Shown in pieces: positions 1 to 64,000 of a DNA stretch of 64,000 nucleotides; within the stretch, counting starts at the first letter, position 1, and the number at the start of each line of letters is the position of its first letter. Source of the stretch: Eledone cirrhosa (lineage: Eukaryota); NCBI GenBank assembly GCA_964016885.1, contig OZ024744.1:21948001-22012000 (forward strand), written 5' to 3'. Both the position numbers and the translations under genes were made by a program. The notes under the pieces were generated by a model. That model ran no database searches, was not told the origin of the DNA, and saw nothing but the letters and a program-made list of their open reading frames with translations.

Positions 1-380
1 TGTTAGAAGAGGTGACAGGCACAGTAGCTATGACATCTGCAGACAGTTAGAAGAGGTGACAGGCACAACAGCTATGACATCTTCAGACATTTGGAAGAGG
101 TGACAGCCACAACAGCTATGACATCTTCAGACAGTTAGAAGATGTGACAGCCACAACAGCTATGACATATTCAGACAGTTAGAAGAGGTGACAGCCACAA
201 CAGCTATAACATCTTCAGACAGTTAGAAGAGGTGACAAGCACAACAGCTATGACATCTTCAGACAGTTAGAAGAGGTGACAGGCACAACAGCTATGACAT
301 CTTCAGACAGTTAGAAGAGGTGATAGCTACAACAGCTATGACATCTTCTGACAGTTAGAAGAGGTGAATTCAACAGCTAT
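1..380. repeat. 44-bp minisatellite, about 8.5 copies, runs off window start
   Basis: Unit GTTAGAAGAGGTGACAGGCACAACAGCTATGACATCTTCAGACA recurs at 2, 46, 90 and onward. Confidence 0.95.
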
Positions 381-608
381 TGAATTGTGGCTATCAGAGA
401 AATATATTTAACTGTAATGAAAGAAGTAAATTATGAAATGTTGACTTTTGTTTATATATATATATGTATTAAGATTGGTTCTTTGAAATAGCGATGTATA
501 CGGCAATATACCGTATGTTTAATTAAAAACATTTAGAAGACCATACGCTATCGGTTTTAATGTACTGACTATGTCACTTACTTCTTTTCGCCGAAAGACT
601 GGAGGGAA

Positions 609-648
609 GCTAACAGTCTGTTTCACACTGGTTGGCGATCTTCAGAGC
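609..648 (-). ncRNA. Minimal type-I hammerhead ribozyme
   Basis: Minus strand reads gct-CTGAAGA-tcgccaaccagtgt-GAAAC-agact-GTT-agc; stem I gct/agc. Confidence 0.65.
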
Positions 649-804
649 AACGCACCCCCATATTAAATTAGGTACTATGTATTAATCCTAATACCTAATT
701 TTTTCTGCATACCTAATTTTTGCTGTATAATCAGATCCTGATTATTACTGGAATTCTATAAGAATCCAGCTTCTATAATTTTCGGTCGAAGCAGGGGGTG
801 CGTT

Positions 805-844
805 GCTCTGATGATCGCCAACCAGCGTGAAACAGATTGTTGGC
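805..844 (+). ncRNA. Minimal type-I hammerhead ribozyme
   Basis: gct-CTGATGA-t-cgc-caacca-gcg-t-GAAAC-agatt-GTT-ggc. Confidence 0.65.
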
Positions 845-965
845 TTCTCTCCATTCTTTCGCCGAAAAGAAGTGACATACTCACTACATTAAAACCGATA
901 ACGTATGGTCTTCTAAATGTTTTTAATTAAACATACGGTATATTGCCAAATATACTATGCATACA

Positions 966-1000
<35 letters not shown>

Positions 1001-1003
<3 letters not shown>

Positions 1004-1305
1004 GCTATTCGCGGTTGTTACGTTGCTAGAGCACCCACGAAGAGTCAATATTTGACGTGGTCCATAAAAATGCCTATAAACTTCAAAACATAACGTACAA
1101 TATAGGCCGGTAAATACACTATATTGAAATTAATAATTTACGTTAAAAAGCGTGAAATTTATATATGGCTATGGAAAAAGCCATTAAAAAATCGCGAAAG
1201 ATATTTACGATTCCGTGAATATGCCGTAGTTTCTACGAACACTAGTTAGTTTCTGAGAAAAATTCCGCGAATAACCAGTGCCGCGAATGGAATGTAGTAC
1301 ACTGT

Positions 1306-1306
<1 letters not shown>
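1001..1306. mobile_element. Tc1/mariner (Tigger/pogo-like) MITE remnant
   Basis: Sub-terminal inverted motifs TATTCGCGG and CCGCGAATA; right end ...GTACACTG-TA; lies within (TA)n. Confidence 0.5.
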
Positions 1307-1368
<62 letters not shown>

Positions 1369-1401
1369 AAGAAATTAAAAGATGGTTTAAAAAGTTCCAT
1401 G

Positions 1402-1472
1402 TATTTTATTATGCGCATTTCAAAAACAAATATCACCTTGGGACGATATTTGCGTTCTCATCAGATAAAATA
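1402..1472 (-). ncRNA. PLE-type hammerhead ribozyme with intact core
   Basis: tattttat-CTGATGA-[gaacgcaaatatc...gatatttgttttt]-GAAAT-gcgc-ATA-ataaaata; 8-bp stem I, palindromic stem III ATGCGCAT. Confidence 0.85.
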
Positions 1473-1603
1473 GGGAGACATGATATGATGCCTAAAAAAC
1501 ACTTGAGAACAAGGTAGTGTCTAGTTCTTATATATACTCCTGTCCAATAAACTGTTGAGTGCTACTTATCCTATATGTGCATTGTTCTACAATAAAACTT
1601 ACC

Positions 1604-1657
<54 letters not shown>

Positions 1658-1779
1658 GTGCGTACATATTTTTATGTCACGTGGGGAAGATAAGAAACGA
1701 AGTGGAGTATATTGTCAAGGAAGAATTATAGATAATTGATTGGATGCCTGGGTTCTAGAATATTCTTTATTTTAGTTTT

Positions 1780-2035
1780 ATCATCATCAATATCACCATC
1801 GTTATCATCGTTATCAACATCATCAACATGATCACCATCATCATGATCACCACCACCACTGCCCCCATCATCACCATCATCCTCATCACCGCCATCTTCA
1901 TCACCATCATCATCACCACCATCTCCATCATCCTCACCGCCATTATCCCCACCACCATCATCATCATTATCATCATCCTCACCACCATCATTATCATTAT
2001 CATCATCATCATTATCATCGTCATGATTGTTATTA
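1780..2035. repeat. (CAT/CAC)n low-complexity triplet repeat
   Basis: Visible directly. Confidence 0.9.
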
Positions 2036-2240
2036 TTTTCCTTGTTCTTCTAAAAGTTTGGTTCTTCTGAAGGGGTTATTGATCAATGTTGATAAAATAA
2101 CAGAGTCGGGAGAATGAGAGAATCAGTTAAAGTTAATGCATGTGTGTTGCCAAAGATCGAACTTACATGTAATGTACGACAGACTATTGACCTGGAATAT
2201 GGCAAAGTTCATAGATTTCATTTTGTTAAAAATGTATATG

Positions 2241-2276
<36 letters not shown>

Positions 2277-2298
2277 ACACACACACACACACACGCAC

Positions 2299-2392
<94 letters not shown>

Positions 2393-3298
2393 TTAAACGC
2401 ACTTGTACACGCACACAAACACACTGAAATGCACGCATACACAGAAAAGTACGCACAAGCATTAACAAGTACACACGCACAAGCATATATATACACCCGC
2501 AAACAAACAGATAAACACACACACAAATATTAGATACACAGAATACTATATGCAGGTAATCAGATAGAGAAGTCGCTTCACCTGCGTGAGGGATTCTTCT
2601 CCCCTTTCCCAGCGCACCCCCACCACACTGCCGTACCAACACACCACCCACAGACATAATAACAAGGATGCCGAGACTTCTATCATTCTCTCTGTCGATG
2701 GCGGCAAACGAGAAACGACTCGAATTTCTTTGATCCTAGCTAAAGGATGTTAAGTGAAACCGTTCAACTCGGAACAAGTGCAGATAAAAGTCGAGAAGCA
2801 CTCGATACAATAAAACTCAGCAGCGAACATCAATTATCATCCAAAATTGAGAGATTGAAGAAACACCGACAAGCTATTTGGAAAAGGGAGTTAGTCGCTT
2901 TGGTAGGAAGTTGAACAACGATCGTACGAAGAAGCACAAAACTGGTAATAAAGTTATCTATCGAAAGAAACAGGAGACAACTACGAAAAAAAAAAAAAAA
3001 AATCACATGAGCCGAAAAGACAGATGCCAATCGGAGATTGGTAAAAGAATCTACTAACTGTAGCATCAGATATCGAGACAACGGAAACATGAACATGCAG
3101 CGGACGGTTTGTAGCGATGCCAAAGTAGAGAGCTTCAGGTGTAATGTACAGATCTATTAAGATAACATTTGCATCTTCAATAGGTAGTTACAACTGCAAG
3201 AGACTGCCTACGAATGTTCTTAGGCACATGTATGAAAGGGTATATAGTTTTGGGGGTTCTTTTTTTTATTTTTTACTTATCATTTTTTTATTTTTTTC

Positions 3299-3345
<47 letters not shown>

Positions 3346-3596
3346 TATTTTTTCAAATTTTTTTTTTTTTTTTAAAGCAAAACCATCTTTCCTGAGATTC
3401 TGTGGAAATATACATACCTACGTACACATGCACCAATACATATATATATACATACGTACATATGTGTATATATGTATATATATTTTTGAAACTAATTATA
3501 TATATATACACATACACCCCCACTTCACATATATGTGTGTATTTGTGTGTGTGTGTGTGTGTGTGTATGCGTGTTTGTGTGTGTGTATGTGTGTGA

Positions 3597-3643
<47 letters not shown>

Positions 3644-3973
3644 TGTGTGTGTATGTGTGTAATGGTAACAAAATGAATTTAATATTGAAACAAATTAGTT
3701 AGATTTGAAATAATAAAAAGAAGTTTGAAGGTACGTCATAGAGTTGTAGCTTCTAAAATGACATGTACAAATTAATGATAAAAACTATAAAAAGCAAACA
3801 AACAATAATCGATTTCATTTGAAATCGATCAGACAACAACTGTAATATTATCTGAGTGTTTAACGATACAAATCGCGCATCACGCATCAATTACAATGGA
3901 TGATGAAATAAATGAATGAATAAATAAATATTATATTTTTTTTTAAATGTATAAATAAGTAATATTGTTTTGC

Positions 3974-4033
<60 letters not shown>

Positions 4034-4046
4034 GGGGGGAGAGAGA

Positions 4047-4096
<50 letters not shown>

Positions 4097-4140
4097 CAGA
4101 GAAAGAGACAGAGAGAGAGAGAGAAAGATATATATATATA

Positions 4141-4264
4141 TAGCCGTCGAAACGGCTTGAGCTCTGCCGTCGGGGATATACATACTATTACCCACTCTAC
4201 TAACGTAAGTATTGAGTACTCTGGTGAGTTATGGTCCATCTGCTTCCTTACCACACCTCCTCCG

Positions 4265-4342
<78 letters not shown>

Positions 4343-4590
4343 TGTGAGAGAGAGAGAGTGAGAGAGAGAGAGAGTGAGTGAGAGAGAGAGAGAGAGAGTA
4401 AAAGAGTAAGGACCCCGCTCCGGCCGTTTCGACAGTTAGATCTGAACTGCATTTCAGATTTAGCTGTCGAAACGGCCGGAGCTCAGCCGTCGAGGTCCTG
4501 ACTTTTTCCATGTTACTCACTCTACTACCCCAAATATCGAGTACTCGGTTACGTTATAGTCCACCTGGTATCGTACCACACCCTCTTAGT
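4141..4590 (+). mobile_element. Two copies of a short TA-embedded family (also at 17340-17410 minus, 50098-50192, 53680-53806)
   Basis: Shared ...TATTACCCACTCTAC...AAGTATTGAGTACT...TGGTCCACCTGGTTCCTTACCACA; begins with a hammerhead-like 3' half GAAACGGC..GCCGTC. Confidence 0.75.
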
Positions 4591-4649
4591 TTTATAGATA
4601 TATATGTATATATATATATATATATATATGTGGTGTGTGTGTGTGTGTG

Positions 4650-4933
4650 AAGGTGCACCGCTTAGTAGTTCGAGCATAGGGCTTGCAAACGTGCGGTTGT
4701 GAGTTCGATTCTCGGACTGGCTGATGCGTTGTTCCTTAAGCAAGACACTTTATTTCACGTTGTTCCAGTTTACTCAGCTGTAGAAAATGTCCACTTGGTC
4801 AACAACAATGGCGTGGTGAGGGGAGACTCCGATGCATAGTTCCACAAACAAATATTGCCCAGGTTTATGCCTCGGAGGGAAACTTTCTAGTTGTAAATCC
4901 CATGGTTATTTGTAACCAAAGAGTGTTTTCACC
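4650..4933 (+). mobile_element. tRNA-derived SINE with CORE-like domain
   Basis: B-box GAGTTCGATTC, then TCCTTAAGCAAGACACTTTATTTCACGTTG; homologous to 31030-31375 and 53435-53555. Confidence 0.75.
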
Positions 4934-4934
4934 C

Positions 4935-4964
<30 letters not shown>

Positions 4965-4966
<2 letters not shown>

Positions 4967-5155
4967 CCTCAGAGTATACAATATTTTTTGTTCAGCCCTC
5001 GGGAGCAAAGATGAAGAGATTGTTTGGCGAGCTCACCCTAGAGCATCCTACATACAATTGGCCATGGGAGAAGCATGGTATTTCCCAGATGAAGGCCAGC
5101 CACTTTTAGTGTTTGACCCTGAGATTTGTTGATGGTAATCGCAAAGTTTAGTCTC
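4965..5155 (-). pseudogene. Helitron RepHel PIF1-helicase C-terminal fragment
   Basis: Translates (one frameshift, one stop) as RLNFAITINKSQGQTLKVAGLHL..PCFSHGQLYVGCSRVSSPNNLFIFAPEG*TKNIVYSEAL; PIF1 motifs V/VI and a Helitron-type terminus. Confidence 0.9.
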
Positions 5156-5331
5156 TCTGTTGCTCTAGTAACATTTTTTCTTCTGGAAAATCTGATCTTG
5201 CGGCCAGGCTGGGACTTGTTGGGTGGCATATCGGCAGTAACAATGACGATAAGCCGTCTGTGCTTTCGTGAAATAAATACGTTGTTTATGTTTTGTTTTT
5301 GTGTATGCAAAAATATCTGTACACGAATATA

Positions 5332-5363
<32 letters not shown>

Positions 5364-5539
5364 ACAGATTAAAGTTTAAGCAAATAATCGCTGCTTTCAC
5401 CCTTAATGGGATCTTCTGAAACTAATAAAATCAATCTATGGACGCAGAAGTAAATATTTCGAAAAACGTTGCAACCGAAGGAAAACAGGAAGACGATACT
5501 TTGGTTCGTGAAGACGTTCCTTGGTAAGTTTATTAGAAG

Positions 5540-6900
5540 ATAGATTTGAGATTCTTTTTTCAACATTACTGACTATAGCATTTTTAACGTTAATAGGGTG
5601 GTTAGATTTAAAATTAACATAATTTAGATTCTCATTGTCTTTATGGTAAGGGTAATATAGGCCGGTGTCAAGATTAAGGGATATATCCAGGAAGTTAGCT
5701 AGTTTGACGTTGTTTTCAAATTCAATTTTTAGGTTATGGTGCTTAAATAGATCAAGTATATTATTCTTAATAATATTAAGGTTAACTAAGTTATAGTTTA
5801 AGACAGTAAAAAGGGCATCATCGTCACGATACATTCCACCGCGAAGTTGAGGAATTTTCTGATTTAAAGAATTCAAAATAAAGATTCCACTCAAGTCCGT
5901 CAATTGCACTGAATCCGACGAACCCATTGTGATATCAAAATTGTTGGAAGGATCAGCTCTAGTCCAATATTCGTTGTTGAATTCCAGGATAGTTTTTCTT
6001 GCGGTGAAAATGATGTACAGTTCATCTGTGGTGATGTCAGAATATTTAAATCCAAAAGAGAGAGCGTTGTTGAGAAATGAAGGCGAAATAGAAGTATAGT
6101 AACTGGCAATGTCAAACTGAATACATTTTTGTTTGTTTTTATTATTCAGGTCATTGAACCAGTTAATTACATCAGATGTACCAATCCATAAATTTAAGTT
6201 AGAAATAGAGCAATTAGAACGAATCTGTGGGATAATTCTATCCAAGATGGATTTACTAACAACCCCCAGATCTGATTTAGAGGGGGCGATTAGTCTAACA
6301 GGCAGGTCAGTTCGAAAGTTACTTTTGTGATTCTAAAGATTTATCCTCGGAGTTCTTGGGAAGAATGGTTCGGTCTTTTTCTCGATGCCAAGTTTAGACA
6401 TAATCTCAGAAGCTTCCAAGTTTATAGATTCCAAATTCTCATGGTTAGTTTTGCGGTAATTCTTCCTTAGTTCATTAAGGATAAGGTTATTATATTTATT
6501 TTTAGATACACCATATAAAATATTAGTTTTGTCGGAATGGACTAAGACTTTTATAGAAGAATTAAGGTCCGAAATCGTATTCCTGAGATTTAAAAGGTGC
6601 TCCTGTCCTCTATAAGGGTTTCTCTTGAATTTAAGTCCTCTTATAATATTAGTTAGTTCTTCCTCAAACTGTGCTAGATTTTTTATTGAAAGGAGGATTT
6701 CTTTTAGAGTTAAATAAATAATCAAAATTGTTATGTTCCTTAGTATAAAAATTTCCTTTTAAGCGCTGGTCATGAAAAAAAGCGATCCGTCTAAGCCTTC
6801 TCACAAAAGAGTCAGTTTTTTCAATCAGAAGTTTAGTGAATTCAGATTTACCAGGGATAGGAATGTTTTTAAGTGAAGTTGTGAATTTTTTCTTTCTTCT
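5540..6900 (-). mobile_element. Penelope-like element RT ORF, disrupted and 3'-truncated
   Basis: Motifs SLKNIPIP, HSDKT, FDIASYYTSI, ITMGSSDS, MYRDD, NFLDISLNL, YVNFKSNHP; stops and frameshifts at about 6330 and 6730. Confidence 0.9.
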
Positions 6901-7429
6901 CTTCTTCCATGCTCATATTAAATCTATTATTTACTTTTTCCTATTACAATATATAGAAACAAACTTGGACCCTAATTAATTCCTCTAAGTTCATAATTCA
7001 TTTAACCTTATTTTCATTCACCTTATCTTCTTAATATATTTTATTTTAATAATACATTTTAATAAATTCCTTTTCGCACATCTTATTAAACCCTTCAATA
7101 TATAAACCTTAAATAAATAGTATTCTTAATTCCTTTTTCTTTAATCATAAGCATCACCATTCATAAACCTCATTAACTTTTAATTTCTTAATTTTTTGAA
7201 ATTATGTTTTATCTTACAACGATTTTTTTTGATTTTTTCTGAGACAGTTTCTCAGTATTAAAGGTTATCTCTCGCTCTCTCACTCATTTTCTCCTCCTCT
7301 CTCATCCTTCCTTCTTATACTCCTCATCCGTTATCCTTTCCTTATTATTATATTTTTTTCTTCTATCTATTTTCTTTCTTCCTCTTCTTCACCTTTTCTT
7401 TCCCTCTTCCTTTCCTTTTTGTTCCAATC

Positions 7430-7708
7430 TCATGTATCCATCTTATTTTATTTTTCATATGTTGATTTAACACTTCACTGCTCTCATGTGTTTTTTAAGC
7501 TTCATATCATGTCTCCCTATTTTATATGATGAGAACGCAAATATCATTCCATGATGATATTTGTTTTTGAAATGCGCATAATAAAATACTTGGAACTCTT
7601 TTAACCATCTTTTGATCTTATATTATTTATACTACAGTCCTATAAACTGTTGAGTGCTACTTATCCGATATTTGCATTGCTTTATTGTGCTACAATAAAA
7701 CTCACCTG
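7430..7708 (+). mobile_element. pLTR-like segment with hammerhead (7518-7588, core mutated to ATGATGA), inverted relative to the PLE ORF
   Basis: Closely similar to 1367-1510 (reverse complement) and 1540-1605; ends in (TA)n. Confidence 0.75.
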
Positions 7709-7720
7709 TATATATGTATA

Positions 7721-7835
<115 letters not shown>

Positions 7836-7838
7836 ATA

Positions 7839-7993
<155 letters not shown>

Positions 7994-8139
7994 TAGCGAT
8001 AACATGTATATAAGCTCATATAACGGCTGTTGTGGGAACATTAAGTCAGGTAGTCATTGGCAACTTATTAAACATTATCTAATCATAGAAGTGCTATTGT
8101 CCACTTTATTACTTGTGAACCTTTAGTAAACAGCTGCGG

Positions 8140-8425
8140 TTGTTGTTGTTGGTGGTGGGTGGTGGTGGTGGTGGTGGTGGCGGTGGCGGTGGTGGTGGTT
8201 GTGGTGATGGTGGTGGTAGTGGTGATGGTGGTAGTGATGATGGTGGTAGTTGTGGTGATGGTGATGGTGATGGTGGAGGTGGTGGTGGTGGTGGTGGTGG
8301 AGGTGGTGGTGGTGGTGGTGGTGGTGGTGGTGGCGGCATTGGTGGGGGGGGGGGGGGGGCTGCGGTGGTGGAGGTGCTTGTGAAATGGCGGTGTTGGTGA
8401 TGGTGGTGGTATTGTTATTGTTGGT
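8140..8425. repeat. (GGT)n microsatellite
   Basis: Visible directly. Confidence 0.95.
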
Positions 8426-8499
8426 CATTTACTTTTTATTTAGCATCAGCAACACCTGTCGCATAACATGGTTGGTTACAAAGAAGAATCAGCACAAAC

Positions 8500-11400
8500 A
8501 CACACCACTACACTACACACAGACCGCACTACACCACACCAAACCACACCACACAACACTACACTACACACACACCGCACTACACCACACACCGCACTAC
8601 ACCACACCAAACCACACCACACTACACTACACTACACACACACTGCACTACACCACACCAAACCACACTACACTACACCACACTACACCACACTAAACCA
8701 CACTACACCACACCACACCACACTACACTACACTACACCACACTACACTACACTACACTACACTACACCACACCACACTACACTACACTACATCACACCA
8801 CACTACACCACAACACACCACACTACACCAGACCACACCACACCACACTACACAACACCACACTACACCACACTACACTACACCACACTACACCACACTA
8901 CACCACACTACACTACACCACACTACACCACACTACACCACACTACACCACACAACACCACACCACACCACACCACACTACACTACACCACACTACACTA
9001 CACCACACTACACCACACTACACCACACTACACTACACTACACCACACTACACCACACTACACCACACTACACCACACAACACCACACTACACTACACCA
9101 CACTACACCACACTACACCACACTACACTACACCACACTACACCACACTACACCACACTACACCACACTACACTACACTACACCACACTACACTACACCA
9201 CACTACACCACACCACACCACACTACACTACACCACACTACACTACACCACACTACACCACACTACACCACACTACACTACACTACACCACACTACACCA
9301 CACTACACCACACTACACCACACAACACCACACTACACTACACCACACTACACCACACTACACCACACTACACTACACCACACTACACCACACTACACCA
9401 CACTACACTACACTACACCACACTACACCACACTACACCACACTACACCACACAACACCACACTACACTACACCACACTACACCACACTACACCACACTA
9501 TACTACACCACGCTACACAACACTACACCACACTACACCACACAACACCACACCACACCACACTACACCACGCAACACCACACTACACTACACCACACTA
9601 CACCACACTACATCACACTACACTACACCACACTACACCACACTACACCACACTACACCACACAACACCACACTACACTACACCACACTACACCACACTA
9701 TACTACACCACGCTACACAACACTACACCACACTACACCACACAACACCACACCACACCACACTACACCACACCACACCACTACACTACAACAACAAACA
9801 CCACACTACACCACACTACACTACACTACACCACACTACACCACACCACACCACTACACTACACACTACACCACACCACACTATACCACACCACACTACA
9901 CTACACTACACCACACTACAACACACTACACCGCACCACACCACACCACACCACACAACTACACTACACCGCACCACACCACACTACACTACACTACACC
10001 ACACTACACCACACTACACCCCACCGCACCACACCACACTACACTACACCACACTACACCACACTACACCACACTACACCACACTACACCACACCACACT
10101 ACACCACACCACACCACACTACACTACACCACACTACATTACACTACAACACACTACACCACACTACACCACACTACACCACGCCACACCTCACCACTAC
10201 ACTAACCACACCACACCACACCACACCACACTACACTAAACCACACCACACCACACCACACTACACCACATTACACCACACCACACCACACCACACTACA
10301 TTACTCCACACTACACTACACCACACTACACCACACCACACTACACCACATTACACCACACTACACTACACCACACTACACCAAACTACACCACACTACA
10401 CTACACTACACCACACTACACCAGACTACACTACACTACACCACACCACACTACACCAAACTACACTACACTACACCACACTACACCACACCACTTCACT
10501 ACATACTACACCACACGACACTATACCACACCACACTACACTACACTACACCACACTACAACACACTACACCACACCACTCCACACCACACCACATCACT
10601 ACACTACACCGCACCACACCACACTACACTACACTACACCACACTTCACCTCACTACACCACACTACACCACACTACACCCCACCACACCATACTACACT
10701 ACACCACACTACACCACACTACACCACACTACACTACACTACACCACACTACACCACACTACACCACACCACACTACACCACACTACACCACACTACACT
10801 ACACCACACTACACCACACTACACCACACTACACTACACTACACCACACTACACCACACTACACCACACTACACCACACAACACCACACTACACTACACC
10901 ACACTACACCACACTACACCACACTACACTACACCACACTACACCACACTACACCACACTACACTACACTACACCACACTACACCACACTACACCACACT
11001 ACACCACACAACACCACACTACACTACACCACACTACACCACACTACACCACACTATACTACACCACGCTACACAACACTACACCACACTACACCACACA
11101 ACACCACACCACACCACACTACACCACGCAACACCACACTACACTACACCACACTACACCACACTACATCACACTACACTACACCACACTACACCACACT
11201 ACACCACACTACACCACACAACACCACACTACACTACACCACACTACACCCCACTATACTACACCACGCTACACAACACTACACCACACTACACCACACA
11301 ACACCACACCACACCACACCACACTACACCACACCACACCACTACACTACAACAACAAACACCACACTACACCACACTACACTACACTACACCACACTAC

Positions 11401-14400
11401 ACCACACCACACCACTACACTACACACTACACCACACCACACTATACCACACCACACTACACTACACTACACCACACTACAACACACTACACCGCACCAC
11501 ACCACACCACACCACACAACTATACTACACCGCACCACACCACACTACACTACACTACACCACACTACACCACACTACACCCCACCGCACCACACCACAC
11601 TACACTACACCACACTACACCACACTACACCACACTACACCACACTACACCACACCACACTACACCACACCACACCACACTACACTACACCACACTACAT
11701 TACACTACAACACACTACACCACACTACACCACACTACACCACGCCACACCTCACCACTACACTAACCACACCACACCACACCACACCACACTACACTAA
11801 ACCACACCACACCACACCACACTACACCTCATTACACCACACCACACCACACCACACTACACTACTCCACACTACACTACACCACACTACACCACACCAC
11901 ACTACACCACATTACACCACACTACACTACACCACACTACACCAAACTACACCACACTACACTACACTACACCACACTACACCAGACTACACTACACTAC
12001 ACCACACCACACTACACCAAACTACACTACACTACACCACACTACACCACACCACTTCACTACATACTACACCACACGACACTATACCACACCACACTAC
12101 ACTACACTACACCACACTACAACACACTACACCACACCACTCCACACCACACCACATCACTACACTACACCGCACCACACCACACTACACTACACTACAC
12201 CACACTTCACCTCACTACACCACACTACACCACACTACACCCCACCACACCATACTACACTACACCACACTACACCACACTACACCACACTACACTACAC
12301 TACACCACACTACACCACACTACACCACACCACACTACACCACACTACACCACACTACACTACACCACACTACACCACACTACACCACACTACACTATAC
12401 TACACCACACTACACCACACTACACAGACACCACACTACACTACACCACACCACACCACACTTCAACACACTACACTACATCACACTACACCACACCACA
12501 CTACACTACACCAAACTACACCACACTACACTACACTACACCACACTACATCACACTACACTACACTACACCACACTACACCACACTACACAACATCACA
12601 CTACACCACACTACACCACACCACAACACACTAAACTACATTACACTACACCACGCTACACCACACCACTCTACACTACATTACACTACACCACACCATA
12701 CCACCACACTACACTACACCACACTACACCACACCACACTACACCACACTACACTACATCATACTACACTACACCACCCTACACCATTCTACACCACACA
12801 CACCATACTACACCACACTACACTACACCACACTTCACCACACTACACTACACCACACCACACCACACTACACTACAATACACTACATCACACCACACTA
12901 CACCACACTACACCACATTACACTACACCACACCACACCACACATCACACCACAGCACACCACACCACACTACACCACACCACAACACACTACACCACAC
13001 TACACCACACTACACAACACTACACTACACCACACCAAAACACACCACACTACACTACACTACACTACACTTCACCAAACCACACCAAACTACACCACAC
13101 TACACAACACTACACTACACCACACTACAGCACACCACACCACACCAGACTACACTACACCACACCACACCACAATACACGACACCACACTACACTACAC
13201 CGAACTACACCACACCACACTACACCACACCACACTACATTACACTACACTACACTACACTACACTACACTACACTACGCTACACTACACCACACTACAC
13301 TACACCACACCACACCACACCACACTACACCACACCACACTACACCACACCACACTACACTATACTACACCACGCTACACAACACTACACCACACTACAC
13401 CACACCACACTACACTACATTACAATACACCACACCACCACACCACATTACACCACACTACACTACACCACACCACACTACACTACATCACACCACACTA
13501 CACCACCCCACACCACACTACACTACATTATACTACACCACACCATACCACCACACTACACTACACCACACTGCACTACACTACACTACACCACACTGCC
13601 ACACCACATTACACCACACTACACTAAACCACACCACACTACACCACATTACACTACACCGTACTACACCATACTACACTACACCACATTACCCTACACC
13701 ATACTACATTACACCACGCTACACCACACTACACGATACTACACCACACCACACCACACCACACTACACTACACCACACTACACCACACTACACCACACT
13801 ACACTACACCACACCACACTACACCACACTACACCACACTACACTACACCACACCACACTACATCACACTACACTACACCACACCACACTACTCCACACT
13901 ACACCACACTACACTACAATACACCACACTACACCGCACTACACCACACTACACCACACTACACCACACCACACCACAGTACACTACATTACACTACATC
14001 ACACCACACCACCACACCACACTACACCACACTACACTACACCACACCACACTACATCACACTACACTACACCACACCACACTACTCCACACTACACCAC
14101 ACTACACTACAATACACCACACTACACCGCACTACACCACACTACACCACACTACACCACACCACACCACAGTACACTACATTACACTACATCACACCAC
14201 ACCACCACACCACACTACACCACACTACACTACACCACACCACACTACATCACACTACACTACACCACACCACACTACTCCACACTACACCACACCACCA
14301 CACCACTATATAATACATACACTACACTACACCACACAAACCACACTATGACACCATATTACACCACAACACACAACACCACTCCACTCCTATCCAATCC
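8500..14400. repeat. (YACAC)n pentamer satellite, about 5.9 kb, with higher-order duplications
   Basis: CACAC/TACAC units; marker variants recur at a 1561-bp period (9781/11342, 10491/12052) and a 193-bp period (13861/14054/14247). Confidence 0.95.
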
Positions 14401-14489
14401 TCTCCAACACTCCACCGTATCACAGCACCTCACCCCACTCCCCAAATATCTTACAGCTTTTTAGTCGTTACGCACTCCCTCTCTCTCTC

Positions 14490-14561
<72 letters not shown>

Positions 14562-14904
14562 TAAACGGAATAGAAAATGCTGACAAATTGTTCACAGTTG
14601 AAACATGGTTTAATTAGGAATAAAAGAGTATTAGTGATTGTATGGGTTAGTATACAGTTGTGGTTTTATGTTTTTAAGTTTTTACCGGTTGCGCATTTCT
14701 AAATGCTTTTCAAAAATAATTGTGAGATAGAGTGTCCGTGCTGTTTGCTCTGATCTATATATTTATATATACATGTATATATTTATATATATATTTATAT
14801 GTCTATTTATATTTATGTATGTATATATATATATCAATATATATATATATATATATATAGATATATATATATATACAGTATGCATATATTGATATATATA
14901 TATT

Positions 14905-14990
<86 letters not shown>

Positions 14991-15362
14991 TATATTAATA
15001 TCTATATATATACATATATATATAATGTGTATATGTGTGTGTGTGTGTTACATGAGTCGTTTGATGTGTGATTGCTTAAACGGTGTTTAAATTAAAAGAA
15101 ACAGGCATCATTCTTTATCTGACGACGTCAGCAGACATTAATACATTAAGAGAGAGACTCTTCAATAAAAGCCTTCTCCAATCAGAATACAAACAAGCTT
15201 CACGTGAAGAGCCTTGTTTACTTACGTGGTCGCTAATTTCTTCTCAAAACCATTGTTTGCTGAGCTTCGTTGTTGTTGTTGTTGTTGTTGTTATTACTAT
15301 TATTAGTATTAACAATACATGTGCAAATCGAAGCATCTGTTTGTTTCTTCCATCTGGTCCAG

Positions 15363-15412
15363 ATAGAAATCTTTATGATGATATGTCGTCACTGAGGAAG
15401 ATTGCCAACAGT
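15363..15412 (+). CDS. Candidate 50-nt internal exon ([17 protein letters not shown])
   Basis: Pyrimidine tract plus CAG acceptor, GTATGC donor, open frame; no homology recognised. Confidence 0.25.
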
Positions 15413-15447
15413 GTATGCGTACAAACATACACAGTCACACACCGCAC

Positions 15448-15520
<73 letters not shown>

Positions 15521-15535
15521 CATATATATATAGAG

Positions 15536-15660
<125 letters not shown>

Positions 15661-15846
15661 GAGGGTCATATTGTTGTAATAATATTGCCAGAATTAATAA
15701 CAGAACGCACTCACTGTTTGGTTGGTTTTCGCTTCAGTATCTTTTATATCTCCACAGTTAATTCATTCGGTCCTCAATGTTTACCATTGACTGACCAACG
15801 GTCAAAAATACAGATATAATATAGATATAAAGACACATATATATAT

Positions 15847-15915
<69 letters not shown>

Positions 15916-15990
15916 TATACATATATATGCATGTGTATATATATATATATATATACACTACACACACATATATATATATATATACATGTG

Positions 15991-16025
<35 letters not shown>

Positions 16026-16617
16026 ATTCATTTAAGTTTGTTGGTTCTGCCAGTTAAATTACCTATATAGGGATACAAAATATACGGAAGCGAAAACCAA
16101 CCCAAACAGTGCGTGTGTTTTATTATATATTTCTGGATATATTATAACAACATGCCCCTCCTCAAATATAACAATATTTGTATATATACACACACACACA
16201 CAGACATATATATATATATATATATATATAGTTGACATGTTACTGGTTAAGAGCAGTGAAACATTTGTTCAGTTTAGTATTCTATAATTAAGAAAATAGA
16301 ATAGAGTTGTTATAATGATTTTCTGAACTACGGTTAAGTCCTCATTATTTCGACAGCTGTATAAACAAATATACATACATAGAAACATACATACATATAT
16401 AGAAACATATATAGAAATATACATACACACATATATAGAAACATTTAGAGGGTCGTGATGATGGGATTTGTACCTAGATAATATCCCATCCGAGTCACAA
16501 GTTGTTTGTGGGAGAGTAACAATCACCTAAACTTGACAGTTTTCCCTCTCCACACTACAAATGGGAAAGGCAAAGGCCGATAGAGTTTGGAACCTATGAC
16601 GTCAGAATATGTATGTG

Positions 16618-17126
<509 letters not shown>

Positions 17127-17208
17127 GTTATTCCGGGTTGAATTGGAGGTAACCACAGTAAGTAAGGTACTCAATGCATAGCAGAGTATAAAAGTTTTAA
17201 TATAGATG

Positions 17209-17259
17209 AGATTCTACAGGACTAGAACTGTTTCATTCTTTAGAAATCATCAGGAATCT
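17209..17259 (-). ncRNA. Type-I hammerhead ribozyme with intact core, inside fold-back 17206-17306
   Basis: agattc-CTGATGA-tttct-aa-agaat-GAAAC-ag-ttctagtc-ct-GTA-gaatct; mirrored plus-strand copy at 17258-17302; family copy at 52211-52345. Confidence 0.8.
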
Positions 17260-17299
17260 GATGATTTCTAAAGAATGAAACAATTCTAGTCCTGTAGAA

Positions 17300-17340
<41 letters not shown>

Positions 17341-17427
17341 AACGGGTAGGACCCCGACGGCTGAGCTCAAGCCGTTTCGACGGCTAATTCTGGACTACTA
17401 TATATATAACTTCGTTATATATATATA

Positions 17428-17540
<113 letters not shown>

Positions 17541-17556
17541 TACATGTACATGGGGG

Positions 17557-17631
<75 letters not shown>

Positions 17632-17632
17632 A

Positions 17633-18787
17633 TAAAATGAAAATCCGAAGGCAAGGTAAAATTCAAATCATTTAATCACGACACATGTTTCAATAAGAGA
17701 TAGATCGATTGAGAAGCCATGATCGATTATCACTGATCTCATCAGGTGAAAATGAATTGTTTTCAAATTCTTGACATGAGGGAGAAAAATAACGATGTTC
17801 TCTCACAGATCTTAAAAGCTCATTGGCCCATATGACGGGAAATCGCACTTACGGGCGCATTTACCCAATACCCAACCCTACACGGAGCCCTTTGCTGACC
17901 TACATTGCGGTTGCTTGCACGCACGGATTTGGTGAGTCGGATTCTCACTGGGACAGCGGTACATATTGAGTTCGATATGAGCTGATTGCTTGCTCTTCAC
18001 ATGGATGTGTATATACCCGGACATACCCTTTTTTGGACGATTCGGATGTGTATATACCATAACATACACTTGAAGATATGGAAGTTACAATTCAATCTAT
18101 ACACGTATAGCAGAGCACTGAACTGAACTTACTTGTGTGTGTGTGTGTGTGTGTGTATGGGGCGTTGGTTAGCCCAATATTTCCAATTTACATCGTCAAC
18201 TTGAGATTTGACCAATATAGCTTCTGTTGTTTTGTGAACTAACTTTCGGTGAGTGCTGTGTTGGTACATTCTTATATTTGTTTCCTTATATTTGTTTTTT
18301 CTTGGACATCGCTTTGGTGTGTGTGAGAGTGTATGTGTACCCACCCACACTAATTCTACAGGTTTAATACTGTGTTGACGTGTGTATATATATGTATATA
18401 TTTTTCTTTGACCTCGAGCCGGTGTATGTGGGTGTGGAATGTATGTGTACCCACTCACATCAACTGTGACTGACTGTATCCCTACAGATTTGATTGATGT
18501 CCAGCGTCTTTTGCAACGATAGAAATCTGAAAACTCTTATGACCTCAACTGAGGTTAATAGCAGTCGCCGTGTCTCTCACTGCTGTGTCTCCATATGAGG
18601 GAATGAATTCTGTGAGAGAACATCGTTATTTTTCTCCCTCATGTCAAGAATTTCAAGACAATTCATTTTCACCTGATGAGATCAGTGATAATCGATCATG
18701 GCTTCTCAATCGATCTATCTCTTATTGAAACATGTGTCGTGATTAAATGAATGGAATTTTACCTTGCCTTCGGATTTTCATTTTGAT
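17633..18787. mobile_element. 1.15-kb element with about 175-bp inverted arms, each with a hammerhead (17676-17749 minus; 18669-18742 plus)
   Basis: tcac-CTGATGA-long stem II-GAAAC-atgt-GTC-gtga in both arms. Confidence 0.85.
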
Positions 18788-19600
18788 ACTTATACTTCGT
18801 TTTACATCATCTAGCTGGTCCCTTGAATGGAACTAGAGATATACAAAAGCGTGAAGTACTTAATATTGCTAACATAAATTTATTGGACCATTTTACACAA
18901 CCAATAATGCACCTTACTATATAACAACTATATATATATATATATATATATATGTACAAGGTGGATTCTCGTACTCTGTCGTTTAACGCGACGAAAATAT
19001 GCTCTGGTCTTCATCCCACCCGTGCCAGTATAGAAAAATGGACGTGACACCGATGGCAACGTTTGATCTAAATTAAGTAACTGTATTCTAAATTCAAATA
19101 TTAATCCAAGTTGTTTGCTCCTTATTTTCTCTCTCTCTCTCTCTGGGTCAGTGAAGTCAATAAAATACATAACAGAGGTGACATTGATATCTATTTAATC
19201 ACTTATACTCTTTAAACTCTTACAAGAGTCTTGTTGTAGCAGTGAAACGACGTCATTAAAAAAGAGATACTTTTTATTTAAAAAAAAAGTATCTAGAAGT
19301 CCACCTTATAAGCCTCATTAAGAAAAAGAAAGAGAAAAAACATAGATCAAAGTAGCTTATATTCAATAATAGTGATTAATCTTTGTTTTATGTATTGTAC
19401 TCAAGATTGAGCACAATCAAAAATACATTTCTTAAAGGCATTAAACCATGGAAGTGTAGGGATAATTGTGACAGTCATAGGTTCGGTTGTTACGGCTATT
19501 TGTTAATAGGTCATAGAAAATCTGGATGGGAGCTCATGCTAACAGTGGAAACTCTACTTCGTTGCTCGACCTACTAGGCAGAACAGCCAAACAGATATTA

Positions 19601-19601
<1 letters not shown>

Positions 19602-19631
<30 letters not shown>

Positions 19632-19725
19632 CTTCTTCTTCTTCTTCTTCTTCTTCTTCTTCTTCTTCTTTTTCTTCTTCTTCTTCTTCTTCTTCTTCTT
19701 CTTCTTCTTCTTCTTCTTCTTCTTT
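19602..19725. repeat. (TTC)n microsatellite
   Basis: Visible directly. Confidence 0.95.
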
Positions 19726-20886
19726 CGGAGGCGTCTTGGCGGACGTCTACTGCAACTGGCAACAGAACGGGAGAATTCCCAGCTCTGTGAGCCGAGGAGC
19801 CGTGGCGCTACTGAGAAAGGATCCGAACAAGGGGGATAACATAGATAATTTCAGGCCCATAACTCTTCTAAACACAGAGTTCAAGATTGTGGCCAAGGTG
19901 CTAGCAAAGGGGTTGGCGCTTGTCGTTGGTGGTCTGGTAGGAGAGGCGCAGACATGCGCCATTCCCGACAGATCCATCCCCGACAACCTCCATCTCATGC
20001 GATACATCGTAGAGAGGGTAGCTAGGGAACCTAGCACGGTGGGTCCTTGATCAATTTAGATCAGTCGAAAGCTTTCGATAGGGTCGACCATCGTTACCTA
20101 GCGGCAGTCCTGAGGGCGGCTGGCTTTGGGCCCGTCTTCAGAGGCTGGATCGCTGCCATGCACAGCGACATCTACTCTGTGGTGAGAGTGAACGGTCACT
20201 TTTCGGAACCGTTCAATATCATGCGCTCGGTCCGCCAAGGATGTCCCCTCTCGTCCCTCTTGTACGTAGTGACTCTCGAGCCATTACTGCACAAACTAGA
20301 GACGTTGAGGGGGGTCCCACGCGAACTAGGATGCGGAAGATCCGTGTCAGCATATGCGGACGATGTCACCGTAGTGGTGTCGAACGCCAAACACATCGAG
20401 GCGATCGGCACTACACTAAGAGAATACGAAGCGGTGACAGGAGCAATGATCAACCAGGAAAAGTCAGTGGGCCTGCAGTTCGGCACCTGGAGAGGCAGGT
20501 CCATGCCGTCCAACAGCGTCGTCGGGCGCTGGACGGACGGACCGGTTAAATTGCTAGGGGTCTGGTTCGGTCCAGACCTCCAGACGGACAAAAACTGGCA
20601 CGAGGTGACGAGCAGGGTGGCTTCTCTCACCCAGAAATGGGCCGAGAGGATGTTATCCCTGAAAGGTCGAGCGGAGGTGGCTAACGCGTACATCGCGTCC
20701 GTCATCTACTACCGCCTGACCGTCGTGCCTTGTCCTAAGCCTCGCCTGACGGCGCTGGAACGTTTGCTCTTTCGCTTTTTGTGGAAGGGACGCCCTCCGA
20801 TGGTCTGGCCGTCCATCTGCTGTCAACACCCGCTACGTGGAGGGCTGCGCATGCCGTGGCTGATGATGCGTAGACACGCGCTCAGG
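19726..20886 (+). mobile_element. Tx1/L1-clade LINE RT fragment
   Basis: NFRPITLLNTEFKIVAK, LDQSKAFDRVDH, SVRQGCPLS, AYADD; homologous to 28580-29710. Confidence 0.95.
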
Positions 20887-22494
20887 GTTCAAGCCTGTTG
20901 GGTGTGCTAGCGATCTCATACATGGACAGCCTCGAGTGCAAGGCATTCAACAGCTGCCACCCCAACGCAGTCGCCTTTTTCTCAAGGTACGTGGACGACA
21001 TCCTCATCCTCACATCTTCCCAGGAGATGGTGAACGGAATTTATCAGCCGTTCAACAACACGGACGAGAACATTGATTTCAGTGTTGAACACCCCAGCGA
21101 CGACGGGTCACTTGCTCTCCTTGACTTCCGAATCAACATCACGGAGCAGGGAGGGATCCACACCAACTTCTACCGCAAGGCAGCCTGCAGGGACTTGTTC
21201 GTCCAATACAAGTCTGCCCTCCCTAACAGTGCTAAAAGAGGGTACATCACGAACGGGATCACGCGAATTAAAAACAGATGCAGCGGTCCCATGAGTGGTG
21301 TCACCCACACCAAGCGATTCCTCAAAGTGCTGGAGACGAACGGGTACCCTGCCTCGCTCACAAACAGAGTAAGAGACACCAGACGCAAGAGGCAGAGAAA
21401 CACCAAAGGTAAGTGCTTCCTTAAAATACCACACCTGGGCGATAATACCACGAACGCTATCCGCAGGGCTATACGGAGAGAGGGCCTCGACATCCCCTTG
21501 GCCCACTCGGGCCCCTCCCTGCGAAGATTCCTCTCCAGGAAATTCGGGAAATCGACTGACGCGTGTTCCCTCAGAAACTGTCCGATGCGCCATACGAACT
21601 GTTGCTTACGCACATATGTCGTGTATAAGGTAGAATGTGACAAGTGCAACCACTACTATATCGGTAGCACAATCCGGCCGCTACACATCCGGATCAACGA
21701 GCACATCAACACCAGAGCCTCGTCTTTCCGGAAACACATAACCAAATGCGGAAACAAAGACGGAAGGCCCATTGTCACAGTGCTAGCGACAGAACGCAAC
21801 GTCGGCACGTTACGAATCAAGGAAGCACTTTGGATCAAACGCCTAGGGCCACAAATAAATAACCGATCCGAGAGAAGCGAAATGAGCTGGTGGTGTAAAC
21901 AAACGAGACAACAACGCATGCAAACACACACATTGTAGCATTCGAACGATTGTTATCGTGTGTGTAGCATGTCACCATCAACCGACCAGGCAGAGTACTA
22001 CCATACGAATATACTACACTGCTAGTACCAAAAATCAGCACAGATAAATAGTACAATGGATTGACAGCTAACGCGATCCCACTCCCACAATTAAAAAAAC
22101 TGCTTCGACCTTTGCTTGACCGCACTTGTTCCGCGTGCACGTGCGCTCTGCAGAATACCTCAGTTAGCCACAAACAGCGAACAGCAGAGGACACGTACCG
22201 TTCCTCTCCAACAGATAAATCCTCCCCCCCCCCAATTGATGGATGCGAATCCGAAATATAGGGACAATTAAATCTCTCCCAACGTAACTCTATCTCGTGT
22301 TATTAATTTTTACGTTCTTTCCTACGTTCTTCTACACACTATACATCACATTCTACATTCCCTTACATCTCTCTCTTCACCACCGGATCCTGTTACCCGG
22401 AGAATTACCCATCTGCATTGTTGAGCCTTCCAAAGCGACGAAAATAAAATAAATCTTATTATTCCACAATGCTTCAAGCAAACTTCAATACTCT

Positions 22495-22495
<1 letters not shown>
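20887..22495 (+). mobile_element. 5'-truncated Penelope-like element: RT C-terminal part, GIY-YIG endonuclease and 3' pLTR
   Basis: RYVDD, LLDFRI, FYRK, VVYKVECDKCNHYYIGSTIRPLHIRINEH, LRIKEALWIKRLGPQIN; degenerate hammerhead at about 22230-22263; ends in (TA)n. Confidence 0.95.
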
Positions 22496-22539
<44 letters not shown>

Positions 22540-22889
22540 CTAAAATACAACAATACTCTATAAAGTATTGTGTTGACATATATATACACATGTATATAAA
22601 GAAAAGATGAAGTTGGAAATAGCACGGGAGATATGTTTAAGGGTCTGTATTTTCTTTTTTGATTCGTCAAAGTCACATTATTGAAAATATAGTGTTATTA
22701 AAAAGATAGTGTTCTTAAAAGAGAGAGGGAAATTTTTTTTTGAGAATGTTTTTATGAAGTATATAAAGTGTATGAAACGATTACCGGTTTCGATGTATTA
22801 AAATCCATCTTGTCAATTTCAGTGAAAAAAGTTAATTAAAAACGGATTAAAAAAGTGTTTAAAATTAAAATTAAAATCAAAAACAAATG

Positions 22890-24304
22890 TTTGAGCAAAA
22901 TGATGGGTCTGACCAAGTCCAATACAGAGCTATTCGTCTCCAGGATGAAGCAGTGGAACTTGGTCAAGGAGGAAGTGCAGGTGACAAGTCAGAGAAGTCG
23001 ACACGAACCTTTCTCAGGCTTTTATACTCTTAGGGATGGCCTCTGCTTCTGCCATGAAGTGCTTGGACTGTTTGACGTTATTGGGGTGCCGTTTGTGCCC
23101 AAGGAGTGGCGGCTATTTATAGACAGCTCCACCACAAGTTTGAAGGCTGTCCTCCTCCATAATGGAAACAAGTTCTCGACACTGCGCCTAGCTCATTCAG
23201 TCTGCCTGAAGGAAGATTACTACAGTGTGAAAGTCCTCTCGGAAGCTCTGCAATACAACCAGTACAATTGGGAAATCATTGGAGACTTCAAGATGGTGGC
23301 TTTCTTGCTTGGACTCCAATGAGGCTTTATCAAATTCCAATGCTTCTTCTGCCTTTGGGACAGCAGAGCCACTTCTGACCACTACAAAAGAAAGAACTGG
23401 GAGCAGCGAACAGAATTTGTAGTTGGGACCCGGCACGTCCTGCGGGAGCCACTGGTTAATCCCAGGATTGTGCTCATGCCGCCACTGCACATTAAGTTGG
23501 TGTTGATGAAGCAGTTTGTGAAGGCACTCAACCAAGAATCAGCGGCTTTTAAGTACCTTCTTGAGTCTTCCCAAAGTTATCTGTGGTCAAAATCAAAGGT
23601 GGATATTTTGTTGGACCTCAGATAAAGAAGGTGTTTGAGTCTACCGAGTTCTCCAATAAGCTCAATAGGATTGAGAGAACAGCATGGAACTGTTTCAAGG
23701 CAGTTGTTAAGGGCTTCCCGGGCAACTACAGAGCTGAAAACGACCAACAACTGGTGCAGGATCTGATAAAGGCTTTTGGCGCCATGGGATGCAGGATGTC
23801 GCTTAAACTCCATATGCTGGACGCTCATCTGGAAAAATTCAAGGACAATATGGGCGCCTACTCAGAAGAACAAGGCGAACGATTCCACCAGGATGTGAAA
23901 GAGATAGAACGGCGGTACCAGGGCCACTACAATGAAAAGGTGATGAGGGACTATATCTGGGGGCTAGTGCGGGAATGCGACCTGGACTACAACCGCAAAT
24001 CAAGGAAATCCAGTCATTTCTGACGTGTATAAGTTGCTTTATAAGTGTTATTTGTTTTAACTTGTTTGCTTTTGATAAGCTTGTGTAATAAAATAAATAT
24101 ATACTCTGTTGATTTAATTATATGAACTGATAAATTTAAAAAAAATGTGTTTTTTCTTGAAAAATATGAAAATTTCGAAATATCAAACTCCTGACCACAA
24201 ACCCAAACTTCTGATAAAATAATAGTGTTTTTTTATAATAATGGGATATAACAAACCATGAAATGACACTTAGAACCGGGAAACAAAAAATATGTTACAC
24301 GGTG
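22890..24304 (+). mobile_element. Chapaev3-like (CMC) DNA transposon, decayed transposase and right TIR
   Basis: EWRLFIDSS, GDFKMV, CFFCLWDSRA, PPLHIKL, MSLKLHML..H, SEEQGERFHQD..E.RYQG; internal stop at about 23320 and frameshift at about 23570; end TGTTACACGGTG (CAC terminus). Confidence 0.85.
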
Positions 24305-24620
24305 TAATTGTTTCTATTTTTGGCACATGGCCAGCAATTGTCCAGTGCATTACTGTCATTTTATTTTATCGACCCCGTAAGGATGAAAGGCAAAGTTAAC
24401 CTCGGTGGGATTTGAACTCAGACCGTAAAGGCGCGTAACTCTATGATGCAAAGCATGGCGTCCGACCCTCTACCGATTCTACCAATTCACCGCCCTAAAT
24501 AATTGTTTCTATTTCTGGCTCAAAGCCAGCAATTATCCCAGTGCATTACTAGTACTTTATTTTATCGACCCCTTAAGGATGAAAGGCAAAGTTAACTTCG
24601 GCGGGATTTGAACTCAGACC
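24305..24620 (-). mobile_element. Two tandem Nin/Deu-domain-like tRNA SINEs
   Basis: Reverse complement of GAGTTCAAATCCCGCCGA..TTTGCCTTTCATCCTTACGGGGTCGATAAAATAAAGTAC. Confidence 0.8.
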
Positions 24621-25228
24621 GGAATTTAGAGTTAGAATAATAATTTCTAACGAGTTTCTCCCACAAATAAGGGCCTCAGTCTTATCAACCCAACATATTG
24701 TTGTTGTTACTGTACACATCAGCGTAGATCTATCTGGCCTTCAACAAGGTTGTATTTTATAAGAGGTTTCTCAGGTGTTTTGATGATAGAGATCCTAACC
24801 TATCAACACTACATAGTGTTGTTGTTACATATGTAAGTTTAGTTGGCCTCCTACAAGATTGTATCTCATAGAAGATTTTCTCGGCGTTGTAATGATAGAG
24901 ACTCTAGTCATATCAATGCTGTACATATTGGTGTTGTTACAGCTCACACATATGGTAAGTTTAGCAGGTATTTTGCAGGTTTTACGCTCGGAAAATATTT
25001 TTCCTTGAGCTATTTTAATTTTAAGGGACTATTCTGAGTTTCTAACTCAATATATACTTTTGAATAAAATGTGTAGAGCTTTCTAAATGTCGAGCAAATC
25101 TGGCTGCTATTTTTAGTAGCATACGTTTTACGAGACAGGCTCGGCACTGAATGCCATGTGCGTTATTCTAAACAAGCGCCTCATTTAGTCTTCTAAGAAA
25201 CCTAGAAGTGAAAGGTTTAATAATTCGT

Positions 25229-25305
25229 ACATCCACTGACGAGCAATAGAATTGGTAATTCCCTTCACTTGATGCGAAACATTTTACCAAAGACTGTCTG
25301 GTTGT
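25229..25305 (+). ncRNA. Type-I hammerhead with enlarged loops II and III
   Basis: acatcca-CTGACGA-gca...tgc-GAAAC-a..t-GTC-tggttgt. Confidence 0.7.
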
Positions 25306-25482
25306 GTATTTGATAGTTGTCACAGTTCGGTTTGTACTTGTTCTTAATTTATTCTTTTGATTGAGCCTGGTAAGCCGTATTGTTCGTAGTTAGTATCTTA
25401 TTGATCCTAGCGAATCTAGTCCCTTATGATTTGAAGACATATAGGAATATATCTGTGTTTATCTCTCTTTATTATATTGAAT

Positions 25483-25567
<85 letters not shown>

Positions 25568-25598
25568 ATATACATATATATGTATATATACATGTATG

Positions 25599-25835
<237 letters not shown>

Positions 25836-26073
25836 TTATATATACCTACATAGAGGCCAAATATTATCTGTCAGCCATATGAGAAAGGATAAGTTCAATA
25901 TTAAAGGTACATGTTGAACTACTTATTACACTGTTATCAATGTAGCCTCTAGCACTCTAGCACTCGTGTTGTACGACTCCTGATATTATTGCTTCACATA
26001 CTCATGCGCATACATATACACATACACACATATACTCACACACACACAGAAACGCAGGCACATACACACGCAC

Positions 26074-26118
<45 letters not shown>

Positions 26119-26233
26119 ATATAAAGAGGTATACACATATACGCAAGCTAGATAAATACGGACATATATACAGTTATACATCCATTCAAGCTCCAGAAAT
26201 ACAGACATATAAACACACACACATAAACAATGC

Positions 26234-26281
<48 letters not shown>

Positions 26282-26299
26282 GCATGTGAGTGTGTGTGT

Positions 26300-26350
<51 letters not shown>

Positions 26351-26629
26351 TTTTCGTGCCGTATAAGATTACAAGCATTTACGTAAATAATTCTTGTGTG
26401 TGTGTGTTTGCGAGGACCAGTGTTCCAGTTAATATGAATAACGGCAGATCCTGCTCGGATAATTAATTTGTATGTGACTGATTATTCAACTGGCACGTGT
26501 ACCCATTATGTATTTCTGAGGAAGATTCAGCGTACCATGATCTCTAACATGGCTGGCATTTTTAAATATATATATACAACACAAGTGGGCTGTTTTTCTT
26601 CTCAATATTTATCTATCTATCTATCTATC

Positions 26630-29600
26630 TCACCAACAGTAACAACACAAACATTTCAAACAAAAATCCCCCCTCCTGAAAACAAAACAACGACAACACT
26701 CCAAACACAAACTCCTAGAACAAAACGAAAACACACACAAGAACAACAAAAACCAACACAACACAACAAGAACATTACACATACATAAACAGTGAAAACA
26801 AAACCCTAATAGAGGTCATCTCTAACGACCCTTAGGTGAAAACCGAAGGGAAAACTTTTTCGAACTATGTAGACAGACCCAATTTAAAGATGATTAGGGT
26901 CTCTACGGACACCTATAAGTCTTTAACGAAAAACTTTCCTAAGGACGTGGGTAATCCTTGCGTTAAACCTATTAACAGCGTCCTTTTAAAATGTTTCCCC
27001 ACCCCCACCTTATACACCCCCATCCCACTAGACAACCCCTCCCCACTAAACATCTCCCTCCCCACTAAACATCTCCCTCCCCACCCCGCCAGAAACCACC
27101 AGCCCACCAAACAACCCCTCCAACACCCTCATGGAAATTGTGCAGCCTGGTCCCCATGAGACGAAGAGGTGAGTGATTTCTTTTCCTCTTCTTTTAACTT
27201 TTCAGCACCAATATGGCCAATATAAGAGTTGGATGTGTGAATGTACGCGGCCTGGAGATGCCCTGGAAACAGGGCAAACACTTAAACGACTTCAGGTTGC
27301 ACAGTATGGATGTAGTAGCCATTTGCTAGTCCTGGATCCACAGCGAGCGACAACTGGCCCCCATCTTCGACGACTTTGAGATCTACGCATCTCTCTGCTA
27401 GCCGGGATGTGGGGGTGGGGTTGCCGTTTTGCTGCGGGAACACCTGGATCTCGTAACATAGACTGTTCATCTGGACCTGGACTGTCGACTGGTGGTCCTA
27501 GACGTTGACGGTAGTGAAGGTGGAGCCTTCAGGGTGGTGGCCGCATATGCCCCATCCGGGACACCGCGACCAGACTCCTTCAAACGACTAGAGACTTTTC
27601 TGGGAACTTCCCGCACCCTGCTATTAGTGGGGGACATGAATGGGATCCTAGATGCACGTTGGGACTAGGTGGGAGCATGTCCCGGTAGAGGGGGGGTAAC
27701 AGCCTCAAACAGTTAATCGGCCGATTTCAACTGGTCGGTAGATATCGACTAGATTTTACAACTGTGCCACTGTGGACGTGGACCAACCACAGCGGAACAT
27801 CTAGATCGTACCTAGATAGGTTTCTAGTTAGAGTTAGTGATTGGGAAATGTTAAGCTGTCCACAAATATTCATGGTTGCCTATTCAGATCACAAACTAGT
27901 GACCTGTTTAGTCAACCTTGATAGAACCCATAGACAGGGACCCGGCTACTGGTAGCTGAACTTGTCGTTACTGACATGCAAAGCCTACACTAGACGGATT
28001 AGCAGTTTCGTTAAGCAGCACTTGACAGGGGCCATTCTCAACAACAGATGGTGGTACTCTCTCAAGAGGGCAGTTAGATTAGACTCGATAGGTTTAGTAA
28101 AGAATTAGTGTAAGATATAAATAAGACCGAAAAGGAACTAGTAGATAAAGTAGAAGAGGCACTTAGGAGTGGCAACGTAGCCAGCGTGCTAGCGACGAGA
28201 ACGGCCTTGGACCAGTCCTTCGACGCAAAGCACGAAGTCTGGAGCAAAATACGTGTCAGGAGCAAAATACGTGCTCTGGGAAACGAGGGAGCCAAAGCTG
28301 TTAGCTGGGCCCGAGTGACGGAGGCGAAAAGTGGCAACAAGACGACGCGTGATTCGTGAGCCGAAGCAGATGTGCGCCACCTTTCAGCGGCACTTTGCTC
28401 AACTGTTCGGACAGGGTGGTGCGACGGTAGGGCCTATGGATTTCGGTCCATACCTCGAAGGCCTGCCGCGACTTTCGGACAGCGAGATAGGGGACGCACT
28501 GAGCCAATGCGGCAAACGCAAATCTCCAGGTCTCGACGGTCTACCCTACGAATTTTACGTAGCAATGCCGGACTTATTCTCCGGTCTCCTGAAAGCAGTC
28601 TCCTGCAACTGGCAGCAGAACAGGAGAATTCCCAGTTCTGTGACCAAGGGCGTAGTCACGTTAGTCGGGAAGGACGAGAATAAGGGCGATGACATAGGAA
28701 ACTTCCGGCCCATAAGTGCTAAACACAGAGTTACAGATGTTGGCGAAGGTGTTAGCAAAGAGGCTGGCGATTGTCGTTGAAAACCTGTTGGGCGAAGCGT
28801 AGAAATGTGCAATCCCGACCAGGTCCATACAGACAACCTCCACCTAATGCAATACATCATAGAGATGGTAGGGTGTAAACCCGTCTTCGGTGGAGCCCTG
28901 ATCAACTTGGATCAGTCTAAGGATTTCGATAGGGTTGATCATCGTTACCTGGATGCGGCGTTCGAGGCGCAGGCTTCGGACACGTGCTCAGGCGCTGGAT
29001 TGCTGCAATGCACAGCAGTAACATCTGCTCAAGGGTCAAGGGTCACGCGATCCATCCGACAGGGATGCCCTCTCTCCTCCCTTCTGTACGTACTGACTCT
29101 CGAGCCACTACTGCGGAAGTTGGAGCTATTGCAGGGCATCCCTTTGGAACCGGGACTGCGATAAGCGGCGTCGGCCAACGCCGACGACATTTCAGTAATG
29201 ATGTCGAGCACCTCGCACATCAGGTAGGTCGGCATCTTACTGAAGGAATACGAAAGGTTCACAGGAACGAAGCTGAACCGGGACAAATCCGTCGGTTTGC
29301 AACTCGGAACGTGGAGAGGCAAACCGATGCCTTCCGATGGCGCCGTCGGACGCTGGACGGAAGGACCTGTAAAGCCGCTCGGGGTCTGGTTTGGTCCAGA
29401 CCTCCAGGTGGAGAACAACTGCAACGAGGTGACGGCCAAGGTGTTTGCGATCACCCAGAAGTAGGCCGAGTGCAAACTGTCATTGAAAGGTCGAGCGAGG
29501 TGGCGAACACTTTTATAGCGTCCGTCATCTACTACCGCTTGACCGTCGTGCCTTGAAAGCCAAACCGCTCACCAAAATGGAGCACCCGCTCTTTCAATTC

Positions 29601-30790
29601 CTTTGGAAGAAACGGGGTTCTTTGGTGAGAAGATGCATCTACTGCCAACACTCTTCAAACGGAGGGCTGGGGTTCTGTGGCTGATGATGCGCAAACACGC
29701 GTTCAGGCTGCGGCACCTCCACGTGTTCCTCACCGGACAACCGGTGTGGGCCCCGTTCATGAGGCGAGCCTCACCACGACTCGTCTCGCTGACCGAGCTG
29801 CAGTCCTGGGTCAAGCAAAGATCGAGGAAAATGGGCGACTGGCACATCTAATGTGCTCAGGCGCTCACAGCCCTCTGGCAAACGGACCCGGCGGTCAGTG
29901 GAGACTCCACTTCGACATTCTATAGAGGGTTGGTCCGCAGCAGGTGCGGCGACGCGCTCGGAGAATCTCTGGCCGTAGAGGAGGACGAACTGGCCAGTCT
30001 GTTCGGTAGGACTTTCCGCCCTGGACCGATGGACAACTTCGAAAAGTCCTTGGCCTGGCAGTGCTACCGAGGAGCTCTACCCGTTCGAGACAATCTCTAC
30101 AGACACGGGCGCCCGGGCAGTGACCCTTCGAAAAAGATCTGTCCGAGATGCGTGCGCGACGAGGGCACCGTCGCGTACGCATTTGTACACTGCTCGGGCG
30201 TTACCAACCTGTGGGGCTATGTAGAACGACTATTGTCGTGGGTGAGACCAATCCAGTTGACCACCGAGTCCATTGTCATGATCAAACCGCCACCCTCCTT
30301 CAAAAACGAAAGAGAGGCGGTTTTCCTATGTGTTATCGCTATGGTGAAAGAGTTTATATGGTGGACTAGGTTAAAAGGGCTGAGGTCAGACACCTTTCTC
30401 TCCGGCGAACAACTGATTCGTTTTTTCAAATATCTTTTTGGAAGAAGAATCAGGATGGAGAGAGAGGTACTGTACCCAGCAAATTTTATGAAAGGTAGGT
30501 GAATGTGGCAAAGATGGCCCGAGTGGTTGGGCCATCTCTCTATATAAGCATGTAGGTTGAGGAAAAAGAGGAAGAGAGGAAGGGAGTACTCACTCTTGGT
30601 GCTCCTGGAGATGAGGATTGTTACATTTTTTTCGGGGTGTGTACAACCTCTGTGTAACGCCTCCCCCCTATTGGGGATTTCAATTGTTATTTGTTATTTT
30701 ATTAATAGTTTTATTTTCATATACCTATATGTAAACTCCGCATTTGTATTTGTCCCCTTCTTTTGTGCCCTTCTGGCTAATAAAAAATGT
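26630..30790 (+). mobile_element. Decayed Tx1/L1-clade LINE (possible ORF1 tail, then APE-RT-CCHC ORF2 from about 27213)
   Basis: GCVNVRGL, SYLDRFLV, YSDHKLV, GPGYW, KSPGLDGLPYEFY, IRQGCPLS, CPRC..H..C-like finger; AATAAA at about 30779; many stops and frameshifts. Confidence 0.92.
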
Positions 30791-31029
30791 ATCTATGTGT
30801 GAGACATATACAGGAGATTAATAGTTGTGATATTCCTGATTATAAGTTTGCGCATTCAGAGTTTACGTGTGACCAAATAATTACAACTGCAAGTTATTTT
30901 AACGATCTCAGGTGTAAAAATCTGAAAGACTAAATCGGACATGACTTGTTATGAACTAACAACCCAGAAATAGAAACCTCGACACCTCAATATACGTACT
31001 TAGGGCTCCATTATATTTCCCCTTATATT

Positions 31030-31495
31030 ATGGCGTATGGCTTAGTGGTTAAAACATTGGGCTTACAGTCATGAGGTTGTGAGTTCGATTCTCGGACAAG
31101 TTGTGATGAGTTGTGTCCTTAAGCAAGACACTTTATTTGCACATTGCTCCAGTTTATTCAGTTGTAGAAATGAGTTGTGATGTCACTGGTGCCAAGCTGT
31201 ATCAGTCATTGCCTTTCCCTTGGACAACATCCGTGACGTGGAGAGGAGAGACTGGTATACATGGGTGACTGCTTGTCTTCTACAAACAAATCTTGCCCTG
31301 ACGTTTGCCTCGGTGGGTAACATTTTAGGTGCAAATTCCATGGACATTCATGACCGAAGAGGGGTATTTATCCTTTTTATATTGCCCCTCATCCTTATGT
31401 GGTCGATAAAATAAAGTATCAGTAATGCACTGGAGTCGATTTAATCAACTTGCCCCGTCCCACAAAATTGCTGGCCTTGTGCCTAAATCAGAACC
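31030..31495 (+). mobile_element. CORE-like tRNA SINE followed by a Nin-like SINE 3' part
   Basis: TGGCTTAGTGG A-box, GAGTTCGATTC B-box, TGTCCTTAAGCAAGACACTT; then GGTCGATAAAATAAAGTA. Confidence 0.8.
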
Positions 31496-32078
31496 CATTG
31501 TACAGCCCCTCCCCGTCAACCACTTTCCATCTTTCAAGTCCATATATTAACTTTCAACCTAACATATTTTCTTTCACAGAAGTATATATCCACATTGGTT
31601 TATGGTACAAACATTTTATATTTAAAATATTTAGATTTTCTTCTTGTATTTTGTTTCCTTCTTCTTTAACTGGCGTGGTGGATTATATATAACACATACC
31701 TCGTTCATTGACATTCTGAAGCTTTCAACTTCTGCAATACATAGCCACCCACACTCATACACACGCTGCTATCTTTCTTACCCTTTTGAAATTTACAAAT
31801 GGTATTTTTTATCTTCAGTCAAGGACAAGGCTACGTTTTGCTTTTTCTCACCGCCTTCCAACAATATTTTCTTTAAGCACACACACACACACTGATAAAA
31901 TACACTGACACACAAATGCACAGACACACAGACACACGCAATAATATATATGTGTGTGTGTGTGTGCGTACATGTACACACACACAGACACAGACACACG
32001 CACACATACAAACACACACACATACAGACATACACACACAAACACACAAACACACACAAACACACCACACACACACAA

Positions 32079-32136
<58 letters not shown>

Positions 32137-32454
32137 ATAACCTAAATGCTGTGAAAAAATCTAAATTCTTCAAATAGGATAAGAGTTAGATGACACTCTA
32201 CGTATAGGAGCAGTTTTAAAAAAGGGCCCTAGATTTTGACCAACTTTACCGACATATATAAACACATATCTCTTCCTTATATTTATCAAACCACACTTCT
32301 ACTACGCGTTTAGAAACGAACAAAAAAAGACGAAAGAAAAACATGTTTTAAAAGTAGTCTCGGATTCTGTTACATGTTTTGGGAGAGACATCTTCGCAAT
32401 TTCGTTGTGTATCTTTGAGAGAGATGCTCTGTGACGGTAATGAGTATGTATGAA

Positions 32455-32778
32455 ATGATTTTAACCCCTTTTTTCCCCAGATGTTATAACACCTTTTCCC
32501 AGCAGATATGTTAACCCCCACCCACCCCGATATTTAAACCCCATTTTTCCCCAGATATTTTAACCCCGTTTCCCCCCAGATATTTTAAGCCCTTTTCTCC
32601 CCATATATTTTAACCCCTCCCCAGATATTTTAAGCCCTTTTCTACCCAGATATTTTAAGCCCTTTTCTCACATATATTTTAACCCCTTTTTCCCCAGATA
32701 TTTTAACCCCTTTTCTCCCCAGATATTTTAACCCTTTTTTCTCCAGATATTTTAACCCCTTTTTTCCCAGATATTTTT
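32455..32778. repeat. About 25-30 bp minisatellite AGATATTTTAACCCCTTTTTCCCC
   Basis: About 11 degenerate copies. Confidence 0.9.
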
Positions 32779-32904
32779 ATATTTGGTGGATTGGCAAATA
32801 TCAATTACTGTGTCGCACTAAATGCCTTGCGGTATTTGTTCCGATTTTGTGTATGTATGCGCGCGCGTGTGTGTGTGTCTGCGTGTGTGTATATATATAT
32901 ATAT

Positions 32905-33640
32905 ATATGAATAAAATTAGTCCTTCATCAGTGATCTTCCAACCTTCATTGGCATTTCATCGCTTTAAAACTCATATACCTCTGGTTGGTGCGAGCAATA
33001 ACTAAATAAAATTATTGGGACAAGTAAAATAGAGTGAAGCGAGCGAGACATGTAAACAAACAGGATGAAGGACTAATTTTATTCATAAGTAACCCATGTG
33101 CAACCACGCAGCTCTCCATTTTTCTTATATTTATATTTTTTCCTCAGCTGCGATTGTCTGTTTCTTTCTTACTGCTTCCCCTCTCTCTGTATCTCTCACC
33201 TTCTTTTTACCCTCTCTGCCAGTCACACTATCTCTCGGCTGGCCTCTACCTCACACTTCCACTCACTCACTCTCTGCTTCTCCCCCTCTCTCACTTCCTC
33301 CCGTTTGACCTGTGTGAAATCCTTTTCTCGCTCACATCTCACCCATGTCGGATGGTCTGTATCTCTCGTCCATGAATTCACCAAGATTAAGCTTATAGAT
33401 ATCCTGTACTTGTCTCTTCCTATCTTTCCGTTGCAATACCATCTTTGTTTGTTTACATGTCTCGCTCGCTTCACGCTATTTTACTTGTCCCAATAACTTT
33501 ATTTGTTATTGCTCGCACCAACCAGAGGTATATGATTTTTAAAGCGATGAAATACCAATGAAGGTTGGAATATCACTGATGACTAATTTTATTCATATGT
33601 AACCCATGTGCAACCACGCAGCACTCCATTTTTCTTTTAT
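32905..33640. mobile_element. TA-embedded fold-back/permuted element, family copy at 51100-51600 (minus)
   Basis: 32907-33062 is inverted at 33445-33597; 33063-33125 is repeated directly at 33578-33635; contains CTGATGA. Confidence 0.8.
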
Positions 33641-33667
33641 ATATATATATATATGTGGGGGGGGGGT

Positions 33668-33715
<48 letters not shown>

Positions 33716-33853
33716 TAAATTCAAATCCGAATGTGCTCTATTTCGCTTTTCATTATTCTGAGTTCGATGAAATAAAATTCCAGTTATGTACTGGGGTTCA
33801 TTTAATCCGCAAACTTCCACATTTGTGTTTGTTACAATCAATTCTATTATCAA

Positions 33854-33895
<42 letters not shown>

Positions 33896-33902
<7 letters not shown>

Positions 33903-34331
33903 TAAAAAAATAATGAATAAAACAATGAATATTATACAAAATTATACAAACTATCAAATAGAATATACATACCAACACATACATATGCCGTCTTCAGAAA
34001 TAATTTCTGAAGACGGCATATGTATGTGTTGGTATGTATATTCTATTTGATAGTTTGTATAATTGTGTACATAGATCTGTTGAATATGCATGCCAATTCT
34101 AACACTTATATGTCCTAGAAACGATCGTTAAATAATGAACTTTTTTTGTTTAATATAAGGAACTGTTTCATTGTTTTATTCATTATTTTTTTAATATTTT
34201 ATCTTGACTCTGTATTCCGTTTATCTTTCACCGAAAGTGATTTTTGAATGCATCTCTTCTTTCCATGATATCCGGATTACATTGAGTTCTTCATACGGAT
34301 TGGACACTACCGTAAACTTTTGGTAGATTTA

Positions 34332-34335
<4 letters not shown>
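33896..34335 (+). mobile_element. TA-embedded insert with a perfect hairpin (33938-34064) and a hammerhead (34003-34133)
   Basis: attt-CTGAAGA-long stem II-GAAAC-gatc-GTT-aaat; palindromic stem III ACGATCGT. Confidence 0.75.
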
Positions 34336-34371
<36 letters not shown>

Positions 34372-34672
34372 TTGAAATAAAATGAAAACGAAATTTCATT
34401 TCTCACTCTTAGTACAGCACTTACTTAAATGTAAGTATGTGTGTATACGTACATAGATATATGTATACAGACGTACAGTAGCATGCACACACACACATAT
34501 ATATATATATATATACATACAGGTACACATACATATATGCACGTATCAGTTTAGCGGACGCTTATTATAACGCCGCTTTGTTCGTTTGTAAACAAACTGA
34601 ACAGCCTGAATTTTTTATGCCGTACGGTGTTAAGGCAACCACGTCACCTTTTTGTTCAACACTGACACAGGA

Positions 34673-34715
34673 ACGATGTACTAGTTTCAAGCTTGTTAGC
34701 TATCATCAGCACCGT
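34673..34715 (-). ncRNA. Minimal hammerhead ribozyme with intact core, inside fold-back element 34368-35050
   Basis: acggtg-CTGATGA-t-agct-aaca-agct-t-GAAAC-ta-GTA-catcgt; stem III palindrome ACTAGT. Confidence 0.85.
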
Positions 34716-35048
34716 ATACCCTTCTGCCAGATAGTTGAAGGTTCGAAAGTATATACTTTCCTTATGAAAATTAACGGCTGAGCAGCCTAATTTGCATATC
34801 GAGTGAGTCAAGTCGGTCAGGCATACCGAAAACGATAAGTTGAAATAAAATGAAAACGAAATTTCAGTGTACCTGTATGTATATTGTACGTCTGTATACA
34901 TATATGTATGTACGTATACACACATACTTACATTTAAGTAAGTGCCGTACTAAGAGTGAGAAATGAAATTTCGTTTTCATTTTATATATATATGTGTGCA
35001 TGCTACTGTACGTCTGTATACATATATGTATGTACGTATACACACATA

Positions 35049-35108
<60 letters not shown>

Positions 35109-35229
35109 TATAACAATGGGAGGTTATACCCGTAGAAGCAGACCACTCAGTCCAAGGGACGAGTTCGGTAGAAGTTAGTTTCTCAGCAGTTAAATAACTC
35201 GATAATGGTTAACTGTTGTGGAACTAACT

Positions 35230-35321
<92 letters not shown>

Positions 35322-35774
35322 ATGTCCATAGAATCATTTGATAATATATATACACCATTTCCTCTCCCAATTAGCATGATCAACCACACAAAAAAAACAA
35401 AAGAATTAAACCAGGCTATACGATTAAAAGGGACCTATGGAGAAATAGTGGAAAAATAAACGAGAGCCATCTATTCGTGGTCAACCGCTATAGAATATTT
35501 ACCCGACATTTCAATTCCACGTGGAAATCGATTAAATATACCGTCAACCATACACAATTAGGTATAAAATTAAAGTTAGAAGAAAAAATGCATATACACA
35601 TACCAGGATTAAGTTTCTACCCTTAATACTTCAACACTCTAACTTGCACTAGGCGTGAAACAAAGTTCTGTACAACAGGAGGGAAAATCAGTTCTGAAAA
35701 GTCTGAGACACTTGTCCTCTAAAGCAATTCTGCGCAATGCACTCTACATGTGAGTAGAGTTCCACTGAAGTAAG

Positions 35775-36570
35775 TGTAGAAGGTCAAGTATCTCCGGGCC
35801 GTGTTTGTTGAATGATGGAAAGCTGGAGACTAAATTAAGTGCAAGAATTGCAGGAGTTGGTGCTGTAATGCGTCAGTTTTTGGCATTCAGTAATCTGAAG
35901 AAGGGTGGTAGGTGTAAAAGCCTATAATGACCGAAAGAATACGATCGAGAATACAAGCGGCCGAAAGGTGAGTCGCACCAGGTAGAGCCACTACTTCTCC
36001 GGATATAGAGATCACAGCTCTGATACTATGGACATGTGGTTAAAATGTCTCAGGAGATCAGAGAGTTACTCCAGGTAGAGTCACTACTTCTCCGAATTGA
36101 GAGATCACAGTTATGATACTATGGACATGTGGTTAGAATGTCTCAGGAGATCAGACAGTCACTCCAGGTAGAGCTGCTACTTCTCCGAATATAGATATCA
36201 CAGCTCTGATACTATGGACATGTGGTTAGAATGTCTCAGGAAAGAATCACTGGACAGATCTATACAGGCAAAACCAACTAGCAGGAGACCCAGCGGTAGA
36301 TCCCGAGGAATATGGGAGGATAACATCTAGGCGCTTGGATGGTCAAGTTTAGGTATCCAGTTATCAGTTAGAGACGGTTGCTACTGATAGGACCTGCTGG
36401 AAGGAGTGTTTAAGGGCTCTGACCCCACGACTCTCTCAGGAATAAGTGGGTGAAGAAGAAGAAGAAGAAGAAGAAGAAGAAGAAGAAGAAGAAGAAGAAG
36501 AAGAAGAAGAAGAAGAAGAAGAAGAAGAAGAAGAAGAAGAAGAAGAAGAAGAAGAAGAAGAAGAAGAAAT
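35775..36570 (+). mobile_element. RTE (Expander/Rex3-like) LINE 3' end with (GAA)n tail and internal triplication
   Basis: KYL, RSRIQAAE, LLRIERSQL.YYGHVVRM, RRPSGR; about 93-bp unit at 35978, 36071 and 36163. Confidence 0.75.
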
Positions 36571-36811
36571 GTTATTTGAATAATAATATCATAGAAATAA
36601 ATAATGAAATAATCCCGTTTAACTTTAAACACTTTCACGTGTCTGTAAGAATCTGTTATGTAAACCATAAGTTTATCAAAACACAAATGTCCCAGTTACT
36701 GTGATTAATAATATACCCAGTAGTATTACTATAGAAGAGGGTAGGACGAAAAGTTCATAGTCTGAAGGAGTGATGCTAGAGCTGTGAAATCTTGCATGCA
36801 TTAATTACATG

Positions 36812-36956
36812 TTCCAGCATAGTTACGTCCCTTTACGATCTGAGTTCAAATCCCGCCGAGGTTAACTTTGCCTTTCATCCTGACGGGGTCGATATAATAG
36901 AGTACCAGTAATACACTGGGTAATTGTTGGCCTTGTGCCTAAAGTAGAAACAATTA
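36812..36956 (+). mobile_element. Nin-like SINE, 5'-truncated
   Basis: GAGTTCAAATCCCGCCGAGGTTAACTTTGCCTTTCATCC. Confidence 0.8.
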
Positions 36957-37776
36957 ATTACAACTGTTCTTATTAATAATTGCATGTTTTCTTTCCAGTA
37001 ACTTTGTTGAAAAATAAACCTCATTTGGTTATTCCATGAGAGTATCTTAGTCTCCTATAAATTTTTCAACTGGCCCTCGCCTATAACAAACCAATCCTGG
37101 ATTCTCAGATTACATTCAATGTCATTGTCCACAAGATTTACAGAATTATTAGAATGTCGAACTTATTGTTTATTACTAACTGGCCCTGTGCCGTCAAAAA
37201 CGACGGTTAATTGTAATATCTATACATAATATAAAAAAGAAATATTTGTTTGTTGGTTGGTTCTTTCGCACTCCCTCACACAAGTGATACAAACATACAA
37301 ACACACAGCTGTGACGAATCTTAGAACGCTGGACTTCTATAGTTTCTCTCATCCCCTCCTTCTTCATTCATCACATAGATGTGTGTGTATGTAATGACTA
37401 TATTTATTAAGTGTGTCTGTTTATATATATATGTATGTGTAGATTGGTGTGTGTTTGTAATTCTATTGTCTATGTATCCTTCTAAATAAACACACACAAA
37501 CATATATACACTCATACAAATATTATATGTAAATAAAATGTACACATACACACATTTACACACACACAAACACTCACATAATCACAACAGCCAATGTGTG
37601 TAGCCAATTCACATACAGATTCAACGAATGTTAAACGCTGTAGTATGTAGGTGTTATCACCCCTCCTTCCTCAGTCATCTAATGTGTGACAGACAAATAC
37701 ACAAGGCTCTTGTATATATAAATATTTATATATATATGTATGGTATGTATGCACGCGTACACACACACATACATAC

Positions 37777-37821
<45 letters not shown>

Positions 37822-37965
37822 CATATATACATATACATATGTACGTATGGGTTATATCGATTATTATTATAATGTTCGATTCGTTTGTAAACAAACGGCC
37901 GGCTTTGAAGCTGTGCTGTGCCGGTGACCAATCGTCACCTGTTTGTAGAACACTGGCTTTGAGAA

Positions 37966-38008
37966 ACATTCAACATGTTTCTGGGTCGTTACCTTTCCTC
38001 AGGGCTGT
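37966..38008 (-). ncRNA. Degenerate hammerhead
   Basis: CTGAGGA-aaggtaacgaccca-GAAAC-at-GTT; stem I mismatched. Confidence 0.5.
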
Positions 38009-38177
38009 ATACCTCTGCCAATCTGTTGAACGGCTAAAATATATAGTATTTTCTTAAGTACACATCGGCTGAGTAGCCTCATTTACTACCGAGCGAGTTA
38101 CAACTGGGCTTGATTTTATTTCTCGCCCTAGCACAGCTGATACATAAATGTAAGTATGCACACGTACACACATGTAT

Positions 38178-38240
<63 letters not shown>

Positions 38241-38559
38241 GACATATATTTGGTCACCTGTTCTTCAACAGGTGTCTGTCTGTCCCTATCTCACTCTCCC
38301 TCTTTCTCTCTCTCTCATTTCCTCCTAACTTTCTCTCTTTCTTCAGCCCGTCTTTCTCTCCCTCTCACACAATCTCCTTTCTCTCTTCTCTCTCTCTCTT
38401 GCGCACAAGCTCACATCTACATACACACACACACACACACTGTCACACAGTCACTCACAAATACACACCCACTGCTTCTCTCTCTATTCCTCCTCATATA
38501 TATACATATATATTTCTTAAAATACATGCATGAATACATTCATACATACATATATACAT

Positions 38560-38910
38560 TATGGCTGCCCCCTCGTTATCGAGTATGGCCATTACACGAT
38601 ATACCATTATTAATAATTATTAATTAATTCTATAGTGCAATGCCTGTGCATGAAGATATTTTCTAAAGTGAGGAAAGACTGTGCACTGAGCCAATCCCAC
38701 TCTCTGATCGACAGTAGCTATAACCCGAAAAGAAGAAAAGATCAACATCATCGGTAACTACTGAGCCACGGGTTTATATCGGAGTTATCCCATTTTCCTG
38801 AGTTGCCTTCTCCTAGAAGAATGCCCTGACAAAGGCTAGGGGTTTGTCACTCCCAGTGGTCTAACTGCGTGATCGGGTTTTCAGCCCTACTATTTCTATG
38901 TTCCCGCATA
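38560..38910. mobile_element. RTE-related non-autonomous repeat (copies at 43620-43900, 45100-45715, 47195-48010)
   Basis: Shared GCAATGCCTGTGC..GAAG, GCCTTCTCCTAGAA..GCC.TGACAAAGGCTA; flanked by (TACA)n. Confidence 0.6.
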
Positions 38911-39299
38911 TGTACCTACACATGCATACATATACATACACATACATATTCATACATACATACGAACATACATACATACATACATACATGATGGCTGCCC
39001 CCTCGTTATCGAGTATGGCCATTGCACGAGGAGAAAGGAAAAAAAAAAATAATAATAATAATAAATACATTAAAAAAAATAAAAAAAAATAAATAAAAAA
39101 TAAAAATATATATATATATATATATATACATATACATACACATATACACACACACACACTCACACACACATATACACATACATTAATAACAATAATAATA
39201 ATAATAATCATAACAACAATAATAATAACGACAACAACAATAATAATATACATATACATATATATATACACACACACGCACACATATAAGCATATCTAC

Positions 39300-42200
39300 A
39301 CACACACAGACGATAGCAACTAACAGCGCTGCGATCGAATATGGCTTTTTAGCCCAGCCAATGATCTAAAATGTCTTGCACAGAGTCGGCAACCAAAACA
39401 TTCACTGGGAATAGTCGGCTGTGGTTGGAGTTCGTGTACTTTTGCATGTCGCTTGAGCCCTCCTGCTGATTTACATTCTCTACCACATGTTTGGCAAGCA
39501 TGATGTGTAGCATCTCCAACAGCAGCCTGGTAGTCAACCACTGGTCTTACTTTATGACTGTGAAGATGACTTTCGAGTCCAGCTTTTGCTTAGGCAGAGT
39601 CTCGCACATACGTTGCATGTCAGCACCATAGGAGGACCCTCGCCGTCTGGAAGTGCAACAGCAATGCCCTTCCTCACATCCCGCTTTACTTTCTCGTATG
39701 CGATTCGAGATGCCTCAAAGGCAACTTTTCCCTCATATACAGTCTTTCTCCATTTATTACGATCAGCAGAAATATTCTCCCATGTATCAGCAGAGATGTT
39801 AGCGTCTTTCAGAGAGGCTTTCAAGGAATCCTTATACCTCTTTTTTGGTTTATGTGGCGGTCGTTTTCCTTTAACCAACTCTCCATAAAAGAGTTGTTTT
39901 GGTATTCTAGAATCCTTCATCCTGGCAAGGTGACCACTCCAACGGAGTCGTTGCTTAAGCAGAAGAGCTTCTATACTGTCACACATAGAGCTTTCCAAAA
40001 TCTCGACATCACTGATCTGGTCCCTCCAGTGAACGCCATGGATCCGTCTGAGACACATCTGATGGAAACGCTCCAATTGCTTAAGGTGGTGTCGATATGT
40101 GACCCAGGTCTCGCAGGCATAAAGAAGACAAGAGAGCACACATACCCTGTACACCTTTACCTTTGTCCTCCTGCATATATCTCGCCGACCCCAGAGTCCC
40201 CTTTCTAGCTTTCCGAAAGCATCACTTGCTTTCCTAATCCTAAGTGAGATTTCACTGTCAAGGTTGCCGTATCGATTGACAGTGCTTCCCAGGTAGACAA
40301 ACTGATCAACCACTCCAAGTCGTTTGCCATACACATAGATGTTTGGTTCAGTGTACTGCTTACCAGGGGCAGGTTGGTACATGACGACGGTTTTCTTGAT
40401 ACTGACAGTCAGACCTAGGGCAGTGCAAGCGTCAGAAAATGTATTCAAAATGTGCTGCATATCACTCTCTGTGTGCGCTACAAGATCGCAATCATCTGCA
40501 TACAAGAGGTCTCTTATGATTGATGTAAATACCTTTGTCTTCGCAGCAAAGCGCCTGATGTTAAATATGCTTCCTGAGGTTCGATATCGGATGTAAACAC
40601 CATGCTCGCAATTCCTGAATGCAATACAGAAAACCATTGCAAAGTATATGGCAAACAGGGTCGGTGCTGGAATATCCCCCTGTTTCACTCCATTTTTTAC
40701 TTAGATAGGCTCCGACATGTTACCCCCGACATTAACCCAAGCCTTCATGTTGTCATGGAAAGACCTAACTAAAGCAAGGAACTTATCAGGGCAACCAAGT
40801 TTCTGGAGAACCTTCCATAATACATCTCTGTTAACAGTATCGAAAGCTTTTGTCAGATCGACAAAAACCTGATACAGATCCAAGCCTTGTTCCATGCACT
40901 TCTCCTGGAGCTGTCTAGCTGAGAAGATCATATCAGTAGTGCCGCGTCCAGCACGAAAACCAGATTGACTTTCAGGAAGAACACAATTTCCAATGTGTGT
41001 CAGCAGACGGTCCAGAAGCACCCTACATAAAACTTTCCCTACGACAGAAAGCAATGATATACCTCTGTAGTTCCCACAATCGTTCCTGTTACCCTTTCCC
41101 TTGTACAAGACCACCATTACTGCATCTCTCCAGTCCTCAGGTACGGATTCATTAGCCCATATCCTGCTAAACAAAGAGTGAAGATGTTGCAGGAGTCTCT
41201 CACCACCATATTGTAGGAGCTCAGCATGTATGCCATCCATACCTGGAGATCTTCCACTGTTCAGCTTCGAAATAGCCACTGCAACCTCCACAAGCGTCGG
41301 AGGTTCTGCGAGAGCTACTTTCACAGGACTTTCTGGAATGAGATTGAGGAAATCTTCACTGACGACAGACGGCTGATTCAAAAGATCATCAAAGTGCTCT
41401 CGCCACCTTCGTAGAATTCCTTGTGAGTCACGAAGAAGTTATTTGCCATCCTTGCTGCGAAGCGGTGTCACCAGAGAAGAAGACGGTCCATAAACCTCAC
41501 GCAAGAGACTGTACAACAGCTTTGTCTTATTGGAATCAGACGCAGTTTGTATCTCACCAGCCTTCTCACTCCACCACTGATCCTTCATCTGAGAAAGACT
41601 CCACCTAACACGTTATTTTACATCCCCGAGTTCCTCATGCAACGTATTCCTCTCCTGTGGTTTTGCCGTCAAGTAGCATGACAGAGCACGCCTCTTATCA
41701 GCCAACAAGTCTTCTATATGTACATCATTCTCATCAAACCAGTCCTGATGTTTCCTCTGCGCCAATCCCAGAACACGCCTGCCTACATCATAAACCGACT
41801 TTTTAAGGGTCGGCCAATCCTCACCAAGATCTGCAGCCTGCATCTCTTCTTCCAATGTCCTCTTCACATTTTTATCCTTAAGACGAGCAGCATTCAATCT
41901 TTTGAGCAGGGCAACACCAGGAGCCCGGATTTTACGTTTAGTGATTAGTTTCACTTTTGCGCGTACCGGGCGGTGGTCCGTCCAGCACTCAGCTCCACGA
42001 AGAATACGAACACACTGCACATCCTGTCTGTCACGCATCCTGACTAGGACGTAGTCCAAAAGATGCCATTCCTTAGATGCAGGATGCATCCATGTGGTCT
42101 TGAATTTGTTCTTTTGTTGGAACATGGTGTTGGTAACACACAGATCCAGCTCCTCACACATCTGCAGCAGGAGCATACCATTGCTGTTACACTTTCCCAC

Positions 42201-42800
42201 CCCATGCCTTCCGATTACATTCCATGTGTTAGAATCCCTACCCACTCTAGCATTAAAGTCTCCAAGCACGATGACTTTGTCTGCCTGAGGGATATTTCTT
42301 AAAACACCTTTCAAGGCATGGTAAAAGGACACCTTTTCCTCATCGACAGAACTCATAGTTGGAGCATACACACTCACCAGGGTAGCATATCTTCCCATGT
42401 CCAGCGGTACTCTCATGGACATAAGACGCTCACTAATCCCTACTGGGAATTCTTCTAATTTGTTCACAAGCACAGTCTTAACAGCAAATCCTACCCCAGC
42501 CTCTCTTCTGGTTCCTTCATCTCTTCCTTTCCAGAAGAATGTATATTCTCCACAAAATTCCGTAAGATGATCATCTCCAGCTAGCCTCGTCTCAGACAAA
42601 GCCACGATGTCAAGATCGTAACGTCGAAGCTCCTTTGCAACAAGAGCGGTCCTTCGTTCAGGACGCCCCAAGGAATCCCTCTCAAGCAGCGTCCGTACGC
42701 TCCAGCAGCCAAGACTAAATGCCTTGTTTGGCTCTATTACAATGGCACGATGACGAGCGGGCCCAGGCTATGATAACCTGGGGCCCCTGCCCTTATTGCC
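39300..42800 (-). mobile_element. Near full-length RTE (BovB-like) LINE: APE, RT and three C2H2 fingers
   Basis: LSETRL, VYAPT, LGDFNARVG, LDYVLV, WTDH; NYRGISLL, QSGFR, FVDLTKAFDTV, KQG, LYADD; a few frameshifts. Confidence 0.97.
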
Positions 42801-43362
42801 AATGATCTTGTAGTAAGACGCCTCACGCCTCTTGATAGAACATATATTTCATCTCTAATTTCTGCTGTTGAAATCATTATTATGTCAACAAGATAATCCA
42901 ACGAGGATACTATCACTTACCACACTGGCAACTAACGACTTTCAATCATCTACCCTGTTAAAGTGGCGACTACTCTATAACCAATACTGCTGATTTTCGA
43001 TAATTTGAAAATCTGGCAGGGGATACTGTAGTAAGACGCCTCACTCCTCTTGATAGAACAACGCTGGTTGAGAACGCGAGAAAGAAAAAACAGACAGCCA
43101 CTGAAAAGCCGACTGATCACACGCCAGAAACCAGCCTCTGTACCACACCATTGTTTGTGCTACATCAAAAAAAAACATATATTTCATCTCTAATTTCTGC
43201 TGTTGAAATCATTATTATGTCACTCGTATCTCAATAACATCTATAACTAATACTGCTAAAATCTTTTTTGTTCCAGAACCTAAATTGCCAATTATCTCTT
43301 TTATATTGTTGTGGAACATCATTGAATTGGAAAAAAAAAAAGAAAAAAAAAAAGTAATAATA

Positions 43363-43394
<32 letters not shown>

Positions 43395-43397
<3 letters not shown>

Positions 43398-43597
43398 GAA
43401 AATCGGCCCCTTCACGCTTTTTGGAACGCTTCAAAAGGCATGCTTGCTTGGAACGGCAAGAACCCTCCGATACGTCCTGAATATCTGAGGCTGCAGGTAG
43501 TGGCTTGATATTCAATCCAACGGACTTTCCAGTTAACCAACATCAATGACTGAGATTCAAGGAATAACAATAACAATAATAATAATAATAATAATAG
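43395..43597 (+). mobile_element. R4/Dong-type RLE retrotransposon 3' end in (TAA)n
   Basis: LQKACLLGTARTLRYVLNI* followed by a 3' UTR; flanked on both sides by (TAA)n. Confidence 0.8.
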
Positions 43598-44074
43598 TAC
43601 ACTATTAATAATTATTAATGCACTCGTGCAATGCCTGTGCATGACGAATATTTTTAAAGTGAGGAAAGACTGTGCACTGAGCCAATCCCACTCTCTGAGC
43701 GACAGTAGCTATAACCCGAAAAGAAGAAAAGATCAACATCATCGGTAACTACTGAGCCGCAGGTTTTATGTCGGAGTTAACCCAGTTTCCTGAGATGCCT
43801 TCTCCTAGAAGAATGCCCTGACAAGGGCTAGGGGTTCTTCACTCCCAGTGGTTTAACTGCGCGATCGGGAATCCAGCCCGATTATTTCTATGTCCCCGCG
43901 CAAAAAAACAAAACAAAAAAAAAACAAAAAAACTCAAAATAACAAAACACACACACACATGCACACAACACAACAACAACATCAACTGCCACCACCACCA
44001 CCGCCACCACCACTACCGCCGCCGCCATCACCATCACCAGCGACCGGGCCTTAAGAAAACAACTTTAATAATAA

Positions 44075-44225
44075 TTTTGCTGCTTTTGGCATGGATCCAG
44101 CGACTGGCCCAGCGCATCACTGGTACTCTCTTTTGTTGACTCCGTGGGGATGAAAGGCAAGGTTGACCTCGGCGGGATTTGAGCTCAGAGTGTGGAGGGC
44201 CGTGACTCTATGCTGTAAAGCAATT
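44075..44225 (-). mobile_element. Nin-like SINE
   Basis: GGATGAAAGGCAAGGTTGACCTCGGCGGGATTTGAGCTCAGA. Confidence 0.75.
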
Positions 44226-44325
44226 ATAATAATACTGGACTATAGTACGATCGGCTTCAACTATACAAACTCTTGAAAGTCAACAGTTAACATAATCTTG
44301 TAATCTTGTATCAGTAATGACGGTA

Positions 44326-44363
<38 letters not shown>

Positions 44364-44569
44364 AAGTGAGTAGAGTAGCGTGTGTGTGTTTGTTTGTATG
44401 TATGAGTGTTGCTGTGTGCGCGCATATGTATGCGCGTGTGTGTGTCGTACATATAAGTGTCAATAAGTGACATACATACATACATACATACATACATACA
44501 TACATACATACATACATACATACATACATACATACATACATACATACATACATACATACATACATACAT

Positions 44570-45012
44570 AAGGAGAACATTTATGCAGAACTGATGAGAA
44601 ATCTGCAGATACTCCACCCTGATTACACCTTCAGATTTATGCCTGTGATTATTGGGGCACTGGGATATGTTAGTAACTGCCTCAATACCAATCTTGAGAA
44701 GCTAGGCTTCACAGGAACAGAAAGAACACAACTAGTTAGGAAATTACAAGTACAATCCATTAATGGAACGGTAAAAATATGTAAAACATTCCAAAAATGT
44801 TGCTTCTAATAACTACATATACACATGTACAGATGCAAAGCATGTACACATGCACACATACAACTCAAACATACACATCCACACATACAATAACATCCAT
44901 ATCTACACTTGCATGCATACATATCTACCTAGTTGATGTTGTGTAAATTCCAATGAGAGAGTCTTGTGTCTATATTAGAAACCGACTCTCTCTCTATTGG
45001 TAAAACCAGAAG
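44570..45012 (+). mobile_element. R4-clade RLE retrotransposon 3' end in (TACA)n
   Basis: YAELMRNL..MPVIIGALG..KLQVQSINGTVKICK; (TACA)n on both sides. Confidence 0.75.
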
Positions 45013-45084
45013 AACATACATACATACATACATACATACATACATACATACATACATACATACATACATACATACATACATACA

Positions 45085-47835
45085 TACATACATACATACA
45101 TGGTGGCTGCCAACTCGTTTTCGAGTACGGCCACTACTTTATATCCATGTAGGAGAATCCCTACCGATGCGCTGAACGAGTATGACTTTTTAGTCCAGCC
45201 AGCGACTTGAAAACTCTGGTACAAACACTACACTTGTGACAATTATTGACACATTGAGTTGGGCCCATGGTACCATGTGATGACAAGTGCAGAGAGATCT
45301 CCAGATACAAAGCAATGCCTGTGCCGTGAAGCTTTTATAGTGAGCAAAGGCACTGCACAAAGCCAGTCCCACTCTATTAACCAAGATGATATTTACCAAA
45401 AAGAAGAACTAGTCAACATCATTGCATACCATCAGGGTTGCAGGTGTTATATCAGAGTTTTCCTTCTCCTAGAATTCTGCCTTGACAAAGGCTAAGGGGT
45501 CATCTCTCCCGGTGATTTTGGATGGCCATTGACTCTTAAGAGCTCCTTTGCCCTTTGACAGGTTTTGTTTTTAGTCCTGCATGATGTCCAAAGTCACCCT
45601 CCTCACCAAGAAACGTTGGTGGGGTTGCCAGTTTAGTCACCAACGACCCGACCATGAGACAGGTTGTACTGGGATACATGTTACCAGTAGCACCAACTGG
45701 TGACCTGACATAACATACATACATACATACATACATACATACACACTACACTTGGCGTTCCAGCTTGTTACCATGACAACCTTACGGCTCTCTTGTTTTC
45801 TCTCTTCATTTTCATTGTTTGTGTCTTTACTGGTCCTGTGTTCTGTTTCTCCATTGTGATCCTGTCTCTATGTTGTACTCCTGAAGAAGGACTTAAGCCC
45901 GACACGTTGAACTTTCTTTCCTCTTTCCATTATAAAGCGTGAAACTAATAAGACTTTTTCTGCCTCAGTTTGCTGCCTCCTTTAACTATATATATGTATA
46001 TAGTTCTTATGTGCGAGATAATCCGTTGTTGGTTTTCAAGTTGTATTCGTCGATCAACTAAATAATGTGTAGAGAGGATTGAGCATTCGCCGCTGTTAAC
46101 TTTCCAAGTTGTGATGCAATTACGCTGGTATCACGGAGTATCAATATATATAATTGTTTCTACTTTTGGCACCAGGCCAGCAATTATCCCAGTGTATTAA
46201 TGGTACTTTATTTTATCGAATCCGTAAGGTGGAATTTGAACTCAGATCATAAAGGGAGGTAACTCTATGTTTCAAAGCACGCGCCCGACTCTCTACTGCC
46301 AATCCACCGTATCAATATATATAATGAAGTAGTCAGTGTGATGAACCTTACATCATTTATTGATCACTTTATTACTGTTGTATGCATTTCAGTGGTAAGT
46401 ATTATGTACAAGATACAATCAGACAGACAGTTGTTGTGTAATCTTTTGTTCAAAAAGTGAAACCTAGACGGCTGTTCTTTATTTATTTATTTACTATCGT
46501 ATTAAGGTAGAAGAAAGGCAGTAAGTATTCAATATAATACGATATTAATCAATATTAATATACTATATTAATATCGTAAGCTTCATCACACTCACTACTT
46601 AATTTTGGTAGTATCGGTAGAGGGTCGGACGCCATGCTTTCCAGCATAGTTACGTCCCTTTACGGTCTGAGTTCAAATCCCGCCGAAGTTAAATTTGCCT
46701 TTCATCCTTACGGGGTCGATAAAATAAAGTACCAGTAATACACTGGGATAATTGCTGGCCTGGTGCCAAAAGTAGAAACAATTATATATATTGATACTCC
46801 GTGATACCAGCGTAATTGCATCACAACTTGGAAAGTTAACAGCGGCGAATGCTCAATCCTCTCTACACATTATTTAGTTGATCGACGAATACAACTTGAA
46901 AACCAACAACGGATTATCTCGCACATAAGAACTATATACATATATATAGTTAAAGGAGGCAGCAAACTGAGGCAGAAAAAGTCTTATTAGTTTCACGCTT
47001 TATAATGGAAAGAGGAAAGAAAGTTCAACGTGTCGGGCTTAAGTCCTTCTTCAGGAGTACAACATAGAGACAGGATCACAATGGAGAAACAGAACACAGG
47101 ACCAGTAAAGACACAAACAATGAAAATGAAGAGAGAAAACAAGAGAGCCGTTAGGTTGTCATGGTAACAAGCTGGAACGCCAAGTGTGGTATGTATGTAT
47201 GTATGTATGTATGAATGTCAGGTCACCAGTTGGTGCTACTGGTAACATGTATCCCAGTACAACCTGTCTCATGGTCGGGTCGTTGGCGACTAAACTGGCA
47301 ACCCCACCAAGGTTTCTTGGTGGGGAGGGTGACTTTGGACATCATGCAGGACTAAAAACAAAATCTGTCAAAGGAGCTCTTAAGAGTCAATGGCCATCCA
47401 AAATCACCGGGAGAGATGACCCCTTAGCCTTTGTCAAGGCAGAATTCTAGGAGAAGGAAAACTCTGATATAACACCTGCAACTCTGATGGTATCCAATGA
47501 TGTTGACTTGTTCTTCTTTTTGGTAAATATCATCTTGGTTAAGAGAGTGGGACTGGCTTTGTGCAGTGCCTTTGCTCACTATAAAAGCTTCACGGCACAG
47601 GCATTGCTTTATATCTGGAGATCTCTCTGCACTTGTCATCACATGGTACCATGGGCCCAGCACAATGTGTCAATAATTGTCACAAGTGTAGTGTTTGTAC
47701 CAGAGTTTTGAAGTCGCTGGCTGGACTAAAAAGTCACACTCGTTCAGCGCATCGGTAGGGGTTCTCCTACATGGATATAAAGTAGTGGCCGTACTCGAAA
47801 ACGAGTTGGCAGCCACCATGTATGTATGTATGTAT
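45085..47835. repeat. 2.75-kb composite palindrome (arms of about 1.25 kb)
   Basis: 45100-46230 is the reverse complement of about 46705-47820; core 45750-46198 versus 46737-47186 is nearly identical. Confidence 0.92.
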
Positions 47836-48401
47836 GAATATGTATATGTGTGTACATGTATGCATATGTATGTATATGCGCGGGGATAGAAATAATCGGG
47901 CTGGATACACGATGGTGCGGTTAAACCAGTGGGAGTGAAGGACCCTAGCCTTTGTCAGGGCATTTTTCTAGAAGGCGACTCAGGAAACTGGGATAACTCC
48001 GATATAAAACATGTTGCTCTGCATACATCGAGACAGGCAGAAATTTTCGTTTTCATGTAAAGATTTATTTATTTATTAAAGAGACAGAAACTCCTCATCT
48101 CCTTCATAATCACTGCTGTTAATGTTTCATTTAAACTGTTACACGTTCCTTACTTTTGGAAAGAAATGATTTCAGTCCAGAGGATTAAAGATCTGGGCAG
48201 GAAGTGGTGGGGGTAGCTATTAATGCAAGGATCTTATAGGGATAGAAGGGGCTTAGGTACGGACATAACAAGTTTATTGAAAAGAAGAGAAACGAATAAG
48301 TGAGGAGTGTATGCTTTCTGGTGGTATCAGACCCGCAAGATCCATAGGCGGAAGACCAAAATATGCGCGCGCGCGTACATACTCATATAATCGCAGAAGC
48401 A

Positions 48402-48459
<58 letters not shown>

Positions 48460-48664
48460 CACAAACGTATATATATATAAATGTAATCGGAGCTTTTCGG
48501 AGATTTTCGAATCTTTTCGAATATTAATAACATTCGATTCGTTTGAAATTATGCAAACAAGCCGTTTTTAAGCGTGTTGGCATGTTATATATATATATAT
48601 ATATATACATTATGAAGAGAGAAGAAACGTTTAGATATAATTAGTAATAAAACTGCTCCTAGAT

Positions 48665-48754
48665 TCCTCGACTACGTAGTTTCGTGGCATAAACAAAAAC
48701 AATACATCATAAAGATATAGAGTCTTTGCGAGGTCTGCCGACTTATCAAGAGGA
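48665..48754 (-). ncRNA. Hammerhead with U3-A8 core variant
   Basis: tcctc-TTGATAA-gtcggca...tgccac-GAAAC-tacgta-GTC-gagga. Confidence 0.75.
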
Positions 48755-49019
48755 TACCTCGTTTTACTAGCTTCAAGAACGCGTCTACACGACGTGAGAA
48801 AGAATCCCAAAAGGCGGAGGGGGATATAGTCACGCGATATAACGGCCGAGAAACAGAGCTAAGCCTCTTATAACCCCGAATAAAATACCACGAAGGCGGA
48901 GGGGGTATTCATATCGAAGCCGTAGAAGAGGTGGTGAAGGGGGAGAGGAGTATGAGTAATGGCAGCTTTCCAGCAGTCACCACACTTCAAAGATTACTCG
49001 ACCAGAGGGAGTTATGAAC

Positions 49020-49360
49020 AATATATTTAGAAACACACAGATACATGCGGACACACACATATACATGAATGCATCCACATCCAACCGTGAGTTAATTGTG
49101 CCAACCTTACCGATCTTGCTCAATGAATGACTGGGACAGACCAATCCGGTTGAACTAGACTGAACCAGTATCAGTTAAATGTTTCTTCTCTCTTCATAAT
49201 GTATTTTTAACTCTGATACTGGTTCAGTCTAGTTCAACCGGATTGGCCTGTCCCAGTCATTTATTGAGCAACATCGGTAAGGTTGGCACCATTAACTCAC
49301 GGTTGGATGTGGATGCATTCATGTATATGTGTGTGTCCGCATGTATCTGTGTGTTTCTAA

Positions 49361-49367
<7 letters not shown>
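49020..49367. repeat. About 155-bp-arm fold-back at the end of TA-embedded element 48608-49367
   Basis: 49020-49173 is the reverse complement of 49214-49367; the spacer matches the element start 48608-48634 inverted. Confidence 0.9.
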
Positions 49368-49401
<34 letters not shown>

Positions 49402-49465
49402 TTAAAGGTTAAACAATGACTGAATCTTAACCATCTACTATGTCAGGGTATGTCATGCATCATCT

Positions 49466-49532
49466 TATTTTATCTGATGAGGACGTACTGTTGAATTTAA
49501 CTCAGTACCTCTGAAATATGTATAATATAATA
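49466..49532 (+). ncRNA. PLE-type hammerhead
   Basis: tattttat-CTGATGA-ggacgtactg..cagtacctct-GAAAT-atgt-ATA-atataata. Confidence 0.75.
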
Positions 49533-50021
49533 TACTTGATCACAAGAATATCTATTTTGTTAATAATTTGAATTACTATATATACATATATATATATATA
49601 TGTGTGTGTCTGTGTGTATGTATGTAAAAGCTAAACAGAAATAACAACACAATCGGTACAGTATATAGAAGGGATATATTAGGTTAAGGCTTGATATAGC
49701 ATGAAGTGGGTCTTAACGGTTCGGACGCTAGTCCTTCACCAGAAGAAAGAATGAGAAATAAGATGTGTTTTTCGAATATTAATAATTGTTTCTACATTTG
49801 GCACAAGGCCAGCAAATTACCCAGTGTATTACTGGTACTTTATTTTATCGACCCCGTAAGGATGAAAGGCAAAGTTAACCTTGGTGGGATAATAATATTC
49901 GATTCGTTTGTAATTATGCAAACAGGCCTCTTTTAAGCGATGTCAAAAGAATGAGCCCCTCATTCTTGCTCTTGCGCAAGCGTGTTAGTTTTATATATAT
50001 ATATATATACATATATATATT

Positions 50022-50099
<78 letters not shown>

Positions 50100-50230
50100 A
50101 ACGAGTAGGACCTATTACCCACTCTACTACCCTAAGTATTGAGTACTTTGGTGCTTCATGGTCCACCTGGTTCCTTACCACATTTCCTTCTTTATATATA
50201 TATATATAAAAAAAAAAATATAAAACAATA

Positions 50231-51075
50231 AAAATTAGAATTGGAGCTCTGAAATAGCAATATATATATGGATGTATATATAATGTATTTTGCAATACAC
50301 TTTATGCTTAATTAAAAGCATTTTGAAGACCGTAAGCTATTGTTTTAAAGTAGTGACAAATTCACTCACTTTGATCTCAGCAAACAGGGGAGATAAGCTT
50401 TTAATTAAGCATAAAGTGTATTGCAAAATACATTATATATACATCCATATATATATTGCTATTTCAGAGCTCCAATTCTAATTTTAATTTCTGCCTGACC
50501 AACAACCGCTCTGCATAATCAGCTCCTGATTATTTACTAGATTTCTATAAGAATATAACATCATTGATCTCAGTAGAAAGGCGGGGTAGTTGGCCTTGAT
50601 AAGCTTCAACAAAAGCGAAACATGTCATGTCGGCTTATCTCCCCTGTTTGCTGAGATCAAAGTGAGTGAATTTGTCACTACTTTAAAACAATAGCTTACG
50701 GTCTTCAAAATGCTTTTAATTAAGCAGAAAGTGTATTGCAAAATACATTATATATACATCCATATCTATATTGCTATTTCAGAGCTCCAATTCTAATTTT
50801 TAATTTCTGCCTGACCAACAACCGCTCTGCATAATCATCTCCTGATTATTTACTAGATTTCTATAAGAATATAACATCATTGATCTCAGTAGACAGGCGG
50901 GGTAGTTGGCCTTGATAAGATTCAACAAAAGCGAAACATGTCATGTCGGCTTATCTCCCCTGTTTGCTGAGATCAAAGTGAGTGAATTTGTCACTACTTT
51001 AAAACAATAGCTTACGGTCTTCAAAATGCTTTTAATTAAGCATAAAGTGTATTGCAAAATACATTATATATACAT
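50231..51075 (+). mobile_element. Retrozyme-like 316-nt tandem array (about 2.1 units) with a 5' inverted segment; hammerheads at 50593-50634 and 50909-50950
   Basis: gcc-TTGATAA-gctt-caacaa-aagc-GAAAC-atgtcat-GTC-ggc repeated at 316-nt spacing; 50231-50398 is an inverted copy of the unit. Confidence 0.88.
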
Positions 51076-51602
51076 ATATATATATATATATAATAAAATA
51101 TGGAGAAAAATACTGCAGGTAGCGCATGGATAACATGTAATAAAATGAGTCCCTCATCAGTGATTTGCCGACGATCATAGATATTTCATTGCATTAAAAA
51201 TCATATACCTCACGTCGGTGCAATAATAACTAAAATAAGTTATTAGGACAATTAAAACGCGTAAAGCGAGTGAGACAGGAGAACAACAAAGAGTATAGCT
51301 AACCGTAGGGGAATGAAACAAGCTTCATAATTATTCTGTTTAGCGTAAGCTAGGTGAATATATGAGCGCTTTAGAAAAAAGACCTTACACGAACGAGGGC
51401 CATGTGAGAAGAGAGAAAAATATAGTTTTCGTCGTGTACGGGATGAAGTGAAGAGAGGAGAAACAGTGAGTGAGTGAAAGTGTGAGGAAGAGTTAACTGA
51501 CATGACAGAGGGGGCGAAAGAAAGTAGGAGAAACAGAGAGAATGGGGGAGCAGTAAGAGAGAGAGAGAAAAACACAGAATCGCAGTTTGGGTAAATATAT
51601 GT

Positions 51603-51650
<48 letters not shown>

Positions 51651-51881
51651 TTATGATTCTTTTACTGGTTTCAGTAAATTGCATGCGGTCATGCAAGAGC
51701 ACGACCTTCAAGGTAAATTATATCGACCCCAGCACTTGATTTGTTACGCAATTTATCGATCTCTAATCATCGTATGCTCCACTATGATGTTACTTAACTT
51801 AAGTAGGTTACATGCCATCAGCAACATAAATACTTACTAAATAGTATACATATCTATTGCACCGGTTTACACTGACGACTG

Positions 51882-52020
<139 letters not shown>

Positions 52021-52354
52021 TGAACCTGTTTATAGAATTCTTTCTGCCTTTGTTACTCTAAAAATAAAAATAAAAATAAATTATAGCTTTGTAGAATTAG
52101 CTTTTAATGAATTCCCTTTTCTATCAACCAATGACCTACACCCACACCAGTCCCCACCCTCTCCTACCACTTGTAGAGACCTATAAATCCATACTTACTT
52201 TTTGATACCCAGATTCCTGATGATTTCTAAAGAATGAAACAGTTCTAGTCCTGGATAATCTCATCTATATTAAAACTTTTATACTCTGCAATGTATTGAG
52301 TACCTTACTTACTGTGGTTACCTCCGATTCAACCCGGAATAACGTACCTATATT

Positions 52355-52440
<86 letters not shown>

Positions 52441-52444
<4 letters not shown>

Positions 52445-53103
52445 TCCAAAATTAAGATAAATGAATTAAATGAATTTAATCTAAATCGAAATCATGGGTG
52501 TCATGACATAATGCATGCGCCATATATCCTGAGAATTAAGCTCAAAGATAAATACATCTGAGCATATTATAATAACTAGAGATTGATTAACATATAAAAA
52601 TACATGAATAATCACAGGAGATAATTTAAGCTTGCGTGTAACCGCGCATAGCTAGTTTAGGCAATATTTACCTTTAAGAGTGATTAACTTTCCTTGTATA
52701 TATCCCATTAAAGAAATATATTTCACCAATTAATCAGATGGTAAGTCACGGAAAGTGGATATTATTGGATTGTCAACAAGGAAATAGATAATTATCCAGC
52801 TATTTAGCTTACAGAGCGAGATCAAATCTTCAACTATACGTCACCACGTGTTGCGTCCACACAAGATAGCGGTTTCGTTTCAGTGGCGTGAAAAGGTATT
52901 CGACAACTAGAAATAGCAGTCAAAATTCTTCTCAACAGAAATAGCTCTACAATTAAGATAAATGAATTAAATGAATTTAATCTAAATCGATTTAGATTAA
53001 ATTCATTTAATTCATTTAACTTAATTTTGAACTTAGATATATATATACGGCTCCTTAATTGTAGAGCTATTTCTGTTGAGAAGAATTTTGACTGCAATTT
53101 CTA
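52441..53103. repeat. Nested fold-back, hairpin 52908-53103 centred on ..AAATCGATTT..
   Basis: Reverse-complement arms visible; 52450-52489 is directly repeated at 52951-52990. Confidence 0.8.
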
Positions 53104-53224
53104 AGAGAACATTAGTCTACGACCTCTTTTATACCATAAATGTGGTTCTCTCTTTGCGTGTAATTGTTTTTTACCGCTCCTATTAATGACTTATTATATT
53201 CGTTTTTTCCCGTTCTTTGCCGGG

Positions 53225-53385
53225 GAACGTTTCCAAGAACCAAAGTATCGTCTTCCTGTCTTCCTCCGGTTGCAACGTTGTTTTTAAATATCCACTTCTG
53301 CGTTTACAGATTGACTTTGTTAGTTTCAGAAGATCCCGTTAAGGGTGAAAGCAGCGATTCTTTGCTTAAACTTTAATCTGTTATT
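53225..53385 (+). mobile_element. Repeat homologous to 5362-5525 (opposite strand)
   Basis: Shared CCAAAGTATCGTCTTCCTG...GTTTCAGAAGATCCC.TTAAGGGTGAAAGCAGCGATT. Confidence 0.8.
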
Positions 53386-53392
53386 TTAATAA

Positions 53393-53434
<42 letters not shown>

Positions 53435-53435
<1 letters not shown>

Positions 53436-53555
53436 AAGGCGTGTGGCTGAGTGGTTAGAGTATTGGATTCACAATCGTGAGGTTGTGAGTTCGATTCCTG
53501 AACCAGGCGATGCGTTATGTCCTTGAGCAAGACACTTTATTTCACGTTGCTCCTT
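53435..53555 (+). mobile_element. CORE-like tRNA SINE 5' part
   Basis: TGGCTGAGTGG, GAGTTCGATTC, CCTTGAGCAAGACACTT. Confidence 0.8.
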
Positions 53556-53805
53556 CTACCTGGAGTTGCGACCGATAGATAGTATTAGCAATTGGAAAGA
53601 CCAACGGAAACATAGTTTCCTCGGTCCGATTTGACGAAAGTCGATCGACTAGAATATATATATATATATATATATATATAGGAACGAGTTTCGCCGGCTA
53701 ATTCTGTCGGGGTCCTACTCGTTCCTATTACCCACTCTACTACCCTAAGTATTGAGTACTTTGGTGCGTTATGGTCCACCTGGTTCCTTACCACATTTCC
53801 TTCGT

Positions 53806-53841
<36 letters not shown>

Positions 53842-54027
53842 AAGAGAGAAAGAGAGTGATATAGATAGAAAGAGAGAGAGTGAGAGAAAGAGAGAGAGAG
53901 AGAGAGAATCGCCAACATACATGAACACATGTTAGACGGAAACTATGGGGAAGCTCGTCGGATATTGTGTATATATATATATGTGTATATACGTATATAT
54001 ATATATATATATATATGTGTGTATATG

Positions 54028-54058
<31 letters not shown>

Positions 54059-54562
54059 ATACACACATATATATATATATGTGTGTGTGTATGTGTGTGT
54101 GTGTGTGTGTATACACGCACACATATATATATGTATATATATATATATGTGTGTGAAAAACAATGTAAATGTGTGTTTGTTTGTTTTGTGGGGTGAATTA
54201 CGCATATGTATGTTTGCATGCGTGCATGAGTGTGTGTATGTTTATGCCTGTGTGTGTGTCTGTAAGTCTATGTGTTTAAAATATATATTATATATATTTA
54301 TATACAATAGCGTCGTTATAAATGTTGAGTTCAATGAATAGTTCAATATGCCAATCACTGATTCACTGAGTAATCAAATGTGTGTGCTCTATATATTTAT
54401 TTCTTTGGCGTCGTTTCAAGCCAAGTGACGGGCTTACTGCCAGGTCAGGCATCAGCTTGTCATTTATGTAGCAATTTTGATTAACGCCTGTAAGGTCGCT
54501 ACCCCCACTCTCCACCCCCTCCCTTAATTCTCATCAGACTACGAAAACTAACCTATTGATTA

Positions 54563-54687
54563 GTTTAAGTCTTGGACTCAGCTGGGTCCGGCTGATGCTA
54601 GCTAATATTGTCCCATAACCTTTTGATTAGTTTAGGGGATAATATCAGCCAGCAACAGCCGGACCCAGCTGAGACCCGGACTTAAAC
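54563..54687. mobile_element. Small MITE-like hairpin
   Basis: GTTTAAGTC..CTCAGCTGGGTCCGGCTG and CAGCCGGACCCAGCTGAG..GACTTAAAC. Confidence 0.6.
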
Positions 54688-54856
54688 CCCTTTACCCTCT
54701 TATTCACAGCAATATTAGATAACGTTATATCCTATATTGAAATAAGGTTTCTTTAAATCCTTATTTCAATGTAGCGTTCTCTAATGTTCCTTTGAAAATA
54801 GATTAAAGTGATATAAAGAAACATTATTTCAAAACTATACGTAATGTTCCTCACAG

Positions 54857-54971
54857 TCTCTTACATAACCAAGCAGAAAATGGACCTGACTCAGTGATAA
54901 ACAAGATGTGTTCCATCGCCACACCGTGGACACCAGAAACCTCAATAGGGGACACTGGAATTCAAAGGAAT
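54857..54971 (+). CDS. Candidate exon, 115 nt (one open frame LLHNQAENGPDSVINKMCSIATPWTPETSIGDTGIQRN)
   Basis: TTCCTCACAG acceptor and GTAAGT donor. Confidence 0.3.
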
Positions 54972-55130
54972 GTAAGTATATGTGAAGGGGGAAAGTAGCA
55001 AAGTTACAATTTAATAATCGTTCGTAAAACTCTTAATGTTTGGTTATTCAGTTTATGTTTTAATAAAATATTAATAATTATTATAATTAAAACATAATTG
55101 TCAATGCACATTGTTTTCTCAACTTTACAG

Positions 55131-55181
55131 TGAGTTGGGCGTGTGGGCAGTTGATAGAATATATTCTCTAAAACAGGAGAT
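55131..55181 (+). CDS. Candidate exon, 51 nt
   Basis: TTTTCTCAACTTTACAG acceptor, GTAAGC donor; open frame ELGVWAVDRIYSLKQE. Confidence 0.25.
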
Positions 55182-56356
55182 GTAAGCCGGAAAAATGTTT
55201 GAGAAACTAAAGTATACTTATTGGCTTTCGAGAGGCTACGGCCGGCTGTGAAATTACTAGCCGTCGTATAATGAAAGATGTTATACTAAGATAGCAGCTT
55301 TAACTGCCAGTTATATTATGTTGTAATTTATGCACATTTTATAGAGAACCAGTAAACTGATACTGCAGCAAATTCTCTATTTTTAGATAGAAATATTTTG
55401 GGAGTTTTTAATTCTGTAAATTGTAAAGATGCTGTTTCTTACGGATTGAGTCGAGTTGACTCAGTATGCTATGCCAAACATTTATCAGTGATATTTCCGA
55501 TATGCTTTTTAGACAGTGGCTGTTCCTTCCGTATCTAGTTCTCTCACAACTATGTATAGCGCTCCCATCTTCTGTCCAGTTATTTTATATATTGTGGACA
55601 TGTGGGCTATCCATGACAACCTACAGCTTTTGGTTACGCCTGCCTTTTCCATAGAGAGCTTATATATCCTAACCTACAGTAATAAACAATTAATGGCATA
55701 TTTGTATTTTATAAATCGTTCCTTTAAAACTTGGATGTCTCACTCACTAGTGACGGAGTAGAGTTGTCTGCCCGCTGGTGTGATAGCCGCGAGGTGGAGT
55801 GGTTATTACAGCTCGTCTTCCTAACCACCCCCAGGGGAAAATGCACTCGCCATCCTGTCGGCCGGGACCCAAAGGTGGAGGGTAAGTTAGTTGGAGGTTG
55901 AGGATGCTCGTTCGGACGTCATACATTAGCATATACTTCATATGAAAATTGATAGCTTTTTCGTTATGTCTGCAAGTCATCTTGCATTAATTTTACCAGA
56001 ATGACATCTGCTACAAGGTCACATTCGCTTGATGATATAATTGGTGGAGACTGTGTGGAATGATTAGATAAAGAGATATAGACGATGTTCACATACGTTT
56101 AACAGATCTGGCTATGGTAGCTTAAGAAATTCAAGGTAACCACAGAATAAAGCAATAACTTCGAATGAAAGAATATTAAACTCTAATATATGTCATGAAT
56201 ACATTCCGCTCTCGTTTGCATAAACAATCACAGACACATATATATGTGTGAACAGGCATACACACACACACGCGCACACACACGCGCACACACACGCGCA
56301 CACACACGCGCACACACACGCGCACACACACGCGCACGCGCACGCACACGCGCACG

Positions 56357-56448
<92 letters not shown>

Positions 56449-57138
56449 CATATATACGTTGGTAGAAATCCGTAAATGAAAGATCAAAGAAAAAAGACAA
56501 TAGAACAGAACAAATACGAAAAAAAAAGGAAAATATGTTTATTCAAAAATGTAGACCAGCGTTAAATATAGTTTAATATAAATTATGTCAACATCATAAC
56601 ATGCTAACCATCCAAACAGACACATACATACACACACATAACACCTATATTCGAAAATAAAAACCAGAGCTAAATAAACCTTAACATACGTCAATACTCT
56701 AACACCTTAACATGCTAACCATACCCGCCACACACACATAACTCCCTCCCCCATTTCTACTAACGGAATCATTTTCCTACACACACACACACAAATATAT
56801 ATTCTCTCCATCTTAACATGCTAACCATACTCCCACACACAACTCCCTCCCGCATTCTACTAATAGAATTATCTTCCTACACACACACACACACACATCA
56901 GCACACAAATAAAAATATATATCTCTACTTTATTTCAATAGAAAGTCTGAATTTTGACACCTCAGCACATCAGCCATACTCACTGAACCAGAACAATTCC
57001 CCCACCCCCCACCTTTTTCTTGACCATTATCTTTTGTGTGGCACAAAATTCTGTAAATGGCTACAAAGAATTCCCAAATACGGGCGCAAAATGTTATGTA
57101 CTTATTCACGTGACAGCCATAACCAATCAAATTACATT

Positions 57139-57702
57139 TATAGTCTCGATAAAGTTTCAGGGTAGAATATAGTGTAAAGATTAAGCCCATACTTAACGGT
57201 CAATAACCAGCGCCGTTTGGACTCCAGGCCAGCCCGGGGCCCAACGGCGTGTCAGCCGTTCCGAGCATTATCGTCTAGCGAAAGAAATGGAAATTTATTT
57301 TTCCGAGCACTCCAGGAATGTTAACTGTCTCAAGCGTCGGGTGTGTTAGCGGGAAGTCCGCCACCACCGGCTGGCTATCGTATATACCAAACCATTACTA
57401 GTTATTCACACTGGTGGGGGATTTAGTTGAGTGCTACTAGAAGGAGGCATGATAAAGTTAAAAGTTATGATTAAGCCTAGAAATTTAAAGGTACTGTTTG
57501 GCGGTCAATAACCGGTGACGCGGTGGGTTCCAAGTCTGACAGGGCCCCAGGGCGATGCAGCCGTTCCGATAATACTCGCAACGGCTGACACGCCGTTGGG
57601 CCCCGGGCTGGCCGGGGGTCCGCAACGTCGCTGGTTATTGACCGCTAAACATGGGCTTAATCTTTACTCTATATTCTACCTTGAAACTTTATCCAGACTA
57701 TC
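57139..57702. mobile_element. MITE with about 135-bp TIRs and TA flanks
   Basis: TAGTCTCGATAAAGTTTCAGGGTAGAATATAG...CAGCCGTT inverted at 57568-57700. Confidence 0.85.
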
Positions 57703-58195
57703 TATAATACACTTAAACTTTTTCATAAAAGCCTCCTTCTGTAAATTCCTTTAAATAAATCTTACAACTTTAAACCTAAAGATTATTTTTCTAATTTCAT
57801 CTTAAATGGCATCTTCTAACTCTAAACATAAATTTAATGTTTCTAATTGTTAACCGTAATTTCTGTCCATACATTATACCATGCAGACGCCCACTTACTA
57901 TATATAGCTTTGTTAAAGATATATGTTCTTTGATAAAATATTTTTCGCGGCACTTTCTAGCACGCATGACCAGTTTGATTGTAACCTGATCTCAACGCTG
58001 GCCTCTGTCTTTGACGGGGTGGTAGTAGTACACTATAAGCCTACGCCCGTTCACCAGATGGACATAATTAGGCTTAATAATCACCATTTGAGGGCGGCCG
58101 ACCGGGGTTGAAGCTGCTAAATGTCCGGTCTCCCTCATGTCTGTGATGTTCAGCCCCATGGATTTTGTCTATTATATTCCTTTGTTTTGTTTCGA

Positions 58196-58252
58196 ATACC
58201 TGATGATGTCACCGGATTCATACTGAACCCGTCATTGAAATGATCATGGTAT
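58196..58252 (+). ncRNA. Hammerhead with G at the cleavage position (probably inactive)
   Basis: atac-CTGATGA-stem II-GAAAT-gatc-ATG-gtat. Confidence 0.65.
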
Positions 58253-58314
58253 AATAAACCTTTTAAGGAATTACACCAGTCCAGCCTCCTGTTATTTTAT
58301 AATATATATATATT

Positions 58315-58405
<91 letters not shown>

Positions 58406-58432
58406 GGGATTTAGATCGATACAATGTTTCAG

Positions 58433-58486
58433 ATATAAGAGCTACGGCAATCGTTCCAACGTTACTTCCTGGAGAACTTCTCAATG
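58433..58486 (+). CDS. Candidate exon, 54 nt
   Basis: TGTTTCAG acceptor, G|GTAACA donor, two open frames. Confidence 0.25.
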
Positions 58487-59158
58487 GTAACATGTCGTGC
58501 GAAGAGAATTTGTTACAGAGAAATTCAAACAATTTAACAGAGAACATGTTTTGTTAAATTACATTTCAGCCTCTGGACCATAATGGTTTCGACACTTGAA
58601 ATAAAACCGCTTATTACAAGTATTAGAAATTGATAATCACTAAATTAGGACAAGGGTCTTTTCTGCAGGTCCTCCTAATGATAGCCCAAAAGAATCGTCA
58701 TGTTTAGATAAAAGGCAAAATCAAACTGGCCGTGTTTCCCCCGGGTAGAAGCTAGAAATAATTGCACTTCGCACGGCTAATTTAGCAAATAAAAAGTCTA
58801 GAAAGTTACAGATAAACACAGACATACATATACTTACACACACGCACGCACACACACACACACACACTCACACATATATATATGTATATGCATATGTGTG
58901 TGTGTGTCTGTGTGTGTGCCTGTGTGAGACTGTGTGTGCATGTGTGTGTGTGTGCATGTGTCGGTGTGTGTATGAATACGTGTTAACAGCCAGCACTTTT
59001 CCAGTTGTTTTTACATGTACATTTGGATTATGAGAAATAATTTATCAGTTTCAAAGAAAAAATATTTATTAGTTTTTTATGTTTTGTTTACAGCTACAGA
59101 ACAACCTCTATCTTATTTGCTGAGCTGATAATTTTTACCGCGCTGCACACCATCCACC

Positions 59159-59159
<1 letters not shown>

Positions 59160-59203
<44 letters not shown>

Positions 59204-59282
59204 GGTGGTGGTGGTGGTGGTGGTGGTGGTGGTGGTGGTGGTGTGGTGGTGGTGGTAGTAGTTATTGTGGTGGTGGTGGTAA

Positions 59283-59370
<88 letters not shown>

Positions 59371-59407
59371 GGTGGTGGTGGTGGTAGTAGTAGTAGTTAT
59401 GGTGGTG

Positions 59408-59468
<61 letters not shown>

Positions 59469-59530
59469 TAGTAGTAGTAGTAGTGGTGGTGGTGGTAGTA
59501 GTAGTATTAGTAGTAGTAGTAGTAATAGTA
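59160..59530. repeat. (TAG)n/(TGG)n compound microsatellite
   Basis: Visible directly. Confidence 0.95.
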
Positions 59531-59875
59531 ACATTAAAAACAAAGAAGTTTTTTGCATATTTTCCCAGTTTTTGTTTAATGTTAAAATAATTGATAAAAA
59601 TCAAACGAGATTGCTGTGTCATTTCTAATCAAGATATTCCACTGTAAGTAATTAGAACACAAGTAGGGTTTTTCATATTTCAATCATAGTTATCGTTCAA
59701 TGTATTATTGGTTACTTTATTGTTGTTGGTGGTGGTAGTGGTGGTGGGTATCGTTGTGGTGGTGGGGTGGGGTAGGAGTGGAGGTTGGGGGAGGGCGATT
59801 GTTTTTTGTATTATTTTTGTTTTTAAACATTTATTTAATTATTGATAAAACATAAACCTTCAATTGAACAATCGT

Positions 59876-60054
59876 CAGTATCGGTAGAGGGTCGGACGCC
59901 ATGCTTTCCAGCATATAGTTACGTCCCTTTATGGTCTGAGTTCAAATCCCGCCGAGGTTGACTTTGCCTTTCATCCTTACAGGGTCGATAAAATAAAGTA
60001 CCAGTAATGTACTGGGGTAATTGATGGCCTTGTGCCTAAAGTAGAAACAATTAT
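59876..60054 (+). mobile_element. Nin-like tRNA SINE (also 46608-46785 plus, 46150-46310 minus, 49782-49890 minus, 62630-62830 minus)
   Basis: GAGTTCAAATCCCGCCGAGGTTGACTTTGCCTTTCATCCTTACAGGGTCGATAAAATAAAGTACCAG. Confidence 0.85.
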
Positions 60055-60714
60055 TGGTGTTCTTGTTGTTGCTGTTATTATTGTTGCTGTTGTTATTGTT
60101 ATTATTAGTGTTGTTGTTGTTGCTGTTATTATTGTTGTAATTCTTGTTGTTATTATTATTGTTGTTGTTGTTATTGTTGTTTTTGTTGTTATTATTTTTA
60201 TTACTGTTGTTATTATTGTTATTGTTGTTGTGATTTTTTTATTTGCACCTTAATCTTTCTCTTAAAATAAACAATGAAAAAAAAAACATCTCTAAGAAGA
60301 AAAGAATGTAAAACGAAAATAAATAAACATAAATAAATAAAAATTAATAAAATACAATAAAGAAGAATAAAAGAAAGAATTACATGGAATAAACAATGTT
60401 TAGGATGACTGATATTTCAACAATTATTTCTCAGATTTTCTCAAGTTCATCTTATAATCCATCTCTCACAATTATTTTATTTATTTCCTTTTATTTTTTC
60501 CTTTCGTTTTTCTTATATTTTGATTGTTTTTTTTTGTTTTTTTTTTGTATTTCGATTTTATTTTCTTTCGTTTTTTTGTGTTTTTTTTTCGTTTACTTTT
60601 TTATATTCTTTTTTTCCCATTTATCTACTGTTATATTGTATTTCTCATTTATATTTTTTTTCTTTGTATATGACTTTTCTTATTTAATTGTTGATGTTGT
60701 TCTTTTATTGTTAT

Positions 60715-60863
60715 AGTTGCTGTTGTTGTTGTTGTTTTTCTTCTTCTTCTTCTTCTTCTTCTTCTTCTTCTTGTTCTTCTTCTTCTTCTTCTTATTATTA
60801 TTATTATTATTATTTACTACTACTACTCCTACTACTACCACCACCACCACCACCACCACCACA

Positions 60864-60945
<82 letters not shown>

Positions 60946-61003
60946 TTACTACTACTACTACAATCACCACCAACACCACCACTACTACTACCACTACTAC
61001 TAT

Positions 61004-61056
<53 letters not shown>

Positions 61057-61060
61057 CTTC
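60715..61060. repeat. Compound triplet microsatellite (TTG/TTC/TTA/CTA/CCA)
   Basis: Visible directly. Confidence 0.95.
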
Positions 61061-61396
61061 ATCTTCCATGCCCCAACCCATAAGCATGTGGCGCACCCTC
61101 CCTACTCATATCACCACCTCCTCCTCCCTAAATGTGCCTCGCCCCCTCCACCATACACACAATGAAGAAATATGGAAAATCCCCGTCCATTACTCTATTA
61201 GCAGAGATAGACGGTTTGGCCCCTGTGATTGTAAACAATGTAATATAATAATACATAAGTATTGTGATGTGAAGGAACAGTTTCAACAGGTGCGTTCTTA
61301 GATAACTGCAGACGCACTGACACACACATACATATATACATACATACATATATACATATATACATACATATATATATACATATATATATATATATG

Positions 61397-61474
<78 letters not shown>

Positions 61475-61594
61475 CATACATACATACATACATACCTATA
61501 TACATACATAATACATATAAACATGCATAATACTTATATACATACCTACATACCTATATATGCACATAGATACATACTCACATATATATACATA

Positions 61595-61814
<220 letters not shown>

Positions 61815-62560
61815 CATTATAGTAAGTGGAAGGATAAAATATCAGGAAGGCTGCATAGATGCAGATTTGAGATTAAGTATTTCTATTTTCTTAATTTACA
61901 AAGCTCTGAATTGTATCTGAGAAACTGATAAGAACTTCTCTACGCTTGTATATAACAATTGCGAAAAAAAGAAAAGAGAAAAGAAAAGAGAAAGACACTC
62001 CTATCCTAAATTGTTATCTTTTGCAAAATATTGCTGTTTGCTGCCAGATATTAAACGCCAGAATATCAACATTTCCGCACACTGAATGCGTTATGCATTG
62101 TTCCCCAAATAAAATCATTCCCTTTCCGATTTGCAGTCTCTGTTTCCGCTTACGGTTTTCAAGACGACCATTTTTAATATAATAATCTCCCGCTCAACAC
62201 CACTTATGTTCATTTCAACAATGATATATTAAAAAGGAAAAAGAAAAGAAAAAAGAAAAAATTCTTGTACCACATTTTTATCTACCACTTCTCCTTATTT
62301 CTCCTCTTCTGCCAGTCATGATTCTCACACACACACACACACAGCATGCTCTTTCTTATTCTCCCCCACCTCTCTCGGTGTCTCTCTGTCTCCCTCTTTC
62401 TCTCTCTATCTCTTTTATCTCTCTCTATCTCTTGTAACATATGTCAAGAAAAGCCCCATATTTTCTATAAGTGTTTCGAATAATAGCTTCATAACGAGAC
62501 GAACATAACGTATACTACTACTACTACTACTACTACTAATAATAATAATAATAATAATAA

Positions 62561-62600
<40 letters not shown>

Positions 62601-63000
62601 GCTGCTGGTAATAATAATTATTAACTCTAATATTGGCACGAGGCCAGCAATATTTTTTGGCGGGAAAAGTCGATTATACCGCCCCGAGTTTGGACTGGCA
62701 CATTTTTATCGACCTCAGAAAGATGAAAAGGAAAAGTTGACCTGGGCGACATTTGAACTCATAACATAAAAGGCCGTCACTAAATGTTACAGAATAATTT
62801 GCTCGGCGTTCTATCAACTCCTCTGCAAATTCACATCATCATCATCATCATCATCGCATAAAACAACGTAGGCACAAGGTGAATTATAAGATGATCTATT
62901 AAAGTCGCTTATACAGAATCGCGTTTCCCATTTCATATATGCATATATATATATATATATATATGCATATATGCATATATGAAATGGGAAAAGCGATTCT

Positions 63001-63052
<52 letters not shown>

Positions 63053-63551
63053 AAAGTTATATTTAAATTGTTGGGTTAACAACGAGTAAATATTTATAAC
63101 TGATATAAAAGCACTCAACAAGTATTTGGAGTATATATATGATATTAAATAAATGGAAACTATATTTATAAAACCATATTTATTTCGTTATATATATTTC
63201 AGGGATATCATATTAACAATATGTTATGCCTTCTTCAGACAAAATACAATATAAACAGTCTTATAAATAAATAGATACGACATACCTTTCAATCCCCTTG
63301 CATTTGGGAGGTTGATTTGGCAATAAAAAATATTGTGGACAGTTGTAAAAAGAAAGAGAGAAAGAAAGAAAGAAAGAGAAACGAAGAAAAAGAAGAAATG
63401 CATGTGACTAAATAGAGAGATATAGAAAGATAGATAAAGAGAAGAACTACATGTAAAGAAACAGAGAGAAATATATATAGAGAGAGGAAAAAAGAAAGAG
63501 ATAGATAGAGATAGATAGAGAAACTAGGAAGTTGAGTATCGGTTGATACAT

Positions 63552-63586
<35 letters not shown>

Positions 63587-64000
63587 GCTCTAGTATTAAT
63601 GTAAAGAGAGATGTATCTAGTCAAGAGAGAAAATAGCCGTTATATAGAGATATATAAACTTTTGGAATGATTTCTGCTAGACAGGATTTGGTAAACAATT
63701 TTTGTTTTATCTGTTTCGACTCTGATGCTTATGATGAACTTGGCAATATATTGTCAATTAACTTTGAAAGGCTGATCTCTGTGGCCGATTTGCGTGGCAT
63801 AATGTTTTATTTTTATTATTTTTTAATATTTTGTAATATTTTTTATTTTTTTATTTTTAATATTAAATGTTTTAGTTTTCTGTTTATTTATTTATTTTCT
63901 TGTCTCTGATATTTTTATTTTTATTTTTATTTTTATTTTTATTTTTATTTTTATTTTTATTTTTATTAATATATTGAAATCTGTTCTCTATTTCTGCTTG

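What the first reader, a model, noticed from the sequence alone, without database searches (positions are those of the whole stretch)
48665..50950. Compensatory U3-A8 catalytic core (UUGAUAA) in two unrelated hammerhead families
Seen: the hammerheads at 48665-48754 (minus) and at 50593/50909 (plus) have TTGATAA in place of CTGATGA, with stems I-III largely intact and of different sequence. Established: C3 and G8 form a tertiary Watson-Crick pair in the active hammerhead, and U3-A8 is a rare natural covariant. Inference: the same double change in two families is unlikely to be decay and suggests selection for activity. Searches requiring CUGANGA would miss these.
Basis: partly seen in the sequence, partly recalled or inferred. 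Interest (0 to 1): 0.75.

Follow-up and report, generated by a model that had tools for sequence, protein, structure and literature searches.

The report
U3-A8 hammerheads in Penelope-type retrozymes
Two different jumping repeats, with hundreds to thousands of copies in this animal genome, each carry a likely self-cutting hammerhead RNA whose core pair is swapped from C-G to U-A in nearly every copy; the swap is real and inherited, but it is an already published variant, and cutting is untested here.

Summary
Three type I hammerhead motifs have UUGAUAA cores (U3 at 48749 minus; 50596 and 50912 plus). They lie in two non-coding repeats, A (593 bp) and B (316 bp), with Penelope-type insertion marks. 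U3-A8 is the family state, not decay: 4531 of 4551 A copies and 538 of 539 young B copies; no A copy has C3-G8. B's sister subfamily (window 690-978) and outgroup have C3-G8, and a tree gives one switch inside B, independent of A. The A hammerhead is identical between subfamilies (44/44 columns, 82% elsewhere). A third lineage (C/C2, over 10,000 exact matches) is also U3-A8, so the variant is common here. Limits: copy counts show inheritance of about three events; no RNA or cleavage data; a published mutational scan found only G3-C8 rescue; C2 spread despite a further core change (A13C). U3-A8 is in print, including about 1,300 motifs found through Schistosoma Penelope-like elements. This scan noted family B before on other DNA. 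Verdict: new members of a known kind.

The parts
48607..49176 (-). Family A repeat, nearly one unit (family unit 593 bp, non-coding); 3' end runs into (TA)n
48665..48754 (-). Hammerhead A, type I: U3 48749, A8 48744, GAAA from 48683, palindromic helix III, predicted cut after C17 at 48670
49213..49367 (+). Inverted partial copy of A (unit 3-157, no hammerhead) ending at the family's second 3' end point, followed by (TA)n
50234..50398 (-). Inverted partial copy of B (unit 152-316, no hammerhead core), carrying the 26-base extension
50397..51087 (+). Family B, 2.2 tandem units of 316 bp, 97% alike, ending in (TA)n at unit position 290
50592..50635 (+). Hammerhead B copy 1: U3 50596, A8 50601, predicted cut after C17 at 50631
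50908..50951 (+). Hammerhead B copy 2: U3 50912, A8 50917, C17 50947; A.G mismatch in helix II
690..978 (+). Sister subfamily of B (B-old, 71% identical) with a C3-G8 core at 808-814; inverted partial copy at 502-659
14558..14755 (-). Copy of family C2: U3-A8 core (U3 14713, A8 14708) with GCAA in place of GAAA (C13 at 14691)

Best explanation
These are type I hammerhead motifs in two non-coding repeat families whose core pair is U3-A8 in nearly all copies; they likely cut their own RNA as pairs and are likely copied by Penelope-type retrotransposon enzymes (non-LTR retrozymes). Shown: the motifs, their fixation in each family, covariation in all helices and at 3-8, one C3-G8 to U3-A8 switch inside the B lineage, tandem and inverted insertions in (TA)n with two alternative 3' ends. 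Inferred: tandem copies are transcribed; two motifs pair through the palindromic helix III; each cuts after C17 and releases a unit-length RNA (593 or 316 nt, possibly circularised); a Penelope-type RT/endonuclease copies it into (TA)n. U-A would keep the Watson-Crick geometry of the 3-8 pair, so a master copy could switch, probably through a short-lived single change, and stay good enough to spread, perhaps at a lower rate.
For: Fixation: A 4531/4551, C3-G8 0; B 538/539. Subfamilies: B-old 34/38 C3-G8, B-mid 30/33 and B-young 20/21 U3-A8; A-old 33/34 U3-A8. Tree with positions 3 and 8 masked: U3-A8 rows form one clade (100/100) nested between the C3-G8 outgroup and B-old. 9 of 12 pairs change on both sides in 14 B-superfamily rows, 95% of cells paired against 23-44% when slid. 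A-young against A-old majority: 44/44 hammerhead columns identical, 359/436 elsewhere (Fisher p 4e-4). Helix III has no stable hairpin but forms a homoduplex of -12.9 (A) and -10.5 (B) kcal/mol; the double-hammerhead fold equals the minimum-energy fold for A and lies 2.3 kcal/mol above it for B. Insertion marks. Literature: U3-A8 is natural and cited as active in vitro (PMC3088659) and was found through Schistosoma PLEs (PMC4209133).
Against: No cleavage or RNA data. [quoted passage not shown] PLE hammerheads cut slowly in vitro (PMC4209133), and cleavage was not needed for insertion in vitro by one PLE (PMC11167929). Family C2 has U3-A8 plus A13C and a weak stem I, yet 6129 exact matches. B's monomer prefers a misfold by 5.4 kcal/mol. 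No partner PLE open reading frame was found beside A or B, and no C3-G8 relative of A or C, so their switches have no direction.
Confidence: 0.7

Rival explanations
1. The fold is kept as a structural signal (for example for the Penelope protein), and cutting is weak or dispensable; U3-A8 is an A+T-ward drift step under relaxed constraint.
For: C2 amplified with A13C and a stem I of 3-4 A-U pairs while helix II still covaries. Cleavage is dispensable in vitro for one PLE. U3-A8 is not reported as a rescue in the scan. B-old to B-mid/young differences lean slightly to A+T (29-30 against 19-22, not polarised).
Against: In A and B all other core letters and the cleavage triplet stay canonical across subfamilies 71-87% alike. 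No subfamily of the A, B or C lineages had an unpaired 3-8 state as its majority; the 3-8 pair is a feature of the active fold (PMC3884650).
Confidence: 0.2
2. U3-A8 arose once in an old common ancestor of A, B and C and was inherited, with B-old and the outgroup keeping or regaining C3-G8; the families are not independent cases.
For: All are (TA)n-inserted Penelope-type repeats in one genome; no C3-G8 relatives of A or C were found.
Against: U3-A8 B rows are nested among two successive C3-G8 groups, so this needs extra reversals; A, B and C show no similarity beyond the core.
Confidence: 0.07
3. The window copies are sporadic decayed mutants of C3-G8 families, or chance matches.
For: One window copy has a helix II mismatch; C-to-T and G-to-A are common decay changes (general knowledge).
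Against: 0 of 4551 A copies are C3-G8 and 538 of 539 B copies are U3-A8; reversed-pattern controls gave 0.
Confidence: 0.01

Closest known systems
U3-A8 minimal hammerheads found through Cercyon Penelope-like elements in Schistosoma mansoni (Cervera and De la Pena 2014, PMC4209133; parts 1-2 of 4 read)
   Same: Type I, U3-A8 core at family scale (about 1,300 hits there), palindromic helix III, missed by the standard descriptor, Penelope context.
   Different: There mostly single, heterogeneous motifs with little or no helix III; here homogeneous tandem non-coding units with a 10-11-base palindrome and a traceable C3-G8 sister subfamily.
Non-LTR retrozymes of animals (Cervera and de la Pena 2020, PMC7229834, passages; Li, Clavereau and Pollet 2026, 10.64898/2026.07.22.740005, parts 1-2 of 5)
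   Same: Non-coding tandem units with one type I hammerhead each, GC below 45% (A 42%, B 35%), monomers to long arrays; unit sizes inside the 51-972 bp range reported.
   Different: Variant core; expression and circles not shown here; A is longer than the 170-400 nt of the 2020 paper.
Natural U3-A8 core variants (Perreault et al. 2011, PMC3088659; passages and section 8 read)
   Same: Same compensatory 3-8 change.
   Different: Reported as several examples; here fixed in families of thousands of copies.
Rfam Hammerhead_HH9 (RF02275, clan CL00010)
   Same: Best Rfam match for B, full model length.
   Different: 30.4 and 23 bits, below the gathering score of 52; A has no match.

Membership tests
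Type I hammerhead ribozyme | Core N3-U-G-A-N-N8-A, GAAA and NUH site around a three-way junction, stem I open | tested here: met
   positions 3 and 8 are U and A
Type I hammerhead ribozyme | Watson-Crick complementarity of positions 3 and 8 | tested here: met
   U-A in 8 and C-G in 6 of 14 rows, none unpaired; one event on the tree
Type I hammerhead ribozyme | Helices I-III supported by covariation | tested here: met
   B superfamily: 9 of 12 pairs change on both sides (rows are related). A: core helices invariant, loop II hairpin differs but pairs
Type I hammerhead ribozyme | Self-cleavage after position 17 | not testable with these tools
   needs a bench assay
Type I hammerhead ribozyme | Loop 1-loop 2 tertiary contact of fast natural hammerheads | not tested
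   no analysis made
Rfam hammerhead families (clan CL00010) | Score at or above the gathering threshold | tested here: not met
   30.4 and 23 bits against 52; no match for A
Non-LTR retrozyme | Short tandem units, each with a type I hammerhead | tested here: met
   spacings of 316-317 bp for B and 590-595 bp for A
Non-LTR retrozyme | No coding capacity, low GC | tested here: met
   longest stop-to-stop frame 85 aa (A) and 46 aa (B); GC 42% and 35%
Non-LTR retrozyme | Expressed as unit-length linear and circular RNA | not testable with these tools
   no RNA run was available to lay
Penelope-like element derivative | Partial tandems, inverted 5'-truncated copy, optional 3' extension at one end, microsatellite targets | tested here: met
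   B ends at unit 290 or 316; A ends at about 570 (23 cases) or about 157 (16 cases); features as in PMC8557442. A's extension (about 170 bases) is longer than the 30-40 described
Penelope-like element derivative | Shared terminal repeat with an RT/GIY-YIG-coding partner | tested here: inconclusive
   no linked open reading frame in the loci fetched; no genome-wide protein search was made

The most novel reading that the evidence does not exclude
U3-A8 is a recurrent, selected way of tuning retrozyme hammerheads: at least three lineages in one genome switched to it independently, it slows or gates cutting to the dimer or protein-bound state, and it opens the core to further change, so that the A13C core of family C2 (over 6,000 copies) is a working natural variant that I did not find described.
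Probability: 0.15. Interest if true: 0.6.

Novelty: new member of a known kind. Interest (0 to 1): 0.33.

Why it matters
It gives a natural matched series for a catalytic-core base pair: C3-G8 outgroup, C3-G8 sister, and U3-A8 descendants of one retrozyme lineage, plus two further U3-A8 lineages, one with an extra core change. These can be assayed side by side to ask whether Penelope-associated hammerheads must cut in order to spread. It also shows that CUGANGA-only descriptors miss at least 15,000 motif copies in this genome (sum of exact matches). The variant itself and its link to Penelope-like elements are already known.

Tried and rejected
Sporadic decay: rejected by the tallies. RNA evidence: no RNA holder listed (four runs of unrecorded kind from one study); read laying was not used, and this blank says nothing about expression. 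Partner PLE: tblastn with three window PLE fragments on all loci then held found no RT linked to A or B; the one candidate (L167/L231) was separate insertions divided by (TA)n. C3-G8 relatives of A and C: none by nhmmer in about 1.3 Mb of fetched DNA, a small part of the genome. Rfam microRNA matches are microsatellite and inverted-repeat artefacts below gathering scores. Two single U3-A8 descriptor hits (L139, L223) had no relatives and were set aside. Papers not held, so not seen: Przybilski and Hammann 2007, Lunse et al. 2017, Nelson and Uhlenbeck 2008; the in vitro activity of U3-A8 is taken second-hand from PMC3088659. No supplements or figures were seen; they may list further core variants such as A13C.

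Full report
Observation. The three motifs are there. A is on the minus strand with U3 at 48749, A8 at 48744 and C17 at 48670; B has two copies on the plus strand with U3 at 50596 and 50912. All are type I with a GUC site and a short self-complementary helix III. The 50912 copy has an A.G mismatch in helix II. Rfam places B with Hammerhead_HH9 below the gathering score and finds nothing for A.

Setting. The genome has 3.0 Gb in 1796 contigs and is rich in microsatellites. A belongs to a 593-bp unit and B to a 316-bp unit; neither codes. Both occur as single copies, partial tandems and arrays, often with an inverted truncated copy at the 5' side, and are flanked by (TA)n. Each has two alternative 3' ends: B at unit position 290 or 316, A at about 570 or 157. 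Craig et al. describe partial tandems, inverted 5'-truncated copies and an optional tail as Penelope-like marks (PMC8557442, passages), and Frangieh et al. trace the tail to two start sites of reverse transcription (PMC11167929, passages). The window also holds broken PLE coding pieces, but none could be tied to A or B.

Tally of positions 3 and 8. With both positions free and the other letters exact, A gave 4551 matches. Eight lacked U3 (4 C3-A8, 2 G3-A8, 2 A3-A8) and twelve lacked A8 (7 U3-G8, 4 U3-U8, 1 U3-C8), leaving 4531 U3-A8 and no C3-G8. B gave 539, of which 538 are U3-A8. Exact patterns favour young copies, and the copies descend from few masters, so these counts show inheritance and not thousands of selective events.

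History. A relative of B, 71% identical, lies in the same window at 690-978 and has C3-G8. Among 92 distinct B-superfamily sequences taken from first-listed or best-scoring matches, B-old had C3-G8 in 34 of 38, B-mid U3-A8 in 30 of 33 and B-young U3-A8 in 20 of 21; the rest were single changes or deletions. A profile search found a 312-bp tandem family with C3-G8 as outgroup (E about 1e-11). A tree of 43 rows (chosen from 92 with a readable core out of 95, mostly at random; positions 3 and 8 masked) puts all 24 U3-A8 rows in one clade, 100/100, among C3-G8 rows. So B switched once, after leaving its C3-G8 relatives, and apart from A, with which it shares only a 9-base word. A's older subfamily (75-79% identical) is already U3-A8 in 33 of 34; no C3-G8 relative of A was found in the fetched DNA.

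Selection on the fold. In 14 hand-picked B-superfamily rows, 9 of 12 pairs change on both sides and 95% of cells pair, against 23-44% with slid partners; the rows are related, so the shuffle control is not a probability. Between the majority sequences of 29 young and 27 old A rows, all 44 hammerhead columns are identical against 359 of 436 elsewhere (p 4e-4, columns not independent). The U3-A8 fold has thus been kept through much divergence.

How common. In 80 evenly spaced 10-kb stretches of contigs C1-C4, one descriptor gave 27 hits (0 in the reversed control); of the 25 scoring 10 or more, 18 were C3-G8, 5 U3-A8 and 2 single states. Most families in a wider, target-biased catalogue were C3-G8. 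A third lineage, C, gave 4311 exact matches, 98 of the 100 listed U3-A8. Its sister C2, with a copy at window 14558-14755, gave 6129; of the 100 listed, 98 were U3-A8 and 98 had C at position 13. Fuzzy family patterns found 21 U3-A8 cores of A, B, C and C2 in the 800 kb.

Mechanism. Helix III has no stable hairpin alone but pairs with a second copy at -12.9 (A) and -10.5 (B) kcal/mol. The double-hammerhead fold equals the minimum-energy fold of an A dimer and is 2.3 kcal/mol above it for B, whereas the B monomer prefers a misfold by 5.4. This fits the dimer model for metazoan type I hammerheads (PMC4209133; PMC7229834, passages; PMC6765202, passages). The window's A copy has no partner in cis; B has one, with the mismatch. 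Transcription, cutting, circles and copying by a PLE enzyme are inferred. That U-A is isosteric with C-G is general knowledge; the 3-8 pair in the active fold is from PMC3884650 (passages).

Against full activity. In a complete double-mutant scan of a type III hammerhead only the G3-C8 swap rescued (PMC9901934, passages). PLE hammerheads cut slowly in vitro, and cutting was not needed for insertion in vitro by one PLE. C2 shows that a family can spread with a core letter changed and a weak stem I; whether it cuts is unknown. A13C is not among the variants named in section 8 of PMC3088659 (figure not seen), and none of the 12 listed of 26 papers held both 'hammerhead ribozyme' and 'A13C'; this is a narrow search.

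What is known. Perreault et al. 2011 report natural U3-A8 and cite in vitro activity. Cervera and De la Pena 2014 found U3-A8 through Schistosoma PLEs, noted that their descriptor missed it, and retrieved about 1,300 hits. Retrozymes as non-autonomous PLE derivatives are argued in a 2026 preprint (parts 1-2 of 5). Earlier notes of this scan describe the 320-base family on other DNA of this genome, seen after my own analysis; a sequence look-up for A returned nothing.

Verdict. Real and well supported as structure; a new member of a known kind. What this adds is a polarised switch, a second and third lineage, and the C2 variant. Interest 0.33.

Noticed in passing
window 14558-14755 (-); loci L243-L248: Family C2: U3-A8 core with GCAA in place of GAAA (A13C) in 98 of 100 listed of 6129 exact matches; helix II covaries with sister family C, stem I is only 3-4 A-U pairs. 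Either a working core variant or a dead ribozyme that still spreads.
   Followed up: partly
L083:9631-9750 (-); L233-L242: Family C, a third U3-A8 lineage (UUGAAAA), 4311 exact matches, bulged stem I, two 3' end points.
   Followed up: partly
window 690-978 (+) and 502-659 (-): C3-G8 sister subfamily of B; many copies open helix II with a U.U pair in place of G-C.
   Followed up: yes
window 1464 (-), 7526 (+), 17745 (-), 18673 (+), 63238 (-): Further hammerhead candidates: four C3-G8 and one A3-G8 (7526), some as inverted pairs.
   Followed up: no
window 5436-6758 (-) and 20874-21938 (+): Broken PLE-like coding pieces; the second has a GIY-YIG domain (PF01541, E 5.6e-05). The PLE label for the first is recalled from its motifs; Pfam gave no match.
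   Followed up: partly
G000:C2 about 207,687,000-207,740,000 (L008-L030): An array of about 50 kb of family B units with small length variants.
   Followed up: no
L097:8046-9991 (-), L045:2250-2737: 312-bp tandem retrozyme family with C3-G8, distant outgroup of B.
   Followed up: partly
L168/L169 and L032:2640 (- strand count): Descriptor hits with U3-G8 cores in other families; whether these are family states or decay was not checked.
   Followed up: no
window 8506-14387: 5.9-kb degenerate array of a 10-base unit (CACTACACCA).
   Followed up: no
window 19517-20910, 28319-30502, 39552-42767, 22840-24023: LINE-like reverse transcriptase and endonuclease fragments and a transposase-like fragment, named by eye from the ORF list.
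   Followed up: no
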